64,000 nucleotides of DNA, from NCBI GenBank assembly GCA_951804945.1, contig OX638163.1:26660001-26724000 (forward strand), in the 5' to 3' direction. The notes below the pieces were generated by a model, which saw nothing but the letters and a program-made list of their open reading frames with translations, was not told where the DNA came from and made no database searches. The translations under genes and the position numbers were made by a program. The DNA is from Podarcis cretensis. Lineage: Eukaryota. This document shows, piece by piece, positions 1-64,000 of this stretch (its first letter is position 1; each line of letters starts with the position of its first letter).

Positions 1-48
1 GAACTTGAATTACACTGGGAAAGGCGGAAGCATCTGCTTCTCTTATTA

Positions 49-413
49 AAGGTAAAGGTAAAGGTACCCCTGCCCGTACGGGCCAGTCTTGACAGACTCT
101 GGGGTTGTGCGCCCATCTCACTTAAGAGGCCAGGGGCCAGCGCTGTCCGGAGACACTTCCGGGTCACGTGGCCAGCGTGACAAAGCTGCTCTGGCCAGAG
201 CCAGAGCCGCACACGGAAACGCCGTTTACCTTCCCGCTGGTAAGCGGTCCCTATTTATCTACTTGCACCCGGAGGTGCTTTCGAACTGCTAGGTTGGCAG
301 GCGCTGGGACCGAGCAGCGGGAGCGCACCCCGCCGCAGGGATTCGAACCGCCGACCTTTCGATCGGCAAGCCCTAGGCGCTGAGGCTTTAACCCACAGCG
401 CCACCTGCGTCCC
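49..413 (-). mobile_element. Sauria SINE (Squam1), full length, young
   Basis: Minus strand starts with a tRNA-like head GGGACGCAGGTGGCGCTGTGGGTTAAA...GGTTCGAATCCC (A/B boxes) and ends in (ACCTTT)n; perfect 15-bp TSD CTGCTTCTCTTATTA at 34-48 and 414-428; CpGs intact. Confidence 0.93.
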
Positions 414-2024
414 CTGCTTCTCTTATTAGATTATGACAAATTATAAAATGTGATTATAACCTGTCTACAGGTTACAGTTAGACATCAGGCCGTGTGGAGA
501 CTGCTTCTTTTTTGCTGCTGCAATGGACATAATTTGATCTAAATCCATCTATTAATGAATTAATTGTGGCAGTGGCTACCTAATATAGACAGAGACACTA
601 CTTGCTTTGTATGACAAAAGTCTTCAAACCGTATTTATTGAATGACCTAGAAGCTCATGATACAAGTTTGCCTTGGTCTATAAAATGCTTTCATTCCATG
701 CTCATGCATTCATGAGGACCAATGCTTTCTAACAAAGAAGCTTGATCGATTACTTGAGAAAATGTAGGTTAAAAACAAAACAGCATTCATGCAAGCTGGT
801 CACTAGTGGAACCACAGATAGGTCTCTGTGATGCATTACCACTGTCTATTCAGTAGTCATTGTTGCAAAAGAAAGAATTAACTGAAAAGCTTGTGTGTGA
901 GGGGGAAGGATTAAGATAATCATATTTCACTTCTACGAGATCACAGAATGCTGCACCAATGAAGGGAGAGGTCTGGGATGCTGGGAAAGAGCAAGAGGAA
1001 AAGTTAGTCTTGTCTTTCCCACCTATATTAAGTAACTGAAGGCAGAACTGAAGGAAAAGAGAGAGCAAGAAGAAGAAAGAGCAGATGGGCAACATATCAG
1101 AAAGACGGGGTAGAAGATGCAAAGCAACAGAACTGATAGACCAGGGATGGGAAGCCTTTTTCAGCCCGAGAGCCACATTTCCTCCCGGACAGCCTTCAAG
1201 GAGCTACATGCAAGTGGTGGGCAGGGTCATAGGCAAATGTGGACAGAGCAACAAATATAAATGTTACCTTCATACAATAGACTAGTTGCTATGGACACTC
1301 CTCTCTATCTTCCATCCAGGCAAGCAAGAAGTTCCAAAGTTCAAGGACACATTCTTGCCAATAAAAAACACTAAAGTAGTTTCCTAAGTAGGGCTGATGA
1401 GGGGTGTGGTTGGGGAAGAATGTGCCACGTGGGCCAGACAGAAAGGCTTGGAGGGCCCCGTTTGGAGGGCCCATTCTTGTGATGGGCTAAAAGCTCAGTT
1501 ACACTAGTACCAGTGGAAGATTCCCTCTCTCAGACAAATACTTCAGAAGAGGGTTTTTCCTTAAGGTGGCAGCAGGGTTTGAATGGGCTAAATTCCCCTC
1601 TGTGTTGGCTCTGATATTATTAATTATCAGACCCCACTGCCTGGTGCAATTGACTTTTAGAATTTACATTTTTAGAACCCCAGGACTTTAAAAGCAAATA
1701 CACATTCAATGCCATACATAGCTTGGCTCTAAAACTAAAACTATTGGATTGGGGAACTAAATTGGCTGCCTTAAACTCCATGAATGCAGATGATAGACCT
1801 TCAAGGTCTTGACAGCCAATGAATTCTGAGAGATACTGTCAGCATATGTAGAAAGTGATCTCTGTTGCCATCAACAACTGCATCACTTGTGATGAATGAA
1901 ATGCTCAAGTAAAAACTAGTGAGACAAGGCCTGTAAAACACCTCATAGTTCTGACAACAGTTGCCTTAGCAATTTTTGCAAAGTTATTTTATCAGGATAA
2001 GATCACAAGAGGGCAGGCTGCACA

Positions 2025-2165
2025 CTAGGAGAAGGCTCTTGATGATAAGAGCAGTTTGACAATCAATGAATTCCCTAGTGGGGAGAGATTTCTTGATGGG
2101 AATCTTCAAGCTCTGGGATGCTGTATCTCTGAATTTCCTGTATCAGGTAAGAAGTTCAGTTAGAT
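2025..2165 (+). mobile_element. Highly decayed CR1 LINE 3' end
   Basis: AGGAGAAGGCTCTTGATGATAAGAGCAGTTTGACAAT... resembles the CR1 ORF2 C-terminus (RKNFLTVRAVRQWN) seen intact at 59500-59560. Confidence 0.45.
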
Positions 2166-2166
2166 A

Positions 2167-2457
2167 GGGCTGGATCCAACACTAGTTTTACTCAGCGTAG
2201 ACCCACTGAAATGAACAGACATGAGTAACAGAGTTTCCTTAATTTATCTGGGTCCATTGCTTTCCCCCCTAAAAATATGTTTAGGGGTACTCTCATTTTG
2301 ACTCAAGAAAATCACCATTTTATAGTTCAAATTGGGAAAAATAAATACAGTAAATGGACAAAAGTACAAAGATGTTTAGGGGTATACGTACCCCTGCATA
2401 CCCCCAGAAAAAAGCACTGTTTGGGTCTACATTATGAGTAGAATTTGGTTGGATAGC
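2167..2457. mobile_element. Palindromic MITE, interrupted by a hAT MITE
   Basis: Inverted ends GGGCTGGATCCAAC...GTTGGATAGCC with internal TACTCA/TGAGTA symmetry. Confidence 0.55.
2255..2419. mobile_element. hAT-type MITE
   Basis: TIR CATTGCTTT...AAAGCACTG; 8-bp TSD TCTGGGTC (2247-2254) / TTTGGGTC (2420-2427). Confidence 0.8.
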
Positions 2458-3544
2458 CTACAAGTTCTCCTTCTAAGTCACCTTCAGTTTAAATCAGTGG
2501 TGAGGAATTTCTGGCCATCCAGATGTTGCGGGATGCCAACTCCCAGCAGCCCAACCCAGGATAGGCAGTGCTTAGGGACATCTGGAGGGCACCATGTCCC
2601 CCAACATCTGTCTAAATGGGGGGGACTTCTCATATTTACCAATTTGCTGTGGTGAAACCAGCATGTATTTTAAAAAGTGTTTATCCAACTTCAAATGAAC
2701 TTATTTTCCAGTGGGAAGGAGTTAGCTTTCTCCCTGCATCATCTTATGCTGATGAACTAACCAACTTAATTCACAGGGCCCCGTCTTCCAGTGCTTGCCT
2801 GGCAAAGTTTCTTTCTGAATCAAACATTGAGTGGAATTTCCAATTCTAATCATTTGAGAGCGAAAGTGCAGCTTTAAGGGGTAAAGGAGAAAGTTATCCA
2901 GAAGTTGAGTAGTTCACAAGGTTATGTGCGACGCAAGACTAACAAGATAGCAAAATAAATAAATAAAAGTATCATAAGGGAGAAACTTTGGTCTCCAGAA
3001 TGCACTATGTTCAGATATATATCCACTCCAGAGATGGACTTGAAAATCATCACCGTTTTTATGCCAGTGTGTTTTTATCCCCTGACCTTGAAAGCACAAG
3101 GGGATTTGTGGAGAGGACCAAGGAAAGTTCAAACAGCCGATGCAATCAGAGAAACAGATGTATCCGTGTATTTATCATTAAAGAGCACACGGAACCTTCA
3201 CACATATATTTTAGAAAGTCTTATATTGTCACAGAAATGATTGATGCGTATAGCAGCATTTTTCAAAGGCACCATGAATAGATTTGAAGGATAAACAGAA
3301 AATGGAGTAATCTTTTCAGTGTGCCCCCCCCCTCGCTTCTTATTTTTTTGGTCAGCTGTGAATCTAAGAATAAGATATAGGCTGACAGGACAACCATAGC
3401 AACCAAGACATGTCATACCTTGTGTGTGATAAGCATTAAGCTATAGGGTTATGAATATTGTTGCACTGATAGTCAAAATAAGAAAGGGAGAGGTGCTACT
3501 GAAGAGTAGGAATAAAGATCTGCTCCCAGGTCATTTTCAAAGTA

Positions 3545-4814
3545 CAGTGGTACCTCGGGTTACATACGCTTCAGGTTACATACGCTTCAGGTTACAGACT
3601 CCGCTAACCCAGAAATAGAGGGGGCCACTAGGGGGCGCATCGGAAGATGGCTGACAATAACATCTCTCCAACCCACACGAGGTAATTTGGAGGCTATGAT
3701 GGGAGTAATTAGCCTCCCTACCCCCCCAGGATGGTGGGGGGGGGACTGCCTTGCCTGCTGTGCCCTATACCACCCCCGAATTTGTGGGGATGGGGGCACT
3801 AGACACAAAGCCCTCCTGTGGGATTCCGGTGCTCCTGGACGCCGTCCCTGATCTGCGCCACTAGCTGCAAGAACGTCAAAAGAGACCATTTGGATGAAGG
3901 AATGCACATATCTCAAGGAAGAAGGGGGAATAAAGACTGTTAACAGAAGAGATCTCTGATAAAATAAGACGAGTTGGAGGAACAAGAGAAATCATGAGAA
4001 GATACGCCAAGACTCGGTATGGCAAATGACGGATGGGGGAGGGGAAAAAAACTTTCCTTTCTTTCCTTATGTGATTAAACAAGAATCCCCTCCCCTCACG
4101 AGTCAGAAATGTCGTTTTAAGGACTTAAGCTGTGGATTTAAGGCTGTGTGGAGATAAACTTTCGAACCAAAGCATGTTTTAAGAAGAGCGTGGAATGTAT
4201 AAGAGCTTTGGAATGACGCAGATAAAAATGCCGTCACCATATTGGGAAGTTCTGTCGGAGGACTTAAGTCTGAGAGGAGAAATAGAGAAATAGAGCTGTT
4301 TTTATATTGTGGGTGAAACTCCTCAGTGGGACTTAAGAGCGACAGTTTTGCGAGATTAATGATGGAAAGAGCGATGTTATCTATGAAGGCGATGAACAAG
4401 ATGTGATGTGGAAACAGCAAGATAAGACTGGATAGAATTATGAACTCTGTTTGGATTGATTTCAACTGATTTGGACATTAACGCAGTAGCAAGAAGATGA
4501 TCAGAATCCCCCTTCGGATCTTGAAATATGAGTCCCCCAAACAAAATTTAAAATTCGGCTTTGTAATTTGGAATTTATGTGATGTGAGTTAATTTGATTT
4601 GATTGGCCGGTTAATAAAAATTATTTTTTAAAAAACCCAGAAATAGTACCTCAGGTTAAGAACTTTGCTTCAGGATGAGAACAGAAATCGTGCTCCGGCG
4701 GAGCGGCAGCAGCGGGAGGCCCCATTAGCCAAAGTGGTGCTTCAGGTTAAGAACAGTTTCAGGTTAAGAACGGACCTCCAGAATGAATTAAGTACTTAAT
4801 CCGAGGTACCACTG
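3545..4814. mobile_element. Tc1/mariner (Tigger-like) 242-bp MITE, split by an L1-type insertion
   Basis: TIRs CAGTGGTACCTCGG...CCGAGGTACCACTG flanked by TA; removing 3619-4646 gives 242 bp, matching the copies at 24236, 38164 and 55063. Confidence 0.9.
3619..4633 (+). mobile_element. Non-autonomous L1-type retroposon (1015 bp, no intact ORF)
   Basis: 13-bp TSD AACCCAGAAATAG (3606-3618 / 4634-4646); GC-rich 5' end with GGAAGATGGC; purine-rich body; AATAAA then A-rich tail. Confidence 0.8.
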
Positions 4815-5224
4815 TATCATAACTAAACTTATGAAGTCCCTAAGAAGGAAAGGTTACCTGAAAGACCACCTGCACCTGCATAAGATCAGTCAGATCACAT
4901 AGATAATGGGGGGGGGGATTGTGCATGGCAAAGCGCCTTACAGAATATCACAATGCGGTGACACCAGATTCTGCATTTTCTGCACTGTGGAATGACATTT
5001 TTTCTGCTGTATATGAAGCTCCACCCATTAGTTGCTTCTGATGGCTTGTGAAGACCTAACTTTTTGTCCAACCTTTCATTGACTGGTTTTGTTCCCCCCC
5101 CCCCGAATTACTGTTTTTATCTGTTTTTATAATGCTGCTTAACTGCCTTTATGATGCTGTTTTATTCTTTAGGGTTTTTTAAATTGTTGATAGGGTTTTG
5201 ATATCACACCTATACCGGTGTGAT

Positions 5225-5684
5225 TGTCAGAGTTGCACAACACCAGGAAAAGTAGTCCAGTCTTTTCTCTTTCCCATTGTCAGCCTCTCCAGAGTTGATG
5301 GTGAAGAAAACTCCTTGCCCGCACAGTTCGGTATAAAGTATTTTATTGCATCAAGATACAAGACAAATTTTACACACTATATACATAAAGTTAAGAGATG
5401 CACCATAAACTAAATTACTAAGTATAGTAACCTGGCCTTAGAGACTAGAGATCTAAATACACAGAGAGATCCAGATTTGGAGAGATAGCCACCCAGCCCC
5501 CTACAATTCACTACCATTAACCACACTAGCCCTACATTGCTGCTGAATGCAGCCTTATACCCGCCAAAGGATGTATACCCATTCTTTGGGCAAAAGGTGG
5601 TGTGTGGATGAGTCATGCCAGAAGTTGTGCATCCTTGAGCTGTTTCAAGGGGCCCATCATAGCTGGGCATCCTAGCCCTGAACA
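5225..5684 (-). mobile_element. Probable old solo LTR
   Basis: TGTCAGAG...CCCTGAACA imperfect inverted TG..CA termini, ~460 bp, minus-strand AATAAA near 5342; TSD not clean. Confidence 0.45.
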
Positions 5685-5844
5685 GAAATCAGACATGGGG
5701 GGTGGGCAACTTGAGACATAGACCAAGCAGTTAGTGCAATTTCACACATATTCCCAAATTACACCCAGGATTTTGCATATCACTTTTTTAAAAAAAAATT
5801 AAGTGGTTTAGAAATGCTTTTAAATAAATGAATAAAATAAGAAT

Positions 5845-6620
5845 AAGGTGGAACTTTGACGAGCCTTCAGTTTCTCTCAGTTCCAATCTTAAATTCATTT
5901 TGTCACATTTATGCATCAGTTTGCAAACTTTTTTTTGTAAAGTCATCAAGAAAATTCAATACACTTTCCTGTGCAGTTCTCCTAATATATGCATTGTACA
6001 CATTTTAATATACACATTTAATGCATTGCTGCCTAATTTAGATTCCTATCTGCAACCACAGCACCACCCACATTCTTCTTGGGCTTGCCAATCAGAAGGC
6101 TGGCGGCTCGAATCTGCACGACGGGGTGTGCTCCTGTTGCTCTGACTCAGCTTCTGCCAACCTAGCAGTTCGAAAGCATACCAGTGTAAGTAGAGAAATA
6201 GGTACCACTGTGGAGGGAAGGTAAGTGGTGTTTCCGTGTGCTCTGGCTTCCGTCACAGTGTTCTGTTGTGCCCAAAGCGGTTTAGTCATGCTGGCCACAT
6301 GACCTGGAAAGCAGTTTGTGGACAAATGCTGGCTCCCTCAGTCTGAAGCAAGATGCGCACCACACCCCATAGTCACTTTTGACTGGACTTAACCATTCAG
6401 GGGTCATTTACCTTTACTTTACCATATCTGCAACCACCATTGCCTAACATAATACATTTTGGTACATTATTTTCACTAATGCACACTTTTCTCTCTGTGT
6501 GAACTTTCCCCTAACAAACACTTTTTGGTACTTCTGTCTTTGTAGGAGTGCATCACAGAATTCTGATCATTATGAATAGCTGTGTTTCAGTTCATGTATT
6601 TGGAAGTTCATATTAGGTAA
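5845..6620. repeat. AT-rich dispersed repeat (probable non-autonomous DNA element), interrupted by a Sauria SINE; related pieces near 14650-14840, 23800-24070, 30255-30620, 34860-35215, 59750-60010 and 62380-62500
   Basis: Recurring degenerate blocks (CCTAATATATGCATT, AAATTTGCAC, ACATTTGGAGAAGTGTGAA) at several positions. Confidence 0.45.
6060..6424 (+). mobile_element. Sauria SINE, older, 5' end damaged
   Basis: GGGCTTGCCAATCAGAAGG...CTGCCAACCTAGCAGTTCGAAAGC...CCTTTACTTTACC; 13-bp TSD TATCTGCAACCAC (6047-6059 / 6425-6437). Confidence 0.88.
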
Positions 6621-6798
6621 ACAAATTTCTCCTCTATATCTAGTTTGAGTACAGATGAAGCATTCAAATGCTGTGATATTTTGTTCTAAATTAGGATTGT
6701 ATTCAAGTAAATTGGACTAGACTCACAGAACGTAATGAACATAAGTTAGTAATGTCAATAAATTTCACCTTTTCTCCTCTAAGTACTTTGGATACCAT

Positions 6799-7050
6799 GC
6801 CAGTGTGGTGTAGTGGTTAAGAGTGGTAGTCTCGTAATCTGGGGAACTGGGTTCGCGTCTCCGCTCCTCCACATACAGCTGCTGGGTGACCTTGGGCTAG
6901 TCACACTTCTCTGAAGTCTCTCAGCCGCACTCACCCCACAGAGTGTTTGTTGTGGGGGAGCAAGCGAAAGGAGATTGTTAGCCGCTTTGAGACTCCTTAA
7001 ATGGAGTGAAAGGCGGGATATCAAATCCAAACTCTTCTTCTTCTTCTTCT
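6799..7050 (+). mobile_element. Squam3-like tRNA/CORE SINE
   Basis: GCCAGTGTGGTGTAGTGGTTAAGAG A-box, GGGTTCGCGTCTCC B-box-like, CORE GCTGGGTGACCTTGGGC, (CTT)n tail; near-identical copy at 37769. Confidence 0.88.
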
Positions 7051-8629
7051 ACATAGTATTTTCTCCATCAATGTATTCAAAGAAACACTCTCATGTTCCT
7101 TGGGATTTAAAATGGTAAAGTAGTACATATTATAAAATTGTACAGCTACAGAATTGTTATTTGGAACTATAAGCAATGTTCAAATAGAGCTTAGAATTTC
7201 CAGAGGTGACAAAGAACTTGTGAGGCCAACCTACATATTGTTTCACTACCACCTCCAGCTTTTCAATGTTTATCTCCCAAAGCAAAGATTGTTCAAAGGC
7301 CACAAACAGTGAAAGCTCTTAGGAGTAGGAAAACTCCTAATTGTTCCCAGTACAGACTATGGTGGAGTCAATAAGAGGTACAAACTGTCCTTCAGATGGT
7401 TTTGTTTATTTGCTTCTCCATTTCCAAACACAGAACTCTCTTTAGCCAGGATCTAACAAAGTTTTCAAATTCAACTTCAAACTCAGGTGGGGTAAATTTG
7501 CCCCACCCCAACTGAAAATGATTTTGCCTTGAGGAGAAGTTGGGGAAGAGACAAGTCCCATGAACCTCAGTCACTATAGCCAATGGTCAGGGATGATGGG
7601 AGTTGCAGTTCAACCACATCTGGAGGGCCATAGGCTCCCCATCCCTGCGCTAGAGGAAAAATGAATACTATAGCTCCTCTTTTGAGTTTGCCCATGAACT
7701 GATCAACTTTTTCTGGGTTGCATCCAGTACAAAATAATCCCAGGAGGTCTAGATTAGAAAAATTGGTTCTTTAAGTACAGGGCAGCAAATAATGAATTGT
7801 TCAGGAATCTTTTATTATTATATTTTTCTTTTCTTGTTCTCCCAAGTTAGACATCAAACAACAAAGAGCCCCATTCAACACTTCATAGCTCCCTGTAATT
7901 ACAGCAGTGATAATGAGAATGATGGATATCTAATTAAAATCTGTGGGAACTGCAAGCTAGGAGAAATGTGGATGATCTCCCCAAACTGCAATTTTCTCTT
8001 AAGTTCAGCTACTTTCTTCGAACATATTTGAGAGCTCCCCTCCCTTCTGCACACATACTTCCCCCCTCCTTTTTGCCACAGCAGCATTTTTTATTGCCTG
8101 CTATAATGAGGCTCCTCTATAGGTCAAGGCTAATTTCAACAGACAACTGATGGAACACAGAAAAGATTTTGCTTCAAGATGAAAGAGTGGAAGGTTTGTG
8201 TGAGTTTCTTTGCCTCATGTGCCCTAAAAAATATTGGTTTGGGGTGACTTGCATTTCTTTATTCTATTAGTTTTGTTTTGTTTAGCTATGAAGTGAACAA
8301 ACAAAAGTTATTCTGCAAGTTTGCTTTTTAAAATAAATAAATTTAAACAGCAAAGCTTTGAAATCTATAGGGACTTACTAAAATTCTGTAGCAAGATTCA
8401 AACACTGTGCTGTGCGATTAGAAAAGAAAACCAATCTTTCTATTGGCATGTAATCAACACACCATTTCTCTAGGCAATGAGCAATGTTGCAGTTAGAGGA
8501 GTCTGTATGTGACTGCACTTGTGAACACTTTCACAAGTGTTCATTTTTAAAATGATTGGGCTGTATCTGGCATCACATGAGGTAGACTTCCACTAGTGCA
8601 ACAGAATCCCTTTCTTTCCTCTCTTTATT

Positions 8630-9210
8630 CTGACAGGCAAGAGAAGGAGCAGGAGACAGGGGCTGGCTGAAGTAGTCCCACATGTCCCTCAACATCCGAT
8701 CATCCAGGGGTGCTCAAAGTCATTGGACAAAGAAGGGAAAATCTGTACAATATCCAACAAAGTGAAACTCCAAGTAGAAGCAATGAAAGGAATGGACCAA
8801 ATATAGCCACACTTACTGATTTTGATATGTCCAATGAGTGGGACTAATATTGGACTCAGCCCTCTGACTCCAGACAACTAGAGGAACAGTGGAATGGCTA
8901 GACAAGAAGCAGGGCAGCTGTCTTCTGCTTGTCACTGGATTGTGGTAACAAAGAGCAGCAGAAGCCACTGCCAATGGAGGAGACCGAGACCTCTCTCTTT
9001 TGGTCCCAGTGCCTGGTGACAGAAGAGCAGCACAGCAGAATCTTCTTCTGTTAGAGCCAGAACCCTCTTCCTCTGAACTCATAAGGCAGCTCTGGATTGT
9101 CCAATGGTTGAACAACCAATGACTAGACAACCAATGGCTGGAAAGTCCCAAGGACCTACGGAAACATGGTTCCTCATATATCATCCTGTGTCTTGGGAAG
9201 CATACATGTT
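8630..9210 (+). mobile_element. Possible very old LTR remnant (acidic U3 type)
   Basis: Purine-rich acidic-coding stretch, then CCT CTG ACT CCA (PLTP) and TCT GCT TGT (S-A-R if CpG restored); boundaries approximate. Confidence 0.3.
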
Positions 9211-9232
9211 CTTGCTGTACTGGATGTCTTGT

Positions 9233-9344
9233 AGAATCATAGAATTTTAAAGCAGGCATCCTTCCCACAGCCATCCCTGAGTCAGCTCAAACCACCAACC
9301 TTCTGGTTAACAACCAGACAAACTGACCTATTGCACCATTGGGG
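9233..9344 (-). mobile_element. tRNA-Asn-derived SINE with CR1-type tail
   Basis: Minus strand TGGTGCAATAGGTCAG...CTGGTTGTTAACCAGAAGGTTGGTGGTTTGAG matches vertebrate tRNA-Asn(GTT) with decay; ends ATTCTATGATTCTA. Confidence 0.65.
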
Positions 9345-10874
9345 GCTTTGATGAGAAGGATGAATTTGAATGTTTTTTACTGACAGGTCCAATATATAAA
9401 GGATCCCAGTGCCATTGTGGTTCCTCTACAGCAAGTATGTTGCTGAACTACAAATCCTACCATTCCTGCCATTGGTCATGTTTGCTGCATAGGTTTGTTT
9501 GTGTACCTTATTCAAAGTACGATGGCTGTGAAATGCATCACAGCTCATTTGAACAGCCTCATTCTACCCAGTTTTCATCAATGAGGACTGGCACATGCTT
9601 GCATGTGTGAGTGGGATATAACAACTTGTGATAGGCATAAATGTTATTATGTGAATGGGGGGATCAAGAGGGCCTTCTTCCATGGTTAAAACTATAATAA
9701 TCAGCAGCAGAGATTTTCTTGATTTCATATTTTAAGAGTTCTTTTAGACTATCATTCTAAATACCAGTCCTAGTTACAAAGCTTTCTACAACAGTATTCA
9801 TGCCTGCCTGCTAAGCCACTAATTACAAGAGGCTCCCTATGATAATGTGAAGCAATTCAAATTTCTATTAAAGGAGGCAAGTTGCCAATTCTAAAGCCCA
9901 GAAGTGCAATGTTCATATTTAATTGAGATTCTTATGAGGGATGACCTATGTACCTTCTCAAGCCACTGGTCAAAAAAACAGATGGTTCCAAACACTCACC
10001 AACTATGTCAACTGAATGCACATGCTGATTTACTTCTGCTTGAGTAACAAGCCATTTGAAGCTAAACAGTCATGAAAAAAAGAGGCAGTTCATTCACTGG
10101 ACACATCAATATGGCTATGATCTGCATGAGAGAAGTTCAGAATATATGGGGCTTCCCACAAGGGAGAGGCTCTATGTGTTTGTCTGTTTAAGCAAGAGCA
10201 CATAGACATATTCTCATTCATGAACAGAGAACATTTCCAAGCAAAACTTAGCTACGCAAAATCCTCCAAAATAGAACAGTTAAGGTTTGATGGAAGTTGA
10301 TCTTCCGGAGCAAGGGAGCTGTGCAATCCCTCATCTTTACTTCAAAGACCAGAAGAACTGTACATAGTAGATAGTACTGTTTAGCTTTCTCTTGTGTATG
10401 GAGACAATAAACACTTTGTCACTTGGAGTAGTTTGGGGGAGCAGGTTTCCCCTTAACTGAGGACTCTGAAAGAAGCTGTTCTGCTGAGAGCAGGAAATCT
10501 CCGAAGACTCTGCTGGGGTTCTGTATACTCTGCTGATACATCACACTGGTTGAAGTGTGGTGAACTACCATCTGACTCCTACAAGTCACCAACAGCATGT
10601 GGCTCCAGAAATGTTTCCCATCAGGGAAAAGAGCCCTTAGACCTTGAGCTCAACTCGTTTGTGAGCTTCCCATAGGTAACTGGTTGACCACTGAGAAAAT
10701 AGGATGTTGGACTAGATGGGCCTTTGGCCTGGTCCCGCAAGGTTCTTTTTATGGCACTGAAGTGCTGCAGAAGTCATCCTGTGTTAAGTGGAAATGGTGA
10801 AGGTGATGAGAACCATGAGCCAGTTAAATTTCCTCTTCCTGTACCCCCATGCAATATGTTTTAACATATTACAC

Positions 10875-11680
10875 TGATCCTGGCCCAACTGCACTAGCTG
10901 CCAATTAGTTTCTGGACCCTATTCAAAGTGCTATGGCTCAGGACTACAATATCTCAAGGACCTTTGCTCCCCATATGAACTGACTCAGACCTGTGATCAT
11001 CATCTGAGGCCCTTCTTTGTGTGGCTCCTCTATGGGAGCAGACCTTCCAAGTGTCCCTATTTTCCAGGGACCTGCCGGGTTTAGAGAAGCCATCCCGGTT
11101 ACTGATTTGATCCCGGAATGTCCTGCTTTTCCTTAAGATGTCCTATTTCCATTGGAGAAATGTTGGAGGGTATGGAGTTATCTGGCCCCCAAGCCATCTG
11201 AAGGCAATCCTGTATAGGAAAGTTTTATTAATGTTTAATGTTTTATTATGTTTTTATATATGGTGGAAGCTTCCCAGAGTGCCAAGGCAACTCAATAAAA
11301 TGTGTGGGGTATAAATAGTAGAATTATTTTATTGAAAGGGACGTCCCTATTTTAATTGGAGAAATATTAGAAGGAATGTTGAGAGGTCTGGAGGGTGGCA
11401 ACACAAGAATAGGCCTTTTCTGTGATGGCTCCATGCTTGTGGAATGCTCTCCCAAGGGAGGCTCACCTGGCTCCTTTGTTACATATATTTAGGTGCCAGG
11501 TGAAAATGTTTCTCTATAACCAGGCCTTTGGCTGATTAAACATGTTTATAGGAAAGGAGTTATTGGTTTGTTTTTGTTTTATTATGTATTTTGTATTTTC
11601 ATTTTGTATTTTTATGTTGTGTACCACCCTGTTATCTTTGGATGAAGGGCAATATACAAATTTAATAAATAATAATAATA
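10875..11680 (+). mobile_element. L2-type LINE 3' fragment, interrupted at 11039-11378
   Basis: CTGCACTAGCTGCCAATTAGTTTC...ATTCAAAGTGCT (LHWLP..R..FK-like), AGGCCTTTTCTGTGATGGCTCCATGCTTGTGGAATGCTCTCCC (RAFSV.AP.LWN.LP), (TAA)n tail. Confidence 0.75.
11039..11378 (+). mobile_element. Composite MITE carrying a LINE 3' fragment (copy 1)
   Basis: Left end CAGACCTTCCAAGTGTCCC; right end GGAGAAATGTTGGAGGGTATG present twice with an L2-like tail between; same layout as 57366-57734. Confidence 0.7.
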
Positions 11681-12965
11681 ACAATAACAATACATAAACT
11701 GGGTATAATATATTCTGGATTCAGTGAACCAACCTCAGCTAAGCACATCAGAAGGTACAGTGGTTGTTTTAACACAGTCTGGGAAATAAAAAAAAAGACC
11801 AGCTAGCTTGGCTTTGTAGTTTCTTCCTTTTAAACTTACTTGCACAAACATTCTGTATTTTTCATGATAAGAGAATATTTGTTTTTTTAAAAAAAAACAC
11901 ACATTTCCTTTACCATTCCCTTTCTCATGCTAAATACTTTTGATAAGAGGCATCTATCTACATCTTTATAAGCTAAATAAGCTTTTGCAATTTTTGCTCA
12001 CATGCAAATCTCACTATATCCACAGACACCTTTGGCACTCCTGTTTAATCCTTTTCCATTTCAATTTGCTCACTTCTATATTCCATTACTGGCCTTTGAT
12101 ATGAATGACCACTTTGAGTGAGCAGAATTAAATAGAAGGTAAGAAATTGATGATACTGGTTTCCACCTGATTTGGATTGCAACTTTCACCTTAACAGCTG
12201 AGGAACTGTTGATAACTATGATCACCCAGTTGTTTTGTTTGTGATAATTAACTATTTATTCTTGCATTCATCGATGCAAAGCAATTGCTTTTATTGATAC
12301 CAGTGGCATTTTAAACAATGCTTTATTTTAAAACAATTTGTCATATGGAAGTGATTTTTTTTGTGGTTTCTTAGTTCATTGGTCAGAGGGAAAAACTGCT
12401 TTTATTTCTTGCTTGTAGTTGCCTGCAAAATAAAGTGTTATTTTAAATCAAATGAAATACTGCTATATCGCATTGCCCTAAAGGAGGGGAGAGAACACTT
12501 TTAAAACACCAGGAAGCATAAGGATAGAACCAGAAAGGCATGAACTCCTATGTGATGGGGATATGGGCCAGCTTTGGGGTAATTGGGGGTCACAGAAAAT
12601 GATGTTGGGGAGCCACATGCTTCCCACCTGTGGTCTACACTTTGGAAGAGACTGTTCACTCTGTGGGAAAAGCAAAGCTGCACAGAAATTGATTGACTGA
12701 TAATAAAGAAACAGGTTGACAATTTGGAAGAGTGTCAACACAAGGAAGAAGCAGCCTTGCTGGTGGTTTCTGTTGTGGGGGTAGGTTTAAAGATCTCAAG
12801 AATGACATGAGGTCTCTCACATTAGGGAATCACTTTTTTATTTAAGGATACTATTCTGAAATGTTAAGAGAATGTGTGATTAATGGGCAGGCTGTGTGTG
12901 TCACTCAGCACTAGTGATGTCATTAACATGCTAATAGCATTTTCTCAATGACAGGAAACTAAGAT

Positions 12966-13061
12966 TGAGTAATGACAGCAAACGGTATCTCCACAAAAGA
13001 ATATCTGCAGTGGTGAGTAATGACAGCAAACGGTATCTCCACAAAAGAATATCTGCAGTGG
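12966..13061. repeat. Perfect 48-bp tandem duplication
   Basis: TGAGTAATGACAGCAAACGGTATCTCCACAAAAGAATATCTGCAGTGG x2. Confidence 0.95.
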
Positions 13062-13767
13062 GGAATTACAAGCCTCTCTTTTCATAGCATCCCAAATTTG
13101 TGAAACAGGAGAGTGGTTCCACATGTTTACAGGTGACTGATCCTCTGCCTTGCCATACACAAGGGCAAAGGTGAAAGAAAATCTTGCATGGACAAGATTC
13201 TGCCTGTCATCAGGTCACAGCCAACCCAGCCATACAATAAATCAATATTTATGGCTTACAGTAGTCAGAGTATTTGTGGGAAATAACCATTTGCAGAGTT
13301 CTCTCAAGCATGGGCAACAGCCCTGACACACTTTTTGATAGAGTCAGATGCTTTCCTGGGGCATACTTCTTAGCTCCACTAAACTAAAATCACATCAAAG
13401 GTGTGTACTAAATTTTATAGGAAGGCTAAGGAAGCACAATCCTCTCTGTTAAATCAGAAAATAAATGTACACTAGAAAATGCATGGTGTGGGGGAAAAGA
13501 AGGATATAGGGCTAGAATATCAGGCACACATTCCCTATAGCCACACACATGATAAATCACATCGTTTTAGGTGCCTTGATTCCCCTAAATTCCTGGGTGC
13601 CAGATCCTCTGCCAAGTTCCGGGGTCTAGTGGATGTCAGAGTTTCATCAGTTCTTGGCGTATTAATATGGGCTGCCAGATAATGGATTTAGCAAAGTGTT
13701 AAAATATAGGCTCAACAAGTTTCCCATTAAGGAAATCACCTGGGATAAAAGCCATTCTGGAGAATAA

Positions 13768-13795
13768 AACAACAACAACAACAACAACAACAACA
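13768..13795. repeat. (AAC)n microsatellite
   Basis: Read directly. Confidence 0.95.
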
Positions 13796-15682
13796 GTGCC
13801 TCATTTCCAAAGGAAACACACAACCTGGGTAAGTGCCTGAACCCCATGACATATCAGACCGTTTGGAGATTAGGATGGTGTGTAACAATATTCATTCTCA
13901 TCTCCAAAAACATATAAAATGGCTTCGTGCTTTCAAATATATAACACTTATTTTAATTTGTTTGCTTTTTTAATAAAAAATGAAAAGAATCTGGTTCAGA
14001 ATTAAAAACTGTCCACAATGCAATGATTGTTTCAATGCCCTGAAAAATCAAACCAGAAAAAACACCAACCTGGCAATCTTGATTTCAGCATTCTTGCGTA
14101 GATTCTTGTTTTGTTTTTTTAATTTTTGTAGAACTCATCCTCAATTTTCTAACTATTTTTACAGAGTCTTGACATCTCTAATTAGAAGTTTTACATACAG
14201 GCAAGTGAATTTACCCCCAGCTGGGAAAACATGGCTTAGCAAGAGTTTTACATCTGCCCTCATTGATCTACAGATTATCTCACATTCAAGACTCTGCAGC
14301 CTCTGGGAGCAGCAAAGAAAGGAAACAAATGTGAGAAAGAGCATTGAAAAATGTTTCTTGGCTTCTGGGTTCAGCAGATCACGTTTGGCAGTCTGTAGAC
14401 AGGGAAATGTGTGTGTGTATGTGTGTATTTTCCCATGCAATAAGTCATTGCTGGTGGGGAAGGAAATAAAAAAGCGGATAACCATAGCTGAAATTAAGCA
14501 AGCCACAACTTAATTGAAAATGCTCAAGATGAGAGTGAAGTGGAAGGGGCTGAAATGCTTCTAACCCCTCCCCCCAAAAGGAGATTCTCAGGAAAATTGG
14601 CATTGATAGCTACAAAGTAACCTGGCACCCCCAACTCAAACTTGTGCTAGGGTTGGGTAACAAACTCAATTGAGCTTGCAGGTAAAGGTGAATTTATGTA
14701 ATTTGCACCTTCTGTGGACTGAACACAGCCATCCTTCAAAATTTGCACTTCTCTGAATTTTGCAGTTGAATTCTTCAGCCAAGTAATGTGTGCAGTAGTG
14801 CACATATTAGGATAAAATATGCATAAAAACGAACATTTCCATTCTCCTTTAAGTGGAAGAAGCAGAGCAAAGCACCAACTGAATCACCCTCCCCACCCTA
14901 CAGTGGTAAAGCATGTGTTGAGCAGACCACCTTCTCTCTGTCACCCAATAGGATTTTTCTGTCATCTCCATGCAGAGGACCCACTGTAATACTTTGTTCT
15001 TCTTCCTCTTCAAACATAGCTGAATAAACCTTTTATTATTATTTTTAATCTCTCCTGCAAGCTTGAGCTCATTCTGGGCTTTGTGCTGCCTGACCTACCT
15101 GTGCATTTCTCATTTCTTCTATTTCTTATACATTCCCTTCTTACATCTCAGCTCTTCTTATGCAGCCACATTGGTTTGTTTAGGTGCCTCCCACCTTTCT
15201 TTGTTTTTGGAATTGTCTGCCTTTGTGCCTTCAATATTTCACCTTTAAGAAACCCCCATCTCTTTTGGACACCCTTCTCTTTGAGTATTTCTGGCCATGG
15301 CATTTCACCCAGTAGAAGCTTTTTGAAATCAGCCTTCTATAATGAAACCCAAGAGGACATGATCACTTCTTTCTAAGATTCACTGTACTTCTACTTTGTC
15401 AATCAGTCCCTCCATGTTTGTGAAGACCAGGTCCAAAAGGTAAGGCCCCCTTGTTGCTTCTTCCATCTTCTGGGAAATGAAATTGTCAGAGAGGCACTGA
15501 GGAATTTCTTGAACCTTACATTCTTGGCAAAGTTTTCATTGCATCAGATATCAAGGAAGTTGAAGTCTCTCATGACTACTATATCTCTAGGAAGGCATCA
15601 TCCAATTCTTCAGTCTGTAGCAGACACCCACAGTAAGGTCACTGCTGTTTCCCTCTCCAACAATTTTTACCTATATATTCTC

Positions 15683-17403
15683 TTTTTTTAAAAATAATAT
15701 TTATTAAACATTTTTAGATATGACAGAAAAAAGAAAAGAAATAAAACATCCATTTTATATCCTTATATTCATTAACATCTTTCCAGGACTTCCCCACCCC
15801 ACCCCCTCTTGTATTCCAATTCCTTCAAATAGATTCAACAAGTTCTTACCCCAAATTTTAAACTTATTATAATTAACCCAATGTTAAAAATATTTTTCCC
15901 TCCCCTAAGATCGACCCCGCTCCCTTCCACGAGTTCCCCTTTTTAATATGCAGAACAGATTAAAATAAAAGAAAAAAGAAAAAAGAATAAAATATAGTTT
16001 AACACCCTTTGGATTCCAAATTTCCCTCCCCCCTTTCCCGGTTGCGTTCCATCAGTGCCTGTTGTCATCCTGGAGATCCCACATCTAGGTCGAAATCCTT
16101 CACAAGTCCACTCTGCCGTCTTTTTAATAGTCTTTGCCATCTTTTTAATCATCTTTAATTTCGAGCGTCCGATCTTGGAAAAACTCTGTCTCAAAAAGGT
16201 CCATTTTTTCCATCCAGGTCTCTATATTTAAGAGTAAAATCTCCAATTTTGTTTCTTTAAGCCTTTCAAATCTGGATGTCCCAAATGTTCCTACTTCCTG
16301 CTTTGTCCAATTCTTGTTGTTCATGTTGTTCTTATTATTCTCTCTCCTCACTTTCCTCTGGTTTCTTTTCCTGCTCCACTGCAAAAATGTTCCAATTCCA
16401 AAAGCTTCTAAATCCCCCACAGAGGCTTTGTTATTCAGGAACAAAACTTCACGTCCAGTCCCTTCCATTCTTCAATAGATAAATCTATTGTCTCCTTTAG
16501 TGTAGAGACCTCTGTAGACAAAATAGTGTTCCATTTCTGCAGTTTCCCAGGAGATAAAAAATCCAATTCAAATTCCATGCCAGCAATACTTGTAATGTCC
16601 CACAGCCCCTCTAGAGGGATTAAAGTAACTCAGTTTCCTTCCAGATTGTACCCAACAGTCAAAGTAACTTGTTATTCCTTGTTTTAAACAATTTATATCT
16701 AATTTGTAACAAATGTAACCGGCAAAGTCCTCATAACAAAGTTCTCTTTTTATTCTTCAGCTTTGACAGCTCCTTTGACAGCTGTCAAAGCCTCTATTTC
16801 TCCTCTCCCGGCGCTCTCGCAAATCGCTCCCGGTTCCCGGGGGGGGGGGTTGCATTTTAGCTCACGTTCTACTTTTCTCCTCCAGCCCAGTCTTATAATT
16901 TTCCATCATGGAATTAATAACTTTATCAAACCAAGGTAGCACTCGATCTTAGTTGTTAAATCCTTTGCTTTAAATCCTCTACGACAGGGGGGAGACGGAC
17001 TTCCTTTTTGCACCTCCCCCGCTCGCTCCGAATTTTTTTAAAATTTTTTTCCCCTTTTTAAGTCCAGTTTCCAATTACTCACGGGTTGTTCTTTAATCTG
17101 AATTTTCAATAGAAGAAGTCAGCGCTCTCCGCCAAATGGCATGCGGCTTCGCTCGGCAGGGGAAGCGGAGGACTCATAGCACCACCACCCCGGCACCCGC
17201 TCCGTAGCCTTTAAAAAGGCTCCTTCGCGGGTCGGGGGGGCGCAAACGGTGTCCGCCGAGTCACCATGCCCATGGGTTTCAGCGCCCATGGTTTTTGAGG
17301 GTCCCCGCGACGCCGACGCGGTAGAACCCAGCCCCTGCCGAGCAGGCTCCCTACGGAGCTCGGAGGGAGTCCGCCATTCGGCGATGGCGCCAACCCGGAA
17401 GCC
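15683..17403 (-). mobile_element. Non-autonomous L1-type retroposon (1.72 kb, HAL1-like, ORF2 absent)
   Basis: 7-bp TSD TATTCTC (15676-15682 / 17404-17410); CpG-island-like 5' end GGCTTCCGGGTTGGCGCCATCGCCGAATGGCGG; broken coiled-coil-like ORF1 remnants (MEFELDFLSPGKLQKW...); AATAAA and A-tail at the 3' end. Confidence 0.85.
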
Positions 17404-17433
17404 TATTCTCAATCTGCTTTCCATGCTCTAAAT

Positions 17434-17668
17434 CAGGGATGTCCAACCAGTAGATTGTGATCTACCAGTAGATCCCCAGCTGATCCTGGTAGATTGATTG
17501 CAGGATCCTTATCGTATACAAAAAGTTACAAGGAAAAAGCTAAAAAAACTCTGTGCAATCCTTCCCCCCAAAAGCCCAAGAACTCTGGGCAATGCATCCA
17601 CCCCACGAATGCTCCTCTCTCCAATGACAATGGGTAGATCACTGTCTCTTGGGAGTTGGATATGCCTG
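17434..17668. mobile_element. hAT-type MITE
   Basis: TIR CAGGGATGTCCAAC...GTTGGATATGCCTG; perfect 8-bp TSD CTCTAAAT. Confidence 0.85.
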
Positions 17669-18503
17669 CTCTAAATCACCAATTTCTTCATAAGTGTACA
17701 CATCCCTTACATCCTGTATAATGTTGCTACTCCTCCCTTTATGTTTGATTTATTCCCTTTGAGCAAGTTGTACCCCTCATTTTCTACATCCTACATTTCT
17801 TGAATGCCTATTATGTCATATTTGCCACCCTGTATAAAGAATGTAAGTTCTTCTTGCTTGTTTCCCATACTCGTGTAGAGACAACTGAAACCATGCTGCC
17901 CTTCCTTTGAAGGGAGTCACCTGCCACCACCACACATCTCTTCCTTCTCTGGGGAGCAGCAGCAACCGGTTTGTACAATGTACTCTCCACTGCCATCTCA
18001 GTGTGTTCTGAGGTCTGCAAGCACTGTACTTGCTCCTCTGAGTGAGAATTGGTGTCTGAGGTGAGAGTATGAAATCAATTTTGTAGCTCCAAAGACATAG
18101 CATGGCTTCTAACAGTCCTGCTTTTCTGTGTCATGACTCATGATCTTCCAGGGTGTTGCCTCATTTTATAGCTGAAGTATATTCTTCTGCTGAAAAGAGT
18201 CAGTCCTTAACATCTTCTGTCTATGACTGTGGGGCAACTGAAGTCTTCACAGCATCCCACAATTCTCTGGGTCTCAGTGCTTCCTGCCTCTCTGCCTTCA
18301 GCTCCTTTGTGGCCTCCCAGGCTCCAGCCTCCATTCACAGAGCAACAGTAACCGCTTGCAGTGAGGGGGGCAGGTGGAGGGAGGGAGATGGGCACAGGGT
18401 TTTGTGGGTGGACACGGCTGTGAGGGAGTGGAGTGCAGAGGAGCCTGACTGAGACTGAAGAGGAGGAAGAGAAGGTGGGAGGAATGTACCATTGATAACA
18501 GTG

Positions 18504-18974
18504 TGGTAGGGAATGGAGGGGAGGGCTAGGAATTGCCCCCTCTGTCCCCTCAGCTCCTTTTGGAAGAGGAGTGAAAGTGGGAAAATTTTCAAGTAGTTTC
18601 AAGAGGAGAAGGAGACAGGGTTGATTTGCAGCTGCAGGAAAAACTGCCAAGTTACAAGATAGTGGGAGAGAGGGCGAAAGTTGGAGAGCAGCCAGCAGAC
18701 ACTTCCTTAGAGCGTCTGGGAACTTCTTCTCCAAGGACTCACCGATCACTCAGAATTCAAGAACAAAGGATGCTGTGGAATTTGAACCCTGTGGCGTCCT
18801 GTAGATTCACAGATTGTTGTTGGAGAAGGAAAGGGAGGGGTCAGAGTGGGCAACATCCTAATGGCGTCCAGGACCAGATTCTTTGGTCTGTTTCACTGTT
18901 ACTGAATAAAACCATAAATACGAACTTTGATCCTGGAGGCTGCCAGGGGAGGAGATAATCCCTTAAGCCTGACA
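18504..18974 (+). mobile_element. Solo LTR (Gypsy-like, old)
   Basis: TG...CCTGACA termini, 5-bp TSD CAGTG (18499-18503 / 18975-18979), AATAAA at ~18905, decayed acidic ORF in U3; homologous to 47365-47600. Confidence 0.7.
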
Positions 18975-21900
18975 CAGTGTCAGCCAGCAGCTGGAAGAGC
19001 CCTAGTTCAGTCAATCCCAAACACACCTGAAGTCACATATGGTGTTGAGTGTTTGGTAGGTGGTAAATGGCCTCTTGTGCCTAAGCAGGCCCAAAGATTG
19101 GTGATTCCCAACTGCTGGATATTGTTTTGTTTTATTTCATGTTAAATGCATTGGGCATCTTTTGGGGAGGAAAAGTGGAATATAAATAAATTTAACATAA
19201 TAAAATAGAAATGGCAGCACCATCTAGCTTTTCCACCAATTGACATGTCTTCATTTCAACATATTGTTTTGGTGCATTCAATGGGACTATATTAAAAAGG
19301 TCACTTTTCCTTAATGTGCTGAGCATGCTGTAGCTGGCTAGTGTTAATCTTTTAATTAAAAGGTCAGATCACTCATCTTCGTCTCCTTAGACCGACTGTC
19401 ACTATATTATTTTCTTTGCAAATGAGCTGATCCAGTACTAGATAATAATGTGAATCATTGATGCAAATTGTGAACAAAGGAATCAAATAATAATGTTTGG
19501 TTGAAATCATAATCTATGTTCCAAGTGAAGATGAGAAAACTGCCTTTAAGGGTGTTTTTTCATTTTCTTTTCTTTTTGTGGTGTACCTGAAAGATTAGAA
19601 TAAATTGAAAAAGCCCTGGTGCCATAAAAGCTATTTTCATTATTTAAACCACAGTCAGATTCTTTGAGTATCTTCTGATAAGATCTGAGTCTAATTGCCT
19701 ACCAAGGCTCTTTAGAAGGAACTCTCTTATTTTTCATTCATATTTCCTAAATGATGTGCTCTGATGCTAATACAGAGTCCTGCAGGAAGATTTTCTTTTC
19801 CTTCAGATTCTCAGATTCACCGGACAGAATTTTTTTCTTTATTATCCTAAGAATTGATTAGATATTATATGTGTGTATGTGTGTGTATGCACGTGCGCAA
19901 ACACGCACACAGAGCACATATATGTATATAATATATATGGATTTATCAAACATTATGTGTTGTATCCAGTGCAGTGCTATGTAAAAGCCACTTAGTTTCA
20001 TCTACACCTGGTGAAATGTTTATTCTAGTGGATCATTGTTGCACACAAAAATGTGTAAGAAGGTTGCTGGCAGCAGATTGCACAATCTTTTGCACAATGA
20101 GTTTTTGCTACCAACACGGTCATGCTGGATTTCTCTGTTCTTCAGCATTATATCTCACCTGTCCATTAGTGCAAGAGCCCTAGCTAAGGAAGCATCATAT
20201 CTCGTCCTCCAATTTCTTTAAAAGTGTGTCTTTTCTTCTGCAAAATATGCTTCCATTTTTCTGCTTTATTCTTGTGACACCTTAGAATTTGTGGGGTTTT
20301 GAGCTTATGCTATCATTATAAAGTGACCAAGGGTGGTTTTTTGTGTGTCTTGTTTAAGCAAAGATTTCTCCAGCACTCTACAGTCTCCCTGGGAGCTAGA
20401 AGTTATTGCTCTGAAAAAGCCCTAAGTGAGAAGATACCTCATGGCATTTCCCCATGGGCATTAATTAAAGCATGGGCACCCACAAAGTCTGCAGACCACT
20501 GATGATCTGTGGAGTGAAAATAGAGGCATGCCCAGATACCCCTGAGCCATTTCAAAAGTAAGTTAAATGTGACAAAACCCTTGTACCTCACCCATGATAA
20601 TTTCACTGACTCCCTCCTTCCCTTTGATAATTTCCAAATGCGATTTCTTTTCTCATTAATTGATGGATAATGGTTAGAAAAAGAAGCACGTGAGAAAATT
20701 GAGAGCAAGATACTGCCTTCCGCTCCTATCTCTTATACTACTTTTACAGCTATTATGAAATCAGTTTCCCAAGCACCTTTCTCTCACAGTCTGTCATCAT
20801 TTGAATCACAAGCTGACAGAGTGATGCCAGTTCCCTGTGTTGTAGCTGATTTGATATGTGATATTCTTGGGATGTTCTTAAGGATGGGTTAGTATGGCTA
20901 TGTCACTTAAACAGAGGTATTCAGCTACTCAAAGGCAATTGTTAGATATCTTTAGCTTGGAAAGCAGCCTTTATCACACACAGTTCCTTCCTAACTGGAG
21001 AGCAGACTACAGTTAGATTGGGTTGTTTTCCAAGTTTGTCCCATGGCAAATTTTCCCTTGTAAGATATGCAGACTCTGTGAATGGGTAAATGTGCAGCTG
21101 CCACAAGATTTACCTTGCATCTGAAGCATTTGGGAGCAGCCTGATCAGTTTAGGATCTGCTCTTTGTCATTCCGATTCAAAGGTTGTGTACATACGTCAC
21201 TTTAAAGTGGATTTGATGCATCCTGTGTGCATCTGTTTTACACATGTTATTCACATGATGTTGCCTTCCTCTAAGTGGCAGCCTGCTCTTTCACCCCATT
21301 TAATCCAGATTTTCCCAATCTGCTGATAATTTACTACGAAGAAGAAAAATCCAACATAAAATTACATGTTACCTAGCAGCTGACATAGTGAAGTACATTG
21401 TGTGGGCATTTCAGTTTTTTAAGTGTTTGGCAACATGTTGGTGCTACCTATCACCACACTCTGTACTTCATTTACAGTGGGCTGCTGTTGGGGTCAAGCA
21501 TGACATACTCTATTATTTTTTTAAAAAAAAACCTGCTGTTATATGCAAGTCTGGCAGATTGGAAAGGAAACTTGTAGCTTGTAAAACAATAGATAAATTG
21601 ACCACATACAGGTAAACAAACACCTGCATACATGCCCACGATGGACCTCAGGTTTCTGGAGCTCAGGGTGGTGGTGGTGGTGGGTCTATTGGTGGGTCCA
21701 GGTGTGACAAGCACATTTTTGATGTTTTGTGAAAGGTCTGGTATATCAGAAAAATTGTTAACTCAAAAAATTATTTTGAAAAATTGCACCTTGCACTTAG
21801 GCAAAAAGTACCTGCACTGTGCACAAGTGTCACAGTGAACCTCAGATTTCTAGAACCCAGGGAGGAGACAATAGCACACTGTGTGAACATATCTCACCAA

Positions 21901-24235
21901 ACACCACCCACTAGCATGGATAGAAACATCAAGACAGAGTTCAATTGAAAGTGCTCACATGTGGACGAATGTGCACAACAGCACGTGTGGAAAAGGGGCA
22001 TCAGTGCAACCCATATGCACATTAACACTCAGGTGTGTGAAGAATAAATTTGTTATCTAAGTTGTTAAATCTAAGCTGTTAAATCTGTTTTGCACACATT
22101 GACTATAATGGGGCAATGGATAAATGGATATTACTTTTTTCCTTTTTATGTAAATGATAAAATTTGCCGACAATTAAGGCCCTCCAGAACTGATGAGCTA
22201 GCCTGCCAAATATTCACTCCAAGGGTATCATGCAGAGAACTCTTGATTTTATTTTTAAAAGTCTCAATTAGGTGATAGATCTTTTTACATTTTGTCAGTT
22301 AACCATTGGGGAGACTTGATCACTTACATAAAGTTAGAAACTATTTGGCCTAAACGCTGCCCCCTTGACTCTACTCAATTTCCACCATTTTTTTTCTAGA
22401 TTTCAAAGAATTGATTTGAATTCAAACAAGTCACAAAACATATGTATGCATTTTGAAACGTATTGCTCCAAATAATAGTCCTGTTTTACATTGATGTTGG
22501 AGGGGAAAAATCAGCTTCTTTGTAGGGGAAACAGCAGCAGCGATGTGGGTCATTTGAATGCCAGGTTATATTGAATTTAGCATGAAGTCCCCAGATGGAT
22601 ATCTGTCTGATGGAAGCAGAAGCAACTGATGTGATTAAGGCCAGAGTTTTTGATTAGCTGGACTTTGACAAGGCTTATTGGATTGTGTCAGGTGGGGATT
22701 CTTGAGGAATTGCCTCTGTCTCAGAACCAAATCGCCAAGCTGACACGCTGGGGACTGTGGGACTTTACTGCAGATGAATCTGTAAAAGAATAATTTTAAT
22801 TGGCAGGAATGAAAGAGTGGGAAATGCTAGCGCATTAGCACAAAGAGACTTATTCTGACAGGTCAGTTTGTTTTCATTCCAAACGCCTTTCATTTGTGTG
22901 GTGGTAATCCACATGGAACCTACAGCATTCCCTCAGCATCCTTCAATCACGTGGTGTGCTGAAAGAATGCAAGACCTGGAATATTAGCTGTCCTGTTATG
23001 GGCTGAGATCACAGCTGGACCAATTATTAGTCAAGCATCACTAATGGGGCTACTGAGCAACCAGCCTGTGACAAGGAAGGTCGGGAGGTGTGGGGAGGGG
23101 GACCAAGGGTGCTGTTTACTGCACATGCTACTAATTAGTCGTCTCAGTAGCCATCGTTACATTGTAGAGTTAAGAGTTCAGTAGGTACTGCAAAACTGCA
23201 TCTTATTTGGTCCCATTGAATGTTAACTAATGATGTACTGCTGTGCATGGTTTGTAATTTTCTTGGGACTGCACAACCATTCTCACGAATTGTTTGAGAG
23301 GTGTGTTGCAGCAATGGGAGAATTCCATTGTGCTTTATTTATTGGAGAGGTGTTGGTAGGTTGGGGTAGCTTGAAGATTGGTCTCTCCTTTGGCTGGAAT
23401 CACCTAATTAATGAATGAATGAACTTTTCCACCAAGTTGCTCAGGGCCATGTTGTATACAGTCCTCCAGCACTGAAAGAGTTGTTCACTTTTGAAGTCCA
23501 TTTACAAGTGTTTTGTATTGAAACTGCTTGCAAACAGACTTCATACCTCTAACAAACTGTCAGCTGATTTCCTAATGATATCAAGTGATTGACAGGTAGG
23601 TGGCCCCACTCACCTGTCAAAGTCATGTGGAGATTTTCTTGCAAAACCTGTTTTGTGCTCAAAATATTCAAGATTTAATATGTGCAGAGCCCAGCACAAA
23701 ATGGATTGTTCCTTGGTGACCATGAGAAGTAAACCTCCCCACATGGAGGGTAATAAACACATTGGAGTTCCATTTTGTTCCACACCTTAGGAGTTAGGTC
23801 TGGGAAAGGATGTATCATTTCTGGATGACATCCATAACTTACCCTCAAATGTCTTCACCCATAAATCTATGTTGCTCCTTTTCTGCTTTCACCTGTAATT
23901 TTTCCTTTAAACTGCACCAAAAAATACGTTTAAATATGTATTTTAAATGCACAGTATTAACATAATTCTATTTCACTTATTTCATGACATTTATTTATTT
24001 TGAGCCAAGAACTGCATCAGAACATTTGGGAAGTATGAAAACCAATGAACAGGTAACTTCTAATCTGGGCATAAGACTGTATACACACCATACATTTAAA
24101 GCACATTGGAAGCATGCCCCCACAAAAACACTCAGAATTGTAGTTTGTTAGGAGTGCTGGAAATTGCGCATTTGTAAGGGATGAACTACAGTTCTCTGGA
24201 TTTGAGGGAGGAATATGCTCTGAATGTATTGTGTA

Positions 24236-24477
24236 CAGTGGTACCTCAGGTTACAGATGCTTCAGGTTACAAACGCTTCAGGTTACAGACTCTGCTAACC
24301 CAGAAATAGTACCTCGGGTTAAGAATTTTGCTTCAGGATGAGTACAGAAATTGTGTGGTGGCAGCGCGGCAGCAGCAGGAGGCCCCATTAGCTAAAGTGG
24401 TACCTCAGATTAAGAACGGTTTCAGGTTAAGAATGGACCTCCGGAATGAATTAAGTTCTTAACCCGAGGTACGACTG
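24236..24477. mobile_element. Tc1/mariner (Tigger-like) 242-bp MITE
   Basis: TA-flanked CAGTGGTACCTC...GAGGTACGACTG. Confidence 0.92.
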
Positions 24478-25524
24478 TATATGGTGCTGTATATGGAGGT
24501 CTGGACCAGATCCATTAATAGCAGAATTTGCAAAGATCAAATTCCTTCAGCGTCCCAAGTTACAAGTTGCATGCTCCCCTTTCTGGGCCAAGATATAATT
24601 TTCCATGATTTAATTGTTGGCAAAGATTAATTAGCACCCCAGCCATTCCCAGCTGTGCTGCCTATGAGAGTCTGCTGTTGAATGGCATGACAGTCACCAA
24701 GATGTATGCCGTCACCACTCCACGGGCCTGTGATTCATTGCTCTGTCAGTCGTTTGAGATACAGTGTATGAAAATGCCATATAAATGCAAATCCAAACAC
24801 AAACACTGAATTCCCCTGTTGGGTAGTGATAAGGTGCTCATCCAGATGACATATTATGATTTAAAAGTGGAAAGTAATATCAGGGAAAAGATGGGAGGGG
24901 GACCAGCAACAATGACTCTTAAAACGGATTTCATTTTCAGGTGTTTATATTTCTATGCATTTACCTTTTTTTAAAAAAAAAAAAATCTGCTGCTTCCCCC
25001 TTTCCTCTCTCACTCTATAACACTATGAGATTATGCTTTTGTGATTAATTAAATTAAATGGAGATAATGGAGATAAACTCTGCAACAGAATTGGGAAATG
25101 ATGGAATTGGCTCTCTGCGGAAGGGTGCGATGCTGGGGAATGCTGCGAATAGCTGAAGTTTTTGTTTCCGCAAAGCAAAAACAGCATATTTGATGATAAA
25201 TATCTTGAATAAAACAGCAAGATTCTGAACTGTCATCATGGGATCCATGGGGGGAGGGGGTGCAAGTTAAGAGAGTGGTGGCATGTTGTATAAGATATCC
25301 ATGTCATAATCAAACTTGTTACACAGAATGCAGAAGAAAGTACAACAGACCAGCCTGTGAATTGTCAGCTAATGTGCAATTCTAACATCTTTAGGAACAA
25401 TCGCCCCATCTTGTTTTGAATCATGGAATGCCACAGCATCCTCTGGATTTCGGGTTCAGCATGTTCACATGACAGCCCTGTTTATCTGCCAAGATTCCAG
25501 AGTACAATTATTGTCCTTATCCAG

Positions 25525-25660
25525 GTGGAACATACTGAGGCATTGGTCCATCTAGCTCACACTGACTGGCAGTATCTCTAGCCCCATCTGGAGATGCCAG
25601 GATTGAAGCAGATACCTCCTGCATACAGAGTAGATGGTCTCCCACTGAGCTACGAGCCCA
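25525..25660 (-). mobile_element. Decayed tRNA-derived SINE (family of 33087/33279)
   Basis: Reverse complement GGGCTCGTAGCTCAGTGGGAGACCATCT...TTCAATCCTGGCATCTCCAG. Confidence 0.6.
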
Positions 25661-26006
25661 TTTTAATTTCTCATAGTGCTCCTAATGCAATGTTATGTCA
25701 TGGGGAATCATGAGGAATCAGAATGCAAACTAAAATTAAAAACTTGCCCAGTGAACATGCCATGAAGTCTAGAAGAAGACACCTTTTCAGAGATGGAGCT
25801 AGCATTGGGTAACTTAAACTCTTCTAGGATCAATGCCACATTCAGTCTTAGAGGAAATGGTTTCTGCAGTGTTATGTGAAAGTGCTTATGTGTGCTGCGT
25901 GTAAGAGAATCTTGTTTATGTGCATTGTATATAACATGAAACATGCTTGATCAAAGCCAACTTGGGGATGAGGAACTTTTTTTCTGCCAAAAGGCTTCAT
26001 TGTGTC

Positions 26007-26247
26007 CTGCCAACCTAGCAGTTCGAAAGCACGTCAAAAGTGCAAGTAGATAAATAGGTACCGCTCCGGCGGGAAGGTAAACGGCGTTTCCGTGCGCTGC
26101 TCTGGCTCACCAGAAGCAGCTTAGTCATGCTGGCCACATGACCCAGAAGCTGTACGCCGGCTCCCTCAGCCAATAAAGCGAGATGAGCGCCGCAACCCCA
26201 GAGTGGCCACGACTGGACCGAATGGTCAGGGATCCCTTTATCTTTAC
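26007..26247 (+). mobile_element. 5'-truncated Sauria SINE with ~80-bp flanking direct repeat
   Basis: CTGCCAACCTAGCAGTTCGAAAGC...CCCTTTATCTTTAC; duplicated flank at 25928-26006 and 26248-26332. Confidence 0.9.
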
Positions 26248-26574
26248 TATATAACATGAAACATGCTTGATCAAACCTAAAGCCAACTTGGGGATGAGGA
26301 ACTTTTTTTCTGCCAAAAGTCTTCATTGTGTCATACCCAATCTTCTGGGGACACATTACACATACATACACCATACAAACACCCCCCAGCCTCTCTTTGC
26401 TACCGACCAGCTGCTTCTCAATCAGCTGGGTAGCAAGGAGGATCTCCCTCTTGCTCAGCACTAGCTCTCTGCCTCTTGGCTTATCTAGCCAAGCTTCCTG
26501 TTCCCCCACATTGGCCCTACTGAGAAACCCATAAACAGTTCATGAGGGGAATGTAGAGGTAGCAGATAGCTGCC

Positions 26575-27340
26575 ATAACTAATGACCATTGATAGTGCTA
26601 TCCTCCAAATCCCCTTGCTAAATCCCCTTTTAAATCCATCTAACCTAGTGGATATTTCCACCACATCTTGGAAGAAGTGATTTCCACAGCTTAACTATGT
26701 GTTATGTGGTGATGGTGGTGGGTTTCCATTTGTCCATCCTAAATCACGTACCAGTCAGTATCATTACATGGACCCTGGGTTCTAGTGTTTTGTGAGAGAG
26801 ACTAAAACTTCTCTCTATCCACTTTTTCCACACCACACATAATTTTATATATCTTTATTGATTCCTCCTTACTTACCTTTTGCTAAGCTAAAAAGACCCA
26901 TACATTTTGTAACATTCTGTTGTCAGCAAGTTGTTTCTGCATTCTGTTCATTATGGTTGACTCCCGCCCCCCTGCAGCTGCCTCTGCACCTTGCCCAGCT
27001 CTATAGTATCTGAGATGTAATGGCCAGAACTGCATGCCACAAATTTGTATAGTGCCATTATGATATTGACAGTTTCCCTTTACCTAATAATCCCTAAGAT
27101 GGATTTTGCCTTTTTCACAGCTGCCACACACTAGGTCGGCATTTTTATTGAGCTACCCTCCATGACCCCCAAGATCTCTTTCCTGGTTAGTCACTGCTAG
27201 CTCCATCAGTAACTGTGTAGAATTTGTTTAGGTTTTTAGGCCCCACAGTGAACCACTCCACAGTTACTTACATTGAACTGAATTTGCCACTTAGTTGCAC
27301 ATTTGGAAATGATCTCTTTGGAGCAGTCATTGTTGGCTTT
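26575..27340 (-). mobile_element. Old CR1 LINE 3' fragment
   Basis: Reverse complement of the TATAAAATTATG..GGAAAAAGTGGATAGAGAGAAGTTT block shared with the CR1 pieces at 41155 and 51205. Confidence 0.7.
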
Positions 27341-27367
27341 CACAACCACAAATTGATTTCTTACTGA

Positions 27368-27497
27368 GAAGGCTGAGATTAACCAGGCAGAGGGCCTTCT
27401 CAATAGTGGCGCCCTCCCTGTGGAGCACTCTCTCTTCAGACGTCAAGGAGAGAATTACACAACTTTTAGAAGACATCTGAAGACAGCCCTGTATTGG
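27368..27497 (+). mobile_element. L2-type LINE fragment
   Basis: AGGGCCTTCTCAATAGTGGCGCCCTCCCTGTGGAGCACTCTC (RAFS.VAP.LW..L) and AGACATCTGAAGACAGCCCTGTA. Confidence 0.65.
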
Positions 27498-28126
27498 TAG
27501 CAGACACAATGTTCCCTGAGAATGAGCCAGACACTCCACAGGTCAGGGACCTGAAGGAGTAGGAAAGCCCCTTGGATCCAATGCTAAGGAGACTCATGAG
27601 GGACAATCCAGGTTGATTCCTGATGGAAACCCCCAAGAATTGTCAGAGAAGTGGACCACCCCACTCGCAGTCCTCAAGAGCACCAAAAACTTCACATCCA
27701 AGCTTAAGGATGATGATACAGTGTGCATCTACAGACCCAGACATTGTGCTACTCTGGATCAACTCATGATTGAATAATCCCTGATACTCCTTCACTGCCT
27801 GTAGCTGTGGTTAGCATGTGGTTTAGGGGGCCATGTAAAACTTCCCTCTTGAGCTTTCCATTTGCTGGAAAACACAGGGATCTGCCTCCTTGCTGGCTCT
27901 AGTTCTGCCTCTTTGCTGTGTTGTACCTTATGGGATGCCCTGTGATATTGACCATGGACTGTTTCCTGACTTTGATTCTGGGTCATATTTGGACCTATGC
28001 CGAAACTCTATGTTTGACCTTGGTTTGTTTGGACTTCATTGCACCAAAATCCCCACCTTCATGGTAAGTACTTTGGTGAAACACTTATACCTACTGGGAC
28101 TAGAAGGTTCCCACTAGACTGTGACA
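27498..28126 (+). mobile_element. Decayed solo LTR (5' end lost) of the acidic-U3/RRSARL type
   Basis: Acidic/Pro codons (PENEPDTPQVRDLKE), SP-Arg-rich remnant, TGA TGA TAC AGT GTG CAT CTA at 27711-27731, pyrimidine-rich R/U5, 3' end GTGACA. Confidence 0.6.
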
Positions 28127-28329
28127 GCCTTCAGACTCCTTTATTGAAGAAGGAGTTAGAGGAAATTAAACTCCTGTGCAGGAAATGACATTTCTGAACA
28201 TTCTCAGATTATCCACATCTCGAGAATATGTCCTTCAATGCTCTCCTGTAGCTGGAGGGCCTTCCCTTTTACAATTTTAACCCCTTCTCACAAGTGTTAA
28301 TGAAAACAGCAGGCAAACATTCAGCAATT

Positions 28330-28900
28330 AGAAATAGAGAAATATTTGTGGGCATCCAGCAGCCTGAATAAAAGCAGGCATGAAAAGCTGATGCCTAGAA
28401 AGGGACTGCCTTCAGATGCCTCCCAAAGAAAAAGCAGCACTTTCGGGTGATCTTTTGAGGAATCTAAGTCAGAGCCCCAGAAGCTCTTTTCTCTTTGAAG
28501 CAGCAAAAGGAGCAGCGACCTGGAATATGTTTCTATTATTTTCAAAAGGCTTTCTGCATTGTGTGCTCCTCCTCACCCTTGTCCTCCTTCTCCCCATTCT
28601 GTTTGCTCCACATCTTCTTGTCCAGAACAGCCCAACCATTGAATCCTGGGTTGCCCCCCCTCCTAAAATACCTGCTTTTCCTGGCTCCTTTTACCCATTG
28701 AGGCAGATGGCACCACCCTCAAAAATGTACCTTTTATCCAGGCCTCAGGTGAGAACATAGTAACTGACATTCCCAAAGCTCTTTCTCTTTTTGCTTCTGT
28801 GCTACTGCTTCTCCTTGCCTCCCTGCAGAGTTGCTCTTCCTCCCCCACCAACAGCTTGTTATGTGGTGAGAGGCTGGGGAGGGTGTAGAACTCTGGAAAC
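28330..28900 (-). mobile_element. Possible old LTR remnant
   Basis: Minus-strand purine-rich stretch encoding GRRRTRVRRSTQ (28559-28573 = RRST+CAA/CGA); boundaries approximate. Confidence 0.3.
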
Positions 28901-30837
28901 AATTTCATGGAGTGAGAGCTGCACTTAACTTAGTATTATTTGATTGCATTTACCTTATTAACTGAATGAGGATATGTGTGAAGGAGGTATCATTTTTCAC
29001 TTCCAGCCTTTTAAAAAAACCAACATGTACTTGCACATCTATGGGAGTCTTAGCATACAGACTTCCCACCTGGCAGCAATTCCTGGGATGCTCATGTGAC
29101 TATGCAATGTGCCATGGCCACATGGGCATTTCCCAAAGTGCTGCTGGACTGGAAGCTTGTTTGTGAAAACCTCTGTGATGCTTCAAGTACATGGAGGGCA
29201 TTTAAAAGGTATGTGAACTGGAAAAAATAAAAAAGACCCCCCATGCCCACCTCTTCAGTTAATAGAGCAAGTAAGCACAACAACCCTCTGCCCCATGACT
29301 TTTCTTCCCAAGTTTTACTTTCCTTCCCTCTTTGGACATACCTTCAGTGCAAATCCCCTCTCCCCATTCTCACAAATCGCTGAAGAAAGTGGGCCATAAA
29401 GGTTTGGAACAGCACAATTTCCTGTACAATAAATGTTCCAACCAAATGAAAGATTCTTGAATTTCCTGCAACTATGGATGAGTGCACAATAAACACTGGC
29501 CTGGAAGGACTCTAATAGACTTCTGTTGTCATGATCTCTTCTCTTTCTTCTGTCTTTGTTCTTTGCTGTCTGCATCTTTATTCGCAGAAAGCAGCAGGCT
29601 TTAGCTGCATGTAAATGGAAGTTAATGACAACCTCCATTCTTGTTTCTTGTCCTTGATATAATAAGATGAGTAAGATGGTTAAGGTAAATGAGCTGGCTC
29701 CTCTAGGAAGCTGGCCTTGACTGACTGTTTCAGAGGCTGCTCCTGCTGCTCAAGATGCCAAAAGCCCATTAGGGTGGGGTATAGTTTAAGGCAGAGGTTG
29801 GGAACCTCAGATCCAAGTGGAAAATGTGACCCTCCAGGCCTCTTTGTCTGAGTTTTGGAACTCTCCCAGGCCACACCATTCTTCCTTGAACTTTAATAAT
29901 GCCTCTTGCTTGTCTAGAGGGAAGACAGACAGGCATGTACAGTACACCTACTATACAAGGTGTAAAAAATCACATCCATTGCTCTGTCCATTTTTGGCTC
30001 TGCACCTAACACTGATATGTGGCTCCCAAAAGGGTGCACAAAAGAAAATATGACCCTCAAACTTCAGATCTTTTGGACTATAACTCCCATCACCATTAGT
30101 TACAGGCCTTGCAGATTGTAGTTCACAGCATCTGGAGGCTACCGCACTGACTACTCCTGCCTTACTGGGTCAGGCTAGGAAATGTGGCTGGTGGGAAACT
30201 CTAGAGCGGGACTCTTGCCATATCCTGCCAACAGAAATTCCAGGAATGTAATGGGAATAGGAATAGCAAGAAATTCAATTCAGTTTGCAGACAAACCTAC
30301 ACAATTCATACATTATGAAACAGTTTACAGACCATCTTTCCAAAATAATGTTTCTTCAAATTTTACAATGTGATTCTCCAACAAGTGACATGTGCAAAAG
30401 TGTATATATACTTGGGTAAAGTGTTCAGGGGGTGGGATGTATATATTGGGGAAAAGAACACACAACTTCCTTTATATTAGGAGAAATATCTTGGCAAAAA
30501 TTAGTATGCTAGGCAAAAATGTAAACAAAAACATTGAATTTTCATGAGGTCTTTTTAAAAGGAATTTTAAATAGGAACTGATGAAGAGAATGGAAGACTG
30601 GAAAAACGGGAAACACTGTGAAACCAGAATTGTCCATTTCAGCCATCTCTACTTTGGAGTGACATGTGTTGGGATGTGACCTCACTCCAGAGAGGTCAGA
30701 CCCCAGGAAACCATGAAGAACATCTTGCACCACTATAAGAAGTTTGACTGTTTCCTTAAACCACAAGATAAGATACTATACTATATCAACACTACCCCAA
30801 TAACCCATCTGTTAAGGGGGTAGCCCATAATAGCTGC

Positions 30838-31007
30838 AATTGCTCCACTCGGTTAGAACATAGTGCTGGTAAGGTTGCAGATTCGATCCCTGTATGAGAC
30901 AGCTGCACAGTTCTGCATAGCAGGGGGTTGGGTTAGATGATCCTCAGGGTCCCTTCCAACTCTACAATTCCATAATTCCTCTGCCTGATTCTATGATTCT
31001 ATGATTT
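30838..31007 (+). mobile_element. tRNA-Ile-derived SINE with CR1 3' tail
   Basis: GGTTAGAACATAGTGCT..AAGGTTGCAGATTCGATCCCTGTA resembles tRNA-Ile; tail GCAGGGGGTTGG...CCCTTCCAACTCTA...ATTCTATGATTCTATG matches the CR1 3' UTR at 59647-59716. Confidence 0.7.
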
Positions 31008-31429
31008 TGGAGTTTGAGCAAACAAAGGAAGTTAAACAGGATCCTGCGTAAACACTGCAGAAGGATCCTGCCCTTTGCGAACATTTTCCCTTCTGCTTCC
31101 CTTAGATGGTGCTAATGGGGTACAAAACACATAAAACTTCTGGATTTCTTTTAAGACACAAGGAGAGAACTTATTTTGTTATTCTGAGTTTCTTGAACAT
31201 TACATTTCTCTTCTTTTAGCTCTTTATTTATTTATTTCTCCTTTCCTTTCTCTTTTAAACAAAAACAAAAACCTCCAGTGCTTTAATGTAAAGTGCCTTC
31301 CTGCTGAAATAATGCATACCAGTGCAAATATATGTGTGATTTTAGTATTTCTTAGGCACTGCTTTCTTTTTTGTGAGTAATCTGCTTTCGCTCCTCGATG
31401 TTAAAACATTCTTATGCTTCATTCAGTTT

Positions 31430-31690
31430 CATAAGAACATCTGGTCCAGCATCTTCTTCTCACAGTGGCCAGCCAGATGCCTGTGGGAAACCCACAAGCA
31501 GGATGGAAGCACAAAAGCACTCTCCCCCCCTGTGGCTTCCTGCAACTGGTATTCAGAAACATTGCTGCCTTGAACAGTGGAGGCAGAGCATCGCCATCAT
31601 GGCAAGGAGCCATTGAAAGCCTTATCCTCCATGAATTTACCAGTCCACTTTTGAAGCCACGTAGCTTGGTGGCCTTCACCACCTCATGTG
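31430..31690 (-). mobile_element. CR1 LINE 3' end
   Basis: Minus strand EVVKATKLRGFKSGLVNSW (CR1 ORF2 C-terminus) and 3' UTR ending TTCTTATG. Confidence 0.75.
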
Positions 31691-31994
31691 AAATGAATTT
31701 CTCCACCACCCCTAGCAGTGAGCCACATAGAGATCAATATTACTGAGTGGTTTTATAGAAAAATATCCTTGACCAAAGAACAGTGCACTCCTTTGATCTG
31801 AGGTGGTTGTTCTCTTCCACCAAGCACACCACTTCTGGGTGGAATAAACATGGTACAAGGAGGAAGGTAGAGGAATCTCACCTAACCAGCCAAATCAGCT
31901 GGCTCAACCCTGGCGATCTGCAGGGTGACAAAAAGATCAGTGGGATGACACATGCTGTAGACAGATCATCCTAATGGACCATACAAATGAATTA

Positions 31995-31996
<2 letters not shown>

Positions 31997-32025
<29 letters not shown>
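31997..32025. repeat. (TG)n microsatellite
   Basis: Read directly. Confidence 0.95.
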
Positions 32026-32028
<3 letters not shown>

Positions 32029-32604
32029 AAATATGCATATATATTTTTTTACATATTTTTTACATACATTCTGGAGCTGCAGTAAAGTAAGGTGATTAGC
32101 CTTTTGGCTAAGATCAAGTGTAGTGTGTAGTAGTAAGGTGATTTTGGCAAAATATATTTGATAAAGTACAGGAAATGACTGGTTATCATTCTCCTAGGAA
32201 TTCTAAAACAATTATTCTTGGGATGCTCTGATGTGAGGTCATCGGTGTTGATCCTCAACTGATAGAGACCTTGTTGACAACAGCAAATGTGAAAATAAAA
32301 AAATCCTCCAAGTGTAGCAGACTGGTTGGAAACAACACATGGGAATCTGTTGTGAAGATAAAGCAGACATATAACAGGAAAACTCTATATTATCATTAAA
32401 ACAAATTCTTCTAATTTAATCACTGCAATTTAACTTTCTACAAAATTGATCTTTTTTGAAATTATCTACTCCCTCTCCTTTATTACCTTTCTACTTGCAA
32501 TCTTCTGCATTCAATCGGTATTATGTTTTCTACTGCATATTAATATGTTACAATCAACAACAATTATGCAAAATATCAGTATGAGGTAGCTTAATTGGGA
32601 GTGG

Positions 32605-33030
32605 TTTTTATTGCTAGGTTTTTAATACCAGGTTTGAGGGAAAAATAGTATCCCAAATTCTGCTTACTATTTGTGCATGATGAAATGGAGGTGTGGATAT
32701 TTTTTGAATGAAGAGACAACCTAACCTCCTTCCCCAAACACACATACCAGAAACAACTGATTCTGATAAATCCCCCCTCATTTTCTTGAATAAAACTCTA
32801 CTGTAACTCCATATTAGTGGATGATAAAGGTCATGAACTAAGAGAGGAAGATGGAAAGGAATAGGGGTCAAATCCCTTGTTTCCTTTAACAATATTGAAA
32901 ACAATATTAAACTGGATTCACAGTTGCACCAAAAATTCACAAATGGTAAAATATTCTCCAGGGTAGAACTGAAATTCATTCAAGTGGAGCTCAAAATGAT
33001 TTTAAAAAGTCAGATAATCCCCCTTTGGGA
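32605..33030 (-). mobile_element. Decayed L1-like ORF2 fragment
   Basis: Strand-biased composition and broken remnants resembling the post-RT region of L1 ORF2; weak. Confidence 0.35.
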
Positions 33031-33086
33031 ATTTCAGCATATGGAGAAAAATATCCAGCCTGCAAGGCAGAAAAAGAATTGTGGAA

Positions 33087-33267
33087 GGGCTGTACCTCAG
33101 TGTTAGAGCAATTGGTCTGTATACAAAAGATCCCAGGTTAAATCCCTAGCATCTCCAGGCAAGGCTTGCAAAGTCCTCTGTTTGAAACCCCATAATGCAG
33201 CTACTAGCTAGTGTAGATCATACTGAAATAGATGGGTCAATGGTCTGACTCAGTATGAGGTAGCTTA
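33087..33267 (+). mobile_element. tRNA-derived SINE (Squam2/ACASINE-like), first of a head-to-tail pair
   Basis: GGGCTGTACCTCAGTGTTAGAGC...CCCAGGTTAAATCCCTAGCATCTCCAGG...ATACTGAAATAGATGG. Confidence 0.7.
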
Positions 33268-33278
33268 ATTGGGAGTGG

Positions 33279-33468
33279 GGGGTTGTAGCTCAGTAGTAGA
33301 GCATTTTATTTGCACACAGAAGGTCCCAGGTTCAGTTCTCAACAGCTCCACGTAGGGATGGGAAAAAGCTCCCTGTCTGAAACTCTGGAGAGGCCACTGC
33401 CAGTGTAGGCAATACTGAAATAGATAGGCTAGTGGTCTTAGATGTTATAAGGCATCCCATGTTCCTAA
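33279..33468 (+). mobile_element. tRNA-derived SINE (Squam2/ACASINE-like), second copy
   Basis: GGTTGTAGCTCAGTAGTAGAGC...AAGGTCCCAGGTTCAGTTCTC (tRNA-Ala-like head), tail CATGTTCCTA; further decayed copies near 44712, 48470, 52605, 54530 and 54677. Confidence 0.75.
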
Positions 33469-35087
33469 TAATATGTAGTCCCAAATAAGACATGATCACA
33501 ACCTCTTTTGTCATATGTTATGCCTGGGAAACATCAGAACTTCAGAACTATATATATATAATTTATGGTTTGCTGTTACATTAAATAGCACAAATCAAAG
33601 TTAAGTAGGAGGAAACCCACATAACAGATAAATATTGTTCAATCTCTAAGAAAAATATTTGAGAAAACTGCTATGCCATTTTAAATATGCATACTTTCAG
33701 TGTTACTGTCTAGCAAGCACAAGGGCCAAATTTATGATTACGATTGTATGTAGCATCTTCAGAAGATGCCCATTTTTATTATGCAGGTCAAGTTGTAGTA
33801 TTTCCCTGAACTCATTTCCATGTGGATGGTTTCTTTAAAACACTTGCCCTCCCTGTGCCTTTGTGTATTCTAGCAGTATGATTAGTATTTCACTTTGATA
33901 ATCCTTTTAATAAACATAGATTATCCCCAAAGTGAGAGAGTTCTTGATTTCCAGTGCTTGTCAAAAGCCTCCTTAATTCGTTTGCAGCCTTCTATATGAC
34001 CCCCTCCTGACCATCTACTCATGTTCATTGTTGATTTTTACTGACAGATTCCAAGGCAGTCACTGCTTGACACTTTGTTTCATCCATTCCCAAAGACCCT
34101 TGCATAAAGTTTTGGGATGCTTTGAAATCAGGGAAGGTTTATGCCAATCAGACATAGCCTGCACTTTAAAAAAATGCCTCATGTGAAAAAAGGTGGAAGT
34201 GTAGTCTTGATTATGGGGCCTCTCTGATTGCTCTTCACTTCTCTAAAAAGCCCACATTTTTGTACCACTGCAACCTCCTATGGTTCACTCTGACTTTATA
34301 AGTACCGTACATTTATTTTGTCCCCGCTCCCAAGAAAATAGAGATTTATTTTTTGCTTTTCATGGTCAAATCTTTGCCTCTGTTGTGTTGAAGCACCAAT
34401 TTCCTCTAAAGAGAACAGCTAGATTGAATAGCTAAATACTGGAACTCTATTTAATTTTTATAATAATTCATCTGAGTAAGATTTCAGAGCGGCCACTGCA
34501 TTAGTCAATACAGGAATGTAGGAAGGAGTCAGAGCATTGATCCATATAGTTCAGCACTGTCTGTGTTAAGAGGCATGTGAGTTGAGTGGTTAATGTGCAT
34601 AACAACCAGCCTCTGTGCACATTCATCAGGTCGCATGCAGAATGTGCACACAATTCTTCTGTGAAGGGGAAGTTGTTCACATTTCCTGGCCAATAAACAT
34701 AATCCCTAAAGGGCCTTGGGGAGCATACCCCTCACCCCCCCCCCGAGTTTGCATAGGGGAATCATTTATTTTAGTGCACATTTTAATATATGAATTTATT
34801 TTAATTAATTTATTTTAATTTATTTTAACCTAAAACAGTATGTGAAATAAGATGCTGCTATGCTGCAAAATTTGCACTATGCTGAATTTTGTCACACAGA
34901 TCTCCAACCAAAAAACATGAATGTGTTTGTTGGGGGGCAGTGAGTATAAAAATTCATATACTAATGAAAACAACATATAACATGCTTAATAACATGAGAA
35001 ATTGCTTGCAAAAAAATGTTTATTTTAGGAGACATGCACACTGACTTTTTCATTAGACTTTTTCAAACAGAAGGAGAAAGCAAACTG

Positions 35088-35129
<42 letters not shown>

Positions 35130-35185
35130 TTTATTTATATCCCACCCTCCCCAGCCGAAGCCGGGCTCAGGGCGGCTAACAGCAA
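35088..35185 (-). repeat. (TAA)n microsatellite tail with a short LINE 3' tip
   Basis: (ATA)n followed by TTTATATCCCACCCTCCCCAGCCGAAGCCGGGCTCAGGGCGGCTAAC. Confidence 0.7.
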
Positions 35186-37010
35186 TAAATGATGTGGAAT
35201 TGTGCCAAACTGAACTTACCAATGGAAAAATTAGAAACCGAAATTGAAACATTTGTCCATTCTTCACACACACACACACGTAAACAGTGGAGTCAAATGG
35301 CAATGAAATGCAAACTATACAGTCAGTAATAATTCAATTAAAGTGTAAATGTATGGAAAATAAGCACTGTCTCGATCCACAGCTGTAATTGGTGATAATA
35401 CAATTGTCCTAGAACTGATAAGTTAATTAACAGCTGTAGCAGGACAGAAAAACATTCAGCGTATTCATGTCCAAATGGATCATGGTGTCTGTCTTTAAAA
35501 GCCACTTCATAAAATTATCTCCTTCTCTGCTTCTGCCCATATGCTTTTATAAATCCTCCATCTTCTCTGTCTCTTGCAGGCAACTTGATTTGTAATGTGA
35601 TACAGCAATAAATTATGTGCATCTCAGTCCCATGCATGTTAACTCTGAGGTCAGTTAAGCATGGCTTACTAGCAAGTAAGCATGCACAGGATGGCAGTGT
35701 TAGTTGAAGTATCTTATTTTGTCCAGGCTGAGACTCCCTTCTGTACAAGGTTCTGAGCTTCATCCCCCTCCCCTTGCCCAACTTATGGTATTCCAGAATT
35801 TAATGCTAGGAAAAGCAAATGTATTAGCAGTAATGGCCTGGAAGGGGAGGCTGATCAACAAATTAGGAGGCTCACTACCATCCTTTAAGCCCTCTAGATT
35901 TCTGCTGACCTGACCTAGCTATAAATATTTCCAGCTATTTGTCTGGCTGTTGCATATGGGCAGAAGAGTAATATTATTTGTGGAGTTGTGCACACCATGG
36001 CTTCTCAAAATTCCCCACCTTACTTGGTGGCACAGAAATTGAGAAAACTACTTCACACACCCCACCCAAGTCAGGTGGGGAGGAAAGAAAGAAATATCAG
36101 CTAACTGGTGCAAACACCCTGCATGCTTTCAATGTGTGATAGGGGTTGTGTACAATGCACCACAAGATATATCACCCAGTGCCAATTCTGTGCACTGTTG
36201 GTCATTCAGCATTTATGCACCATCATGGTGTTGCCTCAGCTGACCCAAGGAACATCTACCGGCAATACTATGCTGTACTCAGTGCTCAGTCATTAGAAAA
36301 TCAGTATTAAGATAAAAAGAATGGAAGAGTAAGACAACTCTCTCTACCTGGCCTTCAATTCACCCCAGGCCATACACTCTCTCCTGGCCACATCATTCAC
36401 TATCATTGCTTCAGAACCCAAGTATTTTCTCCAAGTTGGAAGGTGTCCTTGAACTATGATAACACCTCTTGTGGTCCCAGGCATGGTGTGCCATGGGTTG
36501 TTGGTGTTGGGTGTTGGCAAGGAGGAGGTCTGCCAACTTTAATAAAATACTGGGGGAGGGGCAGGTAAGCCCCATCCTGTATAAATCAATCCCATGACAT
36601 GTTGCAAGCACACCATTTTAATGGCAATGCCCATCAACTTAGGGCCTCCCATCAAATATTTTATGGGGGGGGGTCAAAGCCCCCTCAGTCCCTAGGAGTT
36701 GGCTCCTATGGCAAGAAGTAATATTGACAAGACAATATATTGGGATCAAATTGACCACAGCTTTATTGATTACAGATGTCAGTAGGTTTTGGCATAGATA
36801 CTGGGCATGTATCCTGAATCAGTTAACCAATTTGCTGGCTGATTATTCCATCAGGTTTAATACTGGATGCATCAATGACATGCATCAATTCCGGGCAATC
36901 CCTCCAGGTCACCACTTCTATGGCCAATTAGCCTCATCTGGGCATTCAAACAGAAACCTTTCCCCTATAATGGGGGCACCATGGTACTTATTTGGTCAAA
37001 TAAATGGGGG

Positions 37011-37586
37011 TGTGATGGCCTGGGATTCCGATTCAGAGGCTGAACCAGAGGAATCCCAGCCTGCACAGGAGTCCCCGCCTCCAGGGCCGGCTGAATTGGG
37101 GCAGGGCCTGGATTCTGAAGCACCTGCACCTGTGTTAGATCCTCAGGAGCAGGCACCAGGTGATCCCACTCTGGCCCCAGAGGTGGTTGAGGACTCAGTG
37201 CCTGCAGGTGAGTCTCCCCCTGGGCCCAGTAACCCTTTAGCCTCTCCTGAACTGCAGAGACTCAGGGCAGAGAGGCGAAGGGAACTGGTTGCTCCCAGGA
37301 GGAGTGCTCGCCTTAAGGCCAAGAGAGGCGGGTCTCCTGGGGGCCGGGACCGCCCCTAGCCTCAGAACAGATAAAGGCCAGTCGGCCCGGTCCCAGGTTG
37401 TGGGAGCAACGTCGTTGTTGAGTTCCTGTTCATGCCCGGACCCAGACCTGACTCTTCAGTGCTCCTGTCCCCGCCCGGCTTCCTGTTTCGGACCTCGCCC
37501 CGCTCCTTGTGGACTGATTCCAGGCTAGTGACCCAGGACCGGACTTTGACTACACCTACGGTAACCTCCCCCCCGGGATCAGCACA
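37011..37586 (+). mobile_element. Young solo LTR (Gypsy-like), 576 bp
   Basis: Inverted termini TGTGAT...AGCACA; flanks GGGGG/GGGTG (or perfect GGGTG TSD if the LTR starts at 37013); GC- and CpG-rich; TATA-like GATAAA at ~37370. Confidence 0.8.
37015..37359 (+). CDS. LTR U3-encoded 114-aa acidic/Pro-rich peptide with an RRSARL motif (expression unproven)
   Basis: ATG 4 nt inside the LTR; MAWDSDSEAEPEESQ...PLASPELQRLRAERRRELVAPRRSARLKAKRGG...; stop just before the TATA-like box. Confidence 0.5.
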   Translation: MAWDSDSEAEPEESQPAQESPPPGPAELGQGLDSEAPAPVLDPQEQAPGDPTLAPEVVEDSVPAGESPPGPSNPLASPELQRLRAERRRELVAPRRSARLKAKRGGSPGGRDRP

Positions 37587-37768
37587 GGGTGTGTGGTTCT
37601 GACTCAGCCACCACTGCCAAACTAAGGATTCAACCCACAGAACTTTTCTGCCAACAAGTTCTGACTATTGCTATGAGTTAGGCAAAACCTCCAGGCAAGT
37701 CCAATTTTCTATTCAGGGAAATTCCTTCTTGGAATAATATAACATATAGCAGCCTTCACCAACCTGGT

Positions 37769-38020
37769 GCCAGTGTGGTGTAGTGGTTAAGAGCGGTAGT
37801 CTCGTAATCTGGTGAACCGGGTTCGCGTCTCCGCTCCTCCACATGCAGCTGCTGGGTGACATTGGGCTAGTCACACTTCTTTGAAGTCTCTCAGCCCCAC
37901 TCACCTCACAGAATGTTTGTTGTGGGGGAGGAGGGGAAAGGAGAATGTTAGCCACTTTGAGACTCCTTAGGGTAGTGATAAAGCAGGATATCAAATCCAA
38001 ACTCCTCCTCCTCTTCTTCT
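37769..38020 (+). mobile_element. Squam3-like tRNA/CORE SINE
   Basis: Same sequence as 6799-7050, with a (CTC/CTT)n tail. Confidence 0.88.
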
Positions 38021-38131
38021 CCAGTTGTTCTGGACTACAATTCTCATAAACTCAAGCTGGCTGAAGAGAGTTGTAGCCCAGAACAGCTGGGACTGATGGG
38101 AGCTGAAGTCCAGAACAGCTAGAAGATACTG

Positions 38132-38641
38132 GGGCTGGATCTACACTGACCTGTTTTATGTTACAGTGGTACCTCGGGTTAAGTACTTAATTCATTCCAG
38201 AGGTCCGTACTTAACCTGAAACTGTTCTTAACCTGAAGCACCACTTTAGCTAATGGGGCCTCCTGCTGCCACCACGCCACCGGAGCACGATTTCTGTTCT
38301 CAACCTGAAGCAAAGTTCTTAACCTGAGGTACTATTTCTGGGTTAGCAGAGTCTGTAACCTGAAGCGTATGTAACCTGAAGTGTATGTAACCTGAGGTAC
38401 CACTGTATTAGAATAATATTAGATATGTCATTCTAAGATATCACAGGGCATATTTGGAAATTAAATAATTTTTTATCTTTTTTTATCTTAACGCTGCTCG
38501 TTGCTCTGCAGCACCTTCTGGTGTCACATTTTAATAAAACATTATGAACGCTAAAAGTAGGACGTCATGTGTCCATCTCTGTTATCAAAACCCTTCCATA
38601 ACTCTTCTTTAACGTTAAGAACCATGAGTGTAGATCCACCC
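38132..38641. mobile_element. PIF/Harbinger-like MITE hosting a Tigger-like MITE
   Basis: TIR GGGCTGGATCTACACT...AGTGTAGATCCACCC. Confidence 0.6.
38164..38405. mobile_element. Tc1/mariner (Tigger-like) 242-bp MITE, opposite orientation
   Basis: TA-flanked CAGTGGTACCTCGG...GAGGTACCACTG. Confidence 0.92.
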
Positions 38642-38917
38642 AAGGTTGAGAAAGGTTGGTCTACAGGTTAGAGACTTTCTACTAAACATATGGATTTCAG
38701 TTGTTCTTATTTACTGTGGAAGCTCCCTTTGCTAGATTTAATAGGTAAAATATTGTCCCTAAATTAATAGGTAAAATATTGTCCCTAAATGGTGAGGGTT
38801 GGGTTCTTGCTCAGCACCTGCACCTTTTCTATATTAAAAGCACATCTTACTCTTCTGGGAACATTTTCTGTAAATTTGATATTGTTACTGTTTTTAAGGG
38901 GCATTTCTTCCTGTATT

Positions 38918-39830
38918 TTTATTTTATTTTATTCATGCCTTTCAGGTTTACACATTTCACTAATTTTACAAACATTTTGACATTTCAAAACTTGACTTCC
39001 TTCCCCCTCTTTCTGCAGTTCCTTAAATTTACTTTTAATATTGTCTTCATATCCAAATTAATTTAATTTGCTCATTTATTCATCTACTTTAAATATTTAA
39101 ATATATATGCTTATGAAACTGCAGGTTATTACAATAATCCTACCAATGTTTTTATCTGTTTACAATCTACCTGTAAAAATTCAATAAACCATTTCCATTT
39201 TTAAATAAAAAGTTTGTCTTGATTTCTTATTCTTCTGATAAGTTTCGCCATTTCTGTATATTCCATAAGTTTTTGTATCCATTCTTCCTTTGCTGGGTGT
39301 CAGAGTTACAGAAACCTCTCTTCCTGAGCAGCTGCCAGCCCGGGCAGAGAGCCAAATGCAGATAAGAAAGGTGGCCATGGAAACTCGCTCCCAGGAAGTA
39401 GACGAAGGGTCATCTCCCAGGCTAGAGGAATCTACAGATAGCCTTTCAGAGACGGCAGGTCAGCCTTTGAGTATTCCCCAGAGTAGAAAAGAGGGAGTAC
39501 AGGATAGGGGGCAAACTATGTCACAATGTGCTAAGAGAAGGTTCCTCCCACATTGCTTTTGTCGAAGGAAATGTGACGCTTCAAACTCAGTCCAACAGTG
39601 TCTCTCCAGTTGCCCTCGTATACTACACTTCTTAAATACTTCATTCAAATGATGATACTGTATCCATGTTGTTAATTTTCCTGATTATTCCTTAAATTCT
39701 TTTAATTTATACTCCCTCTTGTTTTAATAAATTTCTATAAGTTGTCCACCCCATATCATATTATTTTTCTTTACCGCTATAGCTTCCAGCAGTGTGAGCC
39801 AAAGTGGTATTTTTTTTTACCTCTAATAAA
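38918..39830 (-). mobile_element. 5'-truncated L1 with an internal LTR fragment and deletion
   Basis: 13-bp TSD TTCTTCCTGTATT (38905-38917 / 39831-39843); ORF2-like remnants IPLWLTLLEAIAVKK, WIQYHHLNEVFKK, EEWIQKLMEYTEMAKL; A-rich tail. Confidence 0.85.
39298..39590 (+). mobile_element. 5' part of a Gypsy-like LTR (acidic U3)
   Basis: Begins TGTCAG inside the L1; encodes SQEVDEGSSPRLEESTDSLSETAGQPLS; CTA TGT CAC AAT GTG at 39516-39530. Confidence 0.55.
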
Positions 39831-41154
39831 TTCTTCCTGTATTATTGAGAGGGCTGCAAATTTTTGTGTGACTTCAAGGCAGTTAAGGATTTTTTTTTGT
39901 TGGCTCATGGACTGTGTGTGTATAGAACTGCATTAGCTAGTTGTACTTTTTAAATTCTGTATTCAGTTCTACTGGTCTGTGATGGTGGTAAATCATTCAT
40001 ACACCCCCTATTCCCTGCTTCATAGGTGAATGGGTCAGATACACAAGCTACAAACACTGTCAAATCTAGTTTACCCTAAAGAGTGAGGCAGGAGAAGAAG
40101 ATGGTGGGTTTCTTAATTTTATTTTAACTGGGGTATTTTTGTGATGTAAGAAAATGAAAATTTATAAAGGCACCACATTGTATATATTCTCTACAAACCT
40201 CCAGATTTCATCTTCAGAGGGTTGATTTCATCTGCATCAAAAATCAGACCACGTTACATCACACTGAAGCAGAAAAATGTGACAGCATATTTATACAAAA
40301 AAATGCCACATTGAAATGGCAGGGCAGCAATGCAAGTTTAGCTCTGCTTATCAACCTGTCTAGCAAGGAGAGCCTGACAACTTCACACGCACCTCACCCA
40401 CGTTTGGCATTCACATCTGTTTTGACCATCAGAAAAGATACATATAAATAGCCAAATGGCCTGGGAAGAATGCAAGTTGGTTTCAACATTTTATTTTCTG
40501 TAATCTACTCTGAAATCATGAAAGAGATGAAGAGTGGGAGATAAGTGCTATCCTATCTATATATCTATTCCAGACAAATCAAGGAATACTTCAGAAACCA
40601 ATAGGTCCAATAGGTTCCAATAGGTCACTGCATTCTGCAGGAGGAGAATTTGTTCTTCAAATACCAAAAATATCAGAAGCCCACTCCAAAGCAACAGAGG
40701 AGGGTTTTCAGTGTGGCTACCCCTGATCTTCAAAACAGCATCACTGTTGAGATATGTCAGGTGCCCACTATGTGTATTTCCTAGAAACCAGGCATACAGA
40801 GTTGGGCCCAACATGAGGCGGGAGCCATCATGCATGCATGACATCACATACTCTGGTAATCACAGGGGAAGTGTGGAGGGTGTTTTTTTTGGGAAGCATT
40901 CTTGCCCGCTACTGCACAGCTGAGGAGAGGGCCAGCAATGCTGCTGTGACTCTCCTGCTTCTAAGTGCAGCTCCTTCATGTGTACAGGAGAGAGGTGTTG
41001 CTGCAGCAACGCTGCTGCCGCCACCTGTCCTTCAGCCAGCCTAGAAATATTGAGGGGGCTGAAGTCCCTTCCACGCCCTATAGCTGGCACTCCTGATAGA
41101 AATAATTGAAGGCATTTTTGTTTCAACAATTAGGAAAGGAATTGGGGGGGGGGG

Positions 41155-41855
41155 GACTGCCAATATCATGCCACTATGCACATCTATTTGAGGTACATTT
41201 GAAGTACATATGCACATTTGAAGTACTGTGCATAATTCTGGTCACCTCACCTAAGAAAGGATATTGTAGAGTTATAAAGTTTCAGAAAAAGGTCACGAAA
41301 TGATCAAGGCTTGCCTGCAAAGAAAGGTTGCAGTGTTCAGTTAGACTTTTTTTAGTTTAGAGGAAAGGTAAGTAAGAGGCAACATGACAGAAGTTTATAA
41401 AATTATGCATGGCCTGGAGAAAGTGGATAGAGAAAAGTTTATCTCCCTTTCTCAGAACACCAGAACTTGTAGACATCCATTGAAGCTGAGTGTTGGAAGA
41501 TTCAAGGCAGATAAAAGAAAGTACTTTTTCACGTAGCTCATGGTCAAACTATGGAACCCTCTCCCCCAGGAGGCAGTAACTGCCAACTACATGGATGGTT
41601 TTAAAAGCAGGATTCAACGAATTCATGGAAGAGAGGGTTATCAGTGGCTACTAGCCATTGCTGCCTCTTCCTCCACAATCAAAGGCAGCAATGCTTCTGA
41701 ATACCAGTTGCTGGAAAGCACAGGAAGGAAAAGTGTTCTTGTGCTCATACTTGCACTCTGGTTTCCCATAGGGGCATCTGGTTGGCCGCTGTGAGAACAG
41801 GATGTGGACTAGATGGGCTATCAGCCTGACTTAGCAGACTATTCTTACGTTCTTA
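41155..41855 (+). mobile_element. CR1 LINE 3' portion
   Basis: TTCTGGTCACCTCACCTAAGAAAGGATATT (FWSPHL.KDI), VKLWNPLPQEAVTANYMDGFK, 3' UTR ending TTCTTACGTTCTTA. Confidence 0.85.
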
Positions 41856-42837
41856 CAAGTATTGGCTTCTGTTTCCATGACATAATCTACACTAATGCCA
41901 CACATACTAGGGGTTGATATGGAGGTCCATAAGACATGGGCAAGGAGGGAGAGATTAGTATTACACATTATATTCACCCCACAAAGTTAAAGCAGCGCAA
42001 GGGGTAATGTTATCAGCATCTGAATGATAAACAGGTTTGTTGCAAACAAAGTAGGCAGGCTGTGGGAGAGGAAAAGTCTTCAGAATTTTTGAAATGACTC
42101 TGAAATCAACCAGATTTAGGTCACTCAATCTTGATGTAAGAGCCAGATCCGAGCAGGAGAAAGAAGAGTCCCTCAAGAATTTACTTTTGAAAAAATGAAA
42201 ACTAGATCTGAATAGTTGGCTTTGTGAGTGTGACATGCAATCAAGGTTGTTCATGACATGGAATACAATAAACTCGCTCTTTTCCCTTCTGTGCCAAACT
42301 TTGCATCATCTAGCATATGACTTTCATATTCTACTTTCCACTTCCTCAGTGCTGCCACCATACACATTATTTTCTCCTTTGCAGTTGTCAGAACATAAGG
42401 GGGAGAGGAGGGTCATTTGACTATGCTTTTCAAGCCTTCCAGATGCTTGTTCAGAATTGATGGCTTTGAACAGCAGCAATTTATTATCCTGGCATCCCTT
42501 CCTCCAACTGTATGAAGAGTTGGCCTTTTGCAGATGTATTTGCATCCCATTCCTTCCAAAAGAAAAAAGACTGCTTCACTGAGAATGGGACAAATGAGCT
42601 GGAAAAAAATAGAGCAAAAGCTAGGGGTGGGGGGAGCCATAGCAATAAACTCTTCCCTACCACTGCAATTCTAATAGGAATCTGTAACACATCTGGAAGG
42701 TTTGCAGTGTGTCAGAGCTGCTTTGGCTTGGGTGAAGCCTCTTGACATTGGACTTTTGCACCAAAGGCATCCCTTCTCCATTTGCTCCACCACATAGAGG
42801 CGCAGGGGGTTGCCACATGAGAATGCACCTTTTAAGT

Positions 42838-42959
42838 TAAGGCTACCAGATTTTTTTCAATGAATCTGGGGACACTTTTCAAGTTCAATGGATTTTGTAT
42901 GGGGACTGGTTTGTAAATCTGGCAACTGTCCCCAGGAAACAGGGACGTCTAGTAACCTT
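42838..42959. mobile_element. Short hAT-like MITE
   Basis: AAGGCTACCAGA...TCTAGTAACCTT inverted ends with GGGACA/TGTCCC subterminal motifs. Confidence 0.55.
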
Positions 42960-42964
42960 ACTTT

Positions 42965-43275
42965 AAATGGTAGCACCCTGTCTCCAGAATGCTCTCCCCA
43001 GAGAGAAAGGCCCGGCACTATTATTGCCAGTCTTTAAGCACCATGCTGAGACCGTTTTCTTCATACTGGCCTTTGCCAATTCAGTTGCCTCTTACAGTGG
43101 TGCTCATCTTTTAGTGAGGTGGGTAGGACTTGTCCTTATTAAAATGTTATTAGATTAGCGTTTTAGGTATTTTGCATTGTCCATTGTTTTAATTTTCCCT
43201 AGCTTTAAACTGATTTTATTTATTCTTATTTATTATTTATTAAGTTGCTTTGAGATTATTTTTGTATAAAGCATA
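42965..43275 (+). mobile_element. L2-type LINE 3' fragment
   Basis: GTAGCACCCTGTCTCCAGAATGCTCTCCC (VAP.LWNALP-like) and T-rich 3' UTR. Confidence 0.55.
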
Positions 43276-44944
43276 TGACAACTATAAGCAGCAGGGGAAA
43301 CAAGGCTTTTTGGAGCAGTGGACACCTTCAGAATTTTGAGCAACTGCTGTAGGCACCAGCCACTAAGTGGCTGACATAGGGTGTGTGGATACAAAATGGT
43401 TGCTGTGGGAGCATGAGCAAACACAAAATGGCTGCAACACCTACAAACAGGCATGGCCACAAAGTGCTCCAGACATCGCCCGCCATCAGTCCTAGTCCAT
43501 CAATGGGGAGAAAAGTCATCTTCCTTGGCAGTCATTCTCCTTGCTCACAAACTCTTTGCATTTCCCCTCTGTTCAGAGTCAAAGGGAAGATGAGTGTCAA
43601 ATCCTTTCATCCAATGAAACATGGGCATGCTTAAAGAGCAGGAGAGGCCAAGCCAGTACAAACAAAAATGAGCAGGAAGGGCAAACAGGCTCCTGTGCTT
43701 TGATAAAAAATTAAAAAGCCAAATTCTGCTGTGCCGGTGTGTGTTGTTATCACTAGGTTGACCTGTATAAAAATTTTGGGCAACTGTCTAAATACACAGA
43801 TCTAGGTCCTTCATCCTATCAAAATGCAGAAAGAGATGTCATGGTTATCTTCATATTCTACAACTCTATACTTTGCTGACAACATACTAAACTTCCTGGT
43901 ACTTGAATAAGGTGACAAATTCATTCTTGAGGAGCAGAAACTACTTGTGCCTTCGAGCAATGAAATTTAAAACATGTAGTCCTTGCCAAATGTGTCTGAC
44001 AGCCAAGGAAATTCTTGGGTAGGAGGCCAGAGACTCTTAGACTATTGAGAGTCAAAGGAACTTCAGTGCCTTTAGGCTGTATCAAGACGCAGCTGATATT
44101 TTCTTTCCTTCAAATTTTTCATTGTTTCCAACTCATCTCACCTTGTTCTATCCCACTTCCCCATGGAGAAACTGCATACACTGGATGGTTTAAAACTGAA
44201 GTCAGGCAGACAGGGAAAAAGGAGTGAACAATCTTTAATTCAGGAATGGCAGACCTATTGAACCCCAGATACTGTTGGACTGCAACTCCCATCAACTCTG
44301 AAAATTGGACAAGCTCTCTGGAGTTGATGGGAGTTGGAGTCCAACAATATCTAGGGGGTGCCACCCCTGCTTTCATTGATGATAGCCCTGGAATTTCTGA
44401 CCCAACATAATCTTAATCCATAAATAGTGATTCACTTTCAAAATCATCTTTGTAATTCAGAGCTGCTGCTTTTTTGTGAGAGTTCAGTACAGGGACTAAT
44501 TTTTTTTATAGTTCTCTCCTGACTTACAGACCATTGCAGACTCCTGTTGTTGTTGTGGTGGTGGTGGTGGTGGTGTGCTTAATTGCATTTGTCCTCAGGA
44601 TTTAAGTTCTCAGCACCAGCATGGTGGAGAGTCACTTGAAAATTCAACTACCATTTCTTCTAGAGCAAATAAATCCAGGAGCAATACCTTATGCAGTTTT
44701 GCTTAATAAGGGAAAGGCCACAGCTCAGTGGTAGAGAATCTGTTGTTGCATGCAAAAGATCTCAGGAGCATTCCCCAGCATCTACTCTTAGGACTGCGGT
44801 TGACCCCTGCTTGAAACCCTGGATATCTGCTGCCTCAGTGTAGGCAATACTGTGTGGGATACATCATTAGTCTGATTCAAATAATAGGGCAGCATAAATT
44901 AACTTTAGTTAAATGAATCATTGCTTGGAGCACATACAGTATTT

Positions 44945-45346
44945 AGTTGGAAGGTCTTCAGACTGAGACTTGGTACAAAGTAAGAAAGCTTATGTTTATT
45001 AAAGGAAGTACACAGGTCGATGCCAACCAACAACATTTTTGATAGGAAAGATTTCTAGCTAACTATCTAGTTGGGGGAAACAAAGGAACAATCCTTGCCC
45101 CTTAGTTGCCAGAATAAAGATCCAAGATGGCCTCATGCCTCAAGGTCCAAAGAAAGTGCGTGAGGAGAAGCAGGAAGTTGCAAACAAGATGTAACCTAAG
45201 CCATATCAATCTAAACATCAAAGAGAAAGATACATGGCAGCAGAGAGATGCAGGGATAGTTTGGGAAACTGGAGGTATCTTACTGTATATACCTTAATCC
45301 CTGCAAAGCGCTCTCAACAAGCGGAGTTGCAGCGAAACTTCCAATA
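44945..45346 (-). mobile_element. Probable solo LTR inserted in a tRNA-derived SINE
   Basis: Inverted ends GTTGGAAG...CTTCCAA, minus-strand AATAAA near 44995, SINE tail resumes at ~45355. Confidence 0.45.
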
Positions 45347-47364
45347 AATTCTACATAAGGAAGCTTCCTGTATCCCTTTTTGTGACCTATGATGCCCTAA
45401 CTTCAGACTTTAAAGCTTCTTAGTCCAATTTATACTTCTAGAGGAATCTTTGCATCCATGTCCAAGCACATAAGGACAATGGCTCAATCTAAGAGCTGGT
45501 ATTGGATTACTCTCCACCTCTGATCCATCTGTTGTATGTACTCTTGGGATTTTCCAGCAATGCAAATTAATTTTAAGCAAATCAGAAATATAATGGAGTT
45601 ACAAGAAAAACACGATTCCTGAAACATTCCGTTTTACATCATTTCATTCTTCCCGGTGCAGTCTACAGTATTTTTCACATATTTCAGTAAATATCTCACC
45701 AACAGAGAAGATTGAACAGAACATTTGTAGCAGCTGAAATGCAAGGGCATGACATAATGACCACACTTCCCATGCATACTATGCAGAATATGTTTGTGTG
45801 CAGGATGACTGCACTGATTGTACATGTCAAATTCATGAGGGTGCTGATTAGGAACCTGCAGCAGCTTTGTTTAGTGAGAATTCCCTTAACAGTCCATTCT
45901 TGTATGACATTGTAGAAGACCTTGCTCTTGATGCTTCAATCTCTGAGGTAAGACAAGTGGGCAATTTGAGATAGGGTGATTTAGAGTACCCTCCCCAGAG
46001 ATGCTTGCTTATGCATGTTTTGTTGCTGAATTCTTTACAGCAGGGGTAGGAGAATATTATTTATTCAATTATTTATTGAACATTTATTCAACCAGACAGG
46101 CGACAGTCATTTAATCTTGGTGTGGTCTTGCAGCTTGCCTGTTTCTGTTCTTCTTCCTTTCAGATCCTCCTGTTTACTGCACTGATTCTGTCTCCAAAGT
46201 CCATACCATTTTGGGGGGTGGGGGTGGGGGGTGGAACTGCCTCCTCTCTGGGACTTTGATTCAGGATATGATGAGGAGATCTAATACATATTAGTGGGCT
46301 AGGGGAAACTGGATTTTGTTTAACAGTGGCCCATCCCTAGTGTGTGCCTCATTGTTGCGATGAAGTGATATATCATTGTTAGGCCAGCCAGCCATTGCTC
46401 TTTATTTGCCCATGAGGACACGCAGTTCCAGTTTTGGACTGTGTTAAGCAAGGCAAGATCAAGCTATGTTGAGTTATGTTCCTTCTGTCTGCAGACCTAG
46501 AGGGCTTTCCATCTGAGGGGATAAGGGTGATAGGCAGTTGGTGAGCTGCTGCTTATAAAGCCTGTGTTCGGCCATTAGTTGCTTCCATGTGCCCCATTTC
46601 TGGTTTGTTTGCTTCAGCTTGTTCTTTTGTTGTAATTTTGTCTGCCTGACCAGAACCAGGCTATCATCTGCCGTCACAGTGTCTTGGCTCTTGGTACTCA
46701 ACTCAGAGTGTCCAATGGGGAGCTGGTTTGATGGGAGCTCCTGCCCACACTTTCTCATGTGGCGGCTGAAGGACTCCTGCCCTATGTCCTTATGATTCAA
46801 TTAAGTTAGCATTATTTCAGTTAAAGGACTGGGTTGGATTTGTTGTATGGCTTATGCCATGATCTTTGCATCATCAGGCAAAACTTTCTGAACCTCCTTG
46901 TTGTTTGGCCAGAATTATAGGAATGCATGGTATGGAAGGAGGGCCCTTCATCCTTACAGGGGGGACAGGTGTGGTGTTAATAGGATGATCACAAAGTTAG
47001 TCCTGGCAGTGGGTTGGGCCTGACTTCCTCATTGCAGGATTTGTTGTGATGCCTACAATTTATGTCATGATAATGAAGCTCATTTGTCAGAACAAGGCTG
47101 CACTACTTTCTTGGGGAAGTTTGTTTGAAATCTTTTGGGTGAGAGAGGCAAACAAGCAGGAGCTTATCACCTCTTGTTGCCTTAAGTACAGACAGGTAAG
47201 GAAGTGTGAGGGTAAATAGATAAACTGTCAGGCATGGAGGATCCTTTCCTCCCCCGGTAGTATTAAAGGCAAGGAGAACAAGCAAGTTCATATTTATGGT
47301 TTTTATTCAGTCATCTGGTTGCAAGGCAAAGAATCCATGTCTCTACACAAAGGAGATGTTGCCT

Positions 47365-47600
47365 ACTTTGAGTCCCTCCTCTTCCATCCCCAACAATATG
47401 CTGAGTACCTACAGAAAGTCCCAAGTGTCACACTCCATTGCATTCTCTGTTCTTGAATGCAGAGTGATTGACGGGCCCTTGGAGAAGGAGAATCTTCCAG
47501 ACTCTCCAGGAAGGTCTCTGCTGGCTGCTCTCTCCCTCCTCCCTCCTCTTCCTCCTCCACTATCTCGTAACTAGGCAGTTCTTCATTCAGCTGTAATTTG
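47365..47600 (-). mobile_element. LTR fragment homologous to 18504-18974
   Basis: LQLNEELPSYEIVEEEEEGGGREQPAETFLESLEDSPSPRARQSLCIQEQRM aligns by eye with LQLQEKLPSYKIVGE...EQPADTSLERLGTSSPRTHRSLRIQEQRM. Confidence 0.7.
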
Positions 47601-48627
47601 GTTAATTCATTTAAGTTTGGTCTATAGTTCATCCAATTGTTATATTCTGGTGTAGGGGCAAATGTTTCCTGGAAAGAAAAGCACATAGCACCCTCATCTA
47701 TCCTGCAACAGTAAGGTATGCTTTACCCCTGCAGCCACTGAAATTCTAAAGGGCATTGAGAATGAGGCAGAAATATGGTAGTCACTATTGTAGAAAGGAT
47801 AAAACATTTGAAAAACTGGTGAATAGATTTTGGCAAAGCACTTCAGATAATATTATGTCTGTGGGACTACCACATAGTCTGTTGGATATTGGAGCTGACT
47901 GGTGGGCCTTCTCATCATCTGTACAAATAATATTCCTTCACAGTTCTGGGAAATATTCAGTGGACCTAATCATTTATTCAACAGCACAAATTTTGGTTTT
48001 TGATTTTAGCAGACACTGTATAAAAGTTTCAGCAATCGAGTTACCCAAACAATTGCATTCCCTTAATCAAAGTGGAGATTTTAAAGTGGTGTTTGTTATT
48101 ATTTCCCCCCTCAGATGATCACCTTTAATGTATGCATCACTGGCTAACAGGGATAGGAAGAAAATCATTACTAATTGATATGCCTTAATGGTCTGTGAGG
48201 ATGAGCCCAAGAGAAATGCTTAGAGGAAGATATTTGATTCTAATTATGCCTGAGAAGGTACAAGCAGAACCATCATGACAGCTATATCATTGTCAAAGTG
48301 CCAGACCTTGGGTTTTCTGCTAATTTGACACTATTGCAAAATTCTGCTTCAATGAGTGCACTGAGAGGCAAAGTTGATAAAAGATGGAGACACAGAAAAG
48401 TAGGACATTTTTCCAGAAACGTTTATATGCGAGCGACATTGCGAAAGGTCAGAAACATGGATGGAAAGAGACAGCACAGCTCGGTGGTAGAGAATTTAAG
48501 TTACGTAAGGAAGACCCAGCTTCAGTTTCTAGCAATCACATTCAAAAGGATCTCAGGTCACAGCATAAGGACCTTTGCTGGAAACTTTGGAGAATAGCTA
48601 TGTGGTATAAAAATTTAATAATAAATA

Positions 48628-48854
48628 CATGGTGCCTCAGGTTACAGACGCTTCAGGTTACAGACTCCGCTAACCCAGAAATAATACCTCGGGTTAAGAA
48701 CTTTGCTTCAGGATGAGAACAGAAATCGCGCAGCAGCGGCGCAGCAGCAGCAGCAGGAAGCCCCATTAGCTAAAGTGGTGCTTCAGGTTAAGGACAGTTT
48801 CAGGTTAAGAACGGACCTCCAGAACGAATTAAGTTCTCAACCAGAGGTACCACT

Positions 48855-48855
<1 letters not shown>
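48628..48855. mobile_element. Tc1/mariner (Tigger-like) MITE followed by (TAA)n to 48898
   Basis: Same internal sequence and GAGGTACCACTG-TA end. Confidence 0.88.
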
Positions 48856-48899
<44 letters not shown>

Positions 48900-49327
48900 T
48901 GTGAGCCAATTACTCATGCCCCAAAATGCCATTCATGTTGACTAACCTTTCTCCAGTTCTCTCCCTGCAAACCTAACAATGGTTGCTAGCCACAATGTCT
49001 ATCTTCCACTTCCACAGCTGGAAGCAGTCTGCCTTTGAATACAAGTTGCTGGAAATTGCTGGTGAGGACAGTGATGTTCAGGTTGTACTTGATATGCTGC
49101 TATGAGAACAGAGTGCTGGACTAGATATCCAGCAGGGCTCTTCTTATGTTCATAGACATTTGTGCTGCACATCTGGATGAAGTTCTCTTGCAGACTACCT
49201 CCATGGATGCTTTGGAGGTTGGGAAGATTTTCGGTAATTTCTCAGAACATTTGATTTGCTCACGAGAAACAAAGTTTTTCTGGGGTGTGTAGGTAGGTGT
49301 GTTAGAATCTGGCTCATTTTAGAGGTG

Positions 49328-49355
49328 TTTTTTTTTTTTTTTTTTTTTTTTTTTT
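49328..49355. repeat. Poly(T) run
   Basis: 28 T. Confidence 0.9.
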
Positions 49356-50449
49356 GCAACACTCACTATCCATAAATTTTAATTAGCTTTTTTAAAAACA
49401 AAAAACAAACTTTCAGATAATTCTAATTTGCACCAATCTGGTAGAGTACAAAAATCAGAGGCTGTTGCTTTGTGAGCTGTCTTCTCAAAATCAAAGTGCA
49501 CCATGTGTTTTTGTAAGAAATTATTTTCTAACAGTGCACATCTGTTCTTTTGAGACAGGAGTTTTAATATAAGGAACCCCAGGTTAGGGGCCTGAATGTT
49601 GCCCACCAGGACACTATTCCCAGGCTGCAGCCCTCCCAGGCCCTGTTTTGAACCCCAATTAACTTAGATAATGTGTCTTGCTTGCCTGGATGGAGGACAA
49701 AAAGGGAGCGCAAGAATGATGTGTAGAAACTGCCCTACTGTACCAAACCAAAATCTTCATTTGTTGCTGTGACCACATTTGCTTCTGACCCTGCCTACTG
49801 CTGGCATATAGCTCCCTGAAAGTTGCCCAGAATAGTATGTGGCTCACAGTCGGGGGGGGGGGAGAGATTCCTCCCCTTTGTTTTAATCAGATGCACCTCT
49901 GCATATATGCTTCCATGTGACCTTGGATAATCCTGGAACTGGGAAATATAATACAAAGCTTTTGATAAAATGTAAGAGGCTTAAGTTGTAGAAGTGATAT
50001 GATTTTTGTGCATTAATTTGCATCTCCTCTAATTAAAGGTGTTAGCAGTGACAAAAGAAAGGCACTTGATCAGCAATTTGGAGAAGTTTTACAAAGGTTT
50101 GTTCTTGATTGTGTGGAAGTGTTTGATGTGCAAAGATCTTCCAGGATTCTACTTTAATAAAGGGTGCAGTGTTTTGATAATCAGCAACTGTGAAGATGCA
50201 TGAATGTTTGGGTTGACAATAATATGCTTACTGTCACTCAGAAGTTTAGTCCCCCCCCCTTATATATAAAAAACCCCAGTTAAACACAGCTGGTATTCTC
50301 CAGCAACTTACTCTTCGCCATGTTCAGGGAAGGTGGAATATAGCCAATATTGGATATGCTTTCAATCATTTTATCTTCAAAGCAAATGCAGCCTGTGACT
50401 GATATCTAAAGCAAAAAGGAAAGAAAGAAAGAAATATAAGACCTGGAAG

Positions 50450-50607
50450 CAGTGGCGCAGCGTGGGTTATCAGCACCCGGGGCAAGGCAAGTAATTTGCG
50501 CCCCCTAACCCGTGGATTTGCGCCCCCTAACCCGTGGATTTCCCTAACCCCCAGATGTTGCGACCGGTGCGGCCGGCCCCCCCTGCACCCCCCACGCTAC
50601 GCCACTG
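50450..50607. mobile_element. Young GC-rich hAT-type MITE
   Basis: TIR CAGTGGCG(C/T)AGCGTGGG...CCCACGCTACGCCACTG; perfect 8-bp TSD CCTGGAAG; internal repeat TTTGCGCCCCCTAACCCGTGGA. Confidence 0.9.
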
Positions 50608-51204
50608 CCTGGAAGTAAGATCTATTGAAAACAATGCCTTTCTTCAGAGGAGAAATTTAGATGCCCCTGTACCAAGCAGGATTGAATCCTCTATGCAGCA
50701 GCTGATGCAAAGGGAATTCATGCTTCAGGTGTGCTAGCAGCCAATCCAGTCACATATACCTGCCCCTCACCAGGCATCCCATGTTAATTTAGGGGTGGGG
50801 AGGTGGATATGGCTTAGGGAAAATGGCCTCATGGGCTAAATTTTAACTGCAAGGCTGAGGTTCCTCACCATTGCTGTAAATTGAGCTTTTTTCTGTTTAA
50901 GGAATAAAATATAGAGATGAATGGGTATATGGAGGGACCTTCAGCTGTATCACTAGAAGGAGATTTGTTTTAGTGAGTTCAAGGACTTACCACAAAGGGG
51001 AACTGTTTAAAGAGTTGTGAGTTTCTGATTCTATCTTCTGATGGCATAGCAACCAAAGTGTTCGATTAGGACTAGGGGAGACCCATATTGAAAACACAAC
51101 CTAGTCATTAAGCTTGGTGGGTGACTTTGGGCCAATCTCTCAGCCTAATTTATCTCTCAAGATTGTTAAGTTTGCATCAGACACTTCTTTATTTTTCACA
51201 AAAG

Positions 51205-51760
51205 GGGGTGACTTAAATAATCAAAGGGATGGAGGAACTTCCCTGTGAAGAAATGTTGCAGCGTTTGGAACTCTATTGTTTTACACAGAAGGTAAGAGAT
51301 GACATGATAGAAGTTTATAAAATTATGCATGGCCTGGAGAAAGTGGTTAGAAAAAGGTTTTTCTCACTCTCTCATAATACTGGAACTCATGGACATCCAA
51401 TGAAGCTGAATGTTGGAAGATCAGGGCAGATTTTTTTCAAAAGCACTTCTTCATGCTGTACATAGTTAAATATGGAACGTGCTCCCACAGTAGGCAGTGA
51501 TAGCCACTAAACGGATAATTTTAAAAGAGGAGTAAACTAGTTTTTGGATGATAAGGCTACTAGCTGCATGGCTACTAGCCATGATGACTGTGCTCTGCCT
51601 CCATGGTTAGAGGCAGTAATGGTTCCAAATACCTGATGCTGGAAACTACAGGAGGCAAAGATCTTTGGGGGCTCAGGTCCTGCTTATGGGTTGCCTGCAG
51701 CCATCTGGTTGGCTACTATGAGAATAGGATGCTGGACTAGGTGGGGCCATTAGTATGATG
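51205..51760 (+). mobile_element. CR1 LINE 3' portion
   Basis: GMEELPCEEMLQRL...DMIEVYKIMHGLEKV...THGHPMKL (CR1 ORF2 C-terminus) plus 3' UTR. Confidence 0.85.
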
Positions 51761-54700
51761 TCCATATCCAATGTTGTCTGCTCTGTCATTCTTCAGATCT
51801 TTCTCAGTATTTGCTTTCTGCTTCATTTATTTATTTATTTAAAGCATATGACAGGAATTTAGTCTCGAATATTCTACATGCAAAGTGTATGCTGTGCCAC
51901 TGACATATTGCTTCTTCTGTAGTGAGTATTTTGCTATCTTAAATATCAGTTCATTTTCCCCTTCCAGTAGGAACTTCCTATAGAAATGTAAATACATTAT
52001 TAACTCCTGAGCATTGGGAATTCAAATATGCATGGAAGATCATGTATTATGTTGTATATAAGGCTCTGAAACTGTAGAAGATTGCAGTTTCTTACTCCAG
52101 AGATAATACTAAGGCTACTAAAGTTGCTAACTAGTGCAGAATGAGTGAATGTTAATCAGACTGTATAACAAGTAGAGACTGTGAGAGGCAAGGCAACTTA
52201 ATCTGAACAGGGTTACATACACCCTCACCCCCATTATTTATTCTGGTTCAAATGCAAAGAGGAGGTGGATAAAGCAGTAATAAAGATACCTTGAAATCTT
52301 GAGGAAATAGTGCCGTCTCAGTGGGACTCATTACCATACTGTTAGGACAAGTAGAATAACTTGATACAAAAAAGAAATTACAACACAGCACACAGCAAGA
52401 GAGAGAGAGAGGGAAGGCAAAGTCAGGTATGGGCAACCTGTGCCAATCCAGAGCTTCTTAGACTCCTTCTACCATAAACCACAACTAGCATAACAAATAG
52501 GAGCTGTAGCTGAGCAGTAACTTGAGAGCTACAGATTCAAAGAGGTGCAATCTTATTCCTGCAAGATAGAACATCCAGTTTATTTTAACACCCAGGGCAG
52601 TTCGGTTGACACTGACTAGCAGTAGTTTTACAGGGTCTCAGGCAGGAGCCTTTCCTAACCTTACCTGGAGATGCCCGGGCAGGGACAGGACGTGGGATTC
52701 ATGGGGCAGTACTGCCATCTCACCGAGCAAGTACAAGAAGATAACTTGGTCATTGGTATCAAAAGCCACTGAGAGATCAAGTAAAATCACATGATCACCC
52801 ACCTTGCCCTCCTGGCAAAAGTCACCCATAAGGACAAATAAAGCAGATTCAGGCTGTAACCTGGCCTGAGATGGGTCAAGATTATCATTTTAATCCCAGA
52901 GTGCTTGCAACAGATGAGCAAGGCTTCTCTGGTGTGTTGGGAAGGCAGAAAAGGAAAGAGCAGCCTTTGCTCCTCAACAAAGCAAAGAGCAGCTACCTTA
53001 AACTCTTAAAGGTTTGGGACACCTGCAACTGTAGCAATCAGTCCATTCCTGCAAGTCCAAATGAGCTCTTTTTGCTAGTCACTTCCAATATAGCACCAGA
53101 TTTAGGGTAGTGCACATGGTCCGTCCCCCCCAACAGATTGCCCAACTGAGGGGTTGCAAAATAATAATAACTTCTGTTTTTGTAATAATGTGAATTTTCA
53201 GTGAGCCTATTGAGAAGCCCCATTAAAAAGCAACTGCATCGAAATGAATTATTGTGGAAACCAGAAATATGGGAGGGGGGATTTTGTCCTCGCTCAGGAC
53301 GCCATATTACCAAAGTCTGTCCCTGTCCAATAGACATTTTACCTAAGTACTTTTGTGAAAATTGCGTGGCTGGAGAACCACACTGCAACATTTGCATAAG
53401 TGCAAATTTCACAGGGCATGTGTTGGAAAGTAGTAGCAAGACTAGTAAGACTAGTAAGACTGGAGCCACTGAAGCAGTGCCCCCAATGGCCAGCCCTTTG
53501 GTAGTCCAAAGAGTACTATTGATAATAGGATAAAAACCTGAGACAATGGGTGTTTTGGATTACAACTGTGAATATATCTTTAAAACAAACAAGCTACACA
53601 CATACCCCTTAATTGTACATTTGGCTTATACTTTTCAAATTAAATATTTCTTCAGATGTGCTAAATATTCTGGACACCAAAGACGCTTAACTGATCGAAG
53701 TGAATTAATTCTAGGGTGGTGATAGAGTAAAAACTGGAAATCATCTTGAAGGTGAAACACTAGAATCTGCTCATTTTAAAAAGCGATTCCAGCACGAATC
53801 CGCAGAGCAAGAGGGACAGATGTGTCAGTTTCAGAGAAGAGCTGGAAATTGCTTCTCTTGCAAAGCCATATCATGTGCTTTCGGATAATCTATTCAGAAG
53901 TGCAGTAAGTCAATCCAAAAAACATTACAGTGTCCTATTAAGTCCTTGGACAACAGGATTTGTGTGTCTTTAAGTTTAAATCAAAGCCTAATCCATACTT
54001 CTGAATGAGCTAAAAGAGCAGGATTCATTTTCAACAGGGATTCAGCATGCCCATCTGAGTAACAAATATGTAGCCAAAATCTGTTTTCTATTTTCCATTA
54101 GCCTTGACAAAGCAAAGGGTCCCTTTTGATACTTTGCATCTGGAACCTAGAGATGGAGGGGTTCTGTTAGTAAAGGCATTTGCCCATTGCAGTTTCTGAT
54201 CAAAGCATTCAGAATGATAGATGTCAGTCCTTCAGAAATTGAGAACTAACTGGAAAATTCTGTATTAGGGTCAAATTAGATGCGATGGGTGGGGGAGGCC
54301 ATATGTGCAGCTCCCAAAATCTTTCCTCCCATTCTATGAAAAGGATGTGGATAAGAGCTCAATGGGAGGGGGAAATCTCTCTCTCACCCCCCCCTGCTTC
54401 CAATTCAAATTGCCCCACCAGCGCTGCTGTATACTGTAGCATAGGGTGGGGAGGGAGCTTTTTTCTTTTTCTTTGTAAATAGTGGCTGCAAGGAAACCAG
54501 ATCAATGTAAGAAACATAAGACACTTGTAAGGAGCCATTGACCCATTTAGCTTAGTTTTTACAATGCTAACTTGTAGTGGTTAATGGTGCGATTGAAACC
54601 TTCTGCATGCAAAGAGGATGCTCCGCCATTTCCTTGTGATTCAAAAACAGGTAAGTCCTGCCTAGGAAGGTAGCAGCATAGGAAGCTGTCTTACCCCAGG

Positions 54701-55062
54701 TGAGGCCAATTGCTAGCTCTCTCTGTCTGGCTGTGGCTCTCCACGGTTTCAGACAGAGGGCATTTCCAAACCTTCCTGCAGATGCTAAGGAGAGATCCTG
54801 GGACCTTTCATATGCACAGCCAATGCTCTACAACTAAATTAAGGCCCTTCTACATTAAGTCATAGGGAGGAAAGAATGAGGGTTCCCCCCTTGCCTTGTT
54901 ATTGATTAAACTTGCCCACTTCAGCTGCCAGTTGCATTAGGAGGATACTATTAAATTACAAGAGCTGTAGCTGGCGCCCTGGAAGCTGTGTTCTCCTGAT
55001 TGTTGGGTCTGCCATGTTCAGACTCCAGCAGTGGGATGTCTAATTTACTTTGGACAAAAATA

Positions 55063-55304
55063 CAGTAGTACATTGGGTTACAGACGCTTCAGGTTACAGA
55101 CGCTTCAGGTTACAGACTCCGCTAACGCAGAAATAGTACCTCAGGTTAAGAACTTTGCTTCAGGATGAGGACAGAAATCGTGCGGCAGTGGCGCGGCAGC
55201 AGCAGGAGGCTCCATTAGCTAAAGTGGTACTTTAGGTTAAGAACAGTTTCAGGTTAAGAATGGACCTCCAGAACGAATTAAGTTCTTAACCTGAGGTACC
55301 GCTA
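55063..55304. mobile_element. Tc1/mariner (Tigger-like) 242-bp MITE
   Basis: TA-flanked, slightly decayed TIRs, same internal sequence. Confidence 0.9.
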
Positions 55305-56074
55305 TAGATTACCTTTTCCCTTGTCATGTTTTGGCTGGAACCCTTCACCCATTTATGTGGGAGTAAGCTTTGTTGAACTCAACATGACTCCTTTTGAGTA
55401 GACATGTATAGGATTGCTCTCAAAGTTTTTAGAAGGCAGATATAACAGAATCCCAGTTATTAATAGATGCTGCCTCTGAAACAGTGATGGGGTGGAGATT
55501 ATCTTTATTTTTCTTTTTAAAAAAAACACAACAACAAGTTTTGACAAGGGGTTTAGAGAAATTTTTAATGAACCTCTTTACACCACTTCCCCACCCCCAC
55601 CCCCAGGTCATTCTTCAGAATTGGTGCTATTTTACTTGAGGGTTCCAATCTTTTAATAAGTTGCAGAAGGGAAGGGAGGCGAGAAAATGTGTAGCAATAT
55701 CACTTAGATCTGCTAAAACTGCTTCTTGACTGTTTTTTATGTTAATACATGATTGAATTTGTGTAGTAACCCTCCATAGGTTGTTGGATTCCACCTCTCA
55801 TCAGCCCCAGGAAGCATGGGAGCTATAGTTACACAGCACCAGTAAGAACACAAACTCACCATCCCTGGCTTAAGTTCTCCTGCACCCTTTGTGGTCTTCC
55901 ACCTCCTGCTTCTGCTGCTCCCAAGTAATGCCAACCAGCAAGACGCCATTCCTCAAGTAGTAGTGATCCTTAATGCCCTGTGGTGATGTTAAACCTTTTT
56001 ATTTTCAAAAGTTCCTGTTTTGGAAAAGAACTTCATTGGCCACAGTCTATCCCCATCACTGTGGTAGTCTAGAT

Positions 56075-56211
56075 CAGTGTTTCCCAACCTTGTGCCTCCA
56101 GCGGTTTTTGGACTACAATTCCCATCATCCCTTGCCACTGGTCTTGCTAGTCATGGGATGATGGGAGTTGTAGTTCAAAAACAGTTGGAGGCACAAGGTT
56201 GGGAAACACTG
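56075..56211. mobile_element. Palindromic hAT-Charlie/MER5-like MITE
   Basis: Near-perfect ~55-bp inverted arms CAGTGTTTCCCAACCTTGTGCCTCCA...; perfect 8-bp TSD GTCTAGAT; decayed relatives near 2495, 7580, 30050, 44244, 52428 and 58397. Confidence 0.92.
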
Positions 56212-57115
56212 GTCTAGATAACATGTCCCAAACTTACAATAATCACTCACATCTTTTGAGAGCTTAGTCTTATAAGTGTACCCCTTCTCAGGTAAAAATA
56301 ATTTGGGGTATTAAATAATAACAGTACTATTTTATCTTTGAATTGTTTTCTGCAGCTTAAAAAAACCCCCCAAACTATGAAAAAGCAGAAACATGTGATA
56401 ACTGGTAGTTTAGGTGATCTGCTACTGAAAAATAGTGGAACAAATTGCAACCTGAGCACATTATGTGTCTGGAAGGGTTCCCTGTTTAAGGGGCTGCCGT
56501 AAGATAGCAGAAATGGGAGACAGGGTGGAACATTTCCAAACAGTTTGACTGCATTGGAATTCCCCCCCCCCCCACTTTAAAGCTGCCAGCAAATCCTGAG
56601 CCAATTCAAAGAGAGGCCACCTCTAGATCTAGCCAACAACCACAAATAAATTCCACACCACATTGTCAGCCTCTTTCTTCTCTAAGAAGTGCTAACTTCA
56701 CTAGCATTCAAGCCACCCAGCCACCCACGCTTAAAGTTGTTCTCCTATGCTTCATATCTGTGCTTTTCACCTTCCCCCCCCCCATCACCCCCTGCACTAA
56801 GACTTCTGACTCAGTGGTGACAATATCAAAAACACAAAAGCTCTCACCAAGGCAGCCAAGGCATGATAAATGCAGCCTCCTCCTCCTGGTGTACTTTTAC
56901 AACTGCTTGTTTAACAGTTATCTTAGTCAATGCGGATGAAATAAATTCATCACAGTCCTATGTGCACTTGAATTTAAAACAAAAACAACCCCCCCCCCGA
57001 AACTTAAGAACTCGTAATATAGTTTACTGTTATTTTAAGAAGAAAACCTGATAGTCAGCCTTGTCTGAAGGCCTCCTCCATCCAATCACCCTTTTGGAGC
57101 AAACTCAGCTTTTCC

Positions 57116-57208
57116 CATGCCCATTTTAGGAGGGCTCCAGCCCCCACTGGCACCATGGTAAACATGCCCATTTTAGGAGGGCTCCAGCCCCCACTGGCCC
57201 ATGGTAAA
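57116..57208. repeat. 47-bp tandem duplication (one 1-nt indel)
   Basis: CATGCCCATTTTAGGAGGGCTCCAGCCCCCACTGGC(A)CCATGGTAAA x2. Confidence 0.93.
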
Positions 57209-57365
57209 CAGCAACTTTAAAGCCTTCAAAATGAGTTTGTCTTTCTGCTGTTCATATTCCAGAAGTGGCAGCTTTATAGTTCTCTAGACTTGGCTGCTTG
57301 ACAGGGGGCACTACTGACAATGAACCTTATAAAGGGAAGGTATCAAAGCAGGAGTGAAGGACCTG

Positions 57366-57734
57366 CATACTCTGCAACATTTCTCTGATGAAAATAGGAT
57401 GTCCTATTTAGTAGTAGTAGTAGTACTAGTAGTACCCACCCATCTGACTGGGCTGCCCCAGCCATTATGGGCAGCTTCTAACATATTTAAAAACATAATA
57501 AAACATTCAACACACACACAAAAACTTCCCTGTACAGGGCTGCCTTCAGATGTCTTCTAAAGGTTGCATCTCCTTGGGTTGGGGATCACATAACTCCATA
57601 CCTTCCAACATTTCTCTGGTGAAAATAGGGACATCCTGAGGAAAAGCAGGACATTCCAGGATCAAATCAGAAACTCGGACAGATTCTGTAAATCCAGGAC
57701 TGTCCCTGGAAAATGGGGACACTTGGAAGGTCTG
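57366..57734 (-). mobile_element. Composite MITE carrying a LINE 3' fragment (copy 2)
   Basis: Reverse complement of the 11039 layout; flanking direct repeat GACCTG (57360-57365 / 57735-57740). Confidence 0.72.
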
Positions 57735-59124
57735 GACCTGTGGTCCAGGGGTTGAATGTGACCCACTAGAACTATCAGTCTGGCCCTTACCTGGCTGGAA
57801 TGTGCCCTTGGACTCTGATAATGGCTCTTGCTTGTCTGGGTGGAGGACAGATAGGTATGTGCAGATTGTACAAAGGTCAGAGTCACTTCAATTGCTCTGT
57901 CCACTTTTGTCTCTAGTCCTCGCCCCCCACTGACATGTGCTCCCTGGAAGCTTGTCTACAGGGCTCTCTTGCTCTCAGGCTGAAAATGTTCCCCCAACCC
58001 TGCTCCAAAGGGTGGCTGCTATAGTATCAGCCTTCAACCAAAAGCATTTCCCAGGTCCCCACTTACTTATAAAACCATTCACCCTGCAGAAGGGGCCTTA
58101 CTGGCCTAGTTTGGCTACATAATTAGATAGCTACATGCTCTGTACTGCAGCTTCAACACATACTGTTCTTCCAGTCCTGCCTAGGAGGAGGGCTGCTAAG
58201 GCCTTAGTTGAGAGAAGAACTGAAATAAAGGAGGGGGGTGATAAATGCAATTGGTGCAGTAGCAACAGCTGTTCTGAATTCACATAGCCTGTCTCTTGTT
58301 GAACCGAAATGAGAAGTAGTAACAGCACAAAGAGGATTGTCCCATACTCAACAGCAGTTTGAGAAGAAGGACAGTCCTATTGGTAAGATCCTATATTTCA
58401 GGGATGATGAACCTGTGGCCCTGCAGATGACATTGGACTCCATCTTGTATCAGCTCTGGTCAACAGGGTCAGGGATGATGGGAGCTGTAATCCAGCAGCA
58501 TCTGGAGGGCCACAGGTTCCTCATCCCTGCTGTATTTCCTGACAATAAAAAATCGAGCCCATGGGAATAATTTCAATTTCCTTGAAATTCTCAACACCCT
58601 TGAGTCTCTCTGCATTATGAAAATACTTTTGATAATTCAGCTGACACACAGGATGTGAAGTCAAGATCTGTACATAGGCCACTGATACACTTTTAGAAGA
58701 CAACATGTTCAGACTCCACTGAAAAAGAACTTGCCTTCAACATGTAGACAATTCAATTTCAGACAGAACCCTATTATCTAGCAACAAGGAGTTTTCCCTC
58801 CTTAACCCTCGGAGAACATTATTCCATTGTTCACAGTTAAAGGATTGGGTGTCCCTCTTTCGCTGGCTCTCATTTGCTTTCCCCCCTGCTGCAAATGAGA
58901 GGTGTTTTATGCTTTCCTGCTGTGCTGTAAAACACGGCAAGAACCTAAAATAGTTCCACAGGGAAGGACAAAGATTTTCAGTATTTGTTAGTATAGGTGG
59001 ATATTCTATCCTTTACCTGGATATGAGCCCTGCTGAAGTCAGTGGTGCTTCAGGAATGAAGGCTGGATAAATCTATTTCCAAACTATGCCAGTTTTGAAA
59101 GTTTTGAAAGTGTTCATTCATACA

Positions 59125-59716
59125 GTAATACTAAAAGGAAAGGGAGTTCATGATGGCTGGGAGTTTGTTAAGAGGGAGATAGTAAAAGCACAATTTCAGG
59201 CAATACCAATGAGATGGAAACATGGAAGGTGCCTAAAGAAGCCAGGGTGGCTATCTAAAGAACTTTTAACTGAGTTAAGATTAAAAAAGGATGTGTACAA
59301 AAAATGGAAAAGGGGGGAAACCACCAAAGAGGAATTCAAACAAATAGCCAGCACGTGTAGACACAAAGTCAGAAAAGCTAAAGCACAGAATGAACTCAGG
59401 CTTGCTAGAGAGGTTAAAAGCAACAAAAAAGGCTTTTATGGGTATGTTTGTAGCAAAAGGAAGAACAAAGAAACAGTGGGGTCACTCACCTAAACATAAA
59501 CATAAGGAAGAACCTCCTGACAGTAAGAGCTGTTCGACAGTGGAATTTGCTGCCAAGGAGTGTGGTGGAGTCCCCTTCTTTGGAGGTCTTTAAGCGGAGG
59601 CTTGACAACCATATGTCAGGAGTGCTCTGATGGTGTTTCCTGCTTGGCAGGGGGTTGGACTCGATGGCCCTTGTGGTCTCTTCCAACTCTATGATTCTAT
59701 GATTCTATGATTCTAT
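59125..59716 (+). mobile_element. Young CR1 LINE, 5'-truncated and lacking the RT domain
   Basis: Open ORF2 tether (ILKGKGVHDGWEF...KAKAQNELRLAREVKSNKKGFYGYV) joined at ~59486 to the C-terminus (RKNLLTVRAVRQWNLLPRSVVESPSLEVFKRRLD, stop 59628-59630); (ATTCTATG)n tail. Confidence 0.92.
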
Positions 59717-61717
59717 AAGTCCATTCCGTCTTATTTGCACACCTGGCTGTATTTTTAAAAAGATTCATAGGGAAAATGTATTACAGAGAGTATTTAAATA
59801 GCTTTATGTATGTATTTAATCATGATATATATTTAAATATATATTCTATCTCAATATATTTCTAAATGTATAATTTTATCCTAAAATATACAATTCTTAA
59901 TGCATTTCTTCTTTTTTAGCAGGAATCTGTATTGCAACATTTGGAGAAGTGTGAAATCCAAATGATAATTGCATTCTGTATGAGTCCGAGAGGTGCAAAT
60001 TAGGCTGGTTCATTTAAAAAATGTGGAATGAATGAAATTCTCTCCATCCCTATTTACTAGTAAACACGGAGAGGATTGGGCTGTAAGATGACTAACTGAG
60101 GGCATGCATTTATAAGTACAGATGAATTCATTAATCACAGATTGAAAATGGCATTTGAACCAACTAAGTTTTGGAGCTAATTTCTGTGAAAGGGAGTCCC
60201 GTGTTGAAAGCATTGGCAGGAAAAATATCAATGCATCTCTTAAGTCAAATAATGAAGAAAGGATATTTTTCAAAACATAAATGATTATGCTTTTACCTTT
60301 ATTAGTAGGTCTGGCTGCAGGTTTGAAAAGCCCTGCAAATGCTACTTCTGCCCTTTAACAGGGGTGAATTTGCTATACACCCTTTCTTGGGAGAAGACAT
60401 GAGCTGGTCTCTTCTACAGGATGGAGATCTTGGGGATCACATGGGTAGGAGAGTGCAGTAGTAGGGAAGCAACCAGGCTGCTATTTAAGCCTGTTCTGCG
60501 CTCTCCATCTCCTAATTCTCTTTTGCGGTGTCCTTTGGCCCTCCCTCTCTCTACAGTGTGCTTTGTTTTCTTTCTTTCTTTGCTAGTCCCCCTTTCTGGC
60601 AGCTTAGTAGGAGTTTTGAGGAAGCCCCTGCCTGCCCATTGGGGCTCTACTATTTGCCTACTCCAAACTGTAGGGGCCTTTGATTTGCTCTTGATACTTA
60701 TTTGGTCTGTTTGGCATTCAGTGCAGGCAGATAAAGGAATTTAAGGCATTCTGAGCATTATGGGGTTTAATGGCACTCTTGAATCATCTTCCACAGCCTT
60801 TGGCTTGGAGGTTCCTTAGGGCTGTCTTTTAGGTCTGGCGTGTGCACTTTCATGAAGACTGCACAGAGGGGCCAGGGTACCCAAAGCTCTTTTGACAGGG
60901 CATAAGAATTTTTTCCCAATCTCTGCCATAGAATGTGGCTATTTACATGCCCAGGGGCATGGAGGGGTCCTTCCTTAGAATCAAACCTACCTGCCCATAC
61001 TTATAGAATTTGGTTGTTGTTTGGCAGATCTTCTATTGTTATATTTGAATAAATATGACTTTTCACCACCACTCTTTCTCTTGAGTCTCCTTCCATAGTT
61101 GGCAAATTCCCTTTGCTGGCAAATTCCCTGTACAGCCCCATCCATTACTGCCCCTTTTCTCTCTTGTCCTCCTTTACCCCTGCACTTCTCTCTCTCTTTC
61201 CCCCACTCCCATCACTTGGCTGGACGACACACAACATAAGCAGGGAGCAGTGATGTGGGTTGTGAGAGGTAGTGTGGCAACTAGGAGGCCCAAATGTCCT
61301 GAAAAAGAGCTGGGCACTTTCTGCTGCCTATATTCTGATGTTGCTCATCAGTACCACTTAGGGTGCCTTCTGTTTGTGCCCCTGCTGGTCTTTGTCTTCA
61401 TTCCACATTCCTAACTTAATTCTCTCTGCCCGCCCCCCGGGCTATTTAGTCAGAACTGACTAACTCTTTTATAACATAAGTGCAGAGTTATTGGGGAGGT
61501 GTGTCTAGTTTCTAAATTTCTGATTGGCCACATTGACCACTGGCAACAGAGAAAGAGTATATCTTACCACTAGAGAAAACAACTGTCACTTTATGTATAA
61601 GAGGTTGCATTTACAGGCCGCAGATTCTCAACTGTCTTGCACCAACCCTGTGATTTCCTTCAGTCACTGTCCTCAGCAGACCTTGGGTTTGCAAGGGTTA
61701 TGGCAACGTTGGAAAAG

Positions 61718-61719
<2 letters not shown>

Positions 61720-61761
<42 letters not shown>

Positions 61762-61765
61762 GTGT
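61720..61765. repeat. (GT)n microsatellite
   Basis: Read directly. Confidence 0.95.
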
Positions 61766-62831
61766 AGCTTGTCCTTCCAGCCTCTTGCTCCCCTGGCATC
61801 AAGCTATATCTTTTCCTGACATATCAAAATGTGAAGTCATAACTAGATAGACTCCTTTGAGCTGAGATCTGAAGTTCCAGCCTTTCTTAGATAACCATAA
61901 GATGTATGTTTGAGCCACATGCCGTGGCAATGCTCCTTTCAGATAAAGTAGAGTTTATAAATCAGAAACAGTAGCTCGAAAATCTAGTTTGTCAAGCATT
62001 GATAGCAAGGATTTTTGAAGATAGGAAGGAGCCAGGATTTCTGCAGTAAAATTAGAGCAGATTATTGGGACTTGTTTACTAGAATAGCCAGCTGCTTGGG
62101 GAAGATTGTAAGGAAACCATTCCCTCTGGGAGTGTGAAAATCAAATCCTCATAAGAAGCATTAACTGGCGGTGCACAGGATAAATGCATACTTGCTTTTC
62201 TTCAGTGAAATGAGGCCAGGAAGAGAAACCTCAGATCATTATCCCATAATGTTTCAGGGGCAAAGATGCAGAGCAGCCATACTGCCAGACATGCTGCAAA
62301 TCAGTCTGTTTGTTGTCCTTGTAATTTTTAGATATTTTCATTTATTAGCCTTGTTCTGTCATGTTTTTATATCAGGCTGCATTTATTGTTTTAAAAGTAT
62401 GAAAATGTGTAAATATGTGTGTGTATCCAAATACACATTTGTATATGCAGCGTTTTATCTGAAAATGCACATTTTTGCATGTGTTTTCTTGCTATGGAAC
62501 TCCTTAACATGCCTGTCCAAATGGCAGGCAGATGAAAGGTACTACCAGTGGTAGCCAGTGTATGTTCCTGAGACAGGTACAGAGTTGGATCGCCAAAGGT
62601 TCCATTGGATTCTAAGCTGGCCCTATTGCTAGCAAGTTGTGGCAGGGGCCCTTGTTTTCTTCACCAGCCTGGGAGATGGTGCAACAAAAATACAAGGATT
62701 TACTGTCCACTCCTTCCACCCTGGCTGGTGTAAGGGGGTGGGGGATTGCAGATTCAGTGTGGGCTCTGTCACCACATTAAGACTCATTGATGCCTTGGCA
62801 GGGTTAGGGCTGCAGCCTAAGAGAACATCTG

Positions 62832-62875
<44 letters not shown>
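62832..62875. repeat. (CAAT)n microsatellite
   Basis: Read directly. Confidence 0.95.
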
Positions 62876-62876
<1 letters not shown>

Positions 62877-64000
62877 TGTAAACCACTTCTCAAGAACAAG
62901 TAGTAAAACTCACTATATTCCAATATTCCAACTGGATTAGAATTTAATACAATTGTGCATGCTATGCTTGCTCACTATGTTCTGTACCTTGATCCAGTGT
63001 GACTGCACCTAGAATAGACAGAGATGGACATTTATTGCAAATGAACAGGTGGGCTAAACAGGGAGCTGTCTAGGGATCAGCTCTCATAGATTTCCACTGG
63101 CTTCTATGGGATAAGGAAAACAGATTGCAATCTAGGAGGCAATGGAGATGTAGTAAAATCTGACAGTCACCCAGAAATCTTGAGTATATTTGTGGTGCGC
63201 AAAAGAAACCAAAGAGCATGGGCTTGGAATCCACTTTGCTGCTTTGGACTTTGGTTGAAAGTTTTGAACTGGCATTGCAGTTTGGTTTGGATCTGCAGCA
63301 CAGCCTCAAATTGGATTGTACTCAACATAGTCTTATGGTTAATGTTCCATTAGCACAAAGGTGCAATGGAAAGTCCTTCCCTCTTCTCCTCCATGCACCT
63401 TCTACATCTGTTTTGGGAGTTCTCTCAATTCTCCAGAGCAGATCTGGGGATAGCACAGGGTATGCTAGGGGTGGGGAAGGGGAAAATCCCATTGTGCTAC
63501 CTCTAATCTTTGTGCTAGCACAACTGTTTTGTTGAATACTGCCCATTAGTTCCTTTTTCAGAAGTTTTGCATGATTCCCCATTTAACAGAATGGGGGAAT
63601 CAGCAAAAGTCTCTTTTTTCATTTCTTTGGTAGAAGTGGATGAAGTTTGTCAGTATGATACTCCTTGAAGAGAATGTTATCTGCCAAATTTTGGACAAAT
63701 AGATGTTTGTGTGTGCTAGGCATATTTAAATTGTTTTTGAGTAGAATGGAGAAAAATTGACATTGCCCCTTTGCCTGCACTGAGGACAGCTTGAGCTTTG
63801 CCATGATCCTGCCTTATCCTTGATGTGGATGACAATTCATTGAAATAAAGTGTGTAGTGATGTAGTATTTGGCAACACACACAAAAAAGAGCACAGACAT
63901 ATACAGAGTCAGACAGATTTTGTACTCCCAGACACAAACTGACCTACAAATAACCCTGGAATTAAATCAAATGCTACTTGGGCTGAAATGGAAAGTGGGA

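Follow-up and report, generated by a model that had tools for sequence, protein, structure and literature searches.

The chromodomain has so far been assumed to account fully for how vertebrate Gypsy retrotransposons pick their insertion sites. Vertebrate chromoviruses of the Tf1/sushi type, the V-clade of sushi-ichi, Amn-ichi, Amn-ni and Amn-san (PMC2774666, for the definition of the clade only), are described with the order Gag-PR-RT-RH-IN-SH3-chromodomain, self-priming, a common LTR end and a 5-bp target duplication. Among plant elements, the C-terminus of integrase lies in U3 in CRM group A and in beet Bingo1-4/7, and has been proposed to serve targeting (PMC3059260, PMC3605345). CRM LTRs begin with TGATG, and U3 of CRM group A encodes the CR targeting motif (PMC3059260); as far as the accessible descriptions go, these elements carry this motif instead of a chromodomain, have a tRNA-Met primer site and are centromeric. 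The entry of pol into the 3' LTR is already known from these accounts of plant chromoviruses, which limits the surprise of meeting it in a lizard.

MMTV sag and HIV nef are likewise encoded in U3 and translated from its copy in the 3' LTR, and KSHV LANA places a short arginine motif on the nucleosomal acidic patch. An arginine also anchors foamy virus Gag, and probably MLV p12, to this patch, where the short motif is proposed to hold the pre-integration complex (PMC11054761). HMGN2 and HMGN5 contact the patch via RRSAR, which are the five residues visible in the structure of HMGN2 on the nucleosome, while Dsup binds via PPRRSSRLT with the last arginine as the anchor (both from the available part of PMC12487698) and yeast Dot5 via RRSARIAT (PMC13347269, likewise). 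As Dsup and Dot5 bind with these sequences, the SA that follows the motif in HMGN is not required. The HMGN motif and the HMGN-like motifs of Dsup and Dot5 have an RRSAR(L) core set in disordered, charged sequence, as does the lizard tail described below.

The stretch of DNA analysed here (the window; 64,000 nt of Podarcis cretensis contig OX638163.1) holds a solo LTR whose U3 carries an open frame with an RRSARL motif. The element from which it derives shares domain order, self-priming, LTR end and 5-bp duplication with the V-clade, but its frame runs 114-142 aa past the chromodomain inside the 3' LTR, a tail that the available V-clade descriptions do not mention. As in CRM group A, pol enters the 3' LTR; unlike that group, the lizard family has neither CR motif nor tRNA-Met primer site, encodes a complete group I chromodomain before the polypurine tract in addition to the tail, primes itself and is dispersed. 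Compared with HMGN, the motif lacks the SA of the invariant RRSARLSA, and the tail, known here from sequence alone, matches no Pfam family, gives no stand-alone match to the HMGN profile and stands at the end of a retrotransposon polyprotein. Whereas foamy virus Gag, MLV p12 and LANA are Gag-derived or separate proteins, the lizard motif belongs to the integrase frame and follows a histone-tail reader; and whereas sag and nef are separate genes on spliced or internal RNAs of their own, the lizard frame is fused to pol and continuous with integrase. Its domains, aromatic cage and priming place the element among the Tf1/sushi-type chromoviruses; it is not an HMGN, CRM or sag/nef-type gene. Our literature search, which covered openly accessible article text but not Repbase/Dfam, turned up neither an HMGN-like or acidic-patch motif in the integrase of a retrotransposon nor a U3-coded tail in vertebrate chromoviruses.

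The solo LTR and its full-length relatives

The LTR occupies 37011..37586 of the forward strand, begins with TGTGATGG and ends with TCAGCACA. It is flanked in the window by GGGGG (37006..37010, +) and GGGTG (37587..37591, +), a 5-bp target duplication with one mismatch. Such duplications are typical of the family, with a perfect one in 16 of the 20 solo copies found among the 30 nearest loci. The 1.5-Gb genome contains 2173 candidates for this LTR (family A, subfamily A), and the 40 that were scored are 97-100% identical over 576 nt. Together with five LTR pairs enclosing gag-pol, this identifies 37011-37586 as a solo LTR left by a Tf1/sushi-type chromovirus (Ty3/Gypsy) that is young and present in many copies. 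The initial annotation had reported a 576-bp solo LTR on the basis of its ends, and both the element and all coordinates given for it (37011-37586, ATG at 37015, RRSARL at 37297-37314, GATAAA at 37370) are borne out. Its description as CpG-rich applies relative to the flanks (observed/expected 0.38 versus 0.20), and not in absolute terms, with 21 CpG observed against 55 expected; the LTR is also GC-rich relative to its flanks.

The 5' terminal motif TGTGATG (37011..37017, +) is an imperfect inverted repeat of the 3' end and includes an ATG at LTR positions 5-7; relative to the sushi motif TGTYANR, as listed in Table 3 of PMC3601003, it has G at the Y position. The TATA-like GATAAA lies at 37370..37375 (+), a position that suggests a promoter role, and a self-primer complementary to the primer-binding site behind the 5' LTRs lies at 37400..37409 (+), marking the probable RNA 5' end.

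With respect to chromosomal position, 42 of 136 family A sites fall in the outer fifth of the distance to the contig end (14 of 150 were dropped, being second LTRs of pairs and one contig of unstated size), as do 29 of 94 sites of the sister family D (the first 94 of 150). This mild end bias is present in both families and is not diagnostic. No centromere-like clustering was found in the 136 family A or 94 family D sites, and the family is dispersed. Near the LTR the window also contains interspersed repeats (37768-37969, 38162-38407 and others) of families of about 200 nt and 250 nt that recur in it.

Five LTR pairs were read in place and correspond to full-length or internally deleted elements. 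Inside them Pfam detects Gag, a CCHC knuckle, protease, RT, RNase H, integrase zinc finger and core, SH3_Tf2-1 and a chromodomain (Chromo, E 8e-15 and 2e-14), the last following rve and SH3_Tf2-1 immediately ahead of the tail. TG..CA LTR pairs with target-site duplications thus surround a gag-pol of the Ty3/Gypsy order PR-RT-RH-IN, with the chromodomain at the integrase C-terminus as in Tf1/sushi elements. Two copies point to a single Gag-Pol frame: in one the frame stays open over 990 aa, from Gag to RNase H, and in the other over 744 aa, from RNase H to the tail end.

Behind the 5' LTR, four of the five full elements carry a 10-nt exact complement of LTR positions 390-399 (duplex -23.4 kcal/mol), and no tRNA-type primer site was found there in the five elements. 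A self-priming site in place of a tRNA primer site is given as a Tf1/sushi trait (PMC6317226, in the part available). From the self-primer, the RNA would start near 37400, some 25-30 nt behind GATAAA.

The chromodomain aligns to HP1-beta with E 2.6e-12 and has Y, W and Y at the positions of the aromatic cage, the three residues by which group I chromodomains are defined (PMC3605345, as accessible). In a tree of the SH3-chromodomain region without support values, two frog proteins are next nearest outside the family. Three frog chromovirus proteins (P0003, P0004, P0009) show PRRARI and PRRSRL directly behind the chromodomain; P0009 ends in PMRIRSR, which is reminiscent of the MxLRSG motif of LANA and IL-33.

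Continuity of the U3 frame with integrase

The U3 frame (37015..37359, +) starts at the ATG at 37015 and comprises 114 codons and a TAG at 37357-37359; in 3' LTRs it forms the C-terminal tail of the integrase-chromodomain frame. Residues 1-76 have a net charge of -17 and residues 77-114 of +9. The intact 114-aa frame first noted in the window is found there and in 17 of the 30 nearest copies, but is not the sole length: six copies reach 119 aa, stopping at the TAA inside GATAAA (37372-37374), and seven are broken earlier. The TATA-like box doubles as the polyprotein stop codon in subfamilies B and C and in part of A, and the window lineage has an earlier TAG, five codons upstream of the GATAAA stop. 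A stop-free frame of at least 114 aa arises in 1831 of 3000 dinucleotide shuffles of the window LTR, so a long frame is unsurprising in a single copy and the case rests on the family.

In four of the five LTR pairs the chromodomain frame crosses the polypurine tract and continues as MAWDSDSE... in the LTR. Among the 30 best chromodomain hits, the five pairs included, 14 junctions are in frame, and 12 of these are open from the chromodomain to the tail end. The in-frame spacing is the commonest (13/30), and one further copy has an in-frame 21-nt deletion. In the other 16, the G-rich tract has changed in length and shifts the junction by one or two bases. On an integrase tree that is rough (three long-branch rows, unsettled bootstrap), the out-of-frame state is scattered, with 9 changes against a shuffled mean of 10.2 and 143 of 500 shuffles as low. 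These junctions are as expected from copy-by-copy slippage or assembly error and not from a tail-less lineage, which finds no support since they do not cluster on this tree. The G-rich tract before the 3' LTR (L166-L195) varies in length in more than half of copies that differ by about 1-2% elsewhere; slippage in reverse transcription, slippage in the genome and assembly error are indistinguishable as its source.

One B-type (L196) and one C-type element (L198) likewise have the chromodomain in frame into their own LTR; a pattern search for B-type junctions gave 0 matches, the B junction coming from the chromodomain hits. The same fusion is present in a public Podarcis muralis polyprotein (P0002), which runs from protease to the same tail. 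We conclude that in full elements the U3 frame supplies the C-terminus of Gag-Pol/integrase and is not a stand-alone gene. The initial annotation had named this as its alternative, an internal frame such as integrase running into the 3' LTR, and the check it proposed, reading pol through the polypurine tract, gives the in-frame continuity found in 4/5 pairs and 14/30 junctions.

No Pfam family was detected in the tail (P0001) at E 0.1. Tail homologues outside Podarcis were found neither in the homologue search (7/7 hits in Podarcis) nor in a profile search of 1.84 billion representatives, where the profile consisted of the 129 tail columns only and all 6 hits were from Podarcis.

Selection on the tail and its arginine-rich end

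Two older LTR subfamilies, B and C, were found beside family A loci, and 30 loci of each were sampled. Tails are open in 23/30 copies of A (114 or 119 aa), 22/30 of B (about 142 aa) and 18/30 of C (129 aa), and the subfamilies' GATAAA offsets and U3 lengths are 30 and 69 nt apart, each divisible by 3. For dN/dS we used the 27, 19 and 21 of 30 copies (A, B, C) with no net indel and classed codon differences per column. The whole-tail values are 0.26 (A-B), 0.31 (B-C) and 0.58 (A-C), with Fisher p of 5e-9, 1.5e-7 and 0.045, respectively, and A-B differences fall mainly on third codon positions (56 versus 31 and 28). Private changes, taken as a neutral yardstick under the same simple count, give pN/pS of 0.61-0.87, so the A-C value is not clearly below neutral.

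This constraint is unevenly distributed. Residues 1-20, the conserved acidic stretch MAWDSDSE... (37015..37074, +), have dN/dS of 0.07, 0.12 and 0 in the three subfamily pairs, with 13 of 20 residues common to the subfamilies, six of them with a synonymous codon change. The acidic Pro/Glu-rich linker of residues 21-76 (37075..37242, +) varies in sequence and length (dN/dS 0.45-0.82). Residues 77-91, SPELQRLRAERRREL (37243..37287, +), are the best-evidenced case, showing the strongest protein-level constraint in the tail, with 13 of 15 residues common to the three subfamilies and eight of these with a synonymous change. Over residues 77-105 dN/dS is 0.18 (A-B), 0.08 (B-C) and 0.37 (A-C), with Fisher p of 6e-4, 1e-6 and 0.08; pS is as high as elsewhere (0.55-0.63 for A-B and B-C), pN is 0.10-0.16, and the ratio is near the 0.09 obtained for SH3 plus chromodomain from one A-B pair. 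The tail thus keeps its frame across three LTR subfamilies and is under purifying selection at both ends. The comparison among subfamilies that the initial annotation had called for therefore speaks for conservation of the frame at the protein level (dN/dS 0.26-0.58).

The RRSARL motif, residues 95-100 (37297..37314, +), is a candidate HMGN-like arginine anchor, judging from the sites partly described in PMC12487698 and PMC13347269. Its amino acids are common to all three subfamilies, while the three residues before it and one after it vary (KA follows in A, mostly QA or RA in C and B). Although its codon contains a CpG and has decayed in 24% of 118 genomic copies, the last arginine remains the most frequent residue there in every subfamily. 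PRRSARLK fits the register of the HMGN2 and Dsup motifs, and RRSxR, three arginines and a disordered context are all present. The HMGN likeness proposed at the outset therefore stands for RRSAR, which matches the five residues of the HMGN2 structure as described, and not for the full core, the lizard sequence being RRSARLKA and not RRSARLSA.

By analogy with the viral tethers, a role of the tail in tethering integration, as part of integrase, is plausible. Our leading explanation, to which we give about an even chance, is that this is the integrase tail of a sushi-type chromovirus whose arginine end, on the H2A-H2B patch, and methyl-lysine chromodomain together hold the integration complex. 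Its observed parts are the frame continuity, the domain order, the intact cage residues and the purifying selection on both tail ends. The internal Gag-Pol frame would be read through the polypurine tract into the 3' LTR, so that the tail is translated, and the tail would stay on integrase after protease processing. The chromodomain likely reads a methylated H3 lysine, the variable acidic middle may act as a flexible spacer, and the arginine-rich end probably contacts the H2A-H2B acidic patch through RRSAR. Chromodomain and tail could then make two contacts on the nucleosome, and this two-point tether may affect where or how well the element inserts. Some observations weigh against this explanation: besides the 16/30 out-of-frame junctions, the A-C ratio close to neutral, the restriction of the tail homologues found to Podarcis and the DNA identity of the RRSAR codons described below, RRSxR arises in 188 of 3000 dinucleotide shuffles (RRSARL in none), and a SINE spells RRSARF by chance.

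The tail may instead be a real part of integrase whose arginine-rich end is a nuclear localization signal or a plain DNA-binding helix, with the HMGN likeness incidental. Basic signals of this kind are known from retrotransposon integrase tails, as in Ty1. NLS motifs are also mentioned for beet chromoviruses (PMC3605345, in passing), the clearest protein constraint falls on SPELQRLRAERRREL and not on RRSAR, and in two sister families the U3 tail, read in the frame of the chromodomain, finishes with arginine/lysine clusters but lacks RRSxR, which counts against the tether as well. Set against this, RRSARL is kept amid differing neighbours, including its S and A, which is sharper than a basic cluster needs. 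We regard this incidental likeness as possible but somewhat unlikely.

Codons 95-99 (RRSAR) are not only conserved as protein but DNA-identical in A, B and C, whereas DNA identity in the other conserved-residue columns is 21/48; the chance of this for the RRSAR codons is about 0.01 (class rates multiplied). Two pattern searches of the genome for synonymous RRSARL codons in a diverged family found none; the 3 + 3 matches, which are lower bounds, were the SINE, an unrelated locus and individual LTR copies with mutations or deletions. Conservation of RRSAR as protein and conservation as promoter DNA both fit, and a promoter-level constraint may bear on precisely this motif, which lies 55-70 nt before GATAAA. 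That these codons are kept purely as promoter DNA, with the protein tail a tolerated read-through constrained elsewhere or not at all, could also accommodate the out-of-frame copies. It is at odds with the high pS and low pN of residues 77-105, with length changes in multiples of three and with the failure of out-of-frame copies to form a lineage, and we consider it quite improbable.

That the U3 frame also, or instead, encodes a separate small protein from its own ATG, on a subgenomic or spliced RNA or by host read-through, is very improbable: the ATG is kept in all three subfamilies with G at -3 and +4, but it and its context are conserved as part of the LTR terminal integrase-recognition motif, the whole frame precedes the probable RNA start, and the tails of both sister families enter the LTR without an ATG there. 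We accordingly reject the small accessory protein with its own ATG favoured by the initial annotation, the frame being continuous with Gag-Pol/integrase. As a solo LTR's own promoter would not transcribe the frame, and no upstream frame is joined to it, the frame in the window is a passenger copy. Several Podarcis gene models do start at the LTR ATG, one of them spliced to unrelated exons (P0015, P0016), but these are automatic predictions. Contigs of 4 runs presumed to be RNA span the element; no GT..AG joint into the 3' LTR was found in these contigs, which cannot show starts or levels.

Subfamily B LTRs (L036-L065) have a donor-like GT[GA]AGT at most 60 nt before GATAAA in 22/26 copies, compared with 4/30 in C and 0/29 in A. 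The Podarcis muralis model LOC114604991 (P0016) starts at the LTR ATG, follows a B-type tail through RRSARL and then runs into unrelated sequence, possibly an exonisation of a B-type LTR.

Sister families and insertion targeting

Two further chromovirus families of this genome have a comparable layout. Family D (L096-L165, e.g. L126, L139, L149 and L153) is abundant and young, with 2201 candidates for SH3_Tf2-1; it encodes a chromodomain without cage aromatics, two tandem F-acidic-FxGF motifs and a tail of about 100 aa in what is probably the 3' LTR, ending in P-x-[ST]P-x-LRRR..RRE.RRR and WK[RK]FKKRP. Family E (L210-L216, L220, L221, L224) has a chromodomain without the cage residues, one EIFEETDSEEEEFIGFG motif and, beyond the purine tract, about 103 further aa that finish in a basic stretch. 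In both, acidic stretches with two (D) or one (E) F-x(8-10)-FxGF are followed by the purine tract and TGTCAGG, which we take as the LTR start. RRSARL is absent from the D and E tails in the chromodomain frame. Since D and E share their layout with family A, a U3-coded tail is common in this genome, and the short motifs differ by family.

A helix, an acidic linker and FxGF define the motifs that bind the TND of LEDGF and HRP2 (PMC9987994, as far as available), and the FxGF motifs of D and E resemble such LEDGF/HRP2-binding TIMs at the sequence level. U3 may then be a swappable coding cassette for integrase targeting, pairing a methyl-lysine chromodomain with an HMGN-mimic anchor in A-C, while in D and E LEDGF/HRP2-type FxGF motifs precede the U3 tails; we offer this tentatively and think it unlikely as it stands.

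For genome annotation, the family is a warning: thousands of solo LTRs offer an ATG in a favourable context followed by an acidic open frame, and existing Podarcis gene models begin in such LTRs (P0011, P0015, P0016). For the biology of these elements, the conserved tail behind the chromodomain is a short natural peptide that is directly testable, its motif having been solved on the nucleosome in HMGN2 and Dsup. The tail may also bear on the search for the partner of the plant CR motif (PMC3059260). If the cassette reading is true, a vertebrate retrotransposon would have reached both retroviral tethering solutions, the acidic patch and LEDGF, by short-motif mimicry on integrase.
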